DNA of 63,432 nucleotides, filler included. It is 5 parts of 5 records of this genome, joined end to end, with 100 filler letters (N's around TTAATTAATTAA, not from the genome) between each part and the next. Parts side by side here need not be neighbours in the genome. Positions count along the whole stretch, not along the records: positions 52,798 to 59,698 come from SRR20825010_23; 4 more parts are not named here. One strand, written 5' to 3'. The notes beneath the pieces are model-generated. The model saw nothing but the letters and a program-made list of their open reading frames with translations. It was not told the origin of the DNA and ran no database searches. This document shows positions 1 through 63,432 of this stretch, one piece after another. The translations under genes were made by a program, and so were the position numbers. Numbering within the stretch: the first letter of the stretch is position 1; every line of letters starts with the position of its first letter.

Positions 1-360
1 AAAAAGGCCTATTTGGACATGAAATATGATTCCATTTCAGAATATGGCTTAAACTGGGCCGGTTACATCCCTGTTGATGTAGGGTACCAATGGGACCCAG
101 AAACCTATGCCGAAGGGCTTGCCAAAGAAAATATTCTCGGCATTGAAGCTCCGTTATGGTCCGAAACCATTAGCAATGGAACCGAATTGGAATATTTGGC
201 GTTCCCAAGATTGATTGGATATGCCGAATTGGGATGGTCGCCTAGTGAACACCTTAATTGGGACGACTATAAAAAACGTCTCGCAGCACAGGTTCCTTAT
301 CTGGAATCCATGCAGATCAACTATTACCCAACAAAGTTGGTGGACTGGGAAAAAGAATAG
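1..360 (+). CDS. beta-N-acetylhexosaminidase (GH20), C-terminal part, truncated at window start
   Basis: Motifs ILGIEAPLWSETI and FPRL..AELGWS typical of the GH20 catalytic domain C-terminus; frame open from the window start. Confidence 0.85.
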   Translation, partial: KKAYLDMKYDSISEYGLNWAGYIPVDVGYQWDPETYAEGLAKENILGIEAPLWSETISNGTELEYLAFPRLIGYAELGWSPSEHLNWDDYKKRLAAQVPYLESMQINYYPTKLVDWEKE

Positions 361-363
361 TGT

Positions 364-810
364 TTATTCTTCCTCTTCTTCGGAAGCAGATACAGTAGGT
401 TCCTCGGCATCCTTTTCTTCTTCAACAAAATCAGTGATGTTGTTGTCGAGAAGGATGTTGTACCACTGTATGATTTTCTTGATGTCGCTAGCATATACGC
501 GATCCTCATCATAATTGGGAAGTACTTCGAAGAAATACTCTTCCAACTCAATTTTTTCAGCTTTGTGACTGATGGAAGTTTTTTTGCCTCCCTCTTTTTC
601 TTTTATTTTCTGGAAAACTTCCTTTAAAGGAACTTCTTCTTCCAAGGTATAAATGGCTATTTCGGACAGCACGCTTACATTGCTTCTTAATCCAACGGTT
701 ACACGTTTGCCATCCAATAGGGATTCGCCAACAAAGCCACCTCGGGTTTGGGTCAATAATTTGTAAAGTCCTGGTTTACCTCCAATGGATAAAATCTTGT
801 CTAATGCCAT
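364..810 (-). CDS. conserved Bacteroidota protein (DUF5606-like)
   Basis: ILSIGGKPGLYKL...YDEDRVYASDIKK pattern; TATTTTTG Bacteroidota -7 box at 833-840. Confidence 0.75.
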   Translation of the reverse strand: MALDKILSIGGKPGLYKLLTQTRGGFVGESLLDGKRVTVGLRSNVSVLSEIAIYTLEEEVPLKEVFQKIKEKEGGKKTSISHKAEKIELEEYFFEVLPNYDEDRVYASDIKKIIQWYNILLDNNITDFVEEEKDAEEPTVSASEEEEE

Positions 811-866
811 TCAAATAATAATTTTATGCGCGCAAAAATATGTTTTTATCGCAAACTGCGATTTTT

Positions 867-1457
867 TTAACGTCCTTTTTTGATGTTGGGAAACCTCATT
901 CGGTAATCCACACTGATTTTTCCTTTGGAAATTTTGTCCAATCGGTTTTTTATCAGTCGTTTCTTTAGGGTTGAAAGCTTATCGGTGAACAAAACACCTT
1001 CGATATGGTCGTATTCGTGCTGAATCACCCTGGCCAATAGCCCATCGTAGGTTTCCGTGTGGGTCTTAAAGTCCTCATCCAAATAATTGATGGTGATTTC
1101 TGGCTTTCGTTTTACATCTTCGCGGATATCGGGTATGCTCAAACAACCTTCGTTAAAGTCCCACTCTTTGCCGTTTTCCTCTTCAATCGTGGCATTGATG
1201 AATACTTTTTTGAATCCATCGAGCTGCTTTTGCTCAGTTTCGGTCAACTCATCATCATCGGCAAAAGGAGTCGTATCGACCATAAACACTCGTATGGGAA
1301 GTCCCACTTGGGGAGCGGCCAGACCAACGCCATGAGCATTGTACATGGTCTCCCACATATTGGTGATCAATTCGTCAAGTTTTGGATATTCTGATGTAAT
1401 ATCCTTCGCCTTTTTTCGCAAAACGGGATCTCCGTAAGCTACTATGGGTAAAATCAT
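867..1457 (-). CDS. def: peptide deformylase
   Basis: GVGLAAPQ, EGCLS and QHEYDH motifs. Confidence 0.97.
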   Translation of the reverse strand: MILPIVAYGDPVLRKKAKDITSEYPKLDELITNMWETMYNAHGVGLAAPQVGLPIRVFMVDTTPFADDDELTETEQKQLDGFKKVFINATIEEENGKEWDFNEGCLSIPDIREDVKRKPEITINYLDEDFKTHTETYDGLLARVIQHEYDHIEGVLFTDKLSTLKKRLIKNRLDKISKGKISVDYRMRFPNIKKGR

Positions 1458-1461
1458 AAAA

Positions 1462-1872
1462 TCAAAATCTGTTTAAATAGGCCTGCAATATCAGCGTGGC
1501 ACTTATTTCGTCGACTAGGGCCTTGTCCCTTCTTTTTTTCTTTTTCATCCCGCTGTCCAACATCGATTGAAACGCCATTTTGGACGTAAATCGCTCATCT
1601 TGGCGCTCCACGGGAATGGAAGGAAACTTGGCTTTCAGCTTCTTTAAAAATTCTAGGATAAGCCCCTCGGACTCGGAAGCCGTATTGTCCATTTGCTTCG
1701 GCAAACCCATTACAAAGCGTTCCACGGATTCCTTTTGGGTATAATCTTCCAAAAAGGGCAACAAGTCTTTGGTCTCTACAGTGGTCAATCCGGAAGCAAT
1801 TAACTGGAGTTCATCAGTAACTGCTATTCCAGTCCGCACCTTTCCAAAATCCAAAGCCAAAATTCTAGCCAA
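1462..1872 (-). CDS. ruvX: RuvX/YqgF pre-16S rRNA nuclease
   Basis: ILALDFG..RTGIA, DERFTS, VDEISA..ILQ.YL motifs; TTG start. Confidence 0.95.
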   Translation of the reverse strand: MARILALDFGKVRTGIAVTDELQLIASGLTTVETKDLLPFLEDYTQKESVERFVMGLPKQMDNTASESEGLILEFLKKLKAKFPSIPVERQDERFTSKMAFQSMLDSGMKKKKRRDKALVDEISATLILQAYLNRF

Positions 1873-1972
1873 AATAATTTTTTGGCAAAAATAACCTTAA
1901 AAATGTTATGCGCTTAAAAATGGCAACCATAATTCTGTCATGGGGCTTATCTTTGTCAAAACTTTAAGAAAA

Positions 1973-2788
1973 ATGACAGAATTAAGAACGCTCATTGAAA
2001 AAGCGTGGGACAATAGGGAGTTGCTGGAGGAAGAAAAGACTCAAGACGCCATACGCGAAGTGATAAAGCTTATTGATTCAGGAGAGCTGCGGTGTGCTGA
2101 ACCCACAGCGGACGGCTGGCAGATAAACGAATGGGTAAAAAAGGGGGTGGTACTGTACTTCCCCATCCAAAAAATGGAGGTACTGGAAGCTGGTATTTTT
2201 GAATATCACGATAAAATTCCGTTGAAGAAAGGCTATAAAGAAAAAGGTGTTCGTGTGGTCCCCCATGCGGTGGCAAGACATGGAGCTTATATTTCTAAGG
2301 GCACTATTTTGATGCCGAGTTATGTAAACATCGGTGCCTATGTCGATGAAGGAACCATGGTGGATACTTGGGCCACGGTAGGAAGCTGTGCACAAATCGG
2401 CAAAAACGTCCATTTGAGCGGCGGTGTTGGTATTGGTGGTGTTTTGGAACCATTGCAAGCTGCTCCCGTAATTATTGAGGACAATGCCTTTATCGGTTCC
2501 AGATGTATTGTTGTAGAAGGTGTCCGAGTAGAAAAAGAAGCTGTTTTGGGCGCGAATGTTGTTTTGACGGCATCCACCAAGATAATTGATGTGACAGGTG
2601 ATGAACCTGTGGAATTAAAAGGTAGAGTACCAGCAAGATCTGTTGTTATTCCCGGCAGTTACACGAAAAAATTCCCTGCTGGCGAATATCAGGTGCCTTG
2701 TGCCTTGATCATTGGTAAAAGAAAGGAAAGTACGGACAAAAAAACATCGCTGAACAATGCGCTTCGCGAGCACAAAGTTGCTGTGTAG
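1973..2788 (+). CDS. dapD: tetrahydrodipicolinate N-succinyltransferase
   Basis: VDTWATVGSCAQIGKNVHLSGGVGIGGVLEP hexapeptide region; start moved to ATG 1973, downstream of the TATCTTTG box at 1948-1955. Confidence 0.95.
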   Translation: MTELRTLIEKAWDNRELLEEEKTQDAIREVIKLIDSGELRCAEPTADGWQINEWVKKGVVLYFPIQKMEVLEAGIFEYHDKIPLKKGYKEKGVRVVPHAVARHGAYISKGTILMPSYVNIGAYVDEGTMVDTWATVGSCAQIGKNVHLSGGVGIGGVLEPLQAAPVIIEDNAFIGSRCIVVEGVRVEKEAVLGANVVLTASTKIIDVTGDEPVELKGRVPARSVVIPGSYTKKFPAGEYQVPCALIIGKRKESTDKKTSLNNALREHKVAV

Positions 2789-3047
2789 CCACAATTAATC
2801 TGCATCTCAGCAGAATTTTAGAGTCAAGTCTTTATATGGGGTTGCTTTTTTCGTTAGATTGAAGCAACCCTATTGTTTTTTTGGTGTCTATAAAATACCT
2901 AACGGGATTAAAATTTGAGATTTTAACAAAAACGAAGTAGGGGTGTTTACGTGTTGATTGTTTGTAAGAAAAAGAAACGCCTAAACAATTTTTACGCTAC
3001 TTTTTTGTTATAGATTTGTAAAATATTAAACACTACACCAATAAATT

Positions 3048-3851
3048 ATGGCTGAATTGCGCACCCCAAAGCAAAAAATATCAGCACTTGTGATTACCTA
3101 TAATGAAATGGGCTACATTGAAAAATGTATTGATTCCGTTTCTTTCGCTGATGAAATATTAGTCGTTGACTCTTACAGTACCGACGGCACTTACGAGTAT
3201 CTTTTGAACCATCCAAAAGTAAAAGTGATTCAAAACCCTTTTGAAAATTTCACCGCTCAAAAGTCGTTTACGCTTAAACAAGCAGCCAACGATTGGGTTT
3301 TATTCTTGGATGCCGATGAAGTGGTTACGGAAAGTCTTCAAAAGGAAATCTTAGCAACCATTAATAATCCAGATGCCCACGAAGCTTATTGGTTCTATCG
3401 AAAGTTTATGTTCCAAAACGAACCTTTGAATTTCAGTGGTTGGCAAACGGACAAAAATTATAGGCTTTTCCGAAAAAGCAAAGCTCATTTTACCGATCAA
3501 AAAATTGTTCATGAAACTTTGGTAGTGGATGGCAAATCTGGAATCCTTAAAGAAAAATTGACTCATTTTTGCTACAAAAACTATGAGGACTACAAAGGGA
3601 AAATGCTTAAGTATGGCCAATTAAAGGCCAAAGAGGATTTCTACAAGGAAAAACATTTTAACTATGTATTGATGACGGTAAAGCCCGTCTGGAAATTCTT
3701 CAACCACTACATCCTCCGTTTAGGGATTTTGGACGGCAAAAAAGGATGGAGCATTTGTTACTTGAACGCCCTTGGCGTTTTGGAAAGGTTCAGAGAGCTA
3801 AAAAGACTGGAAAAAAAGAACGAGCTGGCCTACTATTTGGTGATGCCATAG
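3048..3851 (+). CDS. glycosyltransferase family 2 (WaaE/KdtX-like)
   Basis: VVDSYSTDGT, WVLFLDADE, VHE motifs. Confidence 0.9.
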   Translation: MAELRTPKQKISALVITYNEMGYIEKCIDSVSFADEILVVDSYSTDGTYEYLLNHPKVKVIQNPFENFTAQKSFTLKQAANDWVLFLDADEVVTESLQKEILATINNPDAHEAYWFYRKFMFQNEPLNFSGWQTDKNYRLFRKSKAHFTDQKIVHETLVVDGKSGILKEKLTHFCYKNYEDYKGKMLKYGQLKAKEDFYKEKHFNYVLMTVKPVWKFFNHYILRLGILDGKKGWSICYLNALGVLERFRELKRLEKKNELAYYLVMP

Positions 3852-4666
3852 TATGTCCACACCATTTTGTTTGACCTAGTCTCTTTGCGTATAGCTTGAT
3901 TTTTAGCAATGGATTCTGGCGTTTTATAACCTCTCTTGTGGTCTAAGTGCACACAGACTGCACTATAGCGCAATTGTTTGGATTTAATCCCAAAATTGAA
4001 CAAACGCTCGCCCAATTCACGGTCCTGTCCGCCATACTGCATGCGTTCATCAAAGCCGTTTACGTTTAATATATCCTTTTTCCAACCTGAGGAATTATGG
4101 CCGTTCCAACTGGCATTGGTCGGAGTAACCGTGTTCAATAACTTAGATATTATTCCACTAGCGGTAAGCTTGTTGTTCTTGAAAGTCTTGGGAATACCTT
4201 TTTCCTTAAGCCAATTAATGTTGAAACATTTCTGCTTTTCGATATCCTCCAAAGTAATCATTCTGGAAATGTTCATCGGAAGCATATAATACCCGCCCGA
4301 AATAAAATACCCCTGCTCTTTGTTAATGTAATGCACCTCTACAAAATCCTCACGTGGAATACAATCACCGTCCGTCATAATAATGTAATCAGCATTACAG
4401 GCCTCGACCGCTTTATTAAGAATCCTAGATTTCTGGAAGCCATCATCCTCTTGCCACACATGGACAATGTTGTAAAAAACCTCATCGGACATCTTTTCCA
4501 ATAATTCCTTGGTCTTGGGACCAGAACCATCATCCGCAATAACCACCTCAAAATCCTTGAAAAGCTGGCAATTGAACCCCCACAACACCTTTTTCAGCCA
4601 CTCTTCGGCATTATAGGTGCTAATGATTACTGATATTTTTGGTGATTCTGTTTCGTTTAGGTTCAT
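3833..4666 (-). CDS. glycosyltransferase family 2
   Basis: ISVIISTYN, VIADDGS, TDGDC, NGFDE motifs. Confidence 0.9.
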   Translation of the reverse strand: MNLNETESPKISVIISTYNAEEWLKKVLWGFNCQLFKDFEVVIADDGSGPKTKELLEKMSDEVFYNIVHVWQEDDGFQKSRILNKAVEACNADYIIMTDGDCIPREDFVEVHYINKEQGYFISGGYYMLPMNISRMITLEDIEKQKCFNINWLKEKGIPKTFKNNKLTASGIISKLLNTVTPTNASWNGHNSSGWKKDILNVNGFDERMQYGGQDRELGERLFNFGIKSKQLRYSAVCVHLDHKRGYKTPESIAKNQAIRKETRSNKMVWTYYGITK

Positions 4667-4732
4667 CTGGGCAAAAATAGAAATATTAAATGTTATCTCA
4701 TATGCTTAATTTTGTGATTCTAAACTCTTAGA

Positions 4733-5548
4733 ATGAAGGTCAAGGAAATTCCTGTTTCACTTTTTTATCAGGCCAATCTAACCAGGCAATCCAAAGAAAG
4801 GCTGATTTCTCATAAAAAATGCGTTCCGGTTATTGTTTCGCTGGCATCGATTCCATCCAGGCTGAACATAGTGCACCTTACAATTCGAAGTTTATTGAAT
4901 CAAGATGTGCTGCCCGAAAAAATTTTGCTGTGGCTGCATGAAGACCTAAAAAATAAAGTTCCAAAAAAACTTACCGACCTAGTTGGAAATATCTTCAGTA
5001 TAGAGTTTACCGATTACTACAGTTCACATAGAAAATTGGTGGAGCCTTTAAAACTATACCCTGAAAAAATTATTGCTACTTGTGATGATGATATGATGTA
5101 TCGCCAAAAATGGCTGTCAAACCTTTATGAAGCCCATCAAGAGAACCCTGATAAAATCATCGCAAACCAAACCCGCTGCATAACCTACAATGAATCTGGA
5201 GAGCTACTACCTTACAAACAATGGAATTCCAATCTAGCAGAATGCAAAAACAAAAAACTTATTCTGCCCATCGGTGCGGGAGGCACTCTCTATCCCCCAA
5301 ACACCATGGATACACAAGTTTTTGACAGGGGGTTATTTTTAAGGCTTGCCCCCAATGCGGACGATCTATGGTTCAAAATAATGGGGCTGTTAAAAGGAAC
5401 ACAATCCATACAAGCCCATAACAGTGAAAAAGAGCCCATACCCATTTTGGGGTCACAAAAAGTCTCATTAAAAAAAGGAAATATTGGTATGGATAAAAAC
5501 AGAGTACAATGGCAGGCTTTGACCGACCATTTTCAACTAAAATTCTAA
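4733..5548 (+). CDS. putative GT-A fold glycosyltransferase
   Basis: VIVSLASIPSR, TCDDD, GTLYPP, DDLW motifs; lies in a glycosyltransferase cluster. Confidence 0.65.
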   Translation: MKVKEIPVSLFYQANLTRQSKERLISHKKCVPVIVSLASIPSRLNIVHLTIRSLLNQDVLPEKILLWLHEDLKNKVPKKLTDLVGNIFSIEFTDYYSSHRKLVEPLKLYPEKIIATCDDDMMYRQKWLSNLYEAHQENPDKIIANQTRCITYNESGELLPYKQWNSNLAECKNKKLILPIGAGGTLYPPNTMDTQVFDRGLFLRLAPNADDLWFKIMGLLKGTQSIQAHNSEKEPIPILGSQKVSLKKGNIGMDKNRVQWQALTDHFQLKF

Positions 5549-5552
5549 AACA

Positions 5553-6113
5553 TTGATCGAAGAAATCAACAACTGCAATAAAGTGCTGCAAGAAGGCGGG
5601 CTCATCCTCTACCCTACCGATACCGTCTGGGGCATAGGCTGCGATGCCACTAATCCCGAAGCCGTAAAAAAAGTGTACGCTCTTAAAAAGCGCGAAGACA
5701 CCAAAGCACTTATCTGCTTAGTGGCCAACCAGGCCATGTTGGAGCGCCATGTAAAAGAAGTGCCCGAAGTCGCTTACGATATCATGGACCTGGCAACCAA
5801 ACCTACCACCATTGTATTTGATGAACCCATTGGGATAGCGGAAAATCTGGTCGCAGAAGACAATACACTGGCGATTCGTGTGGCTTCCGATAAATTCTGC
5901 CAGTACCTCATCAATAAATTCAGGAAACCCATTGTTTCCACATCCGCCAACATTTCGGGCAATCCCACCCCAAAACAATTCAAGGATATCGATGAAGAAA
6001 TTTTAAAAGGAGTGGACTATGTGGTAAATTTGCCGGATGAAAATATAAACCCTTCCCCCTCCTCTATCATTAAATTGAGCAACGACGGACAGGTGAAGGT
6101 TATTCGGGAATAA
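5553..6113 (+). CDS. L-threonylcarbamoyladenylate synthase (Sua5/YrdC/TsaC family)
   Basis: YPTDTVWGIGCD and STSANISG motifs. Confidence 0.92.
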   Translation: MIEEINNCNKVLQEGGLILYPTDTVWGIGCDATNPEAVKKVYALKKREDTKALICLVANQAMLERHVKEVPEVAYDIMDLATKPTTIVFDEPIGIAENLVAEDNTLAIRVASDKFCQYLINKFRKPIVSTSANISGNPTPKQFKDIDEEILKGVDYVVNLPDENINPSPSSIIKLSNDGQVKVIRE

Positions 6114-6115
6114 CA

Positions 6116-7546
6116 ATGGCGAAGGAATTCCATACAGCGGCAATACAACATCCTATTTTTAAACTTATCGGCGAAGCTTCAGACGAACTGGGCGTGGACT
6201 CCTACGTTATCGGTGGTTTTGTTCGCGATTATTTCTTAAAAAGAAATACGCCAAAAGATATTGATGTGGTCGCTGTTGGAAGCGGAATAGCACTTGCCAA
6301 AAAAGTAGCCTCGAAACTTAAGGGCAAACCAGAAATATCCGTATTCAAGAATTTTGGAACCGCGATGATCAAGCATAAAGATTTAGAGCTTGAGTTTGTA
6401 GGTGCCAGAAAAGAAAGCTACAATCGAGATAGCCGAAAACCCATTGTGGAAGATGGCACTTTGGAAGACGACCAAAACCGCCGCGATTTCACCATAAACG
6501 CGATGGCCCTGGCCCTTAACCAATCCAATTTTGGAGAACTTTTAGACCCGTTTGATGGTTTAGCGGACTTGGATAGGCAAATCATTCGAACCCCTTTGGA
6601 GCCGGGCATTACCTATTCCGACGACCCGCTACGGATGATGCGTGCCATTCGGTTTGCAACACAACTGCATTTTACCATTGAGCTACAATCGCTTCAGGCC
6701 ATTACCGAGAACAAAGACCGTATCAAAATTGTTTCCAAGGAACGTATCGTGGACGAACTCAACAAAATATTGATGAGTTCCAAACCGTCCATAGGATTTT
6801 CGTTGATGCACAAAACTGAGCTTCTACCTTTAATATTGCCAGAGCTTACCGCTTTACAAGGTATAGAAGAGATAGAAGGTCAACGTCATAAAGATAATTT
6901 TTGGCACACCTTGGAGGTCGTGGACAATATTTCCGAAACCACGGACAACCTCTGGTTGCGATGGGCGGCATTGCTTCACGATATCGGCAAGGCACCCACC
7001 AAAAAATTCCATAAAAAAATCGGTTGGACCTTCCATGCCCATGAATTTGTAGGGGCAAAAATGGTGTACAAACTCTTCAAGAGGTTGCGGTTGCCTTTGA
7101 ACGAGAAAATGAAATTCGTTCAAAAAATGGTATTGATGAGTTCAAGACCCATTATTTTGTCCGAAGATCACGTCACGGATTCCGCGGTTCGGCGGTTGGT
7201 TTTTGATGCCGGAGATTTTGTGGAAGACCTTATGACACTTTGTGAGGCGGACATCACAACAAAAAATCCTCGCAAACAAGAAAAATACAAGAACAATTTT
7301 AAGATTGTACGCCAAAAAATAGTGGAAGTAGAAGAGCGTGACCACGTTCGGAACTTTCAGCCCCCTGTTTCCGGTGAGGAGATCATGAAGACCTTCAACT
7401 TGAAACCTTCCAAGGAAATCGGCATCATCAAAGATGCCATCAAAGAAGCGATTTTGGAAGGCGAAATTCCGAACGAATATGAGGCCGCCTACCAGTTTAT
7501 GTTGGAAAAAGGCAAAAAATTGAACCTAAAAGTCCACTCCGAATGA
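6116..7546 (+). CDS. cca: CCA tRNA nucleotidyltransferase with HD domain
   Basis: GGFVRD, DIDV, RRDFTINA, DDPLRMMR, LLHDIGK motifs. Confidence 0.92.
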   Translation: MAKEFHTAAIQHPIFKLIGEASDELGVDSYVIGGFVRDYFLKRNTPKDIDVVAVGSGIALAKKVASKLKGKPEISVFKNFGTAMIKHKDLELEFVGARKESYNRDSRKPIVEDGTLEDDQNRRDFTINAMALALNQSNFGELLDPFDGLADLDRQIIRTPLEPGITYSDDPLRMMRAIRFATQLHFTIELQSLQAITENKDRIKIVSKERIVDELNKILMSSKPSIGFSLMHKTELLPLILPELTALQGIEEIEGQRHKDNFWHTLEVVDNISETTDNLWLRWAALLHDIGKAPTKKFHKKIGWTFHAHEFVGAKMVYKLFKRLRLPLNEKMKFVQKMVLMSSRPIILSEDHVTDSAVRRLVFDAGDFVEDLMTLCEADITTKNPRKQEKYKNNFKIVRQKIVEVEERDHVRNFQPPVSGEEIMKTFNLKPSKEIGIIKDAIKEAILEGEIPNEYEAAYQFMLEKGKKLNLKVHSE

Positions 7547-8556
7547 AAAAGAGCAAATATGTAGTGTATTGGTTGTTAACTGGGTGTTTTCTCATTTTTG
7601 TAATGGTTTTGGTAGGCGGTATTACTCGCCTTACCCATTCTGGGCTTTCCATATCCGACTATAAATTGATTCACGGTACCATTCCCCCAATGAATGAGCA
7701 AGAATGGCAGGAAGCCTTTGACCTGTACAAACAATATCCTGAGTACCAAAAGCTCAACTATCATTTTGGAATTGAGGAATTCAAGGACATCTATTTTTGG
7801 GAGTGGCTTCACAGGGTTATTGGAAGGTTTATAGGGATTGTGTTCATCATTCCGTTCCTGTATTTTTTATTCAAGAAGAAATTGGACAGTCCGACCGTAA
7901 AAAAATGTCTGGTCCTGCTCTTTTTAGGTGGGTTTCAAGGGTTTCTCGGTTGGTACATGGTAAAAAGCGGGCTTGTGGACCGTCCGGATGTATCCCACTT
8001 TAGGTTGGCCGCACACTTAACGACGGCCTTTCTCACCTTTGCTTATAGCCTGTGGGTGGCACTAGACCTCATTTACCCCTACAAGAAAGAAATCAATCTG
8101 AAAATCCGGAACTTGATCAGGGTCGGACTTGTGCTTTTGTTGCTTCAAATTATCTGGGGTGCTTTTGTTGCCGGTTTGGATGCAGGATTCATCCACAACC
8201 ATTGGCCGCTGATGAGCGATGGCAAGTTGATTCATGAAACCGTTTATATTGAACAGCAACCCGTGATCAAAAACTTTTATGAAGGTAAGAGCGGCGTACA
8301 GTTTGTCCATCGATATTTGGCATATATTGTAGTTGGTGCAATAGCTTTGATTTGGTACAGAACCCGTAAAATTCAGAGGACTACACTTCAAGAAAAAGGA
8401 TTACAAGTATTGTTGGCCTTGGTTTTTACGCAATTTGTATTGGGTGTGCTCACTTTGGTTTACGCCGTGCCGCTGTGGCTGGGAATCGCACATCAAATAG
8501 GTGCATTTTTCCTTTTAGCAGCCATGACTTTTACCCTGCACAGGTTCTCCAAATAA
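7543..8556 (+). CDS. ctaA: heme A synthase COX15/CtaA
   Basis: GGITRLT.SGLSI and EWLHR motifs, conserved His, multiple TM segments. Confidence 0.9.
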   Translation: MKKSKYVVYWLLTGCFLIFVMVLVGGITRLTHSGLSISDYKLIHGTIPPMNEQEWQEAFDLYKQYPEYQKLNYHFGIEEFKDIYFWEWLHRVIGRFIGIVFIIPFLYFLFKKKLDSPTVKKCLVLLFLGGFQGFLGWYMVKSGLVDRPDVSHFRLAAHLTTAFLTFAYSLWVALDLIYPYKKEINLKIRNLIRVGLVLLLLQIIWGAFVAGLDAGFIHNHWPLMSDGKLIHETVYIEQQPVIKNFYEGKSGVQFVHRYLAYIVVGAIALIWYRTRKIQRTTLQEKGLQVLLALVFTQFVLGVLTLVYAVPLWLGIAHQIGAFFLLAAMTFTLHRFSK

Positions 8557-8599
8557 GGTCTATTTATTGTACCTTTGTGCCCACTCTAAAATTTGATGG

Positions 8600-9106
8600 A
8601 TGATTTATAAAATCAGGATAATACTTGATGCTGAGGAAGATATCTTTCGAGATATCGAAATTGAAGACCAAAATACCTTGGAGGATTTTCACAATGCCAT
8701 AACACAAGCTTTTGGTTTTGAGGGAAGTGAAATGGCCTCTTTTTATACTTGTGATGAGGAATGGAACCAAGATGAGGAAATTGCTCTTTTTGATATGAGC
8801 GAGAACGGTTCCGATATCCGGTTGATGAACGAAACTACTTTGGATGATGTGATGACCGAAAATAATCCGAAGTTGATTTATGTTTACGACTTTTTTAGCA
8901 TGTGGACGTTTTTTGTGGAACTTGCAGATATTGTTGAAAAAGAAGATGGGAGAATATACCCAAATGTATTGTTCACCTTTGGTGAACTACCGGATGCCCC
9001 GCCGGAAAAAAAGTTCGAAGCAGACTCCAATGAGGAGGAAGACGGAAACTATGACGACCTTTTGGACAGCTACGACGACATGGACTTTGATGAAAACTGG
9101 AACTAA
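8600..9106 (+). CDS. pRiA4b ORF-3/TnpR-like family protein with acidic tail
   Basis: FRDIEI...TLEDFH.AI..AFGF and YVYDF..W pattern; TACCTTTG promoter box at 8570-8577. Confidence 0.7.
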   Translation: MIYKIRIILDAEEDIFRDIEIEDQNTLEDFHNAITQAFGFEGSEMASFYTCDEEWNQDEEIALFDMSENGSDIRLMNETTLDDVMTENNPKLIYVYDFFSMWTFFVELADIVEKEDGRIYPNVLFTFGELPDAPPEKKFEADSNEEEDGNYDDLLDSYDDMDFDENWN

Positions 9107-9150
9107 CCTAACTCTTGACCAAGTTTTAACCATTAACATTTAATCTTAAC

Positions 9151-10209
9151 ATGCTAAACCTATATAACGCCCAAATTGAAAGTATTTCACTTCATCGTGT
9201 TGGCAACAAAAGTAAAAATGAGTCTGCCTTTTTATCCGCAGAACCTTTTTCGCTGAACGATGAAATGGCAGGACTTTTAAAGGAATACTTTTTTAAACCG
9301 TTTAGGGAAAAAGAGGAAAATTACTACAAATTTGGTCACGATGTAGATTTGGAGTTCAATGAGGTGCATGCGGCGGTAACTGGTATTTTTGAAAATCCAT
9401 CTGACAACCACAGGCTTTCCAAAAAGATTACCACTTATCTTTTTGAGCAATCCAACCACCCACATATAAAAAGCGGTGAGGTATACGTGGTCCATTTTTC
9501 GGATATGGTGATAGATAATCAAAAAACGGATGCCGTTGGTATTTTTAAAAGTGAGTTAAAGCACGATTTCCTTCAATTTGAAGAAAATGAGCACAACTTG
9601 GAGATCTTGATTCGACAAGGTATCAACATCAATAAGCTTGACAAGGGATGCATCGTTTTCAACATCAACAAAGAAGAAGGATTTAAAGTTCTTTCCGTAG
9701 ATAGCAACCGTTATGATGCCAAATACTGGCTGGAAAACTTTTTGGGAGTGCTGCCATTGACCGATGACAACTTCTACACCAAGAATTACCTGAAGTTCTG
9801 CCAAAACTTCGCCAAGGATGTGGTATTACCGGCCGAGGACAAGCAACAAGAGGTCTTGTTCATGAACCGTGCAGTGAACCACTTTGCCAAAAACGATAAT
9901 TTTGAGGAGACCTCATTCTTGAACGAGGTGATGGAAAACCCTGAACTCATACCGGAATTCAAGCACTACAAGGTTGAGAAAGGTCCAAAATATAGCATTG
10001 AGGATGTTTCCAATTTTGATATCGCGAACAAAGCTGTGAGCGATGCCCGTAAAAAAATCAAGAATGTCATCAATCTGGACACCAACATCCAGATAAAAAT
10101 GGATTTCATCAACCCGGAATCCGCAGAAAAATTTGTGGAAAAAGGTTGGGACGAGGAACGCCAGATGTACTACTATCTAGTGTATTTCAACAAAGAGCAA
10201 AAGAGCTAG
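9151..10209 (+). CDS. nucleoid-associated protein (NdpA/YejK-like)
   Basis: LHRVGNK, GIFKSE, KLDKGC.VF, YWL.NFL pattern. Confidence 0.75.
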   Translation: MLNLYNAQIESISLHRVGNKSKNESAFLSAEPFSLNDEMAGLLKEYFFKPFREKEENYYKFGHDVDLEFNEVHAAVTGIFENPSDNHRLSKKITTYLFEQSNHPHIKSGEVYVVHFSDMVIDNQKTDAVGIFKSELKHDFLQFEENEHNLEILIRQGININKLDKGCIVFNINKEEGFKVLSVDSNRYDAKYWLENFLGVLPLTDDNFYTKNYLKFCQNFAKDVVLPAEDKQQEVLFMNRAVNHFAKNDNFEETSFLNEVMENPELIPEFKHYKVEKGPKYSIEDVSNFDIANKAVSDARKKIKNVINLDTNIQIKMDFINPESAEKFVEKGWDEERQMYYYLVYFNKEQKS

Positions 10210-11282
10210 AATTTTTTTTCTATAATCTGTCGCATACTTACGTCTTCGTAGTTACGCTTCACAAAATCCAGGGCATGTATCAACACTTCGCCCATGGTTT
10301 TGCTGTCTCGGAAGTTAATATCTCCAGTTAGGTCCAATAGCTGCGTTTTTAACATTTCGGTGTTTTCCGGCGGAGCAATGGTATCAACTTCGCACACATC
10401 CAACAGTCGCTTGAGCCTTCTACCCCAGCTCAATATTCTTTTGGCGATTATGGAGCGTTCTTCCACAATATATTGATTCACAGAGTCGACCGTCAATTTG
10501 CTCTGAACCAAATCCACCATTACTTTGTTCTCCTTAAAAAATTGTGGCCGGTACACTTTTATTTTTCCTTCATAACATTGCTGGTCAAAATCGATGGCCC
10601 TTATCTTGTAGTTCACACTATCAAAATCGTGTGTGGGCACAATCACATAGTTGTACGAGCGCATATCGCCCAACAACCTAATCATACAACGTTCATTGAA
10701 CTTTACGAATTCCTTGGCAATCTGCGCTTTATCAAATTCTGAGCATTCGGGCAGGTTTTTTTTGAAGAACACATCACCGGGAATACCTACAATATGCTCC
10801 TCGATCAATGTATTTTGATAAATGACAAAATTGAGGTTGTACGGCGACAACATATGCTCCAACTCCAATCCATACACACGGGAAGCATCGGTTTTTTTTA
10901 CATAGAACAAGGTGTAGTTATCGTTCAGAATATTCCGAACCTTGATCCTGAAGGGTTTAGAGTTCCCAAATGTGCAATAATCCACATAGTCCACGTTCAA
11001 ATATTGGAAAATCTTATCGCTACCATCGGAAACAAAATTGGAATAGACCCGCTTTAGGGCCAAATCGATTTCATCCCGATCAAACTCTGGATAAAAAACC
11101 CGTACCCATAGGGTATCCTCATCATTGGCATCATACACGGCAACACTTCCCGAGAACCGGAGAAGGTCATCATAATGGATGGGAATCTCTATTTTTCGGT
11201 TGTAATATTTCAAATATTCATCAAGCTCCTTGCTTATGGGATAGGCAGGTTTCTTTTTCGACATCAACTTTTCTTCCGACAT
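10206..11282 (-). CDS. uncharacterised protein with PI3K/PI4K/HipA-like kinase motifs
   Basis: 358-aa ORF with FYVKK, LGDMRSYN and IRAIDFD motifs in kinase order. Confidence 0.6.
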   Translation of the reverse strand: MSEEKLMSKKKPAYPISKELDEYLKYYNRKIEIPIHYDDLLRFSGSVAVYDANDEDTLWVRVFYPEFDRDEIDLALKRVYSNFVSDGSDKIFQYLNVDYVDYCTFGNSKPFRIKVRNILNDNYTLFYVKKTDASRVYGLELEHMLSPYNLNFVIYQNTLIEEHIVGIPGDVFFKKNLPECSEFDKAQIAKEFVKFNERCMIRLLGDMRSYNYVIVPTHDFDSVNYKIRAIDFDQQCYEGKIKVYRPQFFKENKVMVDLVQSKLTVDSVNQYIVEERSIIAKRILSWGRRLKRLLDVCEVDTIAPPENTEMLKTQLLDLTGDINFRDSKTMGEVLIHALDFVKRNYEDVSMRQIIEKKF

Positions 11283-11359
11283 TGTATTCGATTATTTGTA
11301 ACAAATTGTAATATACTTCGTCAAGTTAGTATAAACCATTCAAAAAACGATAGCATCTT

Positions 11360-12256
11360 TTGGAAACAATACTTACCGTAAGCCATCTTACCAAAAAATT
11401 TGGTTATCTCACCGCAGTCAACGACCTCTCCTTTACCATTGAAAAGGGGAACGTTTATGGCATTTTGGGACCCAATGGAAGTGGTAAATCGACCACATTG
11501 GGCATTATTTTGAACGTTGTAAACCGTACTTCTGGAGAATTTAGTTGGTTCGACGGTTCAACAACTACCCATGATGCCCTAAAAAAAGTGGGGGCCATTA
11601 TTGAACGCCCCAATTTTTATCCGTACATGAATGCTATTCAAAACTTAAGGTTGGTATGCAAAATAAAGGATGTACCAGAAACAAAAATTCAGGAAAAACT
11701 GGAGCTGGTCGGGCTGTGGGACCGTCGCAACAGTAAGTTCAAGACGTATTCTTTGGGGATGAAACAACGTATGGCTATTGCATCGGCCCTGCTCAACGAC
11801 CCTGAAATATTGATTTTGGACGAGCCCACCAATGGCTTGGACCCTCAGGGAATACATCAAATCAGGGAAATCATCAAAACTATAGCTAACCAGGGTACCA
11901 CCATTTTATTGGCATCGCACTTATTGGACGAGGTGGAAAAGGTATGTTCCCATGTTATCATCCTTAGAAAAGGGGAAAACCTCTACTCCGGTCCGGTAGA
12001 CAGCATGTTGGCAAGTCATGGTTTTTTTGAATTAAGGTCTACCGACTTGGACCAATTGCAAACCCTATTGGAAAAAAGTGCCAGTTTTGGCAAAATAGAA
12101 AACTTCAATGGAACGCTGACTGCTTATTTAAAAGAGGAAATGGATGCCGAAAGTTTGAACAAAATGTTGTTTGAAAAAGGGATTACCCTATCCCATCTTG
12201 TAAAGCGAAAAGAAAGCCTTGAGGAACAATTTTTAACCCTGACCAAGAACCAATAA
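11360..12256 (+). CDS. ABC transporter ATP-binding protein
   Basis: GPNGSGKST, YSLGMKQR, ILDEPT, SH motifs. Confidence 0.95.
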   Translation: METILTVSHLTKKFGYLTAVNDLSFTIEKGNVYGILGPNGSGKSTTLGIILNVVNRTSGEFSWFDGSTTTHDALKKVGAIIERPNFYPYMNAIQNLRLVCKIKDVPETKIQEKLELVGLWDRRNSKFKTYSLGMKQRMAIASALLNDPEILILDEPTNGLDPQGIHQIREIIKTIANQGTTILLASHLLDEVEKVCSHVIILRKGENLYSGPVDSMLASHGFFELRSTDLDQLQTLLEKSASFGKIENFNGTLTAYLKEEMDAESLNKMLFEKGITLSHLVKRKESLEEQFLTLTKNQ

Positions 12257-12268
12257 TCAAAAAAACGA

Positions 12269-13102
12269 ATGTTACGTCTCCTACAAATAGAATTTATAAA
12301 ACTGTGGAACAATAGGGCCAGCAAGGTACTTATTATCTCCTATTTTGTGCTCCTGACTTCCATTGCCCTCATTGCAGCCATTAAGTTTGATATTGGCCCG
12401 GTAGAGTTCCATCTTGCCGACCAAGGCATATTTAACTTCCCATACATTTGGCACTTCAACACCTTTGTCACTGCATTGTTTAAACTGTTTTTGGCCATTG
12501 TTATCGTTTCCATGATGTCCAACGAATACAGCAACAAGACCATAAAACAAAATTTGATAGACGGATTATCTAAAAAGGAATTCATTACTTCCAAAGTTCT
12601 TACGGTAATATCCTTTGCACTGATATCCACCATATTTGTTTTCGTGGTCTCCATGATTCTTGGTTTGGCATATTCGGACTACAATGAAATGTCCATTATA
12701 TTCTCTGATTTGGAGTTTTTGCCCGCTTTCTTTATCAAGTTGGTCGGATTCTTCTCATTCTGTCTTTTCTTGGGGATTTTGGTGAAACGCTCTGCCTTTG
12801 CACTCGGTTTCCTCATCCTATGGACCATATTTGAGCAAGTGGTATTTGGCTTGTTGGGATGGAAAGTGATGAGTTGGGAAGCCGCTAAAGCAGTAAAACG
12901 CTTCTTTCCGTTGGAATCCATGTCCAATTTGATCAAAGAACCCTTTACAAGACTCTCTGCGGTACAAAATATTGGACAACAGATTGGAGAGGATATGAAG
13001 TTCGACTACCATGTGTATTGGTACGAGTTCTTCATAGTCATTATCTGGACGGCCATTTTCATCTATTTATCCTACGCCTTGTTGAAGAAACGCGATTTGT
13101 AA
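12269..13102 (+). CDS. ABC-2 type transporter permease
   Basis: Multiple hydrophobic segments, EYS..TIK motif, directly follows the ATPase. Confidence 0.85.
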   Translation: MLRLLQIEFIKLWNNRASKVLIISYFVLLTSIALIAAIKFDIGPVEFHLADQGIFNFPYIWHFNTFVTALFKLFLAIVIVSMMSNEYSNKTIKQNLIDGLSKKEFITSKVLTVISFALISTIFVFVVSMILGLAYSDYNEMSIIFSDLEFLPAFFIKLVGFFSFCLFLGILVKRSAFALGFLILWTIFEQVVFGLLGWKVMSWEAAKAVKRFFPLESMSNLIKEPFTRLSAVQNIGQQIGEDMKFDYHVYWYEFFIVIIWTAIFIYLSYALLKKRDL

Positions 13103-13167
13103 CAACATCAACTAAGAATATTAGAGCTTTGCTTCTATTTGGTGGCTACCTTTAGTATTTTTACTTT

Positions 13168-13449
13168 ATGAAATTTCAGGTAGTTTCCGACTTTAAGCCA
13201 ACGGGCGATCAGCCCGAGGCCATACGACAATTGGTAGAGGGAATTGAATCCAAGGCTCAACATCAAACCTTGCTCGGGGTTACCGGGTCCGGAAAAACAT
13301 TTACCGTTGCCAATGTGGTGGAATCTGTTCAGAAACCTACCTTGGTATTGGCCCACAACAAGACCCTGGCGGCACAATTGTATTCGGAGTTCAAGCAATT
13401 TTTTCCCAACAATGCGGTGGAATATTTTGTATCCTACTACGATTATTAT
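13168..13449 (+). CDS. uvrB: excinuclease ABC subunit B, N-terminal fragment cut by contig end
   Basis: [35 protein letters not shown]. Confidence 0.97.
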
Positions 13450-13549
13450 NNNNNNNNNNNNNNNNNNNNNNNNNNNNNNNNNNNNNNNNNNNNTTAATTA
13501 ATTAANNNNNNNNNNNNNNNNNNNNNNNNNNNNNNNNNNNNNNNNNNNN
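13450..13549. other. artificial contig linker
   Basis: 44 N + TTAATTAATTAA (stops in all six frames) + 44 N; composition changes across it. Confidence 0.98.
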
Positions 13550-14247
13550 AGGCCACGAAAGATGTGTTTGTATTTACAAATGCGCAGCGTTCATTGGTGC
13601 CGGTGCAAACGGCACAGGTGACACGTGGCGGTGATGTGGGTAATGAAACCGCCGAGAACTACGAAATCGGTTCACGCTGGCAGATCAACCCGCAAGCCAA
13701 TATTGCGGCAACCCTGTTCCGGGTGGATTACAAAGACCAGATCGTTTTCGATACAGGCGCATTTCGCAATCTAGGGGAAACACGCCAGGAAGGTGTTGAA
13801 CTGGAAGGTCGCTGGAACCTGAACAGCCAAACTGAATTGGGCATGAGCTACACCTACCTGGACACGGAACAATTGTCGGGCGCTGATCAAGGCAAGGAAC
13901 TTCGCCATGCACCCACGCACCACGTGGGGTTGGATGCTGTTCACAAGTTTGGCAAGTGGACTGCCAACGCAAACGCTTTGTATGTTTCTGAAAGCTTTAG
14001 CGATTCAGCCAACACACAGGCTGAAACTGCCAACGGCAGCGCTGGTGAGTTGCCTGCCTACACTTTGGTGAACATGCGTGTGGGGCGTGATTTCCCGATT
14101 GGCCAAGGCAAGAACATGAATCTTGGTTTTGGGATCAACAACCTGTTTGACGAGCAGTACTTCTTCCGTGGTGTGGACGTAAGCACAACCGGCCGCGTGC
14201 CAGCACCTGGACGCATGTTGTTGGTTGAAATGCAGGTTGATTTCTGA
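13550..14247 (+). CDS. TonB-dependent receptor (FecA-like), C-terminal fragment
   Basis: Beta-barrel pattern, GELPAYTL, NNLFDEQY, PAPGR, terminal Phe. Confidence 0.88.
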
Positions 14248-14257
14248 TTTCGAAAAT

Positions 14258-14938
14258 TTATTCTCCGGAGCTGCTTGCGTTCAATGCAGGCGGTTCCGGT
14301 ACCAGTTTTTTTTCAAAGTAGTCCAGCCGCGCTTGAATGGCCATTCTTTTCTCCTCTGTCAATCCGTTTGCGGACAAGGATTTGCTGCTTATTTGCTCTT
14401 TTGAGGCCTCTAGCAGGTCATCAATACTGGCCAGTTGGAAGTCATCTACCCACTGCGCGTTTCTGAGGAATGGTTCGAATGATTGACGACTCTCCGGAAT
14501 CAGGTCAATCCTTACCGTTTTTTGGGTTTCTGGGTCGGTGTAGTGGTAACGACCCGGTCTTGATTGTTCTTTTGTCAATCCGAATTCTTGAGTGTTTCCG
14601 GCCATGTATTCGGTGCGCTGCATGCCGGGGTAATTGACAACCAGATCAAGGTCGTTGGGTGGTGCAGGGAAAGTGCGGTCTGCCTTGGACACAAGGCATG
14701 CATGAATGAACATTGCAGTACTGCCGACGATGCAGTAATTGTGTTTCGACCCTAGAAATTGATGCAGATTGCTGAGCATGTTCGCAGCATCTACGTTGGG
14801 AAATGCCTTTGCCAAGGCGCGGAGTGCTTCGCTGGTGGGGTTTACTTTTATTTGTGATGCGACCAGATTCGCTGAAAAACTGTCGGCAGGAATAATTTGC
14901 TCGGGCGGCGTGGTGGGGACGGAGTCAATTTGTTCCAT
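14258..14938 (-). CDS. hypothetical protein with Pol-beta-type nucleotidyltransferase motifs
   Basis: IVGSTA...NDLDL...RIDLI (GS, DxD, third D). Confidence 0.55.
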   Translation of the reverse strand: MEQIDSVPTTPPEQIIPADSFSANLVASQIKVNPTSEALRALAKAFPNVDAANMLSNLHQFLGSKHNYCIVGSTAMFIHACLVSKADRTFPAPPNDLDLVVNYPGMQRTEYMAGNTQEFGLTKEQSRPGRYHYTDPETQKTVRIDLIPESRQSFEPFLRNAQWVDDFQLASIDDLLEASKEQISSKSLSANGLTEEKRMAIQARLDYFEKKLVPEPPALNASSSGE

Positions 14939-14988
14939 AAAATTCCTTGTTGCTTCGGAATATTGTGTTTTCTTGTGTGTCTTTTAGT

Positions 14989-16893
14989 TCAATTATTTTT
15001 TCCCCGAAGCCTGTCTACTTCAACTGATGCAACGCCGCTTGCGTTGTTGCCCCAGCTTCGCCGAATGTAAGTGACCACGGCTGCAATGTCGTTGTTGCTT
15101 AGTTCGACGCGGTAAGGTGGCATGCCATGCGGGTAAGGTGTTGATTGTGTGCTGGGTGAAAACCCGCCATTGAGCACCATGCGAATTGCGTTGGCAGGGT
15201 TGGGGGCAATTACATTCACATTGCCTGCCAGCGTGGGAAATTGATTGGCTTGGCCTTCGCCCTTTTTGCCATGGCATTCCGCACAGGTGTTGGTATAAAC
15301 CGCCTCACCACGCACCATCAGGGGTTGCAGTGTGCGCTGTCCAAGGCCGGTTGATTCTTTTTCAGTGGGTGCTTGTGCAGGCAAGGTTTTCAGGTAAACC
15401 GCCATGGCCTGTATGTCGGCTGGCTTTGCAAATTGCAGGCTGTGTGCAATTACCTCGCTCATGGGGCCATACGTTGCAGCGTGCTGATTCACGCCACTTT
15501 GCAAATAGTGGGCAATGTCTGTTTCACTCCATTTGCCCAAACCATGCACTGGGTGATTGTTCAGTGCAGGTGCAAACCAGTTCAGCACTGGAATGGTGGC
15601 GCCGCTTAAATTCAGATTGTTTTTCAAGCCGCCCAAGGTGTTGCGTGGTGTGTGGCAAGCGGCACAGTGGCCCGGGCCGTTGACCAGGTATGCCCCGCGG
15701 TTCCACTGTTCGCTTCGCTGTGTGTTTGGCTGGTATTCACCTTCGGTGAAATACAGCGCGCGCCACACGGCCAGAAGTGGGCGTTGATTGAACGGAAACT
15801 GCAATTCAGGCTGCGGTGTTTTTTGCGCAATTGCAGGCAGGCGTTTCAGGTAGGCGAATAAATCATCCACCTCGGCCCGGCTCATTTTGGTGTAGTCGGT
15901 GTACGGAAATGCCGGGTAAAGGTAGCTGCCATTTTTCGACACACCGCTGTGCATGGCTTTGTAAAAATTGTCGGCAGTCCAACTGCCCAAACCAGTTTCC
16001 GAATTCGGGGTCAGGTTGGTGCTGTAAATTTTTCCAAATGGGGTTTCGATTGCACGGCCGCCTGCAAATGGCTTTTTCGGGTTTGCAGTGTGGCAGCCAG
16101 CACAATTACCAATGCGAGCCAAATAGGCACCGCGCTTTTCCTGTTCGGAAAGCAGCTCAAGTGCAACAGGTTCTGGCGATACATTGCCGCTATTGGGTGT
16201 GGCGGTGCTGGTGTGTGTGCCGCATTTCAGCGGAAACACCGTGCTGTTGGCTGGCGCTGCCTTGGGGTTTTCTGGAACAGCCTGTGCGGCCAAATAAGCC
16301 GTGGCGGTGTTCAGTTCCTCGGGGCTAAGTGCCTTGACCAGTGCATGCATGCAATCGGGATCGGCTGCCTTGCGTTGGCCGTTTCGCCATTTGCCAAGCT
16401 GCGCGTTCAGGTAGTCGCGGGGTAGGCCAAGCAGCCCCGGTGTGTAAGGCTCAACGCCTGTGAGTGCTTGCCCGTGGCAGGCTGCGCATGCGGGTATTTT
16501 TTTATTGGCCACACCGTCGAACACCAAGCGTTTTCCTTGGGCAAGTTCGCTTTCAGTGGCCGTGCTTTTTGCCGGTGCAGGGTAGGGCGGGTTTTGCGCG
16601 GCAAAGTACTTTGCCATTTGCAGCAGGTAGTCGTTCGACAGGTGTTGCACCATGCTGTTCATGGCGGCGTGTTGGCGGCTTCCATCACGAAATGCGATCA
16701 ACTGGTTGTAAAGGTAGCCCTCCGGTTTGCCGGCAATGCGTGGGTAGTAACCTTCCGCGCTTGCACGGCCTTCGGCACCGTGACAAACCACGCAGGCTTG
16801 AACGCGGCTTGCCATGTCGGGCACCGTGGATTGGGCTTGAAAGGGCAGCAATGAGAAAAGCAGAAAGGCGGCAGTGGCAAGGCGGGCGATCAT
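14989..16893 (-). CDS. penta-heme c-type cytochrome (c4-like di-heme + tri-heme dehydrogenase-type cytochrome)
   Basis: Signal peptide; CVVCH, CAACH, CAGCH, CAACH, CAECH; TPFG.IYS.NLTP and YPAFPY motifs. Confidence 0.85.
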   Translation of the reverse strand: MIARLATAAFLLFSLLPFQAQSTVPDMASRVQACVVCHGAEGRASAEGYYPRIAGKPEGYLYNQLIAFRDGSRQHAAMNSMVQHLSNDYLLQMAKYFAAQNPPYPAPAKSTATESELAQGKRLVFDGVANKKIPACAACHGQALTGVEPYTPGLLGLPRDYLNAQLGKWRNGQRKAADPDCMHALVKALSPEELNTATAYLAAQAVPENPKAAPANSTVFPLKCGTHTSTATPNSGNVSPEPVALELLSEQEKRGAYLARIGNCAGCHTANPKKPFAGGRAIETPFGKIYSTNLTPNSETGLGSWTADNFYKAMHSGVSKNGSYLYPAFPYTDYTKMSRAEVDDLFAYLKRLPAIAQKTPQPELQFPFNQRPLLAVWRALYFTEGEYQPNTQRSEQWNRGAYLVNGPGHCAACHTPRNTLGGLKNNLNLSGATIPVLNWFAPALNNHPVHGLGKWSETDIAHYLQSGVNQHAATYGPMSEVIAHSLQFAKPADIQAMAVYLKTLPAQAPTEKESTGLGQRTLQPLMVRGEAVYTNTCAECHGKKGEGQANQFPTLAGNVNVIAPNPANAIRMVLNGGFSPSTQSTPYPHGMPPYRVELSNNDIAAVVTYIRRSWGNNASGVASVEVDRLRGKNN

Positions 16894-16921
16894 GGATACA
16901 GCTCGAATTGAATTGCCGTGA

Positions 16922-17221
16922 TTATACGCCCTGGGATGCAAGCATCCACGCCAGCAACGCCGCCAGTGCGGCTGTGGCCATCACCCATAGAACAAGCCCG
17001 AAGCTCCAACCTTGGGAGAAGATCAACACACCCGCACTGCCCAGCAATGCGAGCGTGCCCGCGACACGACGCGTCGCAGGGCTTCGCAGGCCGATGCGGT
17101 TGAATCGCCCGGCCCAGCGGCGGTGGCGAAAGTGCTGTCGTTGTGACAGGGCGGTGCACAACAAACCCGCGTACAGCAGGGCCACGCCGACCAGGGGAAG
17201 CAGCCAATCATTCAATTGCAT
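16922..17221 (-). CDS. small membrane protein (DUF3325-like)
   Basis: Hydrophobic, L...RQHFR motif, overlaps the end of the PepSY gene. Confidence 0.65.
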   Translation of the reverse strand: MQLNDWLLPLVGVALLYAGLLCTALSQRQHFRHRRWAGRFNRIGLRSPATRRVAGTLALLGSAGVLIFSQGWSFGLVLWVMATAALAALLAWMLASQGV

Positions 17222-18804
17222 TCCAACGCCTCTTTGTTCAAGCGTGCAACACGCGCGGGTGCGGTCAGTTTGCGCGCGGCATACACACCGCTTGCAACCA
17301 TGATCAGCAAGCCAGCATCAATCGCGAATGAATTCATATCCTGCAGTTGAATTGCAGCAACCATTCCACCGGTGTTGATCTGGTTTAGTAACCACGCCAG
17401 CGCGCACAGTGCGGTGAACAGCCTTGTGGGTGCCAGCCACTGGCTGTTTTTATGGGTGGCTGCGTTGATGAATGCCCAGGCAATGGCGAGGACCCACACG
17501 CTGTAGAACACCTTGGTTTCCAGTGTTGCGCGATTTGCAACGTGCTGGGGTATTAGTTGATTGGCCACCAGAAATGCAGCGGTGGCGATCATCATGCCCA
17601 AAGTGCCGCCCACGGTAAGTGCCTGTACCACTGTAAAACCTGGCAGCTTTCTTTTGTGATGCTGAACCCTGCGGGATTCAAGCCAGAACAGAAAACCGGT
17701 GTGGATCATCACGCACCCCAACAGCCCTCCGATGACATACAGCACACGCAAGGCAGCGTGGTCAAACTGGACGAAGTGCAGCCCGTTGATCCAGTGTGTA
17801 AAACCCTTCACGGGTCTGGGTTCATGCGCGTGAAGCAGTTCACCGGTGTGCAGTAAAAATGTGTCGGCGTGCGTGCTCATGGCGATACTGCGTTGCGGGA
17901 ATACACGCCGAATTTCGAGCAAGGCATTGCTGTCGCCCAGGTTGCGAATATTGATGGCATCTGCTGTGGCGGGTGCGCCCAGTGCAGCACTCCACGTGGC
18001 TTCGCGCGCCTGAACGATTGCGGGAATACTTTTTAGTGCTGCCAACTGCTGATTGCCGTTTTCAATAAAGCCGCTGGGGGGCAAGTTGATGAAACCGCTC
18101 ATCGCTTTTTGTGATGCGGCTTTGTCGCCATCAAAGGCCGTCAGTGTGGCCCACTGAAAATAGATTGAGAACAAGATAAGCAGACCCGAGAAGGCCATGA
18201 CAAAGTAGAAGGGCAGGGCCACAACGCTGCTCAGGTTGTGTAGGTCCAGCAGGCTTCGCACCTTGTGTTTTTTGGGGCGAAACAGAAAAAATTCAGCCAG
18301 CAGCTTGCGGTGCAACACCACACCGCTGATCAGCAAAGTCAACATGGAAAGGCCAGCGATACCCAGCATGTAGTAGCCCACATTCATCCATGCAATATTG
18401 AATTTGTAGTGGAAGGGAAAGAAAAAACCGGTGCCGCCCAGTGTGTATTCGCCGGGCACAACCTTGCCGGTATCGGGGTCGATGTAATACGTCTTCAGTG
18501 TATTGTCGGGTTCGGTGATTCGTACCGACGGCATGGGCGTGCGTGCGGTGGGCAGGCGAAGACGAATGTTGGCAGATTCAGGTGCAAGCGCATGTACTTT
18601 GAGCAACACGGTTTCAAGTTGAGTCGGTGTGAGGCTGCAGCATGGGCTTTGAACGCTGCGGCTTTCAGGGTGCATCCAGCGATCAAATTCCTTGTCGAAA
18701 ACTGTCAGTGTTCCTGTCCAGAATACGGAGAACAAAAGAAAACCAATGACAAGACCAAACCAGGTGTGAAACCAGGCCATGTGTTGCCGAATGGATGGTG
18801 TCAT
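17212..18804 (-). CDS. PepSY-associated TM helix iron-regulated membrane protein
   Basis: WFHTWFGL, FFPFHY, LDLHN, GLHF conserved His motifs; start at ATG 18804 overlaps the upstream stop. Confidence 0.88.
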   Translation of the reverse strand: MTPSIRQHMAWFHTWFGLVIGFLLFSVFWTGTLTVFDKEFDRWMHPESRSVQSPCCSLTPTQLETVLLKVHALAPESANIRLRLPTARTPMPSVRITEPDNTLKTYYIDPDTGKVVPGEYTLGGTGFFFPFHYKFNIAWMNVGYYMLGIAGLSMLTLLISGVVLHRKLLAEFFLFRPKKHKVRSLLDLHNLSSVVALPFYFVMAFSGLLILFSIYFQWATLTAFDGDKAASQKAMSGFINLPPSGFIENGNQQLAALKSIPAIVQAREATWSAALGAPATADAINIRNLGDSNALLEIRRVFPQRSIAMSTHADTFLLHTGELLHAHEPRPVKGFTHWINGLHFVQFDHAALRVLYVIGGLLGCVMIHTGFLFWLESRRVQHHKRKLPGFTVVQALTVGGTLGMMIATAAFLVANQLIPQHVANRATLETKVFYSVWVLAIAWAFINAATHKNSQWLAPTRLFTALCALAWLLNQINTGGMVAAIQLQDMNSFAIDAGLLIMVASGVYAARKLTAPARVARLNKEALECN

Positions 18805-19130
18805 GGAAAGTAGATCACGATTGCGCACAACAGGCCCAGCAACAAGCCTTTGGCACCCAGCCAGGCCAGGTCGGCCGTGCAATAAATCCAAAGCATCCAG
18901 GCTGGCATCGCCAGGTAAGCAGCCAACAGGCCGAGGGTCATGGCTTCGCTTTGTTCCATGCCGAACCTGGACAGCAAGATTGCCAGCGCTGCTGCCAGCA
19001 GGTTGGCCAAAGCCAGGCCCGCAGGAAATGCCAGCAGGAGGCGATAAACGTTCACGGTGAAGCGTTGGGTGGTGGATGTCACTTGCGCGGATGTTGCTGT
19101 TTTGAATGCTTTGAAGTGTAATTCAATCAC
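18801..19130 (-). CDS. small membrane protein, first gene of the PepSY operon (DUF3649-like)
   Basis: About three TM segments; ATGA overlap with the PepSY gene; start codon uncertain. Confidence 0.5.
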   Translation of the reverse strand: MIELHFKAFKTATSAQVTSTTQRFTVNVYRLLLAFPAGLALANLLAAALAILLSRFGMEQSEAMTLGLLAAYLAMPAWMLWIYCTADLAWLGAKGLLLGLLCAIVIYFP

Positions 19131-19134
19131 TTAT

Positions 19135-19157
19135 TAATTGCAAATCATTCTCATTAA
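19135..19157. promoter_or_regulatory. Fur box between divergent iron operons
   Basis: TAATTGCAAATCATTCTCATTAA; reverse reads AATGAGAATGATTTGCAATT, similar to consensus GATAATGATAATCATTATC. Confidence 0.8.
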
Positions 19158-19205
19158 GATTACCATGTGGCCTTGGTTTGATTTGTTAAAAGGTTTTATT
19201 CGTCC

Positions 19206-20375
19206 ATGAAACTTGTGCAGTTCCGATTCAAAAAGCAGTGCCTTGCAGCAGCAGTGGTGTTCTTCGCAACTTCCTTTGCCTGGTCGGCACCGGCCACTGA
19301 TGATGTTGTGAAGGGTTACAGCCAATTGGTTTATACCAACTACACTGACGCTCTGAATGCAGCAAAAAAGATGCAGACCGCGATTGATGTGTTTTTGAAC
19401 GCACCTTCCGAGGCGGGTTTAAATGCTGCGAAAAAAGCCTGGTTGGATGCGCGCGAATTTTACGGACAAACCGAAGCATTCCGTTTTTATGGTGGTCCCA
19501 TCGATGATGAAAATGGACCCGAAGGGCAGATCAATGCCTGGCCCATGGACGAATCGTATGTTGATTATGTACAAGGCAACGGCAATAGCGGTTTTATCAA
19601 CAATGTGAAGTTCAACATCACGCGCGCCGCCTTGGTGGAACAAAACGAACGCGGTGGTGAAGAGAACATTGCAACAGGCTGGCACGCCATTGAGTTTTTG
19701 TTGTGGGGGCAGGATTTGAATGAGGATGGCCCCGGCAATCGTCCCTACACCGACTATGTCAAAGGCAAGGGCAAACACGCCGAACGCCGCGCAGCTTATC
19801 TGCGTGAAGTCACTGTCTTGTTAATCCATGACCTTGAACATGTAAGGTCTGCCTGGTTGCCCGACAAACCGGATAACTTCCGCGCTGCTTTCGAGAAAGA
19901 CGGCAAAGAATCCCTACGCAAAATACTGGTGGGCCTGGGGTCGTTGTCGCGCGGTGAATTGGCCGGTGAGCGCCTGGAGGTGGCTTTGTTCAGCCAGGAT
20001 CAGGAAGATGAGCATTCCTGTTTTTCCGACAACACCCACCGCGATGCAGTGACCAATGCCCAAGGCATTTTAAATGTGTGGACGGGCACCTACAAACAAG
20101 CCAGTGGCGCTGTGCTGAAAGTGCCATCACTTGCGGAATTGGTGGCATCGAAATCTTCGGGTGTCGCCAAGCGCACCACTGCACAAATCCAGAATTCGGT
20201 GAATGCAGCCACTGCAATTCAAGCGCCATTTGATCGTGAAATTATTGGCGGCGCTGATGCACCCGGCCCCAAGCGGATCAAGGCCACAGTGGCCAGCCTG
20301 GTAGAACAGAGCAGCCTGCTTGTCGAGTCAGCCAATGCCTTGGGTATTACCCGGCTTACCTTGACACAGCCCTGA
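19206..20375 (+). CDS. imelysin/IrpA family iron-regulated protein
   Basis: Signal peptide; GWHAIEFLLWGQD (GxHxxE); EDEHSCFSDNT. Confidence 0.9.
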   Translation: MKLVQFRFKKQCLAAAVVFFATSFAWSAPATDDVVKGYSQLVYTNYTDALNAAKKMQTAIDVFLNAPSEAGLNAAKKAWLDAREFYGQTEAFRFYGGPIDDENGPEGQINAWPMDESYVDYVQGNGNSGFINNVKFNITRAALVEQNERGGEENIATGWHAIEFLLWGQDLNEDGPGNRPYTDYVKGKGKHAERRAAYLREVTVLLIHDLEHVRSAWLPDKPDNFRAAFEKDGKESLRKILVGLGSLSRGELAGERLEVALFSQDQEDEHSCFSDNTHRDAVTNAQGILNVWTGTYKQASGAVLKVPSLAELVASKSSGVAKRTTAQIQNSVNAATAIQAPFDREIIGGADAPGPKRIKATVASLVEQSSLLVESANALGITRLTLTQP

Positions 20376-20376
20376 G

Positions 20377-21804
20377 GTGACAGAAACAGTGAGTATCAAG
20401 AAGTTTACCTGGGTTTGCCTGGCCACGCTGCTTGCAGGTGGTGGGGCGTGGGCTGCTGCCCAAAGTATGACGGCCCGCACGGCGGGCGACGCAACGGTGT
20501 TTGCCGATGGTCGCAACGCATTTTCATTTCCCGCCGCGAATTTGCCCAACGAAGAGCGCACCCGGTTTGCAATCGGCAATTCGTTTTTCAAGCGAAACTG
20601 GGTTCAGGCCCCGGCATCTACCACCGCGCGCGATGGTTTGGGCCCCCACTTCATTGCCCGTTCATGTGGTGGTTGCCACGTGCAGGATGGCCGCGGAAAG
20701 CCGCCGGAAATTCTGAACCGCTTGAACACCGGGCAGCCCGTTGATTTGCTGTTCCGTATTTCCATTCCTGGCACGGGGCCGCACCATGGTGTGGTACCCG
20801 AACCCACCTATGGGGACCAGTTGAACAATGCGGCAGTAGACGGCGTAAAGCCTGAAGGGAAAATCAATATTGAAACAAGCCCGGTGCACGGCAAATATCC
20901 CGACGGCACGCCTTATGTGCTGCAAAAACCAAGGTATACATTCACGGATTTGGCCTATGGCCCCATGCACCCCAAGGTGATGGTCAGCCCGCGCATTGCG
21001 CCGCAGGTGATTGGTTTGGGTTTGCTGGAAGCGGTTGAGGAACAGGATGTACTGGCCAATGCAAAGCAACAGGCTGCGCGGTCCGATGCCATCAAGGGCA
21101 TGCCCAACAGGGTGTGGGATGCGTACGCACAACGTGAAATGCTGGGGCGTTTTGGCTGGAAGGCCAATGTGGCCAGCCTGGCCCACCAAACTGCCGGGGC
21201 GTTTCTGGGTGATATTGGTATTACCTCCAGTTTGTTTCCGGTTGAAAACTGCACCAAGGCACAAACAGATTGTTTGAATGCGCCCAATGGTTCCAGCAAA
21301 AGTGAACCCGAGCTTAGCGACAAACTGTTCAATGAAATTGTGTTTTATCAAGCCGTGTTGGCGCCGCCAGCGCGCCGCAATGTAGACGATGCACGTGTGT
21401 TGCAGGGCCAGAAGTTGTTTGATCAGGCGCAGTGTGCAGTGTGTCACCAGCCTTCCTACACCACAGGCAAAGTGCCGTTTCCAGCCTTAAGCAGCAAGGC
21501 CCTGGAAGGGCAGGAAATTTGGCCCTACACCGATCTGTTGTTGCATGACATGGGCGAGGGTCTGGCCGACAATCGCCCCGATTTCAAAGCCAGTGGCCGT
21601 CAATGGAAAACGCCGCCCCTTTGGGGAATTGGTTTGATTTCCGATGTAAACAACCACATGCGCCTGTTGCACGACGGCCGTGCCAATGGCGTTGAAGAGG
21701 CCATTCTTTGGCACGGTGGTGAAGCCGAGCAAAGCAAAAAAACATTCATGAATTATTCAGCGGAAGACCGTGCTTCACTGATCCGTTTTGTGGAGTCGCT
21801 GTAA
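20377..21804 (+). CDS. di-heme oxidoreductase (DHOR) family protein
   Basis: GLGP...SCGGCH, GRFGWKA, CAVCH, YTDLLLHDMG, LHDGRA. Confidence 0.9.
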   Translation: MTETVSIKKFTWVCLATLLAGGGAWAAAQSMTARTAGDATVFADGRNAFSFPAANLPNEERTRFAIGNSFFKRNWVQAPASTTARDGLGPHFIARSCGGCHVQDGRGKPPEILNRLNTGQPVDLLFRISIPGTGPHHGVVPEPTYGDQLNNAAVDGVKPEGKINIETSPVHGKYPDGTPYVLQKPRYTFTDLAYGPMHPKVMVSPRIAPQVIGLGLLEAVEEQDVLANAKQQAARSDAIKGMPNRVWDAYAQREMLGRFGWKANVASLAHQTAGAFLGDIGITSSLFPVENCTKAQTDCLNAPNGSSKSEPELSDKLFNEIVFYQAVLAPPARRNVDDARVLQGQKLFDQAQCAVCHQPSYTTGKVPFPALSSKALEGQEIWPYTDLLLHDMGEGLADNRPDFKASGRQWKTPPLWGIGLISDVNNHMRLLHDGRANGVEEAILWHGGEAEQSKKTFMNYSAEDRASLIRFVESL

Positions 21805-22844
21805 TGAAAAGTGGTTTGTTTCCCGCATTGGGATGCTCAGTGGTGGGTGGTGTGGTTTTGTTGTTCAGCACCTTTGCCATGGCTGCCAAGCCCGTGGACA
21901 GAAGCACGATGCTGTTTCCGTATTACGAAGTGCCCGAGGTGCTTGGCAGTGCGGTGAATCACCATTACCGGAAAGACACCGCCACCTTGTTGCAAGGTTT
22001 GCAGCAACTGAACAATTCAACTGCCCTGTATTGCAAGGGCGAAGCCGGGTTGAAAGCACTGAAAACGAATTATTCGGAAGCCTACCTGGCGTGGCTGGAA
22101 TTGTCGGCTGTGGTGATCGGCCCGCTGCTCGACAACAACACGGTGCGCCAAATTGATTTTCGCCCGCTGCGCGAGAAGCTGCTGGAGCGTGCCATTAAAA
22201 AACAGCCCAAAGGCGAGCAGGCAATGGCCTTGGTGGGCAGCCCGGCAAAAGGCTTTCCGGCACTTGAATATTTGATGTTGCAGTCGTCTTTCAAACCAGG
22301 GTCTGCCGAATGTGACTACGCGCAAGAAGTAGTGAAAGACATTCAGCGCACTGTGGGCGACCTGAAGTGGAAAGAATTGCCTGACAACATGCAACTGTAT
22401 TTCAACCAGATGGTCGGTGCTTTGCACAACCTGGGCTGGGAGCGCATGGAAAAACCCTTGTTGAAAAACAGGGATTTGCAGGCTGAACAAGGCGCAAGTG
22501 AATGGCCTTTTGCGGCGGTTGGTTTGACCACGCAGGCGTGGGTAGCGCAGTGGCGTGGCATTCAACATTTGCTGGTTGTGGTCAGCACACGGGTTCCACA
22601 AGCGAACCGGCATGTTGTGCCCCTGGAGGCTTATTTGCGCGGGCTGGGCCAAATCGAATTGGCCGACACGTTGGTGAAGCACACTGATGCAGTAGACAAG
22701 GCGCTGCGAACCAATGACATTGCCAAGCCCGCCACCATTGAACGATCGGTGAAAGCATTGAAGGTGTTGAAAGGTTTTATGGAACAGGATGTTGCCAAGG
22801 GTTTGAAAGTGTCGATTCAGTTTTCTTCTTCGGATGGTGATTGA
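21804..22844 (+). CDS. imelysin-like protein (second copy, GxHxxE replaced by GFPALE)
   Basis: KGFPALEYL; C-terminal F.SSDGD; operon position. Confidence 0.8.
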   Translation: MKSGLFPALGCSVVGGVVLLFSTFAMAAKPVDRSTMLFPYYEVPEVLGSAVNHHYRKDTATLLQGLQQLNNSTALYCKGEAGLKALKTNYSEAYLAWLELSAVVIGPLLDNNTVRQIDFRPLREKLLERAIKKQPKGEQAMALVGSPAKGFPALEYLMLQSSFKPGSAECDYAQEVVKDIQRTVGDLKWKELPDNMQLYFNQMVGALHNLGWERMEKPLLKNRDLQAEQGASEWPFAAVGLTTQAWVAQWRGIQHLLVVVSTRVPQANRHVVPLEAYLRGLGQIELADTLVKHTDAVDKALRTNDIAKPATIERSVKALKVLKGFMEQDVAKGLKVSIQFSSSDGD

Positions 22845-23922
22845 ATTGCAGGCGCAGCGTCGGCATTTTCTGCAAACCCTGAGTGCGGCCAGTGTGTTGC
22901 TGGCCATGCCGTCCATGGTTGCGGCAGTGAATACCCCTCGCCTTTCCCTGAATTCGACATCGGCCAATTTGCTGGCTGCATGGCAATTACCGAGTGGCGG
23001 GTTTCAGGCCGGCGTGTTGAATGTGGACCCTGCACAGCCGAACTTGTTCACGGTGCAACAGGCGGTTGATTTGCCCACGCGCCCCCACGGGCTGATGCAT
23101 TTGCAAGGCGACGAATATTTGGTGATTGCGCGCCGACCTGGTGACTGGATGATGCGCTTGAACATTCGCACAGGCGATGCATCCCGAACCTGGCAAGATG
23201 CGGACCGCCAGCTCAATGGCCACAGCGCAGTGTATGGCAAGCATGTTTACACCACAGAAACCGACATGCTGGGCGGCAGCGGGGTTCTGGCAATGCGCGA
23301 CAAAACCACACTTGAATTGCTGGACGTGTGGCCCACGCACGGGCACGATCCCCATGAAATGCTGGTGTTGCCCAATGGCGGCCTGGGCATTGCAGAACCC
23401 TTTTTACTGGTGGCCAATGGCGGTATTCAAACCCATGCCGACATGGGGCGCACGCAGCTGAATTTGAACCAAATGGATTCGTCGCTCGTGGCTTTAAAAC
23501 CCACGACAGGCGAGCTGTTAAAGCAGTGGGTGCTTTGCGACACGCAACTCAGCTTGCGGCACATGGCCTTGCACACCGATGGCGTGGTGGGCATTGCCAT
23601 GCAGGCACACCACGGCAGTGTTTCAAGAAAAAATGAAGCGCCCGTTCTGGCATTGCTCAGTGAACAGGGATTGCGCACAGCGCCTGAATCAGCAGGCATG
23701 AAAGGTTATGCCGGTGACATTGTTGCGACGCCTCAGGGTTTTGTGATCAGTTGCACCAAAAGCAACGCAGCATTGCATGTCAGTGTATCGGGGCAAAGCC
23801 TGGAAAAATTCGCAGCAAGCTCAGCTTGTGCGCTGGCTGCAAAGGCCGACCGTGTGTGGCTGGGGCACCTGCCCAGTTCCGCTGCCACGCTGGAACTGGA
23901 CAATCACTGGCTTCTCATTTAG
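22834..23922 (+). CDS. DUF1513 family protein with Tat signal
   Basis: QRRHFL twin-arginine; RPHG, ARRPG, GH, PHE, VANGGI.TH, LSLRH. Confidence 0.82.
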   Translation: MVIELQAQRRHFLQTLSAASVLLAMPSMVAAVNTPRLSLNSTSANLLAAWQLPSGGFQAGVLNVDPAQPNLFTVQQAVDLPTRPHGLMHLQGDEYLVIARRPGDWMMRLNIRTGDASRTWQDADRQLNGHSAVYGKHVYTTETDMLGGSGVLAMRDKTTLELLDVWPTHGHDPHEMLVLPNGGLGIAEPFLLVANGGIQTHADMGRTQLNLNQMDSSLVALKPTTGELLKQWVLCDTQLSLRHMALHTDGVVGIAMQAHHGSVSRKNEAPVLALLSEQGLRTAPESAGMKGYAGDIVATPQGFVISCTKSNAALHVSVSGQSLEKFAASSACALAAKADRVWLGHLPSSAATLELDNHWLLI

Positions 23923-25706
23923 TGCCCAGTGCCCAGTGCCCAGGCCTTGATGGTTTGTCCCTGTTTGAAACCAAACAATTTGTTGCCGCCCACGGCCACG
24001 GCCAGGAACTGTTTGCCCTTGACCTCGTAACTGATGGGTGGCGCGTTCACGCCTGCAGCGTTGCCTTGTTGCCAAAGCCGCTTGCCCGTGTTTGCGTCCA
24101 GCGCAAAAAATTCGCCGCTGCCTTCACCAGAAAATACCAAGCCTGTTTGTGTGCTTAACACGCCGCCAATCAAGGGTGCTTTTACCTTGTGTTGCCAAAG
24201 CAGTTTGCCAGTGTCCAGGTGAATGGCGGACAACAGGCCGTACTTCTCCCCGTCTTCAATGGGCGACATGGATGAATACTTCAGGGCGGGTTTGCTGCCC
24301 TTGGCTTTCAGTTCATGCAACTGGTATTTCACGGGCCAGTGAATGCCCGCGATGAACACCATGCGGCGTTGTTCATCCACGGAAACTGGCGACCAGTTCG
24401 AGCCGCCAATTACACCGGGGTAAATTACATTGCCCTGTTCAGTAGGCAGGGTGAACATGTTGTTCTGTGGCACAAAGGCTTCACTTTTGAACAGCAATTC
24501 GCCGGTGATGCGGTTGTGCACATAAAACCAGCCAGTTTTTCCGGCCTGCCCAACGGCCTGAACCGGCTTGCCTTTCACGGTGGTGCTGAACAACACGGGT
24601 GGGCTGGCCACGTCGTAACCCCACATGTCGTGCGGCACTTGTTGGTAATGCCATTTCAATTGACCTGTGCGCACATCCAGGGCCACCAGCGAAGCCGTGT
24701 ACAGATTGTCGCCGGGTCGTGAAGAACCTTCCATTTGTGGGGAAGGGTTGCCCGTGCCGAAATACAGAATGCCGTTTTCCCGGTCGATCGCGGGTGTGCT
24801 CCAGGCCGAGCCGCCGCCAAATTGCCAGGCATCGGGGTACTTCGCTGCAGCCGCTTTTTCCTGTTCAATATTTCGGGGCAGTACCACACCGTCCGGGGTT
24901 GTCTGGGTGAACTTGCCTTCCCAGCCCGTGTCGGGAACCGTGTCAAATTTCCAGGCCTGAGCACCCGTGTTGATGTCGTAAGCCGCCATGAAACCACGGC
25001 GCCCGTAGTTGCCCGCAATTCCCACCACAGAGCCCAGTGGGGCATCCGGGTCGGGGGAATCCAGGTGCAAACCGTAGCCCACGCCAGTAATGCCCACAAT
25101 CACTTTGCCATCGAACACCATCGGTGCCATGTTGATGCCGGCGCCTGATGCACCAGACACTTCGAGCTTGCCACCCTGTGTGTCAAGTTGCGAACCCAGG
25201 CTGGCTGCATCTTCCTGCACACCTTGTTCGCCTTGGGTTACATCAATGTCCCACAGCTTTTGGCCAGTGCGTGCATCCAGTGCCAGCAGGCGTGAATCAA
25301 CCGTGCCCATGAACACCTTGCCACCGCTGACCGCCACACCGCGGTTGGCCGGGCCGCAACACATTTTTCTGCTTTTTACACGGTCGTGTGAGTAACGCCA
25401 TATCAATTTGCCCGTGTCGGCGTGTAGCGCAAGCACATGGTTGAAGGGCAGTGAAACATACATCACCCCTTCCACCACAATTGGCGTGGCTTGGAAGCTG
25501 GATGACACACCCGTGTCAAATTCCCAGGCTGTGCCTAGTTGTGCAACGTTGGTCGGCGTAATTTGTGAAGATTCCGTGTGCCGCTGGTGATCCCAGTTGC
25601 CACCGAACACGGGCCAATCCCTGGCCATGGCCTGTGAGCACGACAGGCCAATGCCGACAAGAAGTGTGGTGATTGGAAAGTGATGCATGCTGTGGCGCAG
25701 GTTCAT
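23919..25706 (-). CDS. PQQ-binding beta-propeller dehydrogenase-like protein
   Basis: FQATPIV, vicinal CC (KMCCGPANRG), repeated ALD..TG..W docking motifs, GTGNP; start uncertain (25706 or 25688). Confidence 0.85.
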   Translation of the reverse strand: MNLRHSMHHFPITTLLVGIGLSCSQAMARDWPVFGGNWDHQRHTESSQITPTNVAQLGTAWEFDTGVSSSFQATPIVVEGVMYVSLPFNHVLALHADTGKLIWRYSHDRVKSRKMCCGPANRGVAVSGGKVFMGTVDSRLLALDARTGQKLWDIDVTQGEQGVQEDAASLGSQLDTQGGKLEVSGASGAGINMAPMVFDGKVIVGITGVGYGLHLDSPDPDAPLGSVVGIAGNYGRRGFMAAYDINTGAQAWKFDTVPDTGWEGKFTQTTPDGVVLPRNIEQEKAAAAKYPDAWQFGGGSAWSTPAIDRENGILYFGTGNPSPQMEGSSRPGDNLYTASLVALDVRTGQLKWHYQQVPHDMWGYDVASPPVLFSTTVKGKPVQAVGQAGKTGWFYVHNRITGELLFKSEAFVPQNNMFTLPTEQGNVIYPGVIGGSNWSPVSVDEQRRMVFIAGIHWPVKYQLHELKAKGSKPALKYSSMSPIEDGEKYGLLSAIHLDTGKLLWQHKVKAPLIGGVLSTQTGLVFSGEGSGEFFALDANTGKRLWQQGNAAGVNAPPISYEVKGKQFLAVAVGGNKLFGFKQGQTIKAWALGTGH

Positions 25707-25865
25707 TGGGTACATCCATGTTGCTCGATAAACCAACTACGCAAGCAAAGATCAAACCACTGGCACTGTTGCAATCTGGGGCAGTGGGAGTGTCACAAAA
25801 CTGTCATCCAAAGTGCGCACTTGAGCGTGTATATTGCGCGTACTCGATTCCATTAGTAAGTGATC

Positions 25866-26021
25866 ATGAAACAACAACTTGAAATGTTGAAAGAAATTGA
25901 AAGCAAGCTTGAAGAGCTGAGTAAAGACAAAGACCTGAAAGACAAGCGCCCACTGGAAGTAAAAGAAATCAAAGGGCTTCGTTTGGTGGTGTCTTCAATT
26001 ATTCGCCGCATGGCAAGCTGA
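25866..26021 (+). CDS. small 51-aa helical protein (absent from ORF track)
   Basis: MKQQLEMLKEIESKLEELSKDKDLKDKRPLEVKEIKGLRLVVSSIIRRMAS*; fills the gap between the PQQ and MFS genes. Confidence 0.55.
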   Translation: MKQQLEMLKEIESKLEELSKDKDLKDKRPLEVKEIKGLRLVVSSIIRRMAS

Positions 26022-26035
26022 ACACCCAGGCAAAC

Positions 26036-27256
26036 CTATCGGTACACCTTGATTTGCCGGGCGATCAGCACCGCCATGACGTTGAACACAATCGCGATCA
26101 CACTGCAAAGCCAGTAGTTTTCAATCAGCCCTTCCGCGTTTCTTTCGATCAGATGCCCGCCAACCAGGGCAGCCAAACCCATGGCCGCCGACTGCATGGA
26201 CGAATTCAGTGTCATGAACGTGCCCCGGTTTTTCGGGTTGCCCGCGGCGCTGACCATGGCCATGCCAGGAATCATTCTTCCGCTGACAAACACGAAAAAG
26301 CAGGTGGTGATGATCAGGATTGCGATCTTGCCCATGCCTTCGGTTTGCGTAATCAGGGCCATGGGAATGATCGCAATGGTGGCGATGATCTGCAGCATTT
26401 TGAGTTTGCCGATTCTGTCGCTCAGTTTGCCGATGATCTGCGCACTAAACAGCGTGGCTGCGCCACCGGCCAGATAAATCAGGGGGATGTCGGAAGGGGA
26501 AAGCCCCGCGTTCGTTTGCATGTAAATCGTGATGTACGGGATGATTGAAAACCCGGCGAAGATCATGCAAAACGAGAATGAGAATGCAATCAGGTGGTTG
26601 GGGTCGCGCAGCACTTGCGCAATGCCTTGCAGTGGGCCGGTTTCGCCCCGTGCATGCAAGTGACCTTGCAAGGTCGGGATGACATACACAGCCGCCACCA
26701 CGAGCATGAAGCTGATGCCTGCAATGCCAAAAAAAGGTGTGTGCCAGTTTGAATTGGCCGCCACAAACAAACCCAGCGGAACACCCATGACTGTGGACAC
26801 GGAGAACGACGTCATGATGACACCCATGGCCTTGCCTCGGCGTGCGAATGGCACCACGTCAGCGACAATGGTCTGGATCATGGCCGACAATATGCCCCCG
26901 AACAAACCCGCGGCAACACGTGCGCCCATCAGTGTTTCGTAGGTCGGTGCCAGGCCGCAGGCCAGGGTTGCAACGGCGAACAGAAAATACAAAACAAGCA
27001 GCAGGCGGCGACGCTCGAACCGGTCAATGTAAAGCGAGGCAAGCAGACCAGAAGCACCAGCTGCAAAAGTGTAGGCCGACACCAGCAGGCCGAACTTCGC
27101 ATCTGAAATGGCAAAGGCCTGTGTCAGTTGCGGGCCCAGCGGCATCATGATCATGAAGTCGAGGATGTGCGTGAACTGGATGCCCGCGAGAATCAGCAAC
27201 AGCGCCCATTCACGGCTTGTGCTGATTTTGACGTCCCCTGTTTTGTCCGCGTCCAT
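26036..27256 (-). CDS. MFS transporter
   Basis: DRFERRR and GKLSDRIGK A-motifs, about 12 TM segments. Confidence 0.92.
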   Translation of the reverse strand: MDADKTGDVKISTSREWALLLILAGIQFTHILDFMIMMPLGPQLTQAFAISDAKFGLLVSAYTFAAGASGLLASLYIDRFERRRLLLVLYFLFAVATLACGLAPTYETLMGARVAAGLFGGILSAMIQTIVADVVPFARRGKAMGVIMTSFSVSTVMGVPLGLFVAANSNWHTPFFGIAGISFMLVVAAVYVIPTLQGHLHARGETGPLQGIAQVLRDPNHLIAFSFSFCMIFAGFSIIPYITIYMQTNAGLSPSDIPLIYLAGGAATLFSAQIIGKLSDRIGKLKMLQIIATIAIIPMALITQTEGMGKIAILIITTCFFVFVSGRMIPGMAMVSAAGNPKNRGTFMTLNSSMQSAAMGLAALVGGHLIERNAEGLIENYWLCSVIAIVFNVMAVLIARQIKVYR

Positions 27257-27315
27257 GTACTGCTACCTACTGATTGAATTTTTGTTGGTTTGATCAGGCA
27301 GTTTAACGCGCGCGC

Positions 27316-28260
27316 TTAGTGCCCCAGGGCAGTGAGCGCATAAATGCCAATTGTCATGGTAGCAATAGACACCAGTGTGGTCAGTGCAATGATGTTGGCT
27401 GCAAGTTTGCCGTCGCCGCCTGCAGCCACTGCCATGGCAAAGCTTGCAGCGGCAGTGGGGCTGGCAAAAAACATCCACAGAATAACAAGCTCGCGGCCTT
27501 CAATGCCCAAAGCCCAGGCGGCTGCACAGGCCAGCACGGGCAGTATTGCGACTTTGATTGCACTGGATTCAATCGCGGCCATGCCCGAGGCCTTGACCCC
27601 GGCCAGTGACAGGGTGCCACCCACGCAGATCAGTGCCAGGGGCAGCGTAAGGCCTGCAAAATATTCCCCGGATTTTAACAACCAGTCGGGAATGTACAGT
27701 TTGATTGCGCTGGCAGCCATGCCCAGCACAACGGCAATGATCAAGGGGTTTTTCAGCAATTCCTTGCCCACCATGGCAGGGCTGAATTTTAAGGTGGGGC
27801 TGTAGATGGAAAGTATTAATACCGACAGCACGTTGAACAACAGGATGGTAAAACCCACCAGCACGCCGCCGACGGACAGGCCATAGTCGCCGTAATAGCT
27901 CGCCACAAGCGCGAAACTGACCACGCCGCAGTTGCCGCGAAACGAGCCCTGCACAAACACCCCGCGCTGGCTGTAAGGCGTGAACCTGCTGGCCCACCAC
28001 CAACTGGCGAAAAAACCAGCGAGTGTGGCTGCGCAAAAAAAGAACACCAGCTTTGCATTGAAGGCGCTTTGCAGGTCTGCCCGCCAGATGGACAGGAAGA
28101 ACAGCGTGGGCATCGTGGCTTTGTAGGTCAGCGTGGATGCCGTTTGAATAAATGAATCGTTGATCAGCCTGACTTTGCGCAGCACCAGCCCCATGAATAC
28201 CATGGCAAACACGGGGGCGGTGACTCCCAGAATTTCTGAGAGCACATTAAGTTGATTCAT
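27316..28260 (-). CDS. AEC family transporter
   Basis: PVF..., MPTLFF, FRGN.G, KNPLIIA, LPLALI.VG, SPTAA. Confidence 0.88.
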   Translation of the reverse strand: MNQLNVLSEILGVTAPVFAMVFMGLVLRKVRLINDSFIQTASTLTYKATMPTLFFLSIWRADLQSAFNAKLVFFFCAATLAGFFASWWWASRFTPYSQRGVFVQGSFRGNCGVVSFALVASYYGDYGLSVGGVLVGFTILLFNVLSVLILSIYSPTLKFSPAMVGKELLKNPLIIAVVLGMAASAIKLYIPDWLLKSGEYFAGLTLPLALICVGGTLSLAGVKASGMAAIESSAIKVAILPVLACAAAWALGIEGRELVILWMFFASPTAAASFAMAVAAGGDGKLAANIIALTTLVSIATMTIGIYALTALGH

Positions 28261-28270
28261 GGGAGCAGGT

Positions 28271-28697
28271 TTATTGAATGCACTCCGCAACTGCTTTGCC
28301 CACATCGGATGTGGTGGCATTGCCGCCCATGTCGGGTGTGCGGGGTCCTTCCACCAACACCGTTTCGATTGCTTTCAGAATCGAATCATGGGCTGCCTTG
28401 AATTTGGGGTCGCCCTTGCCAATGGAGTCAAGCATCATCGCGCCCGACCAGATCATGGCAATCGGGTTGGAGATGTTCTTGCCGTAAATGTCGGGTGCGG
28501 AACCGTGTACAGGTTCGAACAGGGAGGGAAATTTTCCTTCCGGATTCAGGTTGGCCGATGGCGCAATGCCGATGGTGCCAGTGCACGCGGGTCCCAGATC
28601 GGAGAGAATGTCGCCGAACAGGTTGGATGCAACCACCACATCAAAACGCTCCGGGCTCAGCACAAAGCGTGCGGCAAGAATGTCCACGTGGTACTTG
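28271..28697 (-). CDS. tartrate/D-malate dehydrogenase, C-terminal fragment
   Basis: NLFGDILSDLGPACTGTIGIAPS and FEPVHGSAPDI; cut by contig end. Confidence 0.88.
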
Positions 28698-28797
28698 NNN
28701 NNNNNNNNNNNNNNNNNNNNNNNNNNNNNNNNNNNNNNNNNTTAATTAATTAANNNNNNNNNNNNNNNNNNNNNNNNNNNNNNNNNNNNNNNNNNNN
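28698..28797. other. artificial contig linker
   Basis: N44-TTAATTAATTAA-N44. Confidence 0.98.
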
Positions 28798-28964
28798 GTC
28801 ATGATGGTGGCCGGGTTGGAGTTCACCAGGATCACCCGGTAACCCTCTTCGCGCAGCGCCTTACATGCCTGGGCACCGGAGTAGTCAAACTCACAGGCCT
28901 GGCCGATCACAATCGGGCCAGCACCAATAATGAGGATGCTTTTTAAATCACTTCTTTTCGGCAT
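28798..28964 (-). CDS. carB: carbamoyl-phosphate synthase large subunit, N-terminal fragment
   Basis: [30 protein letters not shown]. Confidence 0.97.
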
Positions 28965-28974
28965 AGTCACTAAC

Positions 28975-29032
28975 CGTCAGACGTTAATTTCAGTTGCCAG
29001 CGCGTCAGACGTCGAACGTCGGACGTCGGACG
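28975..29032. repeat. heptamer tandem repeats CGTC(A/G)(G/A)A in carA-carB spacer
   Basis: cgtcaga ... cgtcaga cgtcgaa cgtcgga cgtcgga. Confidence 0.8.
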
Positions 29033-29033
29033 C

Positions 29034-30158
29034 TTATTTTGCTTGCATGAGCTCGATAAAATGATCGAACAGCGGCGCGCAATCACGCGGCCCCGGACTC
29101 GCTTCCGGGTGACCCTGGAAGCTGAAGGCCGGCACATCAGTGCGCTCGATGCCCTGCAAGGTGCCATCGAACAGCGACACGTGGGTCACTTTCAGGTTCG
29201 CCGGCAAGGTATCGATATCCACCGCAAAACCATGGTTCTGGCTGGTGATCATCACCGTGTCATCCGCCAGGGTTTTCACCGGGTGGTTGGCACCATGATG
29301 GCCTGTGGCCATTTTCATGGATTTGGCACCACTGGCCAGGGCCAGCAGCTGGTGCCCCAGGCAGATGCCGAACACCGGCAGACCGGTGGCAACAATTTCC
29401 TGGATGGCGGCGATCGCGTAGTCACAGGGCTCCGGATCACCCGGGCCGTTGGACAAAAACACACCGTCCGGCTTCATGGCGAGCACTTCAGAGGCAGGCG
29501 TTTGCGCCGGCACCACAGTGAGCTTGCAGCCACGCTCCGCCAGCATGCGCAGGATATTGCGCTTCACGCCGTAATCGTAGGCCACCACATGGAAGCGGGT
29601 CTCGCCCTGTTCGGTGTGACCTTGCTCGAGATCCCAGGTGGACTCGGTCCAGCTGTAGGGCTCGGCAACAGTTACTACCTTGGCCAGGTCCATGCCTTTC
29701 AGGCCGGGAAAGCCCTTGGCTGCCGCCAGCGCCTGTGCTTCATCGATGTTCTCACCAGCCAGAATGCAACCATTCTGCGCACCCTTGTCGCGCAAAATAC
29801 GCGTCAGGCGGCGGGTGTCGATATCGGCGATGGCAACGATGTTGCGCTCACGCAGGTAGTCCGGAAGAGTTTGCTCACTACGCCAGTTGCTCACTGTCAT
29901 GGCCAGATCACGAATCACCAGGCCCGAGGCCCAGATTCGGGAGGACTCTTCGTCCTCGGCAGTGACGCCAGTGTTACCGATGTGCGGATAGGTAAGGGTT
30001 ACAATCTGCTGGGCATAGGAAGGATCCGTCAGGATCTCCTGATAGCCAGTCATGGCGGTGTTAAACACCACCTCACCCACGGTTTCACCCGTGGCACCGA
30101 TTGCAACACCCCGAAAGATGCTTCCGTCTTCAAGAGCGAGAATGGCGGGAACCGTCAA
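29034..30158 (-). CDS. carA: carbamoyl-phosphate synthase small subunit
   Basis: [37 protein letters not shown] start behind GGAGG. Confidence 0.97.
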
Positions 30159-30210
30159 CGCAACCTCCAGGCTGATAGGGAATAGGGAGATCTGCGGCGG
30201 GTGCGCTCGC

Positions 30211-30245
30211 AAAAAAGCGAGATGGATTCCTCCACCTCGCTTTTT
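30211..30245 (-). terminator. attenuator-like intrinsic terminator in the carA leader
   Basis: Minus strand GCGAGGTGG-AGGAAT-CCATCTCGC-TTTTTT between promoter and carA. Confidence 0.7.
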
Positions 30246-30293
30246 CTAAATTCTTCATTCGGCGCCCCGCACGCCCATCACGGGCTGCGCGCT

Positions 30294-30322
30294 ATTTTAG
30301 GGCTTTGTGGCCCCGCTGTCAC
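30294..30322 (-). promoter_or_regulatory. sigma70-type promoter of carAB
   Basis: GTGACA-N17-TAAAAT on the minus strand. Confidence 0.6.
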
Positions 30323-30365
30323 GCAGCAATCCCGCCGACAGACAAGCGGCGGGCTTGGCAGGCGG

Positions 30366-32439
<2,074 letters not shown>

Positions 32440-32715
32440 TGCCTCTGATTATTGTTGTTTTTATGCACAATATCGCAGGCGAGCTTTCAGCAGCAACGAA
32501 GGCGATCAAATTTCATACTATTGGCTGAGCACATACCTCACTTTGCCAAACGCTCAACGCCGGATGCCTGACGTAAAACCGCATAGCCTGAATGGCTATC
32601 GCTATTGCGGCACCTCTTTTGAGGGATGGCCAAGGCCATTATTCAGGGAATAATCGGATGATTCGCTTTACGAAGAACATAACGGCCAGAATCGATCCAT
32701 CACCCAATTAACCCC

Positions 32716-32752
32716 AAAAAAAAGCCCGGCATGAGAAATCATGCCGGGCTTT
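32716..32752 (-). terminator. intrinsic terminator after dnaJ
   Basis: GCCCGGCATG/CATGCCGGGC stem followed by a T8 tract on the minus strand. Confidence 0.85.
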
Positions 32753-32771
32753 CTTTAGCGGACCAAAACGC

Positions 32772-33899
32772 TTACTTGGTATCGAAAAACCGTTTAACGC
32801 CTTCGAACCAGCTGCTCTTGCGCGGGTTGTGGCGGTTACCGCCACTCTCCAGAGACTCCTGGAATTTGCGCAACAACTCTTTCTGCTCACCGGACAGCTT
32901 CACCGGGGTCTCGATGACCACCTTGCAGAGCAGATCACCCGGTGCACCACCACGAACCGGTGCCACACCCTTGCCACGCAAACGGAAGACTTTTCCGCTC
33001 TGGGTTTCCACCGGCACTTTCAGCTTCACCTTGCCATTCAGAGTGGGCACATCCAGCTCACCACCGAGAGAGGCGTCGACAAAACTGATCGGTACTTCGC
33101 AGAACAGGTTGTCACCATCGCGCTGGAAGATGTCGTGCTCACGCACGGCCACCTGAACATACAAATCACCGGACGGCGCGCCGTGCATGCCCGCCTCGCC
33201 CTCACCGGCAAGACGGATGCGGTCACCGGTATCCACGCCCGCCGGAATCTTCACCGACAGGGTCTTGGTGTTCTGCACTCGACCCTGCCCGCCGCAGCTG
33301 CCACAGGGATCCTTGATGATCTTGCCTTCACCCTTACAGGTGGGGCACGCCTGCTGCACGGTAAAGAAACCCTGCTGCATCCGCACCTGGCCGACGCCGC
33401 CACAGGTCGTACACGCCACCGGCTGGCTGCCTTCCTTCGCGCCACTGCCATGACAGACATCACAGCTGTCCCAGGTGGGGATACGGATCTTTTCATCACA
33501 ACCGCGCACCGCCTGTTCAAGGGTCAGCTCCAACGTATAACGCAGGTCTGCACCGCGGGCGGGGCCACGGCGTCCACCGCCGCTGCCTCCGAAGATATCA
33601 CCAAAGATATCGCCGAAGATGTCACCAAAACCACCGCCGCCGAAGCCGCCGCCAGCACCGGCGCCACCCTGACCGTTAACGCCGGCATGGCCGAACTGGT
33701 CATAGGCCGCACGCTTCTGCTCGTCGGCAAGGACTTCGTAGGCTTCTTTCGCTTCCTTGAACTTAGCCAACGCCTCTTCATCATCCGGATTACGGTCCGG
33801 ATGGTATTTCATCGCCAGGCGACGATAAGCCTTTTTCAGGTCCTGGGCGCTGGCATCTTTGGCTGCACCCAGCACTTCATAATAATCACGTTTGGACAT
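32772..33899 (-). CDS. dnaJ: chaperone DnaJ
   Basis: HPD J-domain, G/F region, four CxxCxGxG repeats. Confidence 0.98.
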
Positions 33900-33915
33900 A
33901 GACAAGCCTTTGGCT

Positions 33916-33990
33916 TAGCCAGACGCCCGACGCCGGAGGCCAGACGCAGAAGCTAAAAAGCATCCACGTCCAGCGTCCGGCGTCAGGCTA
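33916..33990. repeat. inverted heptamer-repeat hairpin in dnaK-dnaJ spacer
   Basis: gccagac gcccgac gccggag gccagac ... gtccagc gtccggc gtcaggc. Confidence 0.75.
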
Positions 33991-34001
33991 TCAGGCGTTA
34001 C

Positions 34002-35927
<1,926 letters not shown>

Positions 35928-36005
35928 AGTCGTTCTATCTCCTTCACACCAGCCGGGGCCCTGTCGGCGCCCCAGGCAGTTGAATTGTTAATTCGTCTGG
36001 CTCCT

Positions 36006-36033
36006 ATATGGCGGTCATGCCCGCCGTTTCAAG
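36006..36033 (-). promoter_or_regulatory. sigma32 promoter of dnaK
   Basis: CTTGAA-N14-CGCCATAT. Confidence 0.8.
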
Positions 36034-36061
36034 GGGCCGCAATGCTTTTTCCCGTCCCGAA

Positions 36062-36646
36062 TCAGGGGGCCTTACTGACCACCACCCGAGCCGGGCGAAT
36101 CAGGCGCCCATTGAGCTGGTAGCCCTTCTCCAGCACCTCAATCACGGTGTTGGGATCCACATTAGGGACCGGCACCATGGTCATGGCTTCGTGCAATTCC
36201 GGGTTGAACGGCTCGTCCGCCGGGCTGATCTGCTCCAGGTTGTACCGGGCAAACGCATCCAGCAGGGATTTCAATGTCAGCTCGATGCCTTCACGGGCGC
36301 CTTTAAGGGCCTCGTCGTCGGCATCCAACGCGGCCAGGCCACGTTCCAGGTTATCGGCCACGCTCAACAGGTCGCCGGCGAACTTCTCCAGGGCAAACTT
36401 GCGGGCGTGCTGCACATCGCGCTCAGCGCGTTTGCGTACATTCTGCACTTCGGCCTGGGCACGAACATCCGCCTCCGCCAGCGCCTTCTTGACCTTGGCC
36501 AGCTCGACCTCAGCTTCAGCCAGCTTCTCTTCAACAGTGGGCTCCGCCTGCTCAGCTTCGGCTTCAGCGGCCGCCGCAGCCTGCTGCTCTTCCACAGTTT
36601 CTACCTGCGGCTCGGCGCCCTTCTGTTCTTTTTCCTGTTCACTCAT
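36062..36646 (-). CDS. grpE: nucleotide exchange factor GrpE
   Basis: [36 protein letters not shown]. Confidence 0.97.
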
Positions 36647-36697
36647 TACTCACTCCACATCCCCGACCGGGGCCTTATCTCAGGAAAGCCGGCAAAG

Positions 36698-36725
36698 ATA
36701 TGGGAACTGATGGTCTGGATTCAAG
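36698..36725 (-). promoter_or_regulatory. sigma32 promoter of grpE
   Basis: CTTGAA-N14-TCCCATAT. Confidence 0.8.
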
Positions 36726-36736
36726 GGGGGAAGGAG

Positions 36737-36885
36737 CAGTTGACAGTGGATAGTGGACAGTTAACAGCGCTGCGGGATACCCCAGCCAGCTTCTGAGACG
36801 CAAGAGGCCGCGCCAATAAGCCTGGCGCGGCCTCATACGTTCCAAGATCAACAACCTCGCCCGCGCAGCTGTCAACTATCCACTG
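36737..36885. repeat. inverted heptamer-repeat element enclosing an inner hairpin, hrcA-grpE spacer
   Basis: cagttga cagtgga tagtgga cagttaa cag ... ctgtcaa ctatcca ctg; inner stem GAGGCCGCGCCA/TGGCGCGGCCTC. Confidence 0.78.
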
Positions 36886-36888
36886 AGG

Positions 36889-37938
36889 TTATAGCTGGGT
36901 CAGAGCTGCCGAGAGGATCTTGGCGGTGATATCCACGGTGGGAATCACTTTCTCGTAATCCATACGAGTGGGACCAACCACCGCCAACACACCCGCCGGG
37001 CCGTTATCGGCCTTGTAGGGCGCAGAAATCAGCGAATAGTCCTCAAACGGCTGGAAGCCGGATTCACGACCGATGAAGATCTGCACTCCATCCGCCTTGA
37101 TGGAACGCTCCAGCAGGTGAAGGATATCGCGCTTGTGGTTAAAGGCGTCGAACAGGTTACGCAGCTGCCCCAGGTTTTCCGCCTCGGTGGACTGAATCAG
37201 GTTGGACTCCCCGGAGACCACATAGTCGGAGTCGGGACGCTCGGTACGCAGGGCCTTGTCCGCCACCGCCACCGCCGTCTGCATCAGGGCATCCATCTGC
37301 TGGCGATCGGTGTTCATGGTATGCAGCAACCCATCGCAGATGCTGTTCAGGTCACAGCCCGCATAGGTGTGATTGATGTAACTGGCCGCCTGACGCAGCT
37401 CCACCTCATCGTAATCCCGGTCGGTATGAATAATGCGGTTCTGCACTTCGGAGCGATTCACCACCAACACCACCAGCACCCGCCTGCCCGACAGCGGCAG
37501 GAACTCCACCTGCCGCAAGGTCGACACCTCACGGCGCGGCACCGCCACCAGCCCAGCCATGCGCGTCAACTCCGCCAGGGTTTTTGAGGCCTGGGCGATC
37601 AACTCCTGAGAGGACTGCTCCGGCGCCAGCAACTGGCGGAGCTCATTTTTCAGGTGCCGATGATCCGGGCGCTCCATGACACTGGTCGCCAACAGCGAAT
37701 CCACATACAGGCGATACCCCAGCTCCGTGGGAATGCGACCCGCCGAGGTGTGCGGACTACTCAGCACACCCAGCTCCTCCAGCTCCGACATGATGTTGCG
37801 CACCGTGGCCGGGCTCACCGTCAGGCCGCTGCCACCGGCCAGTGTCTTTGAGCCCACGGGCTGACCGTCACGGATATGCCGTTCCACCAGCGTCATCAGC
37901 AGGCGTTGTTTACGTTCGTTGAGATCCAGCTTTGCCAT
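36889..37938 (-). CDS. hrcA: heat-inducible transcription repressor HrcA
   Basis: PVGSK, SPATVRN, HTSAGRIPT, VVGPTRMDY. Confidence 0.96.
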   Translation of the reverse strand: MAKLDLNERKQRLLMTLVERHIRDGQPVGSKTLAGGSGLTVSPATVRNIMSELEELGVLSSPHTSAGRIPTELGYRLYVDSLLATSVMERPDHRHLKNELRQLLAPEQSSQELIAQASKTLAELTRMAGLVAVPRREVSTLRQVEFLPLSGRRVLVVLVVNRSEVQNRIIHTDRDYDEVELRQAASYINHTYAGCDLNSICDGLLHTMNTDRQQMDALMQTAVAVADKALRTERPDSDYVVSGESNLIQSTEAENLGQLRNLFDAFNHKRDILHLLERSIKADGVQIFIGRESGFQPFEDYSLISAPYKADNGPAGVLAVVGPTRMDYEKVIPTVDITAKILSAALTQL

Positions 37939-38085
37939 GGGAGTATATGTACCAGAAAATCGCCCCCTTATTATATAGAGAAGCGCGCCGGGGTTTCATC
38001 GGCAGGGGCTTACACTCGGCGGGAGAATCCCCTACCATTAACCACTACTGCCCATAAGAACAGTCATAATCACAAGGATGTCATC

Positions 38086-38613
38086 ATGACCGACGAAAGC
38101 CCAAACAACCCCTACCAGGCACCAGACAGCACCAGCCAGAAGCCCGCAACCCCCGGCTCGCCGGCATTGGCCAGCCGCCTGTACCGTTTTCTGGGCTCCA
38201 TCATTGATGGCCTGGTGCAGCTCGTGGTGATCGGCCCGATCATTTATTTCAGTGGCATCTGGGACGCCATGATGCAAGGCACTGGCGACATCAGCCTGGC
38301 CACCAGCGCCGGCCTGTTTATCGCCGGGGAACTGATCTTCCTGGCCCTGCAGGGCTGGCTGTTGTTCAACCGCCAGCAGACCATCGGCAAAGCGATTCTC
38401 AACATGCGCATCGTCGGCATGGAGCAGGACAACGTGCCAGCCGGCAAGCTCTATGGCCTGCGCTATTTTGTTTTCCACGTGCTTGCCCAGCTGCCCGGTG
38501 TCAACCTGATCATGATTGTCGACCCGTTACTGATTTTCCGGTCCGACCGCCGCTGCCTGCACGACCACCTTGCCGGCACCCAGGTCATCCAGACCCAGAG
38601 CACCACTGCTTAA
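38086..38613 (+). CDS. RDD family membrane protein
   Basis: ASRLYR...IID, QTIGK...MRIV, RRCLHD.LAGT; ATG 38086 behind AAGGA. Confidence 0.85.
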   Translation: MTDESPNNPYQAPDSTSQKPATPGSPALASRLYRFLGSIIDGLVQLVVIGPIIYFSGIWDAMMQGTGDISLATSAGLFIAGELIFLALQGWLLFNRQQTIGKAILNMRIVGMEQDNVPAGKLYGLRYFVFHVLAQLPGVNLIMIVDPLLIFRSDRRCLHDHLAGTQVIQTQSTTA

Positions 38614-38643
38614 CAACGATTTCGCCTGTTCCGGAGGAACACC

Positions 38644-40311
38644 ATGCTGACACACTTGAGCGTTCGTCATTTTGCCACCGTTGACCAGTTGGAACTGGAA
38701 CCCGAGAACGGGCTCACTGTCATCAGCGGCGAAACCGGGGCAGGCAAATCCGTCATTATCGACGCCCTTGGGCTCACCCTCGGGGATCGCGCCGATTCAT
38801 CCATCGTTCGCCATGGCCACGACCGCGCCGAAGTGCTGGCTACCTTCGACCTGAGCGACAACCCCGCCGCACGCCAATGGCTGGCCGAACGGGAACTGGA
38901 TGATGAAGAGCAATGCCTGCTGCGCCGCACCGTGCGCGCCGACGGCCGCTCCCGAGCCTATGTGAACGGCACCCCCACTCCGCTGGCCGAAGTACGCGAA
39001 CTGGGCGAACGCCTGATCAGCATCCACAGCCAGCACGAACATCAGGCCCTGCTGAAAAAAGACGCCCACCGGCAGCTGCTGGACAACTTCGCCGATGCCC
39101 GCGACCTTGCCAACAGCGTGCGCGAGCACTGGCGCCACTGGCAAAAAGCCCGCCGCGCCCACGATGAAGCCCTCAACCAGGCCCGAGAACAGAACGAAAA
39201 AGAGGAATTGCTGCGCTTCCAGCTGGAAGAACTGGACGCTCTCGCCCTGCAAGACGGAGAACTGGAGCAGCTGGAGCAAGAACAGCAGCGGCTGGGCAAC
39301 GCAGAAAGCCTGATCCGCGTCTGCCAGCAATCACTGAACGCGCTCTACGAGGGCGACGACGGCACCTGCAACGACCACCTTAGCCAGGTCAGCCACTGGC
39401 TGGATGACGCCCGCAACAACGACGACGGCCTGGGCAGCATTGCCGACACCGTGGAGTCCGCCCGCCTGCAAGTGGAAGCCGCCGCGGACGACCTGCGCCA
39501 TTATCTGGAAAAACTGGATCTGGACCCGGCGCGCCTGAGTCAGGTAGAAGAGCGCCTGAGCCAGTGTTACACCCTGGCCCGCAAACACCGCATCCGACCG
39601 GAAGAACTGGTGGAACATCACCGCAGCCTGCTGGCCGAATCCGATGCGCTGGGCAATGTGGACGCCCACCTGCACGCCCTGGCCGAACAGGAAAGCACCG
39701 CCCAGCAGCACTATATGGATAACGCCCGCAAGCTCAGCAAGGCCCGCCGCAGCGCCGCCAAAACCCTGAGCCAGCAGGTGCAAAAACAATTGACAGCCCT
39801 GGGCATGAAGGCCGCCCAACTGGATGCTCGCCTCAGCGACTGCAGCCCCACGCTCGACGGCCTGGAAGAGGTGGAATTCCTGTTTACCGCCAACCCGGGT
39901 CAGCCACTCAAACCCCTGGGCAAGGTGGCGTCCGGTGGCGAACTGTCCCGGGTCAGCCTGGCCATTCAGGTGATCTGCGCGCGCAACCTGACCGTACCCT
40001 GCCTGGTGTTCGATGAAGTGGACGTGGGCGTGGGCGGCGGCGTGGCTGAAATCGTCGGCCGGCTACTGCGCGAGCTGGGTCAGCACGCCCAGGTACTGTG
40101 CATTACCCACCAGCCACAGGTCGCCAGCCAGGGCCATCAGCACTGGCAGGTACACAAGATTCAGGGAGACGACACCACCCACACCCGCATTCAGGGGCTC
40201 GACGAGACCGCCAGAGTGGAAGAGCTGGCACGGATGCTGGGCGGCGTGGAAATCACCGAATCCACCCGCAACCACGCCAAAGAGATGCTGAGCAAAGCCC
40301 AGGCCGCATGA
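38644..40311 (+). CDS. recN: DNA repair protein RecN
   Basis: GETGAGKS, SQHEHQ, ASGGELSR, FDEVD, ITHQPQ. Confidence 0.97.
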   Translation: MLTHLSVRHFATVDQLELEPENGLTVISGETGAGKSVIIDALGLTLGDRADSSIVRHGHDRAEVLATFDLSDNPAARQWLAERELDDEEQCLLRRTVRADGRSRAYVNGTPTPLAEVRELGERLISIHSQHEHQALLKKDAHRQLLDNFADARDLANSVREHWRHWQKARRAHDEALNQAREQNEKEELLRFQLEELDALALQDGELEQLEQEQQRLGNAESLIRVCQQSLNALYEGDDGTCNDHLSQVSHWLDDARNNDDGLGSIADTVESARLQVEAAADDLRHYLEKLDLDPARLSQVEERLSQCYTLARKHRIRPEELVEHHRSLLAESDALGNVDAHLHALAEQESTAQQHYMDNARKLSKARRSAAKTLSQQVQKQLTALGMKAAQLDARLSDCSPTLDGLEEVEFLFTANPGQPLKPLGKVASGGELSRVSLAIQVICARNLTVPCLVFDEVDVGVGGGVAEIVGRLLRELGQHAQVLCITHQPQVASQGHQHWQVHKIQGDDTTHTRIQGLDETARVEELARMLGGVEITESTRNHAKEMLSKAQAA

Positions 40312-40316
40312 CAAGA

Positions 40317-40384
40317 GACGCTTCATGCTTCACGCAACAGGCTCCACGCCCGCGTGCAGCATGAAGCGTGCTACGTGACGCGTC
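40317..40384. repeat. inverted heptamer-repeat hairpin between convergent recN and fur
   Basis: cttcatg cttcacg caacagg ctccacg ... gcgtgca gcatgaa gcgtgct acgtgac. Confidence 0.75.
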
Positions 40385-40789
40385 TTATTTCTTCTTCGGC
40401 TTGACGTACAGTACCAGCGAATGATCCACGATTTCGTAACCGTGCTCCTCGGCAATGGCGTGCTGGCGCTTCTCAATCACGTCATCCATGAATTCCACCA
40501 CCTGGCCGGTTTCCATGCACACCATATGGTCGTGATGGTCCTCATCGGCCAGTTCGAACACGGCGGAGCCGCCTTCAAAGTTGTGACGCAGCACCATGCC
40601 CGCCTGCTCGAACTGGGTCAGCACGCGGTATACCGTGGCCAGCCCCACATCTTCGCCGGAATCCATCAGTGACTTGTAGATGTCTTCGGCGCTCAAGTGG
40701 CGCTCTTCGGACTTCTCCAGTTGCTGCAGGATTTTCACCCGCGGCAGGGTCACTTTAAGGCCCGCTTTTCTGAGATCCTGATTATCCAA
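40385..40789 (-). CDS. fur: ferric uptake regulator
   Basis: LRKAGLKVTLPR, GLATVYRVL, HHDHMVC; TTG start behind GGAG. Confidence 0.96.
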   Translation of the reverse strand: MDNQDLRKAGLKVTLPRVKILQQLEKSEERHLSAEDIYKSLMDSGEDVGLATVYRVLTQFEQAGMVLRHNFEGGSAVFELADEDHHDHMVCMETGQVVEFMDDVIEKRQHAIAEEHGYEIVDHSLVLYVKPKKK

Positions 40790-40975
40790 TGCGTATGCTC
40801 CATCTGCCAATCAATGGCGGTTTTGAAAAGGGCGGGAATCTGTACTACCTGGGCGCCAAGGCGAACTCATCGCCCTGCTGGCTGTCCATGGAACAGGTCC
40901 AGACAGCCAGACCGGAGTTTGTCATAGGTTCCCAAGTCTGTATTATCGCCCGAACACTTAGCGAAGTCGAAAATC

Positions 40976-41383
40976 ATGCCCCGCATTCTTGTTTTACTGA
41001 CACTGATATCCCTTCTGGCCACCGCTGGCTGCAGCTCACTGCGCTTCCCCGGCGTCTACCGAATTGATATCCCGCAAGGCAACTTCGTCACCGAAGACAT
41101 GCTCAGCGAACTGCAACCTGGCATGTCGCCGGAGCAAGTCCGTTATGTTCTCGGGGCGCCTACCCTGGTAGACCCGTTCACCCCGGACCTGTGGCTCTAT
41201 CCAATGACGTATCGCCCCGGCAAGGGCGACAAGGTCAGTCAGACCATTTCCGTGTACTTCGAAAACGGCACCTACAGCCGCTACGAAGGCGAGGTAATCG
41301 ACGACTTCAAGGCCAAGACTTCCGGCCGTAATGACCTGGAGCTGCAGCGCAAAGCCGCCGACCGCAAGGATGACGCCGGATAA
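40976..41383 (+). CDS. bamE: outer membrane assembly lipoprotein BamE/OmlA
   Basis: Lipobox TAGC; YRIDI.QGN, GMS.EQVR..LG.P; divergent from fur. Confidence 0.93.
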   Translation: MPRILVLLTLISLLATAGCSSLRFPGVYRIDIPQGNFVTEDMLSELQPGMSPEQVRYVLGAPTLVDPFTPDLWLYPMTYRPGKGDKVSQTISVYFENGTYSRYEGEVIDDFKAKTSGRNDLELQRKAADRKDDAG

Positions 41384-41431
41384 GCGTCATCCTGTATTGC
41401 CCACTTTGCTGACTCACCGCTCCGTAGCCTC

Positions 41432-41740
41432 TCAGCCCTTGCCTGCAGAGGCTTTTTCTTTCGCCCGCTTCTTGCGGTTGAGCTTTGGATCCGCCGTTAA
41501 CGGACGATAGATCTCTACCCGCTCTCCTGCTTTGAGCACATGCCCGGCAGGATTTGCCACCACCTTTCCGAAGACCCCCATGGGCGCCTTGCCCAATTCC
41601 AGGTCGGCAAATTGCTCGTCGATCCCCGACAACCGGGCAGCTTCCAGCATGGTGGTCCCTTCAGGCACATCCAGACCAATCAAACGCTGCTTTTCCGGCA
41701 GCGCATAGGTCACTTCCACATGAATCATTGCATCGCTCAC
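41432..41740 (-). CDS. ratB: RnfH/RatB ubiquitin-like protein
   Basis: VEVTYALP, GVFGK, RVEIYRPL.ADPK. Confidence 0.9.
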   Translation of the reverse strand: MSDAMIHVEVTYALPEKQRLIGLDVPEGTTMLEAARLSGIDEQFADLELGKAPMGVFGKVVANPAGHVLKAGERVEIYRPLTADPKLNRKKRAKEKASAGKG

Positions 41741-43302
41741 TGGGCGGGCTCCACCGCCGGCGGCGCGGTTGGCACCTCGCCAGCGTCGTCATCAGCAGGT
41801 TCTGCCACGGGTGCCGGCACCTCGGCTTCAGCCCCAACGCCCGGTGTCTCTGACACTGCCGGAGCAACCGGTTGTGGCTCCAACACAGGGGCAGCCTCTT
41901 CAGCCGGGGCCACCGCACTCCAAATGGAGTACACAAACAGCGCCACCACTGCCGCCGGGGAGAAAATTCGCACCAGCGCGCGCCACACCAGATACAGCTT
42001 GAAGTTCTTGATGCCCAGCTCCTTGCGCGCCTGAGTCTCTTTCATCACCCAGCCAGCAAAGATGGCAATCAGCAGGCCACCCAGCGGCAACATCACCGTG
42101 GTGGACAGGAATTCCATATTGTCGAAGAAGGTGCCCGCCAGGAACGTATTGTCCTTCCAGACATTGAACGACAGCACCGATCCCACACCCAGCAACCAGG
42201 CACCCAGCCCGACCACAATAGCGGCCTTGGCGCGAGTCAGCCCCTTTTCCACCAACCAGGCTACCACCGGCTCACCCAGGCTGATGGACGAGCTCCACGC
42301 GGCGCACACCACCAGCAGGAAGAACAGGGAACCGAACAGAACCCCACCGGGGATACTGCCGAACGCCAACGGCAGGGTCACAAACATCATGCCCGGGCCC
42401 TGCCCTACTTCCAGCCCGCCGGAGAACAGCAGCGGAAACATGGCCATGCCGGCTCCCAGCGCCACCAGCGTATCCAGCACCGCAATAATGGCCACGGTAG
42501 AAAGAATCGATACCGGCTTCTTTTTCCCGGTTTTCGGATTGGTCACCTCGCGGGGCATGTAGGCCCCATAGGCCATGATTGCCCCCATGCCCAGGCTCAG
42601 CGTGAAGAACGCCTGCCCCACGGCCACCAGCACGGCTTTGCCGGTCAACTTGGAGAAATCAAACGCAAACAGAAAGTGCATGCCCTCGCTAAAGCCGGGC
42701 GTGGTCGCCGCGTAGCCCACCAGCACCAGCAACAGCACAAACAACAGAGGCATTAGCACCTGCACGGCTTTTTCCAGCCCGCCTTTAACCCCGCGCGCCA
42801 CCACCACCATGGTGAGCAGCATGAAGAGCGAGTGATAACCCAGCATCAACCAGGGATCAGCCAGCATGCTGTCGAAGTGCGCCTCGGACTGCGTCGCCGT
42901 AATACCCTCAAAGGCACCCCGCGCCGCCTCCCAAGTGTAATACAGTGCCCAGCTGGCCACCGCAGAATAAAACGACAGAATCAGAAACGCGGACAATGCG
43001 CCCATGATTCCGATGCCTGCCCAACGCTGGGTGACCTTGCTCTCACTGGCAAGCTTGCGCATGGTGTTGATCGGACTCAGCCCACCCTTGCGGCCCAGCA
43101 TCACCTCTGCGGCCATAATGGGAATACCCACCACCGCAATACACAACAGGTACAGCAGCACAAACGCGCCGCCCCCGTTTTCCCCGGTGATATACGGGAA
43201 CCGCCAGATGTTACCCAGCCCCACCGCCGACCCGGTCGCAGCCAGAATAAACACCCAACGGCTGCCCCACATTCCATGGACCGACTTGTTTTCTTGCTTC
43301 AT
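41737..43302 (-). CDS. sodium-dependent transporter (NSS/SNF family) with Pro/Ala/Glu-rich tail
   Basis: GSAVGLGNIWRFPY and QAFFTLSLG. Confidence 0.93.
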   Translation of the reverse strand: MKQENKSVHGMWGSRWVFILAATGSAVGLGNIWRFPYITGENGGGAFVLLYLLCIAVVGIPIMAAEVMLGRKGGLSPINTMRKLASESKVTQRWAGIGIMGALSAFLILSFYSAVASWALYYTWEAARGAFEGITATQSEAHFDSMLADPWLMLGYHSLFMLLTMVVVARGVKGGLEKAVQVLMPLLFVLLLVLVGYAATTPGFSEGMHFLFAFDFSKLTGKAVLVAVGQAFFTLSLGMGAIMAYGAYMPREVTNPKTGKKKPVSILSTVAIIAVLDTLVALGAGMAMFPLLFSGGLEVGQGPGMMFVTLPLAFGSIPGGVLFGSLFFLLVVCAAWSSSISLGEPVVAWLVEKGLTRAKAAIVVGLGAWLLGVGSVLSFNVWKDNTFLAGTFFDNMEFLSTTVMLPLGGLLIAIFAGWVMKETQARKELGIKNFKLYLVWRALVRIFSPAAVVALFVYSIWSAVAPAEEAAPVLEPQPVAPAVSETPGVGAEAEVPAPVAEPADDDAGEVPTAPPAVEPAQ

Positions 43303-43470
43303 AACACCATTACCCTTATTCGCGTGGCGGTATTGTCTTTTTTTTGGCAGGGCGGCTCAAGTGACGGCCAGTAACAGCGCAAACGATGGTAAGCAGTCAC
43401 TCACCCCGTACCAGCCTCCCCGGACAAACCGCTATCAGCCACTCACCCCTTGCTCTATAATCGCCGCCCT

Positions 43471-43950
43471 ATGGGAAAAGCCAACAAAAAAGCCAAAGCA
43501 CCGTCGGCCACCATTGCGCAAAACCGCAAGGCACGCCACGAATATCACCTGGAAGAACACTTCGAAGCCGGCCTGGTATTGGAAGGCTGGGAAGTGAAAT
43601 CCCTGCGTGCCGGCAAAGGTAACCTGACAGAAGCCTACGTCTTGCTGAAAAACGGCGAGGCCTTCCTGTTTGGGGCCCGTTTCGAGCCGCTCAACACCGC
43701 CAGCACCCACGTGAACCCTGATCCGACACGCACGCGCAAACTGCTGCTGCACCGTCGAGAGCTGGGGCGGGTATTTGGTGGCGTACAGAAAGACGGCTTC
43801 ACCTGTGTGCCGGTGAGCCTGTACTGGAAGAAAGGGTTCGCCAAGTGCGACATCGCACTGGCAAAAGGCAAGCAGAAATTCGACAAGCGCGCCACAGAGA
43901 AAGAGCGCGACTGGAATCGCCAGAAGCAGCGCATACTGCGGCAGAGGTAA
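43471..43950 (+). CDS. smpB: SsrA-binding protein
   Basis: [33 protein letters not shown]. Confidence 0.97.
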
Positions 43951-44001
43951 CACCGTAAGGCGTCACACCCTGCCGCCGGGCACTGTCTCAGGCTAACGCG
44001 A

Positions 44002-44286
44002 TTACGCCGTGTGGCGGGTATTCACGTCCTGTGCACGGCTATCCCCGCGCAGCTGCCAGTAAAGCTGCAACCAAGCGCGAAGCACCGCAGGCATGAAGTA
44101 AACGGCGAACAGAATCACGGGGATCCGCGCTTCCGGCGTCGCCAGGCCCACCAGATAAATACCTGCTGCGTACGCAGCCAGCGCAAACACCAACTGCAAC
44201 ACTCTATAAAGCAGCGGCTGAGCCTTCAAAGGCGACAGTGCCTTCTCGGAAACTTGCCCTGCTGACCGAAAGATCGTGTTCATCAT
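44002..44286 (-). CDS. small membrane hypothetical protein
   Basis: Two hydrophobic segments; AGGAG upstream of ATG. Confidence 0.5.
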   Translation of the reverse strand: MMNTIFRSAGQVSEKALSPLKAQPLLYRVLQLVFALAAYAAGIYLVGLATPEARIPVILFAVYFMPAVLRAWLQLYWQLRGDSRAQDVNTRHTA

Positions 44287-44649
44287 CCTTCTCCTTCAAT
44301 GAACGACAATGCTTTGATCAGCGGCCTTCTTGATACGTCAATCTCAAGGCTCGCTGTAAAGCCATTGTGTGGTACACAATATTTGAGCCCGATGCCCTTG
44401 GGTCGCTTATGGCTGCCAGTGCATCGCTTGCTCAACCTCACCACTGACCGATGTAACCTTGCCGTGGTGACACCGCTATAGTGCGCCCGAAAGATGACAG
44501 CACAAGGGTTTTAGGTTGGATTGTCCGACAACAGCTGTGTATTCAGGTAACACTTTTCACATTCTGATTACGATTTGAACTTTATTCACGTCGCCTGCCA
44601 CCAATACAAGGCCACTTCCGCCGCCACCCAACATTTCACCTCCCCGCAC

Positions 44650-44685
44650 ATTGAAATCGACTTCCCCACCCCCATCCCTTAGAAT
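44650..44685 (+). promoter_or_regulatory. overlapping sigma32-like and sigma70-like promoter motifs upstream of ssrA
   Basis: ATTGAA-N14-CCCCAT and TCGACT-N17-TAGAAT. Confidence 0.5.
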
Positions 44686-44697
44686 GAACCCATCACA

Positions 44698-45054
44698 GGG
44701 GCCGACCTGGATTCGACGCCGGTACTGAATTCTGTGGTGCATGCCGAGAAGGTCACGAGTCTCGTAAATCATTTGTGGCACATTAAAGCAATCGCAAACG
44801 ACGATTCTTACGCACTAGCAGCTTAAACCCTGCTTATCGCCAATCGACCCTGCCTGTGGGGAAGAGCGGCGAGCATCGCAACACAGGCTCGCAGCAAAGT
44901 CCGCCCCGGATGGCGCTGTTAAAACTCTTAGGGGCTCGGCTTTCACGTCCTGCCAGTTGGGTTGTGAAGGCTTAAATCAATAAACATGGCTAAGCATGTA
45001 GATCTGCAGATGGATTGCTGACGGACGCGGGTTCGATTCCCGCCGGCTCCACCA
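44698..45054 (+). ncRNA. ssrA: tmRNA, tag ANDDSYALAA
   Basis: 5' GGGGCCGACCTGGATTCGAC; tag frame GCAAACGACGATTCTTACGCACTAGCAGCTTAA at 44794-44826; 3' GGTTCGATTCCCGCCGGCTCCACCA; near smpB. Confidence 0.97.
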
Positions 45055-45067
45055 AACAGCAAGTAAT

Positions 45068-45101
45068 AAAAAGGGCCACCCCGATGGGGTGGCCCTTTTT
45101 T
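45068..45101 (+). terminator. intrinsic (likely bidirectional) terminator after ssrA
   Basis: AAAAA-GGGCCACCCC-GAT-GGGGTGGCCC-TTTTTT. Confidence 0.9.
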
Positions 45102-45251
45102 GTGCTGCGCACGTCTGACGCCATTGATTATGTTCCCGCAAGAGACTCTTCCGCCATTAACAAACCCAGACTCAAACCTTTGTACGTCACAAGCAATTCC
45201 ATTAGATTGACCGTGCCTCCGAGAACAACGAACGCCCCATGGAGAAAAAGC

Positions 45252-46187
45252 GTGCCAGTGTCTGATTCAGAAATTCTTCAGGCGGCTTTCAAACAAGCCC
45301 GCCAACTTCAGGCCTTATACGGGGACGCCATCCCTTGGGCAGCGATAGAAAAAGGCTTTTATTACAAAGGAAAGAAGGTCCACTTTGCCAGCAAAGCAAT
45401 TGGTATTTTCAAGCCAGCAGCCATGTCAAAGGGGCTTGTCAGCATTAAAACAGTCATACCCAAAACTGGGCGCTTCAATATCTATAATGATCATCAATCC
45501 AGTGACGACTTTTATCACTACTCGCTACAAGAAGGTGGCGCACACCAAAACAACAACCGTTATCTTTGGGAAGCACAAGCCCTTAATCAGCCGTTCATAT
45601 ATTTTCACGGCGTATCCCCTAGCTACTACAGTGCTCTTTTCCCTTGCTTTGTTTCTGGAATTTTCGATCAAGGAGAGAAAGACTCTTTCTGCAATGTTAC
45701 TGTTGGCTCCGAACTTGATAATTTATTGCCGCCACTGGTTGATGGCCATTATCTCATTCCTAATAGTTTCGAGCGCCGATATGCCATAAGGGAATCAAAA
45801 ACCAGACTTCATCAATCCTCATTCAGGCAAGCCGTTCTGTCTGCTTATCAGAACAAATGCGCGATGACAGGCCTCCCAACTCCACGCCTCCTAGACGCAG
45901 CGCACATCATCCCTGACGCAGAGGAAAACGGAATCGCAGCTGTTCAGAATGGTATTGCTTTAAGTAAACTCCATCACACCGCATATGACAGACACCTAAT
46001 TGGAATAGATGGAGATTTTCAGATCCATGTGAGCGATGAGGTAATGACCGAGACTGACGGCCCCCTTCTTGAAGAAAGCATCAAAGGCCTAAACGGAAAA
46101 AAGCTTATCGTTCCTTCCCAGAAGGCCCTTCGGCCAAACAAAGATTATCTCGCGGCACGCTTTCAAGAGTTTTTAAAGGCCAATTAG
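45252..46187 (+). CDS. HNH endonuclease with N-terminal SRA-like domain (candidate type IV restriction enzyme)
   Basis: HQSSFRQAVL.AY..KCAMTG...AAHIIP...NGIAL...HH.AYD HNH motif; GTG start behind GGAG; more AT-rich than core genes. Confidence 0.8.
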   Translation: MPVSDSEILQAAFKQARQLQALYGDAIPWAAIEKGFYYKGKKVHFASKAIGIFKPAAMSKGLVSIKTVIPKTGRFNIYNDHQSSDDFYHYSLQEGGAHQNNNRYLWEAQALNQPFIYFHGVSPSYYSALFPCFVSGIFDQGEKDSFCNVTVGSELDNLLPPLVDGHYLIPNSFERRYAIRESKTRLHQSSFRQAVLSAYQNKCAMTGLPTPRLLDAAHIIPDAEENGIAAVQNGIALSKLHHTAYDRHLIGIDGDFQIHVSDEVMTETDGPLLEESIKGLNGKKLIVPSQKALRPNKDYLAARFQEFLKAN

Positions 46188-46195
46188 TACAACCA

Positions 46196-46483
46196 TCATA
46201 CGCAATAAAAAGGCACTTCACTGGTTTCGACGATAGAGCCAATCTCATGCAACCCGAGGTTGTCACCCTTCTCATCATGATCCTCAAAGTAAGCCGTAGG
46301 CCAGCCCAGTTCTTCTAGCCGAAAATGCAGCACATCTGGCCAAACCTGAAGATCAGCAAACCGTTCACGGAGCAGGCTTCCCAGATCCTCCGGTTTATCA
46401 GCGTCAACCAGCTTCACCACGACGGATTCATACTGCTTGTAGTTGCTGGCGTCTCGGTACAGGTAACTCACTTCAAAGTTCAT
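46196..46483 (-). CDS. hypothetical protein (YLYRDASNYK motif)
   Basis: GAGGAG RBS; 95 aa acidic ORF. Confidence 0.6.
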   Translation of the reverse strand: MNFEVSYLYRDASNYKQYESVVVKLVDADKPEDLGSLLRERFADLQVWPDVLHFRLEELGWPTAYFEDHDEKGDNLGLHEIGSIVETSEVPFYCV

Positions 46484-46624
46484 AATCGCTCCTCGCGTCA
46501 TATTTTTAACGACCCTTTATCGCCCAAACAATCCGCCGAAATACCTGGATGCACATCTTCCTTTGACCCAGCTAACCTGCCCCTTCTAAGCTAAAATCCA
46601 AGCCTCTACGAACGGATAACAACA

Positions 46625-46981
46625 ATGAAGCTCACCACCCTCACCCCTCCCCTGGAGTCCCTGCACGCCTCCTCCGATGAGATTCTGCTGGTCTCCCTGA
46701 TCAGCCATGACGGGCTGCCGGTGGTGCATTTCGGTGAAGGGCTGGATTTTGATGAGCAGAGCGCGCTGTTCTTTGAGATGAAGAAGGCTTGTGACCGGGT
46801 ACTGGAGGGGTTGAAACTGGGGCAGAGCGAAGAGGTGTTTATCCGCTGCCGGGAAGGCTGTATCAGTATTTGGCCGGTGAAAGATATGGTGTTTGCCTGC
46901 CTGGCGAAGCCAACCATCAATTCCCAGCGCATGCAGATGCTGGTCTGGAAGACCGTTTCCCAGCTAAGTGGACGGGTTTAA
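46625..46981 (+). CDS. roadblock/LC7 (MglB-like) domain protein
   Basis: SLISHDGLPV motif, 118 aa alpha/beta pattern. Confidence 0.65.
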   Translation: MKLTTLTPPLESLHASSDEILLVSLISHDGLPVVHFGEGLDFDEQSALFFEMKKACDRVLEGLKLGQSEEVFIRCREGCISIWPVKDMVFACLAKPTINSQRMQMLVWKTVSQLSGRV

Positions 46982-47153
46982 GCCTCCTCCTGCGCATCTT
47001 CACGACCAGTTCTCATTTTCACCCCACGCTAGTGAGCACGGGCCCTCCAGGCACCTGAATCATTTTCACAGCAACAAAAAACCTACACCCTGCCCATGGA
47101 GAGATACACGGCGTTTCCCTAGTTTTCAAACCAAACATTCTGGGGGAATCTCA

Positions 47154-48953
47154 ATGCCGTATTCGACATTCAAAGCTGCTGTACTAGCCACTATTCTGGG
47201 GGGCAGCGTTCTGTCCCCTGCCTGGGCCGACGACAACACCGAAAGCCCCGTAGCCGGGGACATCATCCAAAACCAGTATATTGTCACCCTGGTTCCGAAC
47301 ATCACCGAACAGCTGGGCCTTAACAGCCTGACCACGGCCATCCAAACCTTGCTGGCCGGCATTGGTGGCGGTGAGGTGCTCTATACCTATGAAAATGCCC
47401 TGCTGGGCATGACCGTGAAACTGACAAACCTGCAGGCCTCACTGCTTGGCATTCTACCCGGCGTCATTTCTGTTGAGCCGGACCGCATGGTGACCACGGT
47501 TGCGGTTCAGAGTAACGCCACCTGGGGCCTGGACCGGGTCGATCAACCAGCCCTGCCATTGGATAACAGTTTCCAGTATCCAGATAACGGCGGGCGTGAT
47601 GTGAATATTTATGTGGTGGATACCGGCGTGCGCACGACACACCAGGAATTTACCGGCCGAGTGCTACCCGGGCGCAACTTTGTCAGCTCCGGGGGCTTCC
47701 TGTTTGGCGGCAGCGTTAACCCCGACAACTATGAAGACTGCAACGGCCATGGCACCCATGTAGCTGGCACCGCGGCCGGCAGTACCTACGGTGTTGCCAA
47801 GCAAGCCAATGTGGTCCCGGTACGCGTGCTGAACTGTTACGGCAGCGGCAGCACCTCTGCGGTTATCGCAGGCGTCGACTGGGTGGCCGGCAACCACCAG
47901 AAGCCGGCGGTGGCCAACCTGTCATTGGGGGGCTTCACCTCCACCGCACTGGATACCGCCGTGGCTAACGCCGTTGATGCTGGCGTAACCATGGTCGTAG
48001 CTGCAGGTAACGACAACGCCAACGCCTGTAACGGCTCCCCCAACCGGGTCCCTGAAGCCCTGACCGTCGGCGCGACCACGCGTCAGGACCAACGTTCTTC
48101 TTTTTCCAACTACGGCGCCTGCGTGGATCTGTTCGCCCCGGGTAGCGACATCACCTCCGCCTGGTATCAATCGGATACCCAGACCTCCAGCCTGAATGGC
48201 ACCTCCATGGCCGCCCCGCATGCTGCCGGCGCCGCTGCCTTGTACCTGGCTGCCAATCCCAGCGCCACGCCCAATGCGGTCAATCTTGCGTTGGTTAATG
48301 ACACCGTTACCGGCGCCATCAGCAATGCAGGGAATCAATCACCCAACCGCTTATTGCAGATCACTCAGCAGGACGGCTCGGGGATTGACCGCCTGCCCAC
48401 CGCAGCGTTCACGGCGGACTGCCAAGGCACGGTTTGTCAGCTGGATGCCAGCGGCTCCAGCGATGACATCGCCGTGGCGGCTTGGGACTGGACGCTGGGC
48501 GACGGTAACGTAGGCAGCGGCGAGCAGATCAGCCATGACTACGGAGTGGATGGCGAGTTCACCGTGACCCTGACCGTGACCGACACCGCCAACCAGATCG
48601 GCACCACTGACCAGACCGTAAGCGTGGGAACCGAAACCTCTCCGTGCCCGGACTGCACTCGCTATGAAGGCCAGCTGAACAACGGTGGCTCTGCGATCCT
48701 GCCGTCCAATGGTTTCAGCTTCTCCGGCGGGCAAATTGATGCCTGGCTGTATAGCCCGGCTGGCGCCAGCTTTACGGTTACGCTGCAAAGACAGAGCTGC
48801 TTCCTGTTCTTCTGCGGCTGGAACAACGTGACCAACGCCAGCCCACAGGGCGGTGTCGCCGAGATTCACTCCAATGTGAACAGTGGCTACTACCGCTGGC
48901 AGGTACAGGCCCAGAGTGGCTCTGGTGCCTATACGCTACTCACCAACCCGTAA
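47154..48953 (+). CDS. secreted S8 serine protease (aqualysin/proteinase K-like) with I9 propeptide and PKD domain
   Basis: WGLDRVDQ, VVDTG, HGTHVAG, AAGN, GTSMAAPH; PKD-like WDWTLGDG...VTLTVTD. Confidence 0.93.
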   Translation: MPYSTFKAAVLATILGGSVLSPAWADDNTESPVAGDIIQNQYIVTLVPNITEQLGLNSLTTAIQTLLAGIGGGEVLYTYENALLGMTVKLTNLQASLLGILPGVISVEPDRMVTTVAVQSNATWGLDRVDQPALPLDNSFQYPDNGGRDVNIYVVDTGVRTTHQEFTGRVLPGRNFVSSGGFLFGGSVNPDNYEDCNGHGTHVAGTAAGSTYGVAKQANVVPVRVLNCYGSGSTSAVIAGVDWVAGNHQKPAVANLSLGGFTSTALDTAVANAVDAGVTMVVAAGNDNANACNGSPNRVPEALTVGATTRQDQRSSFSNYGACVDLFAPGSDITSAWYQSDTQTSSLNGTSMAAPHAAGAAALYLAANPSATPNAVNLALVNDTVTGAISNAGNQSPNRLLQITQQDGSGIDRLPTAAFTADCQGTVCQLDASGSSDDIAVAAWDWTLGDGNVGSGEQISHDYGVDGEFTVTLTVTDTANQIGTTDQTVSVGTETSPCPDCTRYEGQLNNGGSAILPSNGFSFSGGQIDAWLYSPAGASFTVTLQRQSCFLFFCGWNNVTNASPQGGVAEIHSNVNSGYYRWQVQAQSGSGAYTLLTNP

Positions 48954-48973
48954 GTTTTTCTGCCTACGGTTTC

Positions 48974-49007
48974 GCCGGCGTCAACCTCCTGGTGCGCCGG
49001 CTTTTTT
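48974..49007 (+). terminator. intrinsic terminator after the protease
   Basis: GCCGGCG/CGCCGGC stem + T6. Confidence 0.7.
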
Positions 49008-49093
49008 GTGCATCAGGCGACGCTTGCATGCATCCGCTTCTCGCAACACGGTGATAACAGCCCGCCTCTGGGAGCCTGTATGCCAGTGTTAAC

Positions 49094-50614
49094 TCATAAC
49101 GCATCCGGGTCCGCCAACAGCGATTGCGCCCGCGCCAGAATCGCTTTCACTTTCGCCTCGTCCATCCGATTCAGATTGCCGTAGATCATTTTCATGCGGT
49201 GGTTGCCAGCAAACTGCCTGCGATGACGATGAATGAAGTGCCAGTAAAGGCTATTGAACGGACAACTGTCCGCTTCGCTTGCCGTTTTCACATCGTACTG
49301 GCAGTGCTTGCAGTAATCCGACATGCGATTGATGTAACTACCGGACGCCGCGTAGGGTTTGCTTCCCAGATAGCCCCCGTCCGCATGCATAACCATGCCC
49401 AGAGTATTGGGCAATTCCACCCAGTCGAAAGCGTCGGCATAGACTTCCAGATACCACTGACAGATGGCCTCCGGCAGCACGCCCAGCAGCAAGGCAAAAT
49501 TACCAGTGACCATGAGACGCTGAATGTGATGGGCATAGGCGTGGTCAATGGTATTGCGCAAGCACTCAGCCATGCAGTGCATTTTGGTGTCGCCGGTCCA
49601 GTAACAGGCCGGCAAATCCCGCGTATTACCCAGCCGGTTTTCGTTGGCGTAATCAGGCATCAACAGCCAGTAGATACCCCGCACATATTCCCGCCAGCCA
49701 ATAATCTGGCGGATAAAGCCTTCCACCGCATTAAGCGGCGCGTCACCGGAGTAGTAGGCCTGCTCCGCCGCCTGGCATACCACCATGGGATCCAGCAGCC
49801 CGAGATTGATATACGGCGAAAGCAGACTGTGAAACAGGGTGTCTTCTCCCGTAACCATGGCATCCTGATAATCGCCAAAGTGTGGCAAACGGTGCTCAAT
49901 AAAATGATTCAGCGCTTGTTGCGCCTGCTCACCGGTGGTGCCCCACTGAAAGTCGTCCAACACCCCCATATGCTCCGGGAAATGCCTGCCCACCAACGCC
50001 AATACGCCGCTGTCGATCTCATCGCGCTCAAAGGTCAGCTGCGGCGGTAGCGGCGTCTTGCCTGTGTAGGGCTGGCGGTTATTGCTGTCGTAATTCCACT
50101 GCCCGCCCGCGGGCTCATCACCCTCCATCAACAATCCGGAGTAACGACGCATCTCCCGATAAAAGAACTCCATGCGCAGCTGCTTCTTGCCCTGCGCCCA
50201 CTGCTGGAAGAATGTTGTTGAGCAAAGAAAGCGGCTGTCATCCAGACAAGTCACCGGCACACCGATGCACCGCTCCCAATCACAATCAATCTGGTACTGA
50301 AGGCGGTATTCGCCACAGCGGGTCACCACCAGTTCGCCAGCATCGGCATACTTTTCAGAAATAAGCGCCGCAAAACCTCTGAACGCATGCTCGCCATAGC
50401 AATAGTAATCCACCTGCCAACCCTCTTTTTCGAGATCAACGGCAAAGTGGCGCATGGCACTGAAGATCAGAGCGATCTTCTGTTTATGGTGCTTCACATA
50501 AGTGGCCTCGTCGGCCACTTCCGCCATCACCAGCCTGTCCTTGCTTTTATTGAGGTGCTGCAAAGTGGGCAAATTCAGGCTGAGCTGGTCACCAAGGATA
50601 AGACCGATTTTCAC
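49094..50614 (-). CDS. FeS-type cryptochrome/(6-4) photolyase (PhrB/CryB-like)
   Basis: ILGDQL, HHKQK, MEFFYR, EGFIRQIIGWREY, HHIQRLM, Cys in MHC, YCKHC, SCPF; GTG start behind GAAGGAG. Confidence 0.9.
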   Translation of the reverse strand: MKIGLILGDQLSLNLPTLQHLNKSKDRLVMAEVADEATYVKHHKQKIALIFSAMRHFAVDLEKEGWQVDYYCYGEHAFRGFAALISEKYADAGELVVTRCGEYRLQYQIDCDWERCIGVPVTCLDDSRFLCSTTFFQQWAQGKKQLRMEFFYREMRRYSGLLMEGDEPAGGQWNYDSNNRQPYTGKTPLPPQLTFERDEIDSGVLALVGRHFPEHMGVLDDFQWGTTGEQAQQALNHFIEHRLPHFGDYQDAMVTGEDTLFHSLLSPYINLGLLDPMVVCQAAEQAYYSGDAPLNAVEGFIRQIIGWREYVRGIYWLLMPDYANENRLGNTRDLPACYWTGDTKMHCMAECLRNTIDHAYAHHIQRLMVTGNFALLLGVLPEAICQWYLEVYADAFDWVELPNTLGMVMHADGGYLGSKPYAASGSYINRMSDYCKHCQYDVKTASEADSCPFNSLYWHFIHRHRRQFAGNHRMKMIYGNLNRMDEAKVKAILARAQSLLADPDAL

Positions 50615-50745
50615 GCCGACTCCTTCAGGAGATACCTGTGGGTGTCTTATTTTCCGCTGTCGGCGTACAGGTAGAGTGAAGACGACTATCGCAGGCAGGA
50701 AATCACCATCATCAATCTGTGCAACGTGATGCCCGCAGTGTCTCC

Positions 50746-50782
50746 AAAAACCAAAAACCACCGCGAGCGGTGGTCTTGGTTT
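50746..50782 (-). terminator. intrinsic terminator after ahpF
   Basis: ACCACCGC/GCGGTGGT stem with T tracts on the minus strand. Confidence 0.7.
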
Positions 50783-50803
50783 CGACTAGTGAGCGCCAGA
50801 GGG

Positions 50804-52426
50804 TCAGGCGACAGCAGATTCCTTCTGCTCGCCTGTGTTGCTTTTACTTTCATACAGAGCGTCCAATCGGTCGCTCTGGGTCATCAGGTATTCAAAGGCC
50901 GCCAGGGAAGCTTTGGAACCTTCACCCATGCTGATGACAATCTGCTTGTACGGCACGGTAGTCACGTCACCGGCAGCGTAAATGCCTTCTTCAGAGGTTT
51001 GGCACTTCTCGTTGATTTCGATTTCGCCAAAACGACTCCGCTTGACCACCCCATCCAGGAAATCGCTGTTGGGCACCAGGCCGATCTGAACGAACACGCC
51101 GTGCAACGGCAAGGTGTGCACTTGCTCCGTTTCACGATCCACGTACTCGATGGCATCCACCTTGCCATTGCTGGCGGTGATTTGTTTGGTCGCCACGTTC
51201 TTGTGGATGGTGACGTTAGCTTTGCTTTCCGCCTTGTCCACCAGCACCTTGTCCGCTTTCAGCTCCGGCATGAACTCGAACACATTCACGGATTTAACGA
51301 TACCGGCCAGGTCCAGTGCGGCTTCAATGCCGGAGTTGCCGCCACCGATCACTGCCACATCCTTGCCCTTGAAGAAAGGACCATCGCAGTGAGGACAGTA
51401 GGCCACACCATTACCGATGTTTTCTTTTTCACCGGGGACACCCAGCTCGCGCCATTTGGCACCGGTGGCCACAATCACGGTTTTGGTATCAATTTCTTCA
51501 CCGGAGGACAGCACCACCGTCTTGATGTCACCGTTGTCTACCCGGCTGACTTTCAGATGCTCTTTCACGGTCACGTCATACTCGTTCATGTGCGCCTGCA
51601 ACGCACCGGAAAGTTCCGGACCTGTGGTTTTCTTCACCGAAATCAGGTTTTCGATATCCATGGTGTCTTTCACCTGGCCACCGATACGATCGGCAATCAG
51701 CGTCACTTTCAGGCCTTTACGGGCGCTATAGATGGCCGCGGACACACCGGCCGGACCACCGCCGATAACGGTCACGTCCTGCAGGGGCATTTTCTCGCCC
51801 GCGCCCGCCTGGGCAATGCTCGGATCATGTTCGAGCAATTTGTCGATCAACTCGGCCGCAGTCACCTTGCCGTTGGCAAACAACTCACCATTCAGGTAAA
51901 CGCTGGGTACCCCCTGAATGTCACGCTCGTTGACCACATCCTGGTACAAGCCACCATCAATCATCTCGGTGGTGATATTCGGATTGAGCAACGCGAACTG
52001 GTTCAGGGCCTGGACCACGTCCGGGCAGTTGTGACAGCTCAAGCTGATAAACACTTCAAAATTCAGTTCGCCCTGGGCGTTGGCCACCATGCGTTGGAGG
52101 CTGTCATCCAGTTTGATGTCGGTCCCGGATGCGTGCAGGAAAGCCAGCACCAGGGAATTGAATTCATGGCCTGCAGGAATACCGGAAAAACGGATACCCG
52201 TGTCTTCACCATCGGCTTCCAACAGGAAACTGATTGGGCTGCGCAATACGCCACCCAGGTCGCGCTCTTCAAACGCCAGGTTGTCACTGACGCCAGCGAT
52301 GCCGGACAGGAACGAGGCCAGTTCATCGCGTTTTTCATGGGCGCCTTCCTGCAGCACGAAAGTCACTTTCTTCTGCATGTTGGCGGCGTAGCCCTTGAGA
52401 GCCTGCAAAATTTCATTCGTGAGCAT
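50804..52426 (-). CDS. ahpF: alkyl hydroperoxide reductase subunit F
   Basis: SCHNCPD, GGGPAG, YCPHCDG, GGGNSG. Confidence 0.97.
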
Positions 52427-52479
52427 GAGTCTTCCCTTCAATTAAAAGCGTATTCAGTGACATAAAAATTGGGGAGGAA

Positions 52480-52509
52480 AGCATCCCCGGCGATGCTGCC
52501 GGAGATGCT
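52480..52509. other. hairpin in ahpC-ahpF spacer
   Basis: AGCATCCCCGGC-GATGCT-GCCGGAGATGCT. Confidence 0.6.
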
Positions 52510-52525
52510 CCAACCTGAGGCAAAT

Positions 52526-52697
52526 TTAGATCTTGCCGACCAGGTCCAGAGACGGGGCCAGAGTGGCTTCGCCTTCTTTCCATTTTGCCGGGCACACTTC
52601 GCCTGGATTGTTGCGAACGTACTGGGCAGCTTTCACTTTGCGCAGCAGGTCGTCTGCATCACGGCCAATACCTTCGGCAGTGATTTCCATGGCCTGG
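52526..52697 (-). CDS. ahpC: peroxiredoxin AhpC, C-terminal fragment (missed by ORF track)
   Basis: Translates as ..[49 protein letters not shown]. Confidence 0.95.
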
Positions 52698-52797
52698 NNN
52701 NNNNNNNNNNNNNNNNNNNNNNNNNNNNNNNNNNNNNNNNNTTAATTAATTAANNNNNNNNNNNNNNNNNNNNNNNNNNNNNNNNNNNNNNNNNNNN
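52698..52797. other. artificial contig linker
   Basis: N44-TTAATTAATTAA-N44. Confidence 0.98.
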
Positions 52798-53094
52798 GTT
52801 ATAAAACAGAAATTCCTCTCCTCCACAATTACTAACTATTCCATTTACTGGATCGTCAATATTATAAATAGAAGTTGCGTCGCTTATAAATAAAAACAAG
52901 TCATTTTCTCTATAAATATTGTATCCTATAATTTCATCGTGAGGTTGTTCTGGCTCATCCCAACTGAGAATAAAAAAATTGTTTGGATTTTCATACCTAT
53001 GTTCCCAATTTAAGTTTTGAACTGGATTAATTTGTCCGATTAATTGAAAAGTAAAAGCCAATGAAATTGCAACTGTCAGTGTAACTGTTTTCAT
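52798..53094 (-). CDS. secreted protein with FnIII-like N-terminus, truncated (cassette gene)
   Basis: Signal peptide MKTVTL..IGQ; PVQNL...LSWDEP...GYNIYR; real start ATG 53094. Confidence 0.65.
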
Positions 53095-53118
53095 AATGTC
53101 TTTTTTTTGTATGTTGTT

Positions 53119-53251
53119 GTGTACCGATTGAGCTATGGTTTCGTTGCGAAAAATGTCTACAAATTTCTTTCCGCCATAGCATAAAGATAGCAAAACGGTG
53201 AGAATTTTAAGCAGAAAATTATGCCGCAATGAAGTATTGCCGTTGTTGGCA
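53119..53251. repeat. attC-like imperfect palindrome A
   Basis: Ends GTGTACC...GTTGGCA; arms GCTATGGTTTCGTTGCG / CGCAATGAAGTATTGC. Confidence 0.65.
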
Positions 53252-53258
53252 TACGTTT

Positions 53259-53657
53259 TTATTTATTTATAACATACGTTTTAGAAATTGAATCGTGCCA
53301 ACCTTTTTCTGATATTAGAAAAGAGAGGGCGTCAAATGGAATCAATCTGCAGAGATTGCGAATAAGTAAAGTCTTGAAATCTGGTTTATTCCCATTATAG
53401 TCAATAACCTTAGTTCCAGTTATAAACTTTCCTGGTGTTTTGCCAAAAGCATATTCAAAAAGCAAATGATACAAAACGTATAGAACAAAAAAATATAATA
53501 CGAACCAATTAGAGCCCCTTTCAGGCATTATTCCAAGCCAACCATCAAGAACCATTGCGTTTAAAAAAATAAGAAAGTAGAATCCTATAGTATCTATAAG
53601 ATTATTTCCAAATCGAGTTCCTTTACTTGCGTAATCAATTATTAATTCATTATTCAT
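53259..53657 (-). CDS. RDD family protein (cassette gene)
   Basis: TRFGNNLID, GKTPGK..TGTKV, RNLCR.IPF, WHD. Confidence 0.88.
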   Translation of the reverse strand: MNNELIIDYASKGTRFGNNLIDTIGFYFLIFLNAMVLDGWLGIMPERGSNWFVLYFFVLYVLYHLLFEYAFGKTPGKFITGTKVIDYNGNKPDFKTLLIRNLCRLIPFDALSFLISEKGWHDSISKTYVINK

Positions 53658-53676
53658 TCCTAGTATTTTTAATGTT

Positions 53677-53813
53677 TGCCAAGGTAGGTTTGTGTATGAT
53701 TAGTGGCGTGTTTTAAGCTCCTAATTTAATAAATAAAAACTGAATAGAATTTTGAAGTGTTGGGGTTAATATGTAGGCTATTACTAGCAATTAATTGATT
53801 TTGAATATTGGGT
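53677..53813. repeat. attC-like element B (same family as the left part of D)
   Basis: Starts TGCCAAG; shares CCTAATTTAATAAATAAAAACTGAATAGAA and TATGTAGGCTA..ACTAGCAATTAATT with 58404-58541. Confidence 0.75.
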
Positions 53814-54364
53814 TATTGATATAAAACATATCTTGGTGGTTTTAGTCCATTCAGTCGCAAATAAACCAGCATTTGTCCTCTGTGGTGGGTTATGTGGTCG
53901 GTAAGCAACAACAAAATCTGTGTTTTTGTTCTGTCTGCTCCAAAATAGTCCAATCTTTCTTTAAGTCTATTTGGGTCAAAATTTCCGATGAACTCTATTG
54001 TTTTGTCAAAAGTCTCATTGATTTTAGCAATCATTTCTTTTTTCGATTTGGTGTCAACTTTGAGCTCCGTGTCGGTATTCCAATCTCTCGCTTCACGTCC
54101 GCCTATTAATGATTGACTGTGCCAATCCATTGCCCAACCAATATGCATTAAATTTTCCGCAAAGCTCATTGATTCAGGCGTTGGTTTATATTCATACTTA
54201 TCTTCTGGCATTGTATTCGCTACAAGAATTAAATATTCTTTCGATTTTTCTAATCGTTCCAAATACTCTTTGATGAAGTCATTTTCTTGTGCAATAATCG
54301 GCTGTGTAACTGAGAACAAAAGCATTACCGAAGTCAGAATTAAAAGGTATTTTATGTTTTTCAT
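53813..54364 (-). CDS. DinB family protein with signal peptide (cassette gene)
   Basis: MPEDKY.YKP...SFAE.L.H and DHITHHRGQ...YLR. Confidence 0.88.
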   Translation of the reverse strand: MKNIKYLLILTSVMLLFSVTQPIIAQENDFIKEYLERLEKSKEYLILVANTMPEDKYEYKPTPESMSFAENLMHIGWAMDWHSQSLIGGREARDWNTDTELKVDTKSKKEMIAKINETFDKTIEFIGNFDPNRLKERLDYFGADRTKTQILLLLTDHITHHRGQMLVYLRLNGLKPPRYVLYQ

Positions 54365-54406
54365 TTGTTTCAATTTATTATTTCCGATGGGTTTGGTTAT
54401 AATGAA

Positions 54407-54540
54407 TGGCAACTTATTTGTATTTGATTAGTTGCGTTGGTAGGAACTAAGTTATTAAAAGAAAACGAACCTCTGGAAAATTCAGCAGGAATTTTCCAGA
54501 GGAACAAAGCCACAGCAATGGTTTATACAGAGTGTGGGCA
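54407..54540. repeat. attC-like element C
   Basis: TGGCAAC...GTGGGCA ends; TGTAT/ATACA and TTGC/GCAA arms; perfect 14-bp inner stem CCTCTGGAAAATTC/GAATTTTCCAGAGG at 54470-54502. Confidence 0.75.
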
Positions 54541-54547
54541 GTAGTTT

Positions 54548-55867
54548 TTATTTTTCAGTTAATTCTATTGCTTTTTCTAAAACTACATCTTTGTCTGATA
54601 AAAAATCGTCAATTGATTGCTCAATTTCAATATCTGGCTCAATAGTAGCTTTTGGGTTTTTTTCTTGAACATCTGTAATAAATATGTTTCGAGCCACAGT
54701 ATAAGTAAATTTTGTGTTTGTAAGTTCGAACTGTTTTTGATTTGCAGTACAGAATTGATTTGAGCCTAAGGTTTCTCCAACAAAAACTACTCTCTTTTTA
54801 TCTTTGTATATAGATGCTAAATGACCAACGGTAGAATACCCATCTCCATTCATTACAAAAATAATTTTCCCTTTAAAATTATTTTCAAAAGGTTGCTGCA
54901 TCTCTTTTCTTCCATAATCACTAGTTGCAAAGTAATGAAAAGGGTCTTGTAGCGTATATTTTAAGAGATTGATTGACGCTTCACCTGGTCCTCCCAAATT
55001 TTGGCGAACGTCTATTATTAAGTTTTTATAGTCTTTGGTTTTAATTTCTTTAAAAGAATCATTTAGGAAGTTTAAAAAAACCTTTGTTTTATCGCCATAA
55101 TATGCGAAGTTCCGTAGGGTCAATAAAGCTGTTTCAGCATTAATTTCTGTTAAACAAAAATCATTTTGACACGGGTGCTTATTGCTAAAGAGTGGCGCAT
55201 AGGGTGGATTTTCATTTAGAGGTTTTAAATTAATTGTTCCACTTTTACCTGCAATTGTTACATTGTAAACATCGGGAAAATTTAAGGCGTACGAAATTAT
55301 AGAGGTATTATACCCATTAAAAAGTTTTCTTTTTGAACTTTCAATATTTGCTTGAGTATTGATATGTGAATAAATAACAGCCATCATTTCACTAATAGAT
55401 TTACCATTAATGTGGGTTATTTCTTGACCGATTTGCACATTATCTTTATTAGTTAAATTATCTATAACATAAAGTTTATTATTGATAAGTCTTGTGAGAA
55501 GCGGAAAGTAGTCTTTTGGTTTTAGTAAATCTCTTTGTTGATTAAAAAACCCTAATGAAGTATGGCCGCAACTAACTATTGCAATAATCTCGCTCAACTT
55601 CCAAATAAAATCTTTTTTGGTAGTTGTATTATCAATTTCACTTCTTAACTGTTTAGCTTTTTTATCGAAATCAGCTTTTGACGTGAATTCATAGAGCGCA
55701 GGATGATATGTAGACAAGGTATCTATTAGTTCATTATAATCTGCTACATAATTTTGAGCTTGTTTATTTAATGGTTCTCTTTTGTTTTGGTCAGAATTTT
55801 TTTGATCATTCTTACACGATAGGATAGCTAGCCCTATAATTAGAAAAGCTATTGTTTTATTAATCAT
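54548..55867 (-). CDS. S41 family peptidase-like lipoprotein
   Basis: Lipobox ILSC; HP.LY, CGHT, LIIDVRQNLGG, VGETLG, IEPD. Confidence 0.8.
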   Translation of the reverse strand: MINKTIAFLIIGLAILSCKNDQKNSDQNKREPLNKQAQNYVADYNELIDTLSTYHPALYEFTSKADFDKKAKQLRSEIDNTTTKKDFIWKLSEIIAIVSCGHTSLGFFNQQRDLLKPKDYFPLLTRLINNKLYVIDNLTNKDNVQIGQEITHINGKSISEMMAVIYSHINTQANIESSKRKLFNGYNTSIISYALNFPDVYNVTIAGKSGTINLKPLNENPPYAPLFSNKHPCQNDFCLTEINAETALLTLRNFAYYGDKTKVFLNFLNDSFKEIKTKDYKNLIIDVRQNLGGPGEASINLLKYTLQDPFHYFATSDYGRKEMQQPFENNFKGKIIFVMNGDGYSTVGHLASIYKDKKRVVFVGETLGSNQFCTANQKQFELTNTKFTYTVARNIFITDVQEKNPKATIEPDIEIEQSIDDFLSDKDVVLEKAIELTEK

Positions 55868-55950
55868 ACTTTTTATTAATTAGTATCTAGTTATTCTGTA
55901 CTATGATTTTTTTAGTTAGAGTTACTATTATGTTTTTAAAGACAGAAACT

Positions 55951-57048
55951 TCAATTGTTATCTGTTGTAACAAAAACATTTAATAATTGCCAAAAAGCAT
56001 TATTGCTTACACCACCCGGTTTTAGTCCCCAATTAACTAATGTTGGCACTTTATATTTATGGGCTACTACAATATTAAGTTTTGGAATAACGGTTATGAA
56101 TTGACCTCCCCATCCATGTGCAGTATAAGCTCCTTCAAAATCAGGGTGTTGCTTGAAATTATCTGCTAACCACCACATATAGCCATAAGAAAATTGAAAT
56201 GGACTTGATTCGTTTAGTCCATATCGTTTATTTACAATTTCAGTTGGTGTTACTGTAGTTGTAATTTTATCAATCCAGTTTTTAGATATTATTTGTTTCC
56301 CATTCCACTCCCCTTTATTAAGCATAAGTTGTCCAATTTTAGCCATATCTCTAGTTGATAAATACATATGGTGGGCAGGGTATCTCGATTTACTTTTGTT
56401 GTATTTTTCTTTTTGATTTTTAATATTCCAGTCTTGAAACCCTAAGGGGATTGCAAGCTGTTCTTCAATTTCTTGATACACAGTTTTTCCAGATTTCATT
56501 TCGAGAATAGCACCAGCCACATTAAAGTCCCAATTATTATAAACAAAATACGATCCTGGTTTAACACTACCTCTTTCTAAAATGTTATTTTCGTCATACC
56601 CTCCATTTGCAGGTTCATAAAACACTCCAGAACGAGATGTAATTATATTGTTAACAGTTGCGGTTTTCTCTATTTCTAATAATCCTCTATCTTCATCAAT
56701 ACCAATTTCGCCTATTTTTTGATTTAAGTTTATAACTCCATTTTCAACATATTTTCCGTACAAGATGCTTAAAACACTTTTACGGCAGGAAGCTATATAC
56801 CCTATTTCGGTATTATCTCCATATTCATAAAGAATTTTGCCGTCTTTTAATATCAACATTCCTGTTGTTTCAAGATTATTTTTTAAATAATTTGTTAAGG
56901 AGTCTAATCTTTGTTGGGTAAATCCTGTATTAGCTAAGGTTTCATGTTTTTCAAAAGAAACACCTTCAAATTGAGGTTTATGAGAACCGCAACTCAAGAA
57001 TATGGTCATGCTTAGAATAATAATTACGATTTGTTGTTTTTTTACCAT
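55951..57048 (-). CDS. serine hydrolase, beta-lactamase/PBP-like lipoprotein
   Basis: Lipobox FLSC; SxxK (SCRK), YNN, RDMAKIG, G.GGQ. Confidence 0.88.
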   Translation of the reverse strand: MVKKQQIVIIILSMTIFLSCGSHKPQFEGVSFEKHETLANTGFTQQRLDSLTNYLKNNLETTGMLILKDGKILYEYGDNTEIGYIASCRKSVLSILYGKYVENGVINLNQKIGEIGIDEDRGLLEIEKTATVNNIITSRSGVFYEPANGGYDENNILERGSVKPGSYFVYNNWDFNVAGAILEMKSGKTVYQEIEEQLAIPLGFQDWNIKNQKEKYNKSKSRYPAHHMYLSTRDMAKIGQLMLNKGEWNGKQIISKNWIDKITTTVTPTEIVNKRYGLNESSPFQFSYGYMWWLADNFKQHPDFEGAYTAHGWGGQFITVIPKLNIVVAHKYKVPTLVNWGLKPGGVSNNAFWQLLNVFVTTDNN

Positions 57049-57199
57049 TTTATTGATTTTAAAAATTTAATGATGCGGATGTAAAACTCAACCAATAATT
57101 TTTTATTAATAATTTTTATTTACTGAATTGTATATTATTGATGATGAATTGTATTAATAATACTACATATGTATTTCTGTCAGTACTAATTTTTTAAGC

Positions 57200-57586
57200 C
57201 TATTCATTCTCAATAAGTATTTTTTTAGTATCTACCCATTTCAAAGCTGTGATAATAATAATTAGAAGTGCAATGACTTCAATGCTTGCACAAATTATAT
57301 AATGAGGCATTAAGCTTCCACCTCCAATAACATATATAATAGTTAAAACACTGGCGAGAATATTAAGAATACGATTTAATCGAAAAGATAATGATTTAGA
57401 AAAATAAATCATAAGTATCGGTATATTGGTTATAGCTGCGGCAATGGCCATTGTTGTAATAACTTCTCCAAAAATATTGAGTGTATTTCTATTTACAAGT
57501 TCTATTATAATTGATAGAATATCGGCAAATATTATATTAAGTATTACCACAATCCATAAGGTGGATAATTTGGTTCGTGTATCCAT
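57200..57586 (-). CDS. membrane protein (DUF6326-like)
   Basis: KLSTLWI..ILN..FADI, NR.LNI pattern; about 4 TM segments. Confidence 0.7.
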   Translation of the reverse strand: MDTRTKLSTLWIVVILNIIFADILSIIIELVNRNTLNIFGEVITTMAIAAAITNIPILMIYFSKSLSFRLNRILNILASVLTIIYVIGGGSLMPHYIICASIEVIALLIIIITALKWVDTKKILIENE

Positions 57587-57735
57587 TAGCTACATTTTGA
57601 TATTTTATTTTGCTTTAAAGCATTAAAGGTTTCAGGACTGTAGCCCCCTATTTTAGAGAGTTTATTAAAATTTAATGCGCTTGATAATAACAAAGCAATA
57701 CAGTTTTGCATCTACTACGTTTTAGAATTATAATG

Positions 57736-57780
57736 CAAAATTAAATTTATTTAATAGCAGAAAACGTTCACTTAAGTTAA
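57736..57780 (-). promoter_or_regulatory. Bacteroidota -7 box with upstream palindromic Crp/Fnr-type site
   Basis: TAATTTTG at 57743-57736; TTAACTTAAGTGAA near-palindrome at 57780-57767. Confidence 0.55.
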
Positions 57781-57790
57781 GAAAGGGATA

Positions 57791-58372
57791 TTAGCTTTTT
57801 ATATTTTTTAGAATTCTCGATTTTATCCTACTTAAGGATTGAGGTTTAATACCTATTAAGCTTGCTAGTTGATGTTGTGGAACACGCTGAACAAGGTCTG
57901 GTCTGTTTTGTAATAAACTTAAATAGCGTTGTTCTGGTGAAGTTGTTTTAAACTCGTCTAAGTCTATTTTTTGTTTCATTAAATGTTCTTCTGAAATTAT
58001 GCGACATAAAGATTCAAATTTTGGAAATTTCTGGAACATCTCGTTTTCCATCTCAGGATTAGAAACGGTTACTATAGAATCTTCAATACAATCTAAGTAA
58101 TATTCAGAGGCTTTTTTGTTTAGAACACAATTTGGTGTTATGCCTTCCATTTCTGTATAAAAAGCAGTAGTTTTTTCTTCTCCATCAATAATATAGTAGG
58201 TTCTAATACACCCTTTTAAAACAAAATACCCATTATTAGAGTGCTCGCCTTCTTTTAGTAAAACAGTATTTTTTTTTACAGTGCGAAAAATATCTAGTGA
58301 AGTTAAAACCTCTTTTTCTTTTTCAGAAAGTGAAATGTATTTTGAGATAAATTCAAATAGTAAGTTCTGCAT
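57791..58372 (-). CDS. Crp/Fnr family transcriptional regulator
   Basis: LLKEG, FVLKGCIR, EQRY, LASLIGIKPQSLSRI HTH. Confidence 0.92.
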   Translation of the reverse strand: MQNLLFEFISKYISLSEKEKEVLTSLDIFRTVKKNTVLLKEGEHSNNGYFVLKGCIRTYYIIDGEEKTTAFYTEMEGITPNCVLNKKASEYYLDCIEDSIVTVSNPEMENEMFQKFPKFESLCRIISEEHLMKQKIDLDEFKTTSPEQRYLSLLQNRPDLVQRVPQHQLASLIGIKPQSLSRIKSRILKNIKS

Positions 58373-58403
58373 ATTTTAATTTGGTTTCATTTCGTGAAAT
58401 TAC

Positions 58404-58613
58404 TGACAAGGGTTTTGTATGAGGTTGGTGGCGTGTTTCAGCACCTAATTTAATAAATAAAAACTGAATAGAACTTTGAGGTTTTGGGAGCGAGCCCCGA
58501 AGTGTTGGGGTTGGTATGTAGGCTATAACTAGCAATTAATTTTATGTTTTGTCCTGAAATATGGCTACAGGTTAAAATTGATTTTACGCTATTATTTTAA
58601 TACATTGTTGGCA
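58404..58613. repeat. attC-like element D (apparently composite)
   Basis: TGACAAG ... GTTGGCA; left about 140 nt homologous to B; right end CTATTATTTTAATACATTGTTGGCA complements the left end of E. Confidence 0.75.
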
Positions 58614-58619
58614 ATAGTA

Positions 58620-59549
58620 CTATTTTATTTTAAGTGAGGTCTTATATATTTTACTTAAGCCATTATTACTTTCATTAATATATTTTTTAAATTCTGAAAT
58701 AGAATCGAAATTTCTTGGATGTATATTATTTCTTTTGCTTGTAAAATATAAAATTTGGTTTTGCTCATCATAAAATGGGCAATATTCCATATACTTTGTG
58801 TTCACCGGAATTCCTAGATTTACAGCTTTTTCCCAGTTTCCTTTTGTATCCTTCTTCGAAATATATAAATCTCCACTTCCTTGACCATCTTTTTCATTAT
58901 ATTTTGAATAGATTATGAAATCTTCATTTTCTGAAATAAAAGCATTAAACTCATAGCCGGTACTGTTAATGTTTTTATCTAATAAAATAGGGTTTGAATA
59001 TTTATCACCTTTCCATTCACAATAATAAATATCATCATTTCCAAAACCGTCAGGCGATACCATTGTAAAATATATATTTCCATTTTTACTAACAGAAGGA
59101 TAAAACTCGTCTAATTCTGAATTAATTGGTTTTCCAATGTTTTTAGGTTTTGACCACACCTCATTTTTGTTACCTCTTTCAACAAACCAAATATCAAAAT
59201 CCTTTTTTTTATTAATAGAATCATTTAAAGGTCTATTAGAGACAAAAAATAGTCGATTATTATCAAATGATAAAAAAGGCTCTAAATACATATATGAATC
59301 ACAAAAAGGTAATAATTCTGGTTTTGACCATCCATTTTTTTTCTTTTTAATATAAGCAAGTTGTGAAATTTCTTGATTAGGGCTTTGTACAGTAAAGAAT
59401 GCTTCATTCCCATCTTTTGAAATACAAAAATCTCTTACATTAATAAATTGATTTAGTGCTTTATCAAATTGAGTAATATCAGATTCATTCTGAGCTGATA
59501 ATAAATTTGAAATAAGAATTAACGAAATTACTAATCTGATTTTTTTCAT
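58620..59549 (-). CDS. secreted PD40/TolB-like beta-propeller protein (cassette gene)
   Basis: Signal peptide; repeated FFVSNRP, INS..DEFYP, G.G..D.YIS, NLG.PVNT. Confidence 0.85.
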   Translation of the reverse strand: MKKIRLVISLILISNLLSAQNESDITQFDKALNQFINVRDFCISKDGNEAFFTVQSPNQEISQLAYIKKKKNGWSKPELLPFCDSYMYLEPFLSFDNNRLFFVSNRPLNDSINKKKDFDIWFVERGNKNEVWSKPKNIGKPINSELDEFYPSVSKNGNIYFTMVSPDGFGNDDIYYCEWKGDKYSNPILLDKNINSTGYEFNAFISENEDFIIYSKYNEKDGQGSGDLYISKKDTKGNWEKAVNLGIPVNTKYMEYCPFYDEQNQILYFTSKRNNIHPRNFDSISEFKKYINESNNGLSKIYKTSLKIK

Positions 59550-59575
59550 TATTGAAGTTCTTTTAAAAGTATTAT

Positions 59576-59698
59576 TGCCAACGTTTAGTATAAAAGAAGT
59601 AGGGCTGTAAATAAGCAATTACCTTTCGGATTATCTACAAGCCAGATTTTTAAATTTTACTATTTATCTTTTTTATTGGAAATCGTCAAATTTAAAAA
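59576..59698. repeat. attC-like element E, truncated by contig end
   Basis: Begins TGCCAACGTTTAGTATAAAAGAAGTAG; contig breaks inside it. Confidence 0.7.
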
Positions 59699-59798
59699 NN
59701 NNNNNNNNNNNNNNNNNNNNNNNNNNNNNNNNNNNNNNNNNNTTAATTAATTAANNNNNNNNNNNNNNNNNNNNNNNNNNNNNNNNNNNNNNNNNNNN
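59699..59798. other. artificial contig linker
   Basis: N44-TTAATTAATTAA-N44. Confidence 0.98.
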
Positions 59799-60192
59799 GC
59801 AGACAAAGACCAAGAACAACCATATAGGTAGAAAGATTAGTAGGATCAGGGAACTCCGTGGGATGAAACAGGAAATCCTTGCAGAGGAACTGGGTATTAG
59901 CCAACAGGCTGTTTCCAATATTGAGAACAGTGAAAAGGTGGATGATGCCAAACTGGAAGAGGTTGCCAAAGCTCTTGGTGTCACCAAGGAAGGAATCCAA
60001 CAATTCAACGAAGAGTCTATCTTCAATTATTTCAATAGTTTTCATGATAGTAGTGCCTTCAATACACACTGTACATTTAATCCATTGGATAAGTTAATGG
60101 ATGCTCATGAAGAGAACAAGAAACTTTACGAGCGTCTTCTTCAAGCTGAAAAAGACAAAGTCGCTTATTTGGAAAAGCTTCTAAATAAATAG
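59799..60192 (+). CDS. XRE-family HTH transcriptional regulator, 5'-truncated
   Basis: HIGRKISRIRELRGMKQEILAEELGISQQAVSNIE; frame open to contig start. Confidence 0.9.
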
Positions 60193-60487
60193 CCGCCTTT
60201 TTTCCATGAGTCGATTAAGTCTTCTATTCGGCTCATTAAAAATAATCATCCTTTCCTGAATTTGACTTTTCAAGATTATCCGCTCATTTCTAAACCTTCC
60301 TTTTGGTTCCTATATAACATTGAGTAGTATATAGTATTTCTGGACACAAGACGGGACTGATTTTTGTAGCCTTTATTGTTAAGATTATAAATAACATCTG
60401 GTAAAACATCCAATCGCTTTAAAGGGAAAATTCCAGCGCCAAGTTCTGTCTTGGCCAAACGCGATATTTACTCTTTAAAATAATGAC

Positions 60488-61366
60488 ATGATATTAAAAG
60501 AAAGGCTTGCGAGTATGTACACTTTAAAGACATGGGGGCTTATCGAGTCAGGAATACCTGCACTAGACGATAATAGCACATTTGAGCAAGGAAAAACAAC
60601 ATTGTTAGCTGCACGCCCAGGAATGTTTGCCAAACGTTTGATAGGTCAGTTAATTTTAAGGGTGTGTATACAAAACAAAAATCCCTTAGCCCATTTTAGT
60701 TTTGAAAGATCTGTCAAGGAAACCATTGACCATTATCTTTGGTGCTTGACCTTGGACACTAGGTTTCTGTCATCAGATTCATGCTCTGAAGAACTTGTAA
60801 ATTCAGAGGCAATTGATTATGCCTTCAAATTGTTTGAACAGTCTCCATATTGGATAGAGACCCGAAGGGAATACTCCTATATTGAAAGTTTGATAGACCT
60901 CCTTAGAAAAAGGGTGGAAAATCATAAAATAAGATTGGTCGTGCTAGACTACCTAGAGCTTTGTGGTTCAATTGAGCTTTCAAAGAATAAGTCAATGCCC
61001 ATTGAGAAAAAGAGAAGTGTTGAGCTAAAAAAACTAAAAGCCATTGCCCGTGAGCTTGATGTTCACATTATTATAACAAGTGTATTAAGCAATTATGTTG
61101 ATTTAAGGCCGTATCACGAAAAGCGACCTGAAATTGATGATATCAACATTGAAAAGCCATTTGATTGTGTTGATAATATTATACTTGTCTATCGTCCCGA
61201 ATTTTATGGCATCAAACAATGGGATATTTTTGGTAATAAAAAAGAAAGACTGTCTACTCGTAATTGCTTAGAAATATCTCTACATCAAAAGGAATCTTTC
61301 TCTGGAAAATGTTTATTGGAATTTAATAACCCATGTACCGAGTTTAGAGATATTACACCTTTTTAA
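60488..61366 (+). CDS. DnaB-like helicase C-terminal domain protein with degenerate Walker A
   Basis: SGIPALD, LAARPGMFAK, FSFE, VVLDYLEL, LKAIARELDV, KRP, YRPEFY. Confidence 0.75.
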   Translation: MILKERLASMYTLKTWGLIESGIPALDDNSTFEQGKTTLLAARPGMFAKRLIGQLILRVCIQNKNPLAHFSFERSVKETIDHYLWCLTLDTRFLSSDSCSEELVNSEAIDYAFKLFEQSPYWIETRREYSYIESLIDLLRKRVENHKIRLVVLDYLELCGSIELSKNKSMPIEKKRSVELKKLKAIARELDVHIIITSVLSNYVDLRPYHEKRPEIDDINIEKPFDCVDNIILVYRPEFYGIKQWDIFGNKKERLSTRNCLEISLHQKESFSGKCLLEFNNPCTEFRDITPF

Positions 61367-61372
61367 AGTACT

Positions 61373-62110
61373 CTATGCAATCAATTCTAGAAGTGCGTTA
61401 ATATGTAGTTCCTCCTTTTTCCCCATAGGATGCTCGGTGACAATTATATTCAAATTATCTACAAAGTACTGTTTAGTTTCATATTTGGACCACGGAATAA
61501 CCTTATCTGGCTCGGGCAGGTTGTTTTGTTTATCCAAGCCCATTAGGTTTTTCAGAAAAAAACCCTCCCAACCACCGGTATACATGATTACGGTCTCAGG
61601 TTTGAAAATTTCCAGTTCCTTACGGAATATACTTATGCAATCCTCCCTTTGTAAGTTCCGCAATTTGGGATTTGGATTCATTCCAGTGTTATTCGGTGAT
61701 ACTTTGAAAAGATTGCTCCAAACAACATGCGAAAACCAATCGTCATTTATTTTTGGGAGATGAGCCTCTGTTGTTTTTTTAACAACTCTCCAAAAAGCTG
61801 AACGCTTGGTATTATATTTATTTTTATCATGCTCTCGCTCATGTACCCAGCGCATTTGATTCCCTCGATTGAAAATTCTATCGTTTCCCTCACCAAAAAG
61901 TACATCGGCATCCAGAGAGTTGTTTATCCAGCCATTTACCGATCGTCCGACAAACATAATACGTTGCTTGGGTTCTAAATCAAAATAGTGTTCGCCCCAT
62001 TGGGCACAGAAAACACAGCTGTCATTGGCAAAATTGGATTCATTGACCTTTTGGAGCATTGGGACATACAATTGTTTCAGCTTTGCTTTGTGATTTTTCA
62101 AATCAATCAT
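61373..62110 (-). CDS. uracil-DNA glycosylase-like fold protein
   Basis: IMFVGR, SAFW, WSNLFK, ELEIFKPE, C-terminal EHP. Confidence 0.6.
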   Translation of the reverse strand: MIDLKNHKAKLKQLYVPMLQKVNESNFANDSCVFCAQWGEHYFDLEPKQRIMFVGRSVNGWINNSLDADVLFGEGNDRIFNRGNQMRWVHEREHDKNKYNTKRSAFWRVVKKTTEAHLPKINDDWFSHVVWSNLFKVSPNNTGMNPNPKLRNLQREDCISIFRKELEIFKPETVIMYTGGWEGFFLKNLMGLDKQNNLPEPDKVIPWSKYETKQYFVDNLNIIVTEHPMGKKEELHINALLELIA

Positions 62111-63098
62111 AATCTTTAGTAAGGTTTTTTGTCAGTTTAATGGTTTGGTTCAAAATAGCTTTTTTTAGTGAAGGAGGTTCGACAGATATTAAACTGCCAC
62201 CATAGGAAACCAACTTCATGATAAAATTATGTTTGGGAACAAGTAAAAACCCAAAGGACGTTGAGTCCTTGGTCTTACTGATAATGGTTTGACTATGGTG
62301 TAACGGTACTGCTTCCAAGAAGCTGGCCTGAAATTTTGATAGCGTAATTATTATTTCCACAGGTTCCTCATGAAGACTTGGTTCAACACCATAGGAATGT
62401 TTAAAATAGTCTTGAATGTCATATTTATCTTCAGGATAAGTTTCTTTTAGCAGTTCAATGTGATTTATTCGGTCCAAGCTGAAAATCCTAAAGGATTTTT
62501 TTTCTATATCATGCCCGAAGATATACCAGCGTTGATCATGCTCCTTAATGCCGTAAGGGTTTAGTTTCCTTTTCTGAGGTTTTTCTATATAATTTTTATA
62601 ATGAACAAATGAGAGACCTTTTTTTGTTTCAATTGCCTCCAAAACAAGAGAAAGATATTTTGAGGATGCCTTATTCTTTTCTTGTGGAATGATATAATCA
62701 GGAAGAGTGTCCGAGGCGCTCAATGCCATTATCACATCAAGGTGGCCCAATATGTATTGTGTGGGCTTTCTAGCATCCGATTCATCGACAATATTATACT
62801 TTAACGTTGATTTGTCATATTCAATGGATATTTGATAAATTGAATCAATATTCTTTATGTCCCGCTGAAACGTCCTTAATGAGAACCGAAGGTCCCTGTC
62901 TAATAATATTGATTGTGAATCCAAGTAATCAGCTATTTCATCAAACGTTCTAGGTCTTGTTCGCAGACACTGTACTATTTTTTGTTGCCGTATAGTAATT
63001 TCTTCAAACCTCACGTGTTCTCTTGAATTAGTTAAATTTTTCTCGTGGTAGAGAAATTCATTTAATGAATTGCTCCATTTTTCAAATATAGACTCCAT
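62103..63098 (-). CDS. HTH-WYL-WCX transcriptional regulator
   Basis: RTFQRDI HTH; PYGIKE...RWYI, RIFSLDRI; PLHHSQ. Confidence 0.9.
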   Translation of the reverse strand: MESIFEKWSNSLNEFLYHEKNLTNSREHVRFEEITIRQQKIVQCLRTRPRTFDEIADYLDSQSILLDRDLRFSLRTFQRDIKNIDSIYQISIEYDKSTLKYNIVDESDARKPTQYILGHLDVIMALSASDTLPDYIIPQEKNKASSKYLSLVLEAIETKKGLSFVHYKNYIEKPQKRKLNPYGIKEHDQRWYIFGHDIEKKSFRIFSLDRINHIELLKETYPEDKYDIQDYFKHSYGVEPSLHEEPVEIIITLSKFQASFLEAVPLHHSQTIISKTKDSTSFGFLLVPKHNFIMKLVSYGGSLISVEPPSLKKAILNQTIKLTKNLTKDYD

Positions 63099-63120
63099 GT
63101 GGCTAATATATAGTAGGACA

Positions 63121-63137
63121 ACGCCAAAACTTGTCGT
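63121..63137. promoter_or_regulatory. candidate WYL-regulator operator
   Basis: ACGCCA-AAACT-TGTCGT imperfect inverted repeat 22 nt upstream of the WYL start. Confidence 0.45.
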
Positions 63138-63239
63138 TCATTTTTTTGCCTAGAATAAGCCATTATAGAAACATAACTTCACATAGTATAAGAGGTTTTA
63201 TTCGTAAAGCATATGAATCCCTAGAAACTTTAAGGAGTC

Positions 63240-63398
63240 TGCCTTCCAAAACACATGTGTGCCTGGAATGGCAAATGCAGCGAAGCGAAATGTTGCAAGC
63301 GTCCCAAATGCTTACCTCCAACTTTTGCGCATGGATCCTGTCGGGTTTTTGTAGCGTTCGGGAAGATAAGCGTAAAGCAAAAACACGATAGGGCGCAA
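63240..63398. other. structured non-coding element (two hairpins)
   Basis: TGCCTTCCA/TGGAATGGCA; TTGCGC..CCTGTCGGGTTTTTG / CAAAAACACGATAGG-GCGCAA. Confidence 0.5.
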
Positions 63399-63432
63399 CC
63401 TGCTTTTTGGATTTCAGTAGCCCATATCCTCA

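Follow-up and report, generated by a model that had tools for sequence, protein, structure and literature searches.

The 6.9-kb contig 52798-59698, part of a 63,432-nt stretch of joined genome records (hereafter the window), is probably (probability about 0.78) a partly decayed fragment of a sedentary integron-like cassette array from a Flavobacteriaceae bacterium. This assignment is derived from sequence comparisons. The first-pass annotation had proposed a system of cassette capture and shuffling based on attC-like sites of non-canonical type, its tyrosine recombinase being encoded elsewhere. Support for this proposal comes from relatives, where site cores covary per cassette and the site hairpin is compensated. 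Individual cassettes are found there more than once, across genera as well as inside arrays, the breakpoints lying at the cores, at CGTT. A dedicated tyrosine recombinase heads clustered, co-oriented arrays.

Gene units and degenerate sites of the contig

Linkers (N...TTAATTAATTAA...N) bound the contig at 52742 and 59743 of the window sequence; therefore, nothing beyond 52798-59698 is physically linked to it, and the rest of the window is irrelevant. GC content is 30% over the contig by sequence composition, compared with 36% and 55-60% in the neighbouring window contigs. ORF calling agrees with the eight co-oriented minus-strand genes described earlier, and the Pfam families RDD, DinB, S41, beta-lactamase-fold hydrolase, DUF6326, cNMP/Crp and PD40 are found in the ORFs. 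The label 'FnIII' is not retained, the 99-aa fragment that carried it having no Pfam match at E ≤ 0.01; by ORF call and sequence, this fragment (52798..53094, minus strand) is the 5' portion of an additional ORF truncated at the contig end, and public contigs extend about 2.2 kb beyond it. No recombinase gene is present on the contig.

The proposed units and spacers are real: a covariance model (R1) built from 23 training sites of five other genera, none of them from the window, recovers A, C and D as well as a portion of B. The four R1 matches (33-47 bits, E 6.5e-10 to 1.6e-6) are all on the minus strand and, read along the gene strand, each lies after one stop codon and before the following start; no match at E ≤ 1 occurs in the remaining 56.5 kb of the window. 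The motif GTTGGCA occurs five times in the contig vs. 14 times in those 56.5 kb. Intact sites score about 95-134 bits vs. 33-47 bits for the window sites; in three of the latter GTT or AAC triplets are mutated, and B is truncated. The window sites are largely relics and the contig is partly decayed. Their earlier description as palindromes was not confirmed, since single-stranded DNA folding of A, B, D and E is about that of shuffled sequences (z -1.1, +1.0, -0.4 and -1.0, respectively) and the excess in C (z -4.5) is due only to a terminator-like 14-bp hairpin in its centre. With sites that are degenerate, truncated and non-folding, the fragment may be immobile.

Along the gene strand, the contig begins with spacer E (59576..59698, minus strand), recognised by sequence and homology as the 3' part of a long-form site (about 198 nt) cut by the contig end. 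An L'-like box is followed by the R' core GTTGGCA at 59582-59576. Spacer E is homologous (86%) to L004:2282-2374, inside the 198-nt R1 match L004:2207-2404. A high-copy hairpin insert makes up its first 62-93 nt; this insert matches dozens of genomes at 85-95% and, in public contigs aligned to the region, is covered 20-60 times as deeply as the contig. The PD40 cassette (58607..59582, minus strand; sequence and Pfam), running core to core from GTTGGCAATAATA to TACTATTGCCAAC, encodes a 309-aa protein with a PD40/WD40-like repeat (ORF 58620-59549) and is the sole window unit with both cores intact. Spacer D (58404..58613, minus strand) had been read as one spacer of 210 nt; the site match is confirmed (R1 33.1 bits at 58404-58554, R pairs broken), and the single spacer is replaced by a composite, in which 59 nt (58555-58613) belong to the 5' portion (R''-L'') of the site of the PD40 cassette itself and 58404-58554 is a degenerate full-length site with the R' core CTTGTCA. 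Spacers D and B share about 110 nt at 91-93%.

The four-gene unit (54548..58372, minus strand; ORFs, Pfam and R1 scan) comprises genes for a Crp-like protein (57791-58372), DUF6326 (57200-57586), a beta-lactamase-fold serine hydrolase (55951-57048) and an S41 peptidase (54548-55867), all on the minus strand. The R1 scan gives no site between these genes, the end cores of the unit are mutated (CTT..., ...CAC), and each gene has its own separate matches in other genomes (70-76%). Site C (54407..54540, minus strand; R1 47.4 bits, E 6.5e-10) is the best preserved in the window, with R'' TGCCCAC (CAC replaces AAC) and R' GTTGCCA.

The DinB cassette (53813..54413, minus strand; ORF 53813-54364) has its 5' boundary at the GTTGCCA core 54413-54407. 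An inverse core had been reported after the stop of each complete unit, which is incorrect for the DinB unit: none is present. In DinB relatives TGGCAAC lies about 50 nt past the stop, and the window copy lost it by a deletion of about 40 nt. Comparison with relatives shows that the R'' and L'' boxes of spacer B (53677..53813, minus strand) are gone via this approximately 40-nt deletion; its R' core is CTTGGCA, and R1 aligns to this truncated site partially (46.7 bits, 53698-53796), over model positions 17-113 only. The RDD cassette (53245..53676, minus strand; sequence and Pfam), with the ends CTTGGCAAACATT and AACGTATGCCAAC, contains the ORF 53259-53657. Site A (53119..53251, minus strand; R1 34.2 bits, E 8.9e-7) has an intact R'' core TGCCAAC, degenerate L boxes and a degenerate R' (GGT replaces GTT). 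The end-to-end core matches given earlier for the PD40 (12/13), RDD (10/13) and Crp (9/13) units were correct on rereading the sequence.

Sites and cassettes in related genomes

Sites in relatives have the layout R''(xxxxAAC) - 3 nt - L''(GTRTAT...TTGC) - variable centre - L'(GCAA...ATAYAC) - about 6 nt - R'(GTTxxxx). Their median length is 132 nt (125-138 nt in 72/81); the site starts a median of 9 nt past the stop codon and ends a median of 32 nt ahead of the ATG. GTT is present in 64/81 sites and AAC in 67/81, the alignment (A2) being chosen by motif patterns and its invariant positions being partly there by construction. The family shows all the features of an attC-type site: R'' cores ending in AAC and R' cores starting with GTT, L boxes that pair, a spacer left unpaired and a length within 57-141 nt. 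With 3 nt vs. 6 nt, the unpaired stretch is asymmetric. Many sites hold a central hairpin and then a T-rich stretch.

Complementarity of the cores follows the cassette. Between R' and the R'' of the next site, which bound one cassette, the four variable bases agree at 3.06/4 on average and perfectly in 33/63 cases; R' and R'' within one site give 1.41/4 (perfect in 3/81), random pairs 1.44 (Fisher p = 7e-12 for perfect complementarity per cassette vs. per site). The Oceanihabitans array contains 16/17 perfectly complementary cassettes with 11 different cores. The R-box halves at both ends of a cassette thus appear to derive from one site.

The L helix comprises 13 pairs with 94% of cells paired, and six of these pairs show double compensatory changes. 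The covariation score of the hairpin is 0.272 vs. 0.116 in shuffles (0/500 reach 0.272), and its pairing is 86.5% vs. 24-41% in slid controls. In 6/6 intact sites the bottom strand folds with its ends paired (z -1.8 to -3.7) and is stabler than the top strand; a further fold comparison gave 9/9. Alternatively, the same cassette platform and recombinase could use these sites as double-stranded DNA, i.e., as two inverted Xer-type core sites (R''-L'' and L'-R' boxes, as in Xer/dif modules), with no folded single strand involved. This is unlikely given the six doubly compensated pairs, pairing that reaches well past the boxes, the consistently stabler bottom strand and the direct repetition of the sites, unlike the alternating pdif sites; the double-stranded mode is nevertheless consistent with a recombinase closest to XerA and devoid of the IntI insert, with conservation of the box sequences themselves beyond mere pairing, and with downstream sites that are not always inherited with the cassette.

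Mobility of cassettes, as expected for an integron-like array, is indicated by the single cassettes PD40, DinB and RDD, which are 86-96% identical across genera, the similarity stopping at the GTT core. At the DNA level, the PD40 cassette retains 92-96% identity across Oceanihabitans, Winogradskyella, Mesoflavibacter and Lacinutrix, where its flanks differ; the array recombinases of these four genera share 36-45% protein identity. The solo PD40 cassette of Mesoflavibacter has one full site, downstream only. The DinB cassette is 95% identical in G324, 88% in G302 and 86% in G144, the homology beginning at or just before GTTGCCA. For the RDD cassette, the match to G334 (86%) is confined to contig positions 6021-6444. 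Mesoflavibacter has three copies of one cassette in the order X-X-Y-X, at 94-99% identity; their similarity breaks off immediately 5' of CGTT. Homologous cassettes sometimes carry different downstream sites, which is not expected under a simple integron model: the PD40 site of Lacinutrix and the window diverges from that of Winogradskyella and Mesoflavibacter beyond about 30 nt, and the three DinB relatives likewise differ in the downstream site.

Sites are present in 134/151 genomes sampled from the family and in 35/151 sampled from the phylum. The family genomes comprise 102 with site and recombinase, 32 with site only, three with recombinase only and 14 with neither (co-occurrence p = 4e-6, a statistic ignoring phylogeny). 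Scattering of the sites, named earlier as an observation that would contradict cassettes, was mostly not seen. The largest array, 77 kb on the plus strand of G095, holds 89/93 sites; the exception is G146, with 28/55 sites outside the main array. Immunity, toxin-antitoxin-like and defence-like genes (CdiI_3, RES, OLD-like) are among the cargo.

That the spacers are self-spreading REP/MITE- or terminator-like repeats, with no mobility of the intervening genes as units, is very improbable, and this reading can be regarded as largely refuted: although the central hairpin with its T-rich stretch, the dispersed sites of G146 and the 62-93-nt insert, which behaves like a small mobile repeat, would suit it, core complementarity follows the gene unit rather than the repeat, similarity between genera spans gene and cores and ends there, and the co-oriented G095 array lies beside a recombinase gene.

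Array-linked recombinase and proposed mechanism

A tyrosine recombinase gene co-oriented with the cassettes is located at the array head in G002, G003, G095, G146, G054, G098, G121 and G143 (twice). Coordinate comparison adds 15 recombinase-headed arrays in 14 genomes, i.e., at least 24 arrays in all, so that the divergent layout of intI is not the one found here. Other arrangements were also observed: recombinase and array are divergent in G004, with 6 kb between them, and apparently divergent in G118 (about 10 kb, from coordinates only); the main Lacinutrix array adjoins a CTnDOT-type integrase instead; and the 34-kb array of G100 has no recombinase remnant at either end. The recombinase gene ends 25-140 nt ahead of the first GTT core, and an L'-like box with GTT follows its stop in 9/9 array heads, as judged by eye.

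The enzyme (375-405 aa) consists of Phage_int_SAM_4 and Phage_integrase domains and an N-terminal extension of about 105 aa; its closest relative is XerA (4a8e, E 1.8e-45). Separate paralogues of about 300 aa are encoded in genomes carrying the array recombinase. Xer/dif chromosome-dimer resolution, which involves one 28-bp dif site and housekeeping XerC/D of about 300 aa, was rejected as a role for a recombinase of 375-405 aa beside tens of 132-nt sites. IntI requires its specific insert to bind folded attC, the insert reading extrahelical bases. In alignment with VchIntIA (2a3v), 19 aa of the recombinase span 60 aa of IntI, leaving about 41 aa missing; TIGR02249 is matched in two segments (7-178 and 240-314), at 204 bits vs. 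a cut-off of 265. Judged by these comparisons, the recombinase is not an IntI. Its recognition of a hairpin is only putative, because the IntI-specific insert is missing and the TIGR02249 score is below the cut-off.

A canonical integron or CALIN, in which a true IntI from elsewhere in the genome would act on standard attC sites, would account for the AAC/GTT cores, L boxes, attC-range length and co-oriented cassettes and for the NCBI name of the array-adjacent enzyme ('site-specific tyrosine recombinase/integron integrase'), but it is very improbable, since TIGR02249 is above cut-off in 0/5 array-bearing genomes, the array-linked recombinase lacks the defining insert, and Bacteroidetes are nearly empty in the consulted part of the IntegronFinder 2.0 preprint (22,301 chromosomes; only In0 elements and one complete integron, in Salinibacter ruber).

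A cassette of intact relatives consists of one or a few mostly promoterless genes with a site of about 132 nt after them. In the preferred integron-like mechanism, the dedicated recombinase at the array head, usually encoded on the same strand, would act on these sites and cut at or beside the invariant GTT (G^TT, CG^TT and similar positions fit alike). Cassettes could then be excised as circles carrying one complete site and re-inserted at ATATAAC-N2-3-GTT just past the recombinase gene, or at other sites. The folded bottom strand would presumably be used, as in integrons.

Relation to known systems and significance

The VCR-type attC sites of the Vibrio superintegron are roughly 120-130 nt long. 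The arrays described here resemble such sedentary chromosomal integrons in their length (up to 77 kb and 89 sites), co-oriented and mostly promoterless small genes, sites of similar length that are alike within a genome, AAC...GTT cores with a paired L region, per-cassette core complementarity, duplicated cassettes and immunity, toxin-antitoxin-like and defence-like cargo. They differ in a recombinase that has no IntI insert, carries about 105 additional aa as an N-terminal domain and is usually co-oriented immediately upstream of the cassettes, in the site consensus, and in homologous cassettes not always having the same site. Treponema-type integrons carry intI on the cassette strand and encode a true IntI with the insert; the shared direction of recombinase gene and cassettes is common to both systems, and the insert is absent here. 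The pdif modules of Acinetobacter plasmids have 28-bp duplex sites of alternating orientation served by host XerC/D. In both systems, sites of Xer-family recombinases delimit discrete gene modules, whereas the arrays here use 132-nt structured direct repeats and a dedicated recombinase.

CALINs are attC clusters without an integrase, defined by matches to the IntegronFinder attC model in the part of its description consulted. The window contig and the G100 array are likewise site clusters with no recombinase nearby (their sites being defined by R1), whereas most arrays here do have one. Archaeal integrons, in the accessible part of the preprint of Ghaly et al. (2022), were found with standard IntI and attC tools. 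They too are integron-type arrays in an unexpected clade, and the recombinase here is also near XerA; unlike them, the present arrays were apparently missed by such tools. No description of such sites or arrays was found in the literature searched or in Rfam.

The odds are somewhat in favour of the broader proposal that most Flavobacteriaceae carry an unrecognised sedentary integron class with up to about 90 cassettes, 132-nt attC-like hairpins and a co-oriented XerA/IntI-like recombinase, which lacks the IntI-specific domain, thought to be essential, and has a new N-terminal one, the cassettes being exchanged between genera. If true, platforms for cassettes have originated, or survived, outside the IntI lineage, and standard detection tools miss these arrays. 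Integrons had been considered nearly absent from Flavobacteriaceae, the family in which these arrays are common.

Spacers of the candidate contig and the site family of its relatives

The contig at 52798–59698 is a worn fragment of a system best seen in relatives. Its eight minus-strand ORFs were confirmed, and Pfam agrees with the first-pass annotation on the RDD, DinB, S41 peptidase, beta-lactamase-fold hydrolase, DUF6326, cNMP-binding (Crp-like) and PD40-repeat proteins; the first ORF, noted there as FnIII, is truncated and has no Pfam match. The 13-nt matches between the two ends of a gene unit (12/13, 10/13 and 9/13) are correct against the sequence. The spacers between the units (A to E), described in the first-pass annotation as imperfect palindromes, are poor ones: taken as single-stranded DNA, none of A, B, D and E folds better than shuffled sequences, and C exceeds shuffles solely through an internal 14-bp hairpin followed by T's. 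Spacers B and D have about 110 nt in common, with 91–93% identity. Since the window spacers gave no hairpin support, intact sites of relatives were used for folding.

Intergenic regions of the Lacinutrix and Oceanihabitans loci follow a common plan. The stop codon is followed by xxxxAAC, 3 nt and GTATATAA..TTGC; after about 85 nt come GCAAC....ATAYACAAAC(A)C and GTTxxxx, and the next ATG lies 15–40 nt further on. The xxxx parts agree between the start and the end of a gene unit, not within a spacer. Twenty-three such sites (128–135 nt, five genera) were aligned (alignment A2); motif patterns were used to pick them, and the invariant positions therefore partly reflect that choice. In a hand-drawn structure, consisting of an R box and a three-segment L helix, 86.5% of the alignment cells are paired, versus 24–41% with the partner slid. 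The L helix is 94% paired, with changes on both sides in 6 of 13 pairs, and the covariation score is 0.272 versus 0.116 ± 0.015 in shuffles, none of 500 reaching the observed value. The bottom strand of intact sites folds into an end-paired structure with an asymmetric bulge beside the R box (6/6, z −1.8 to −3.7) and is more stable than the top strand in all six; a further comparison gave the same in 9/9.

A covariance model built from this alignment (R1) gives 87 matches at E ≤ 1 in 479 kb of window and loci. Matches at E < 1e-4 lie on one strand per locus, which is the cassette strand, except in locus L032 with one match each way. The median distance is 9 nt from a same-strand stop to the start of a site and 32 nt from the end of a site to the next ATG, and 72 of 81 sites are 125–138 nt long. 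The model recovers spacers C (54407–54540), B (53698–53796, partial), A (53119–53251) and D (58404–58554), all on the minus strand and none used in training; within the window, no R1 match lies outside the candidate contig. These copies are worn: in the R1 alignments C has CAC for AAC, A has GGT for GTT, D reads CTT and B lacks both ends. The DinB cassette has lost its own R'' box (TGGCAAC) and L'' box through a deletion of about 40 nt, as seen against three DinB relatives. Rfam gives no match at E ≤ 1 on the candidate contig and none at gathering thresholds in three array loci, and it holds no corresponding family.

At window positions 54470–54505, and in the centres of many sites in loci L004, L014 and L031, a short perfect hairpin precedes a T-rich run on the coding strand. 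This arrangement resembles an intrinsic terminator and could act as an insulator between cassettes. A separate element of 62–93 nt with 19-nt inverted arms lies inside the loop of long-form sites (about 198 nt), for instance at window 59637–59698 (to about 59606) and at L004:2282–2374. Its depth in public runs is 20–60 times that of the contig, and copies of 85–95% identity are spread over dozens of Flavobacteriaceae genomes, where they are frequently located at the ends of contigs. The element may represent a small mobile insert, or it may serve some sites as a functional module.

The candidate, with a GC content of about 30%, is one entire contig. Five contigs, linked through N runs containing TTAATTAATTAA (at 13494, 28742, 52742 and 59743), make up the window; their GC contents are, in order, about 40%, 55%, 60%, 30% and 36%. 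Contigs so unlike in composition indicate that the source 'genome' is a mixed or contaminated assembly or bin, and because the neighbours (55–60% and 36% GC) are N-linked, adjacent window sequence is uninformative about the candidate. The contig that follows (36% GC) encodes a DnaB_C-like protein (60488–61366, plus strand) and a WYL-domain protein (62103–63098, minus strand); it has neither an R1 match nor a physical link to the array contig. The nearest genome compared, G001, has no match to the array contig and is kin to a different contig of the chimeric window. The stretch 52798–59698 is present in four public runs (X19–X22), labelled as four organisms in two studies; three of them belong to one study, and in each of these one contig of about 9 kb spans nearly all of it with 0–1 differences. 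Its recurrence under different labels suggests that the bacterium is a recurring associate or contaminant. No joints were seen in the public-run contigs over the candidate, which are assembled contigs and thus silent on excision.

Core complementarity and cassette mobility

Under the classic boundary rule of integrons, the ends of a cassette are complementary through recombination at the GTT of a single site. If circular cassettes recombined in this way here, core complementarity would be predicted per cassette. The comparison used 81 R1 matches, which give 63 consecutive-site pairs, and set the four variable bases following GTT against the four preceding the next AAC of the same cassette; mean complementarity was 3.06 of 4, with perfect cores in 33/63. 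Within one site the mean was 1.41 (perfect in 3/81), and random core pairs gave 1.44 (perfect in 84/2000). The excess in cassettes is significant (Fisher p = 7e-12) and is as predicted. The Oceanihabitans array has perfect cores in 16 of 17 cassettes, with 11 different cores.

Single cassettes are shared separately among genomes. A BLAST search of the contig against 401 family genomes gave matches in 132, each cassette being matched on its own: PD40 (contig positions 97–1112; 96% and 93%), DinB (5286–5913; 95%, 88% and 86%), RDD (6021–6444; 86%), and separately hydrolase, Crp and DUF6326 (70–76%). Relatives of the PD40 protein in Oceanihabitans, Winogradskyella, Mesoflavibacter and Lacinutrix are 92–95% identical, and the DNA identity of 92–96% is confined to contig positions ~97–121 to 1091–1112, that is, the gene, its two cores and at most about 20 nt per side, with unrelated flanks. 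In the DinB relatives similarity starts at GTTGCCA; R1 sites lie on both sides in loci L044 and L045, and only the downstream site is detected in L042. Mesoflavibacter has a 430-nt cassette with its downstream site in three copies (X-X-Y-X, 94–99% identity) that diverge directly 5' of CGTT, and a solo PD40 cassette whose downstream site is complete but which has just a half-site bearing GTT on its upstream side.

The PD40 downstream site is common to Winogradskyella and Mesoflavibacter, whereas those of Lacinutrix and the window differ past about 30 nt, and the three DinB relatives likewise differ in their downstream sites. Such differences among homologues do not fit a simple integron model. 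The Oceanihabitans PD40 copy (L001:7960–8960, L018) lies outside any detected site, and both of its cores are altered in matching fashion (...CTAGCA at the 5' end, TGCTAAT at the 3' end); it has the appearance of a former GTTAGCA/TGCTAAC-type cassette, now decayed.

Recombinase, arrays and distribution

The tyrosine recombinase, which the first-pass annotation had expected to be encoded elsewhere, stands at the array head on the same strand in the genomes G002, G003, G095, G146, G054, G098, G121 and G143 (twice). Coordinate comparison adds a same-strand head recombinase in 15 more arrays of 14 genomes. In 9/9 heads inspected by eye, an L'-like box and GTT core follow the recombinase stop at 25–140 nt, in some cases preceded by a short perfect hairpin. 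Many draft contigs end 100–500 nt past this stop, as expected if repeats begin there.

None of five genomes has a true IntI above the TIGR02249 cut-off. The best matches are 375–405-aa proteins that combine Phage_int_SAM_4 and Phage_integrase domains with a stretch of about 105 aa at the N-terminus; these first 105–110 aa match nothing in Pfam or the ESM Atlas. The array recombinases pass the NF040815 'XerA/integron integrase' cut-off (235 versus 220 bits), and the nearest solved structures are XerA (4a8e, 5hxy), then VchIntIA. Nineteen recombinase residues span 60 of VchIntIA, so the IntI-specific insert is missing. In the databases the family forms thousands of clusters, many on contigs of 1–3 kb, named 'XerD', 'recombinase' or 'site-specific tyrosine recombinase/integron integrase'. 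Fourteen of the array-type matches listed have one or more in-frame stops (e.g., G054:C1:2616762–2617883 and G143:C1:1296801–1297922); thus a fraction of arrays may be orphaned.

Of 151 genomes sampled from the family, 134 have R1 sites, with scoring limited to 22 candidates per genome; the 17 without sites are mostly 1.4–2.6 Mb. A sample of 151 genomes from the phylum gave sites in 35. Among the 151 from the family, 105 encode the recombinase (E ≤ 1e-80): site and recombinase occur together in 102, the site only in 32, the recombinase only in 3 and neither in 14 (p = 4e-6, phylogeny not corrected for). The complete genome G095 has 89 of its 93 sites in one plus-strand array (534,013–610,843); in G146, 27 of 55 sites form a 40-kb minus-strand array and the remaining 28 lie scattered, singly or in small groups. 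The cargo of one array includes TfoX_N, a CdiI_3 immunity protein, an OLD-like ATPase-TOPRIM nuclease and a RES-domain protein.

There are exceptions. G100 has a 34-kb array without a recombinase remnant, the arrangement in G004 is divergent, as it also appears to be in G118 from coordinates alone, and the main Lacinutrix array adjoins a CTnDOT-type integrase. At L029:15595–19299 (G005:C7, ~105.6–109.3 kb), this 405-aa integrase, a 661-aa protein and a small HTH protein form a group that abuts the 38-kb array at its first site and is encoded on the opposite strand. The integrase was rejected as the array recombinase because of its CTnDOT-type architecture (Arm-DNA-bind_5 and SAM_5); its domains and the accompanying genes indicate that this is probably a neighbouring integrative element, which may have targeted or split the array.

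A 304-aa Xer-like recombinase is present in eight copies on G143:C1, all scoring nearly the same; several of the copies lie inside the two cassette arrays (e.g., 2152945–2153733, 2166603–2167388, 1274943–1275731 and 1286204–1286989). They may represent a small recombinase-borne mobile element living in arrays.

Relation to integrons and significance

The initial observation was largely right, and its interpretation as cassette capture and shuffling with attC-like sites is supported by core complementarity, cassette mobility and the recombinase-headed arrays of relatives. Three elements are inferred: the catalytic reaction, the precise point of crossover and the involvement of a folded single strand. 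Integrons are defined by IntI with its special domain; they are regarded as the one dedicated cassette-capture system and as very rare in Bacteroidota. In its workings the system resembles a sedentary chromosomal integron, but it differs in failing the defining IntI test. The recombinase gene is co-oriented with the cassettes, as in Treponema-type integrons.

In its relevant passages, the IntegronFinder 2.0 preprint, covering 22,301 chromosomes, gives for Bacteroidetes nothing beyond earlier In0 elements and a single complete integron, that of Salinibacter ruber, and a review, in the part concerned, places Bacteroidota among the phyla with integrons. A tyrosine-recombinase classification states, in its section on the integron-like subgroup, that the insert 'is not fully conserved' there. 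No description of such arrays was found in the open full-text literature using integron, cassette and CALIN terms with taxa from Flavobacteriaceae to Bacteroidota; subscription journals and supplements lie outside this scope. A MITE survey whose accessible text mentions Flavobacteriales (PMC11602168) may have catalogued these sites as MITEs.

If the arrays work as the comparison suggests, the IntI insert is not needed for cassette capture. The recombinase and its site form a simple, testable pair for mechanistic work. The breakage of Flavobacteriaceae draft assemblies into many small contigs is attributed to these repeats. If the reading is true, a major component has been overlooked in surveys of the marine mobilome and of where integrons occur, and a large, ecologically important marine family would draw on an extensive common pool of mobile cassettes, among them immunity genes as well as toxin-antitoxin-like and defence-like ones.
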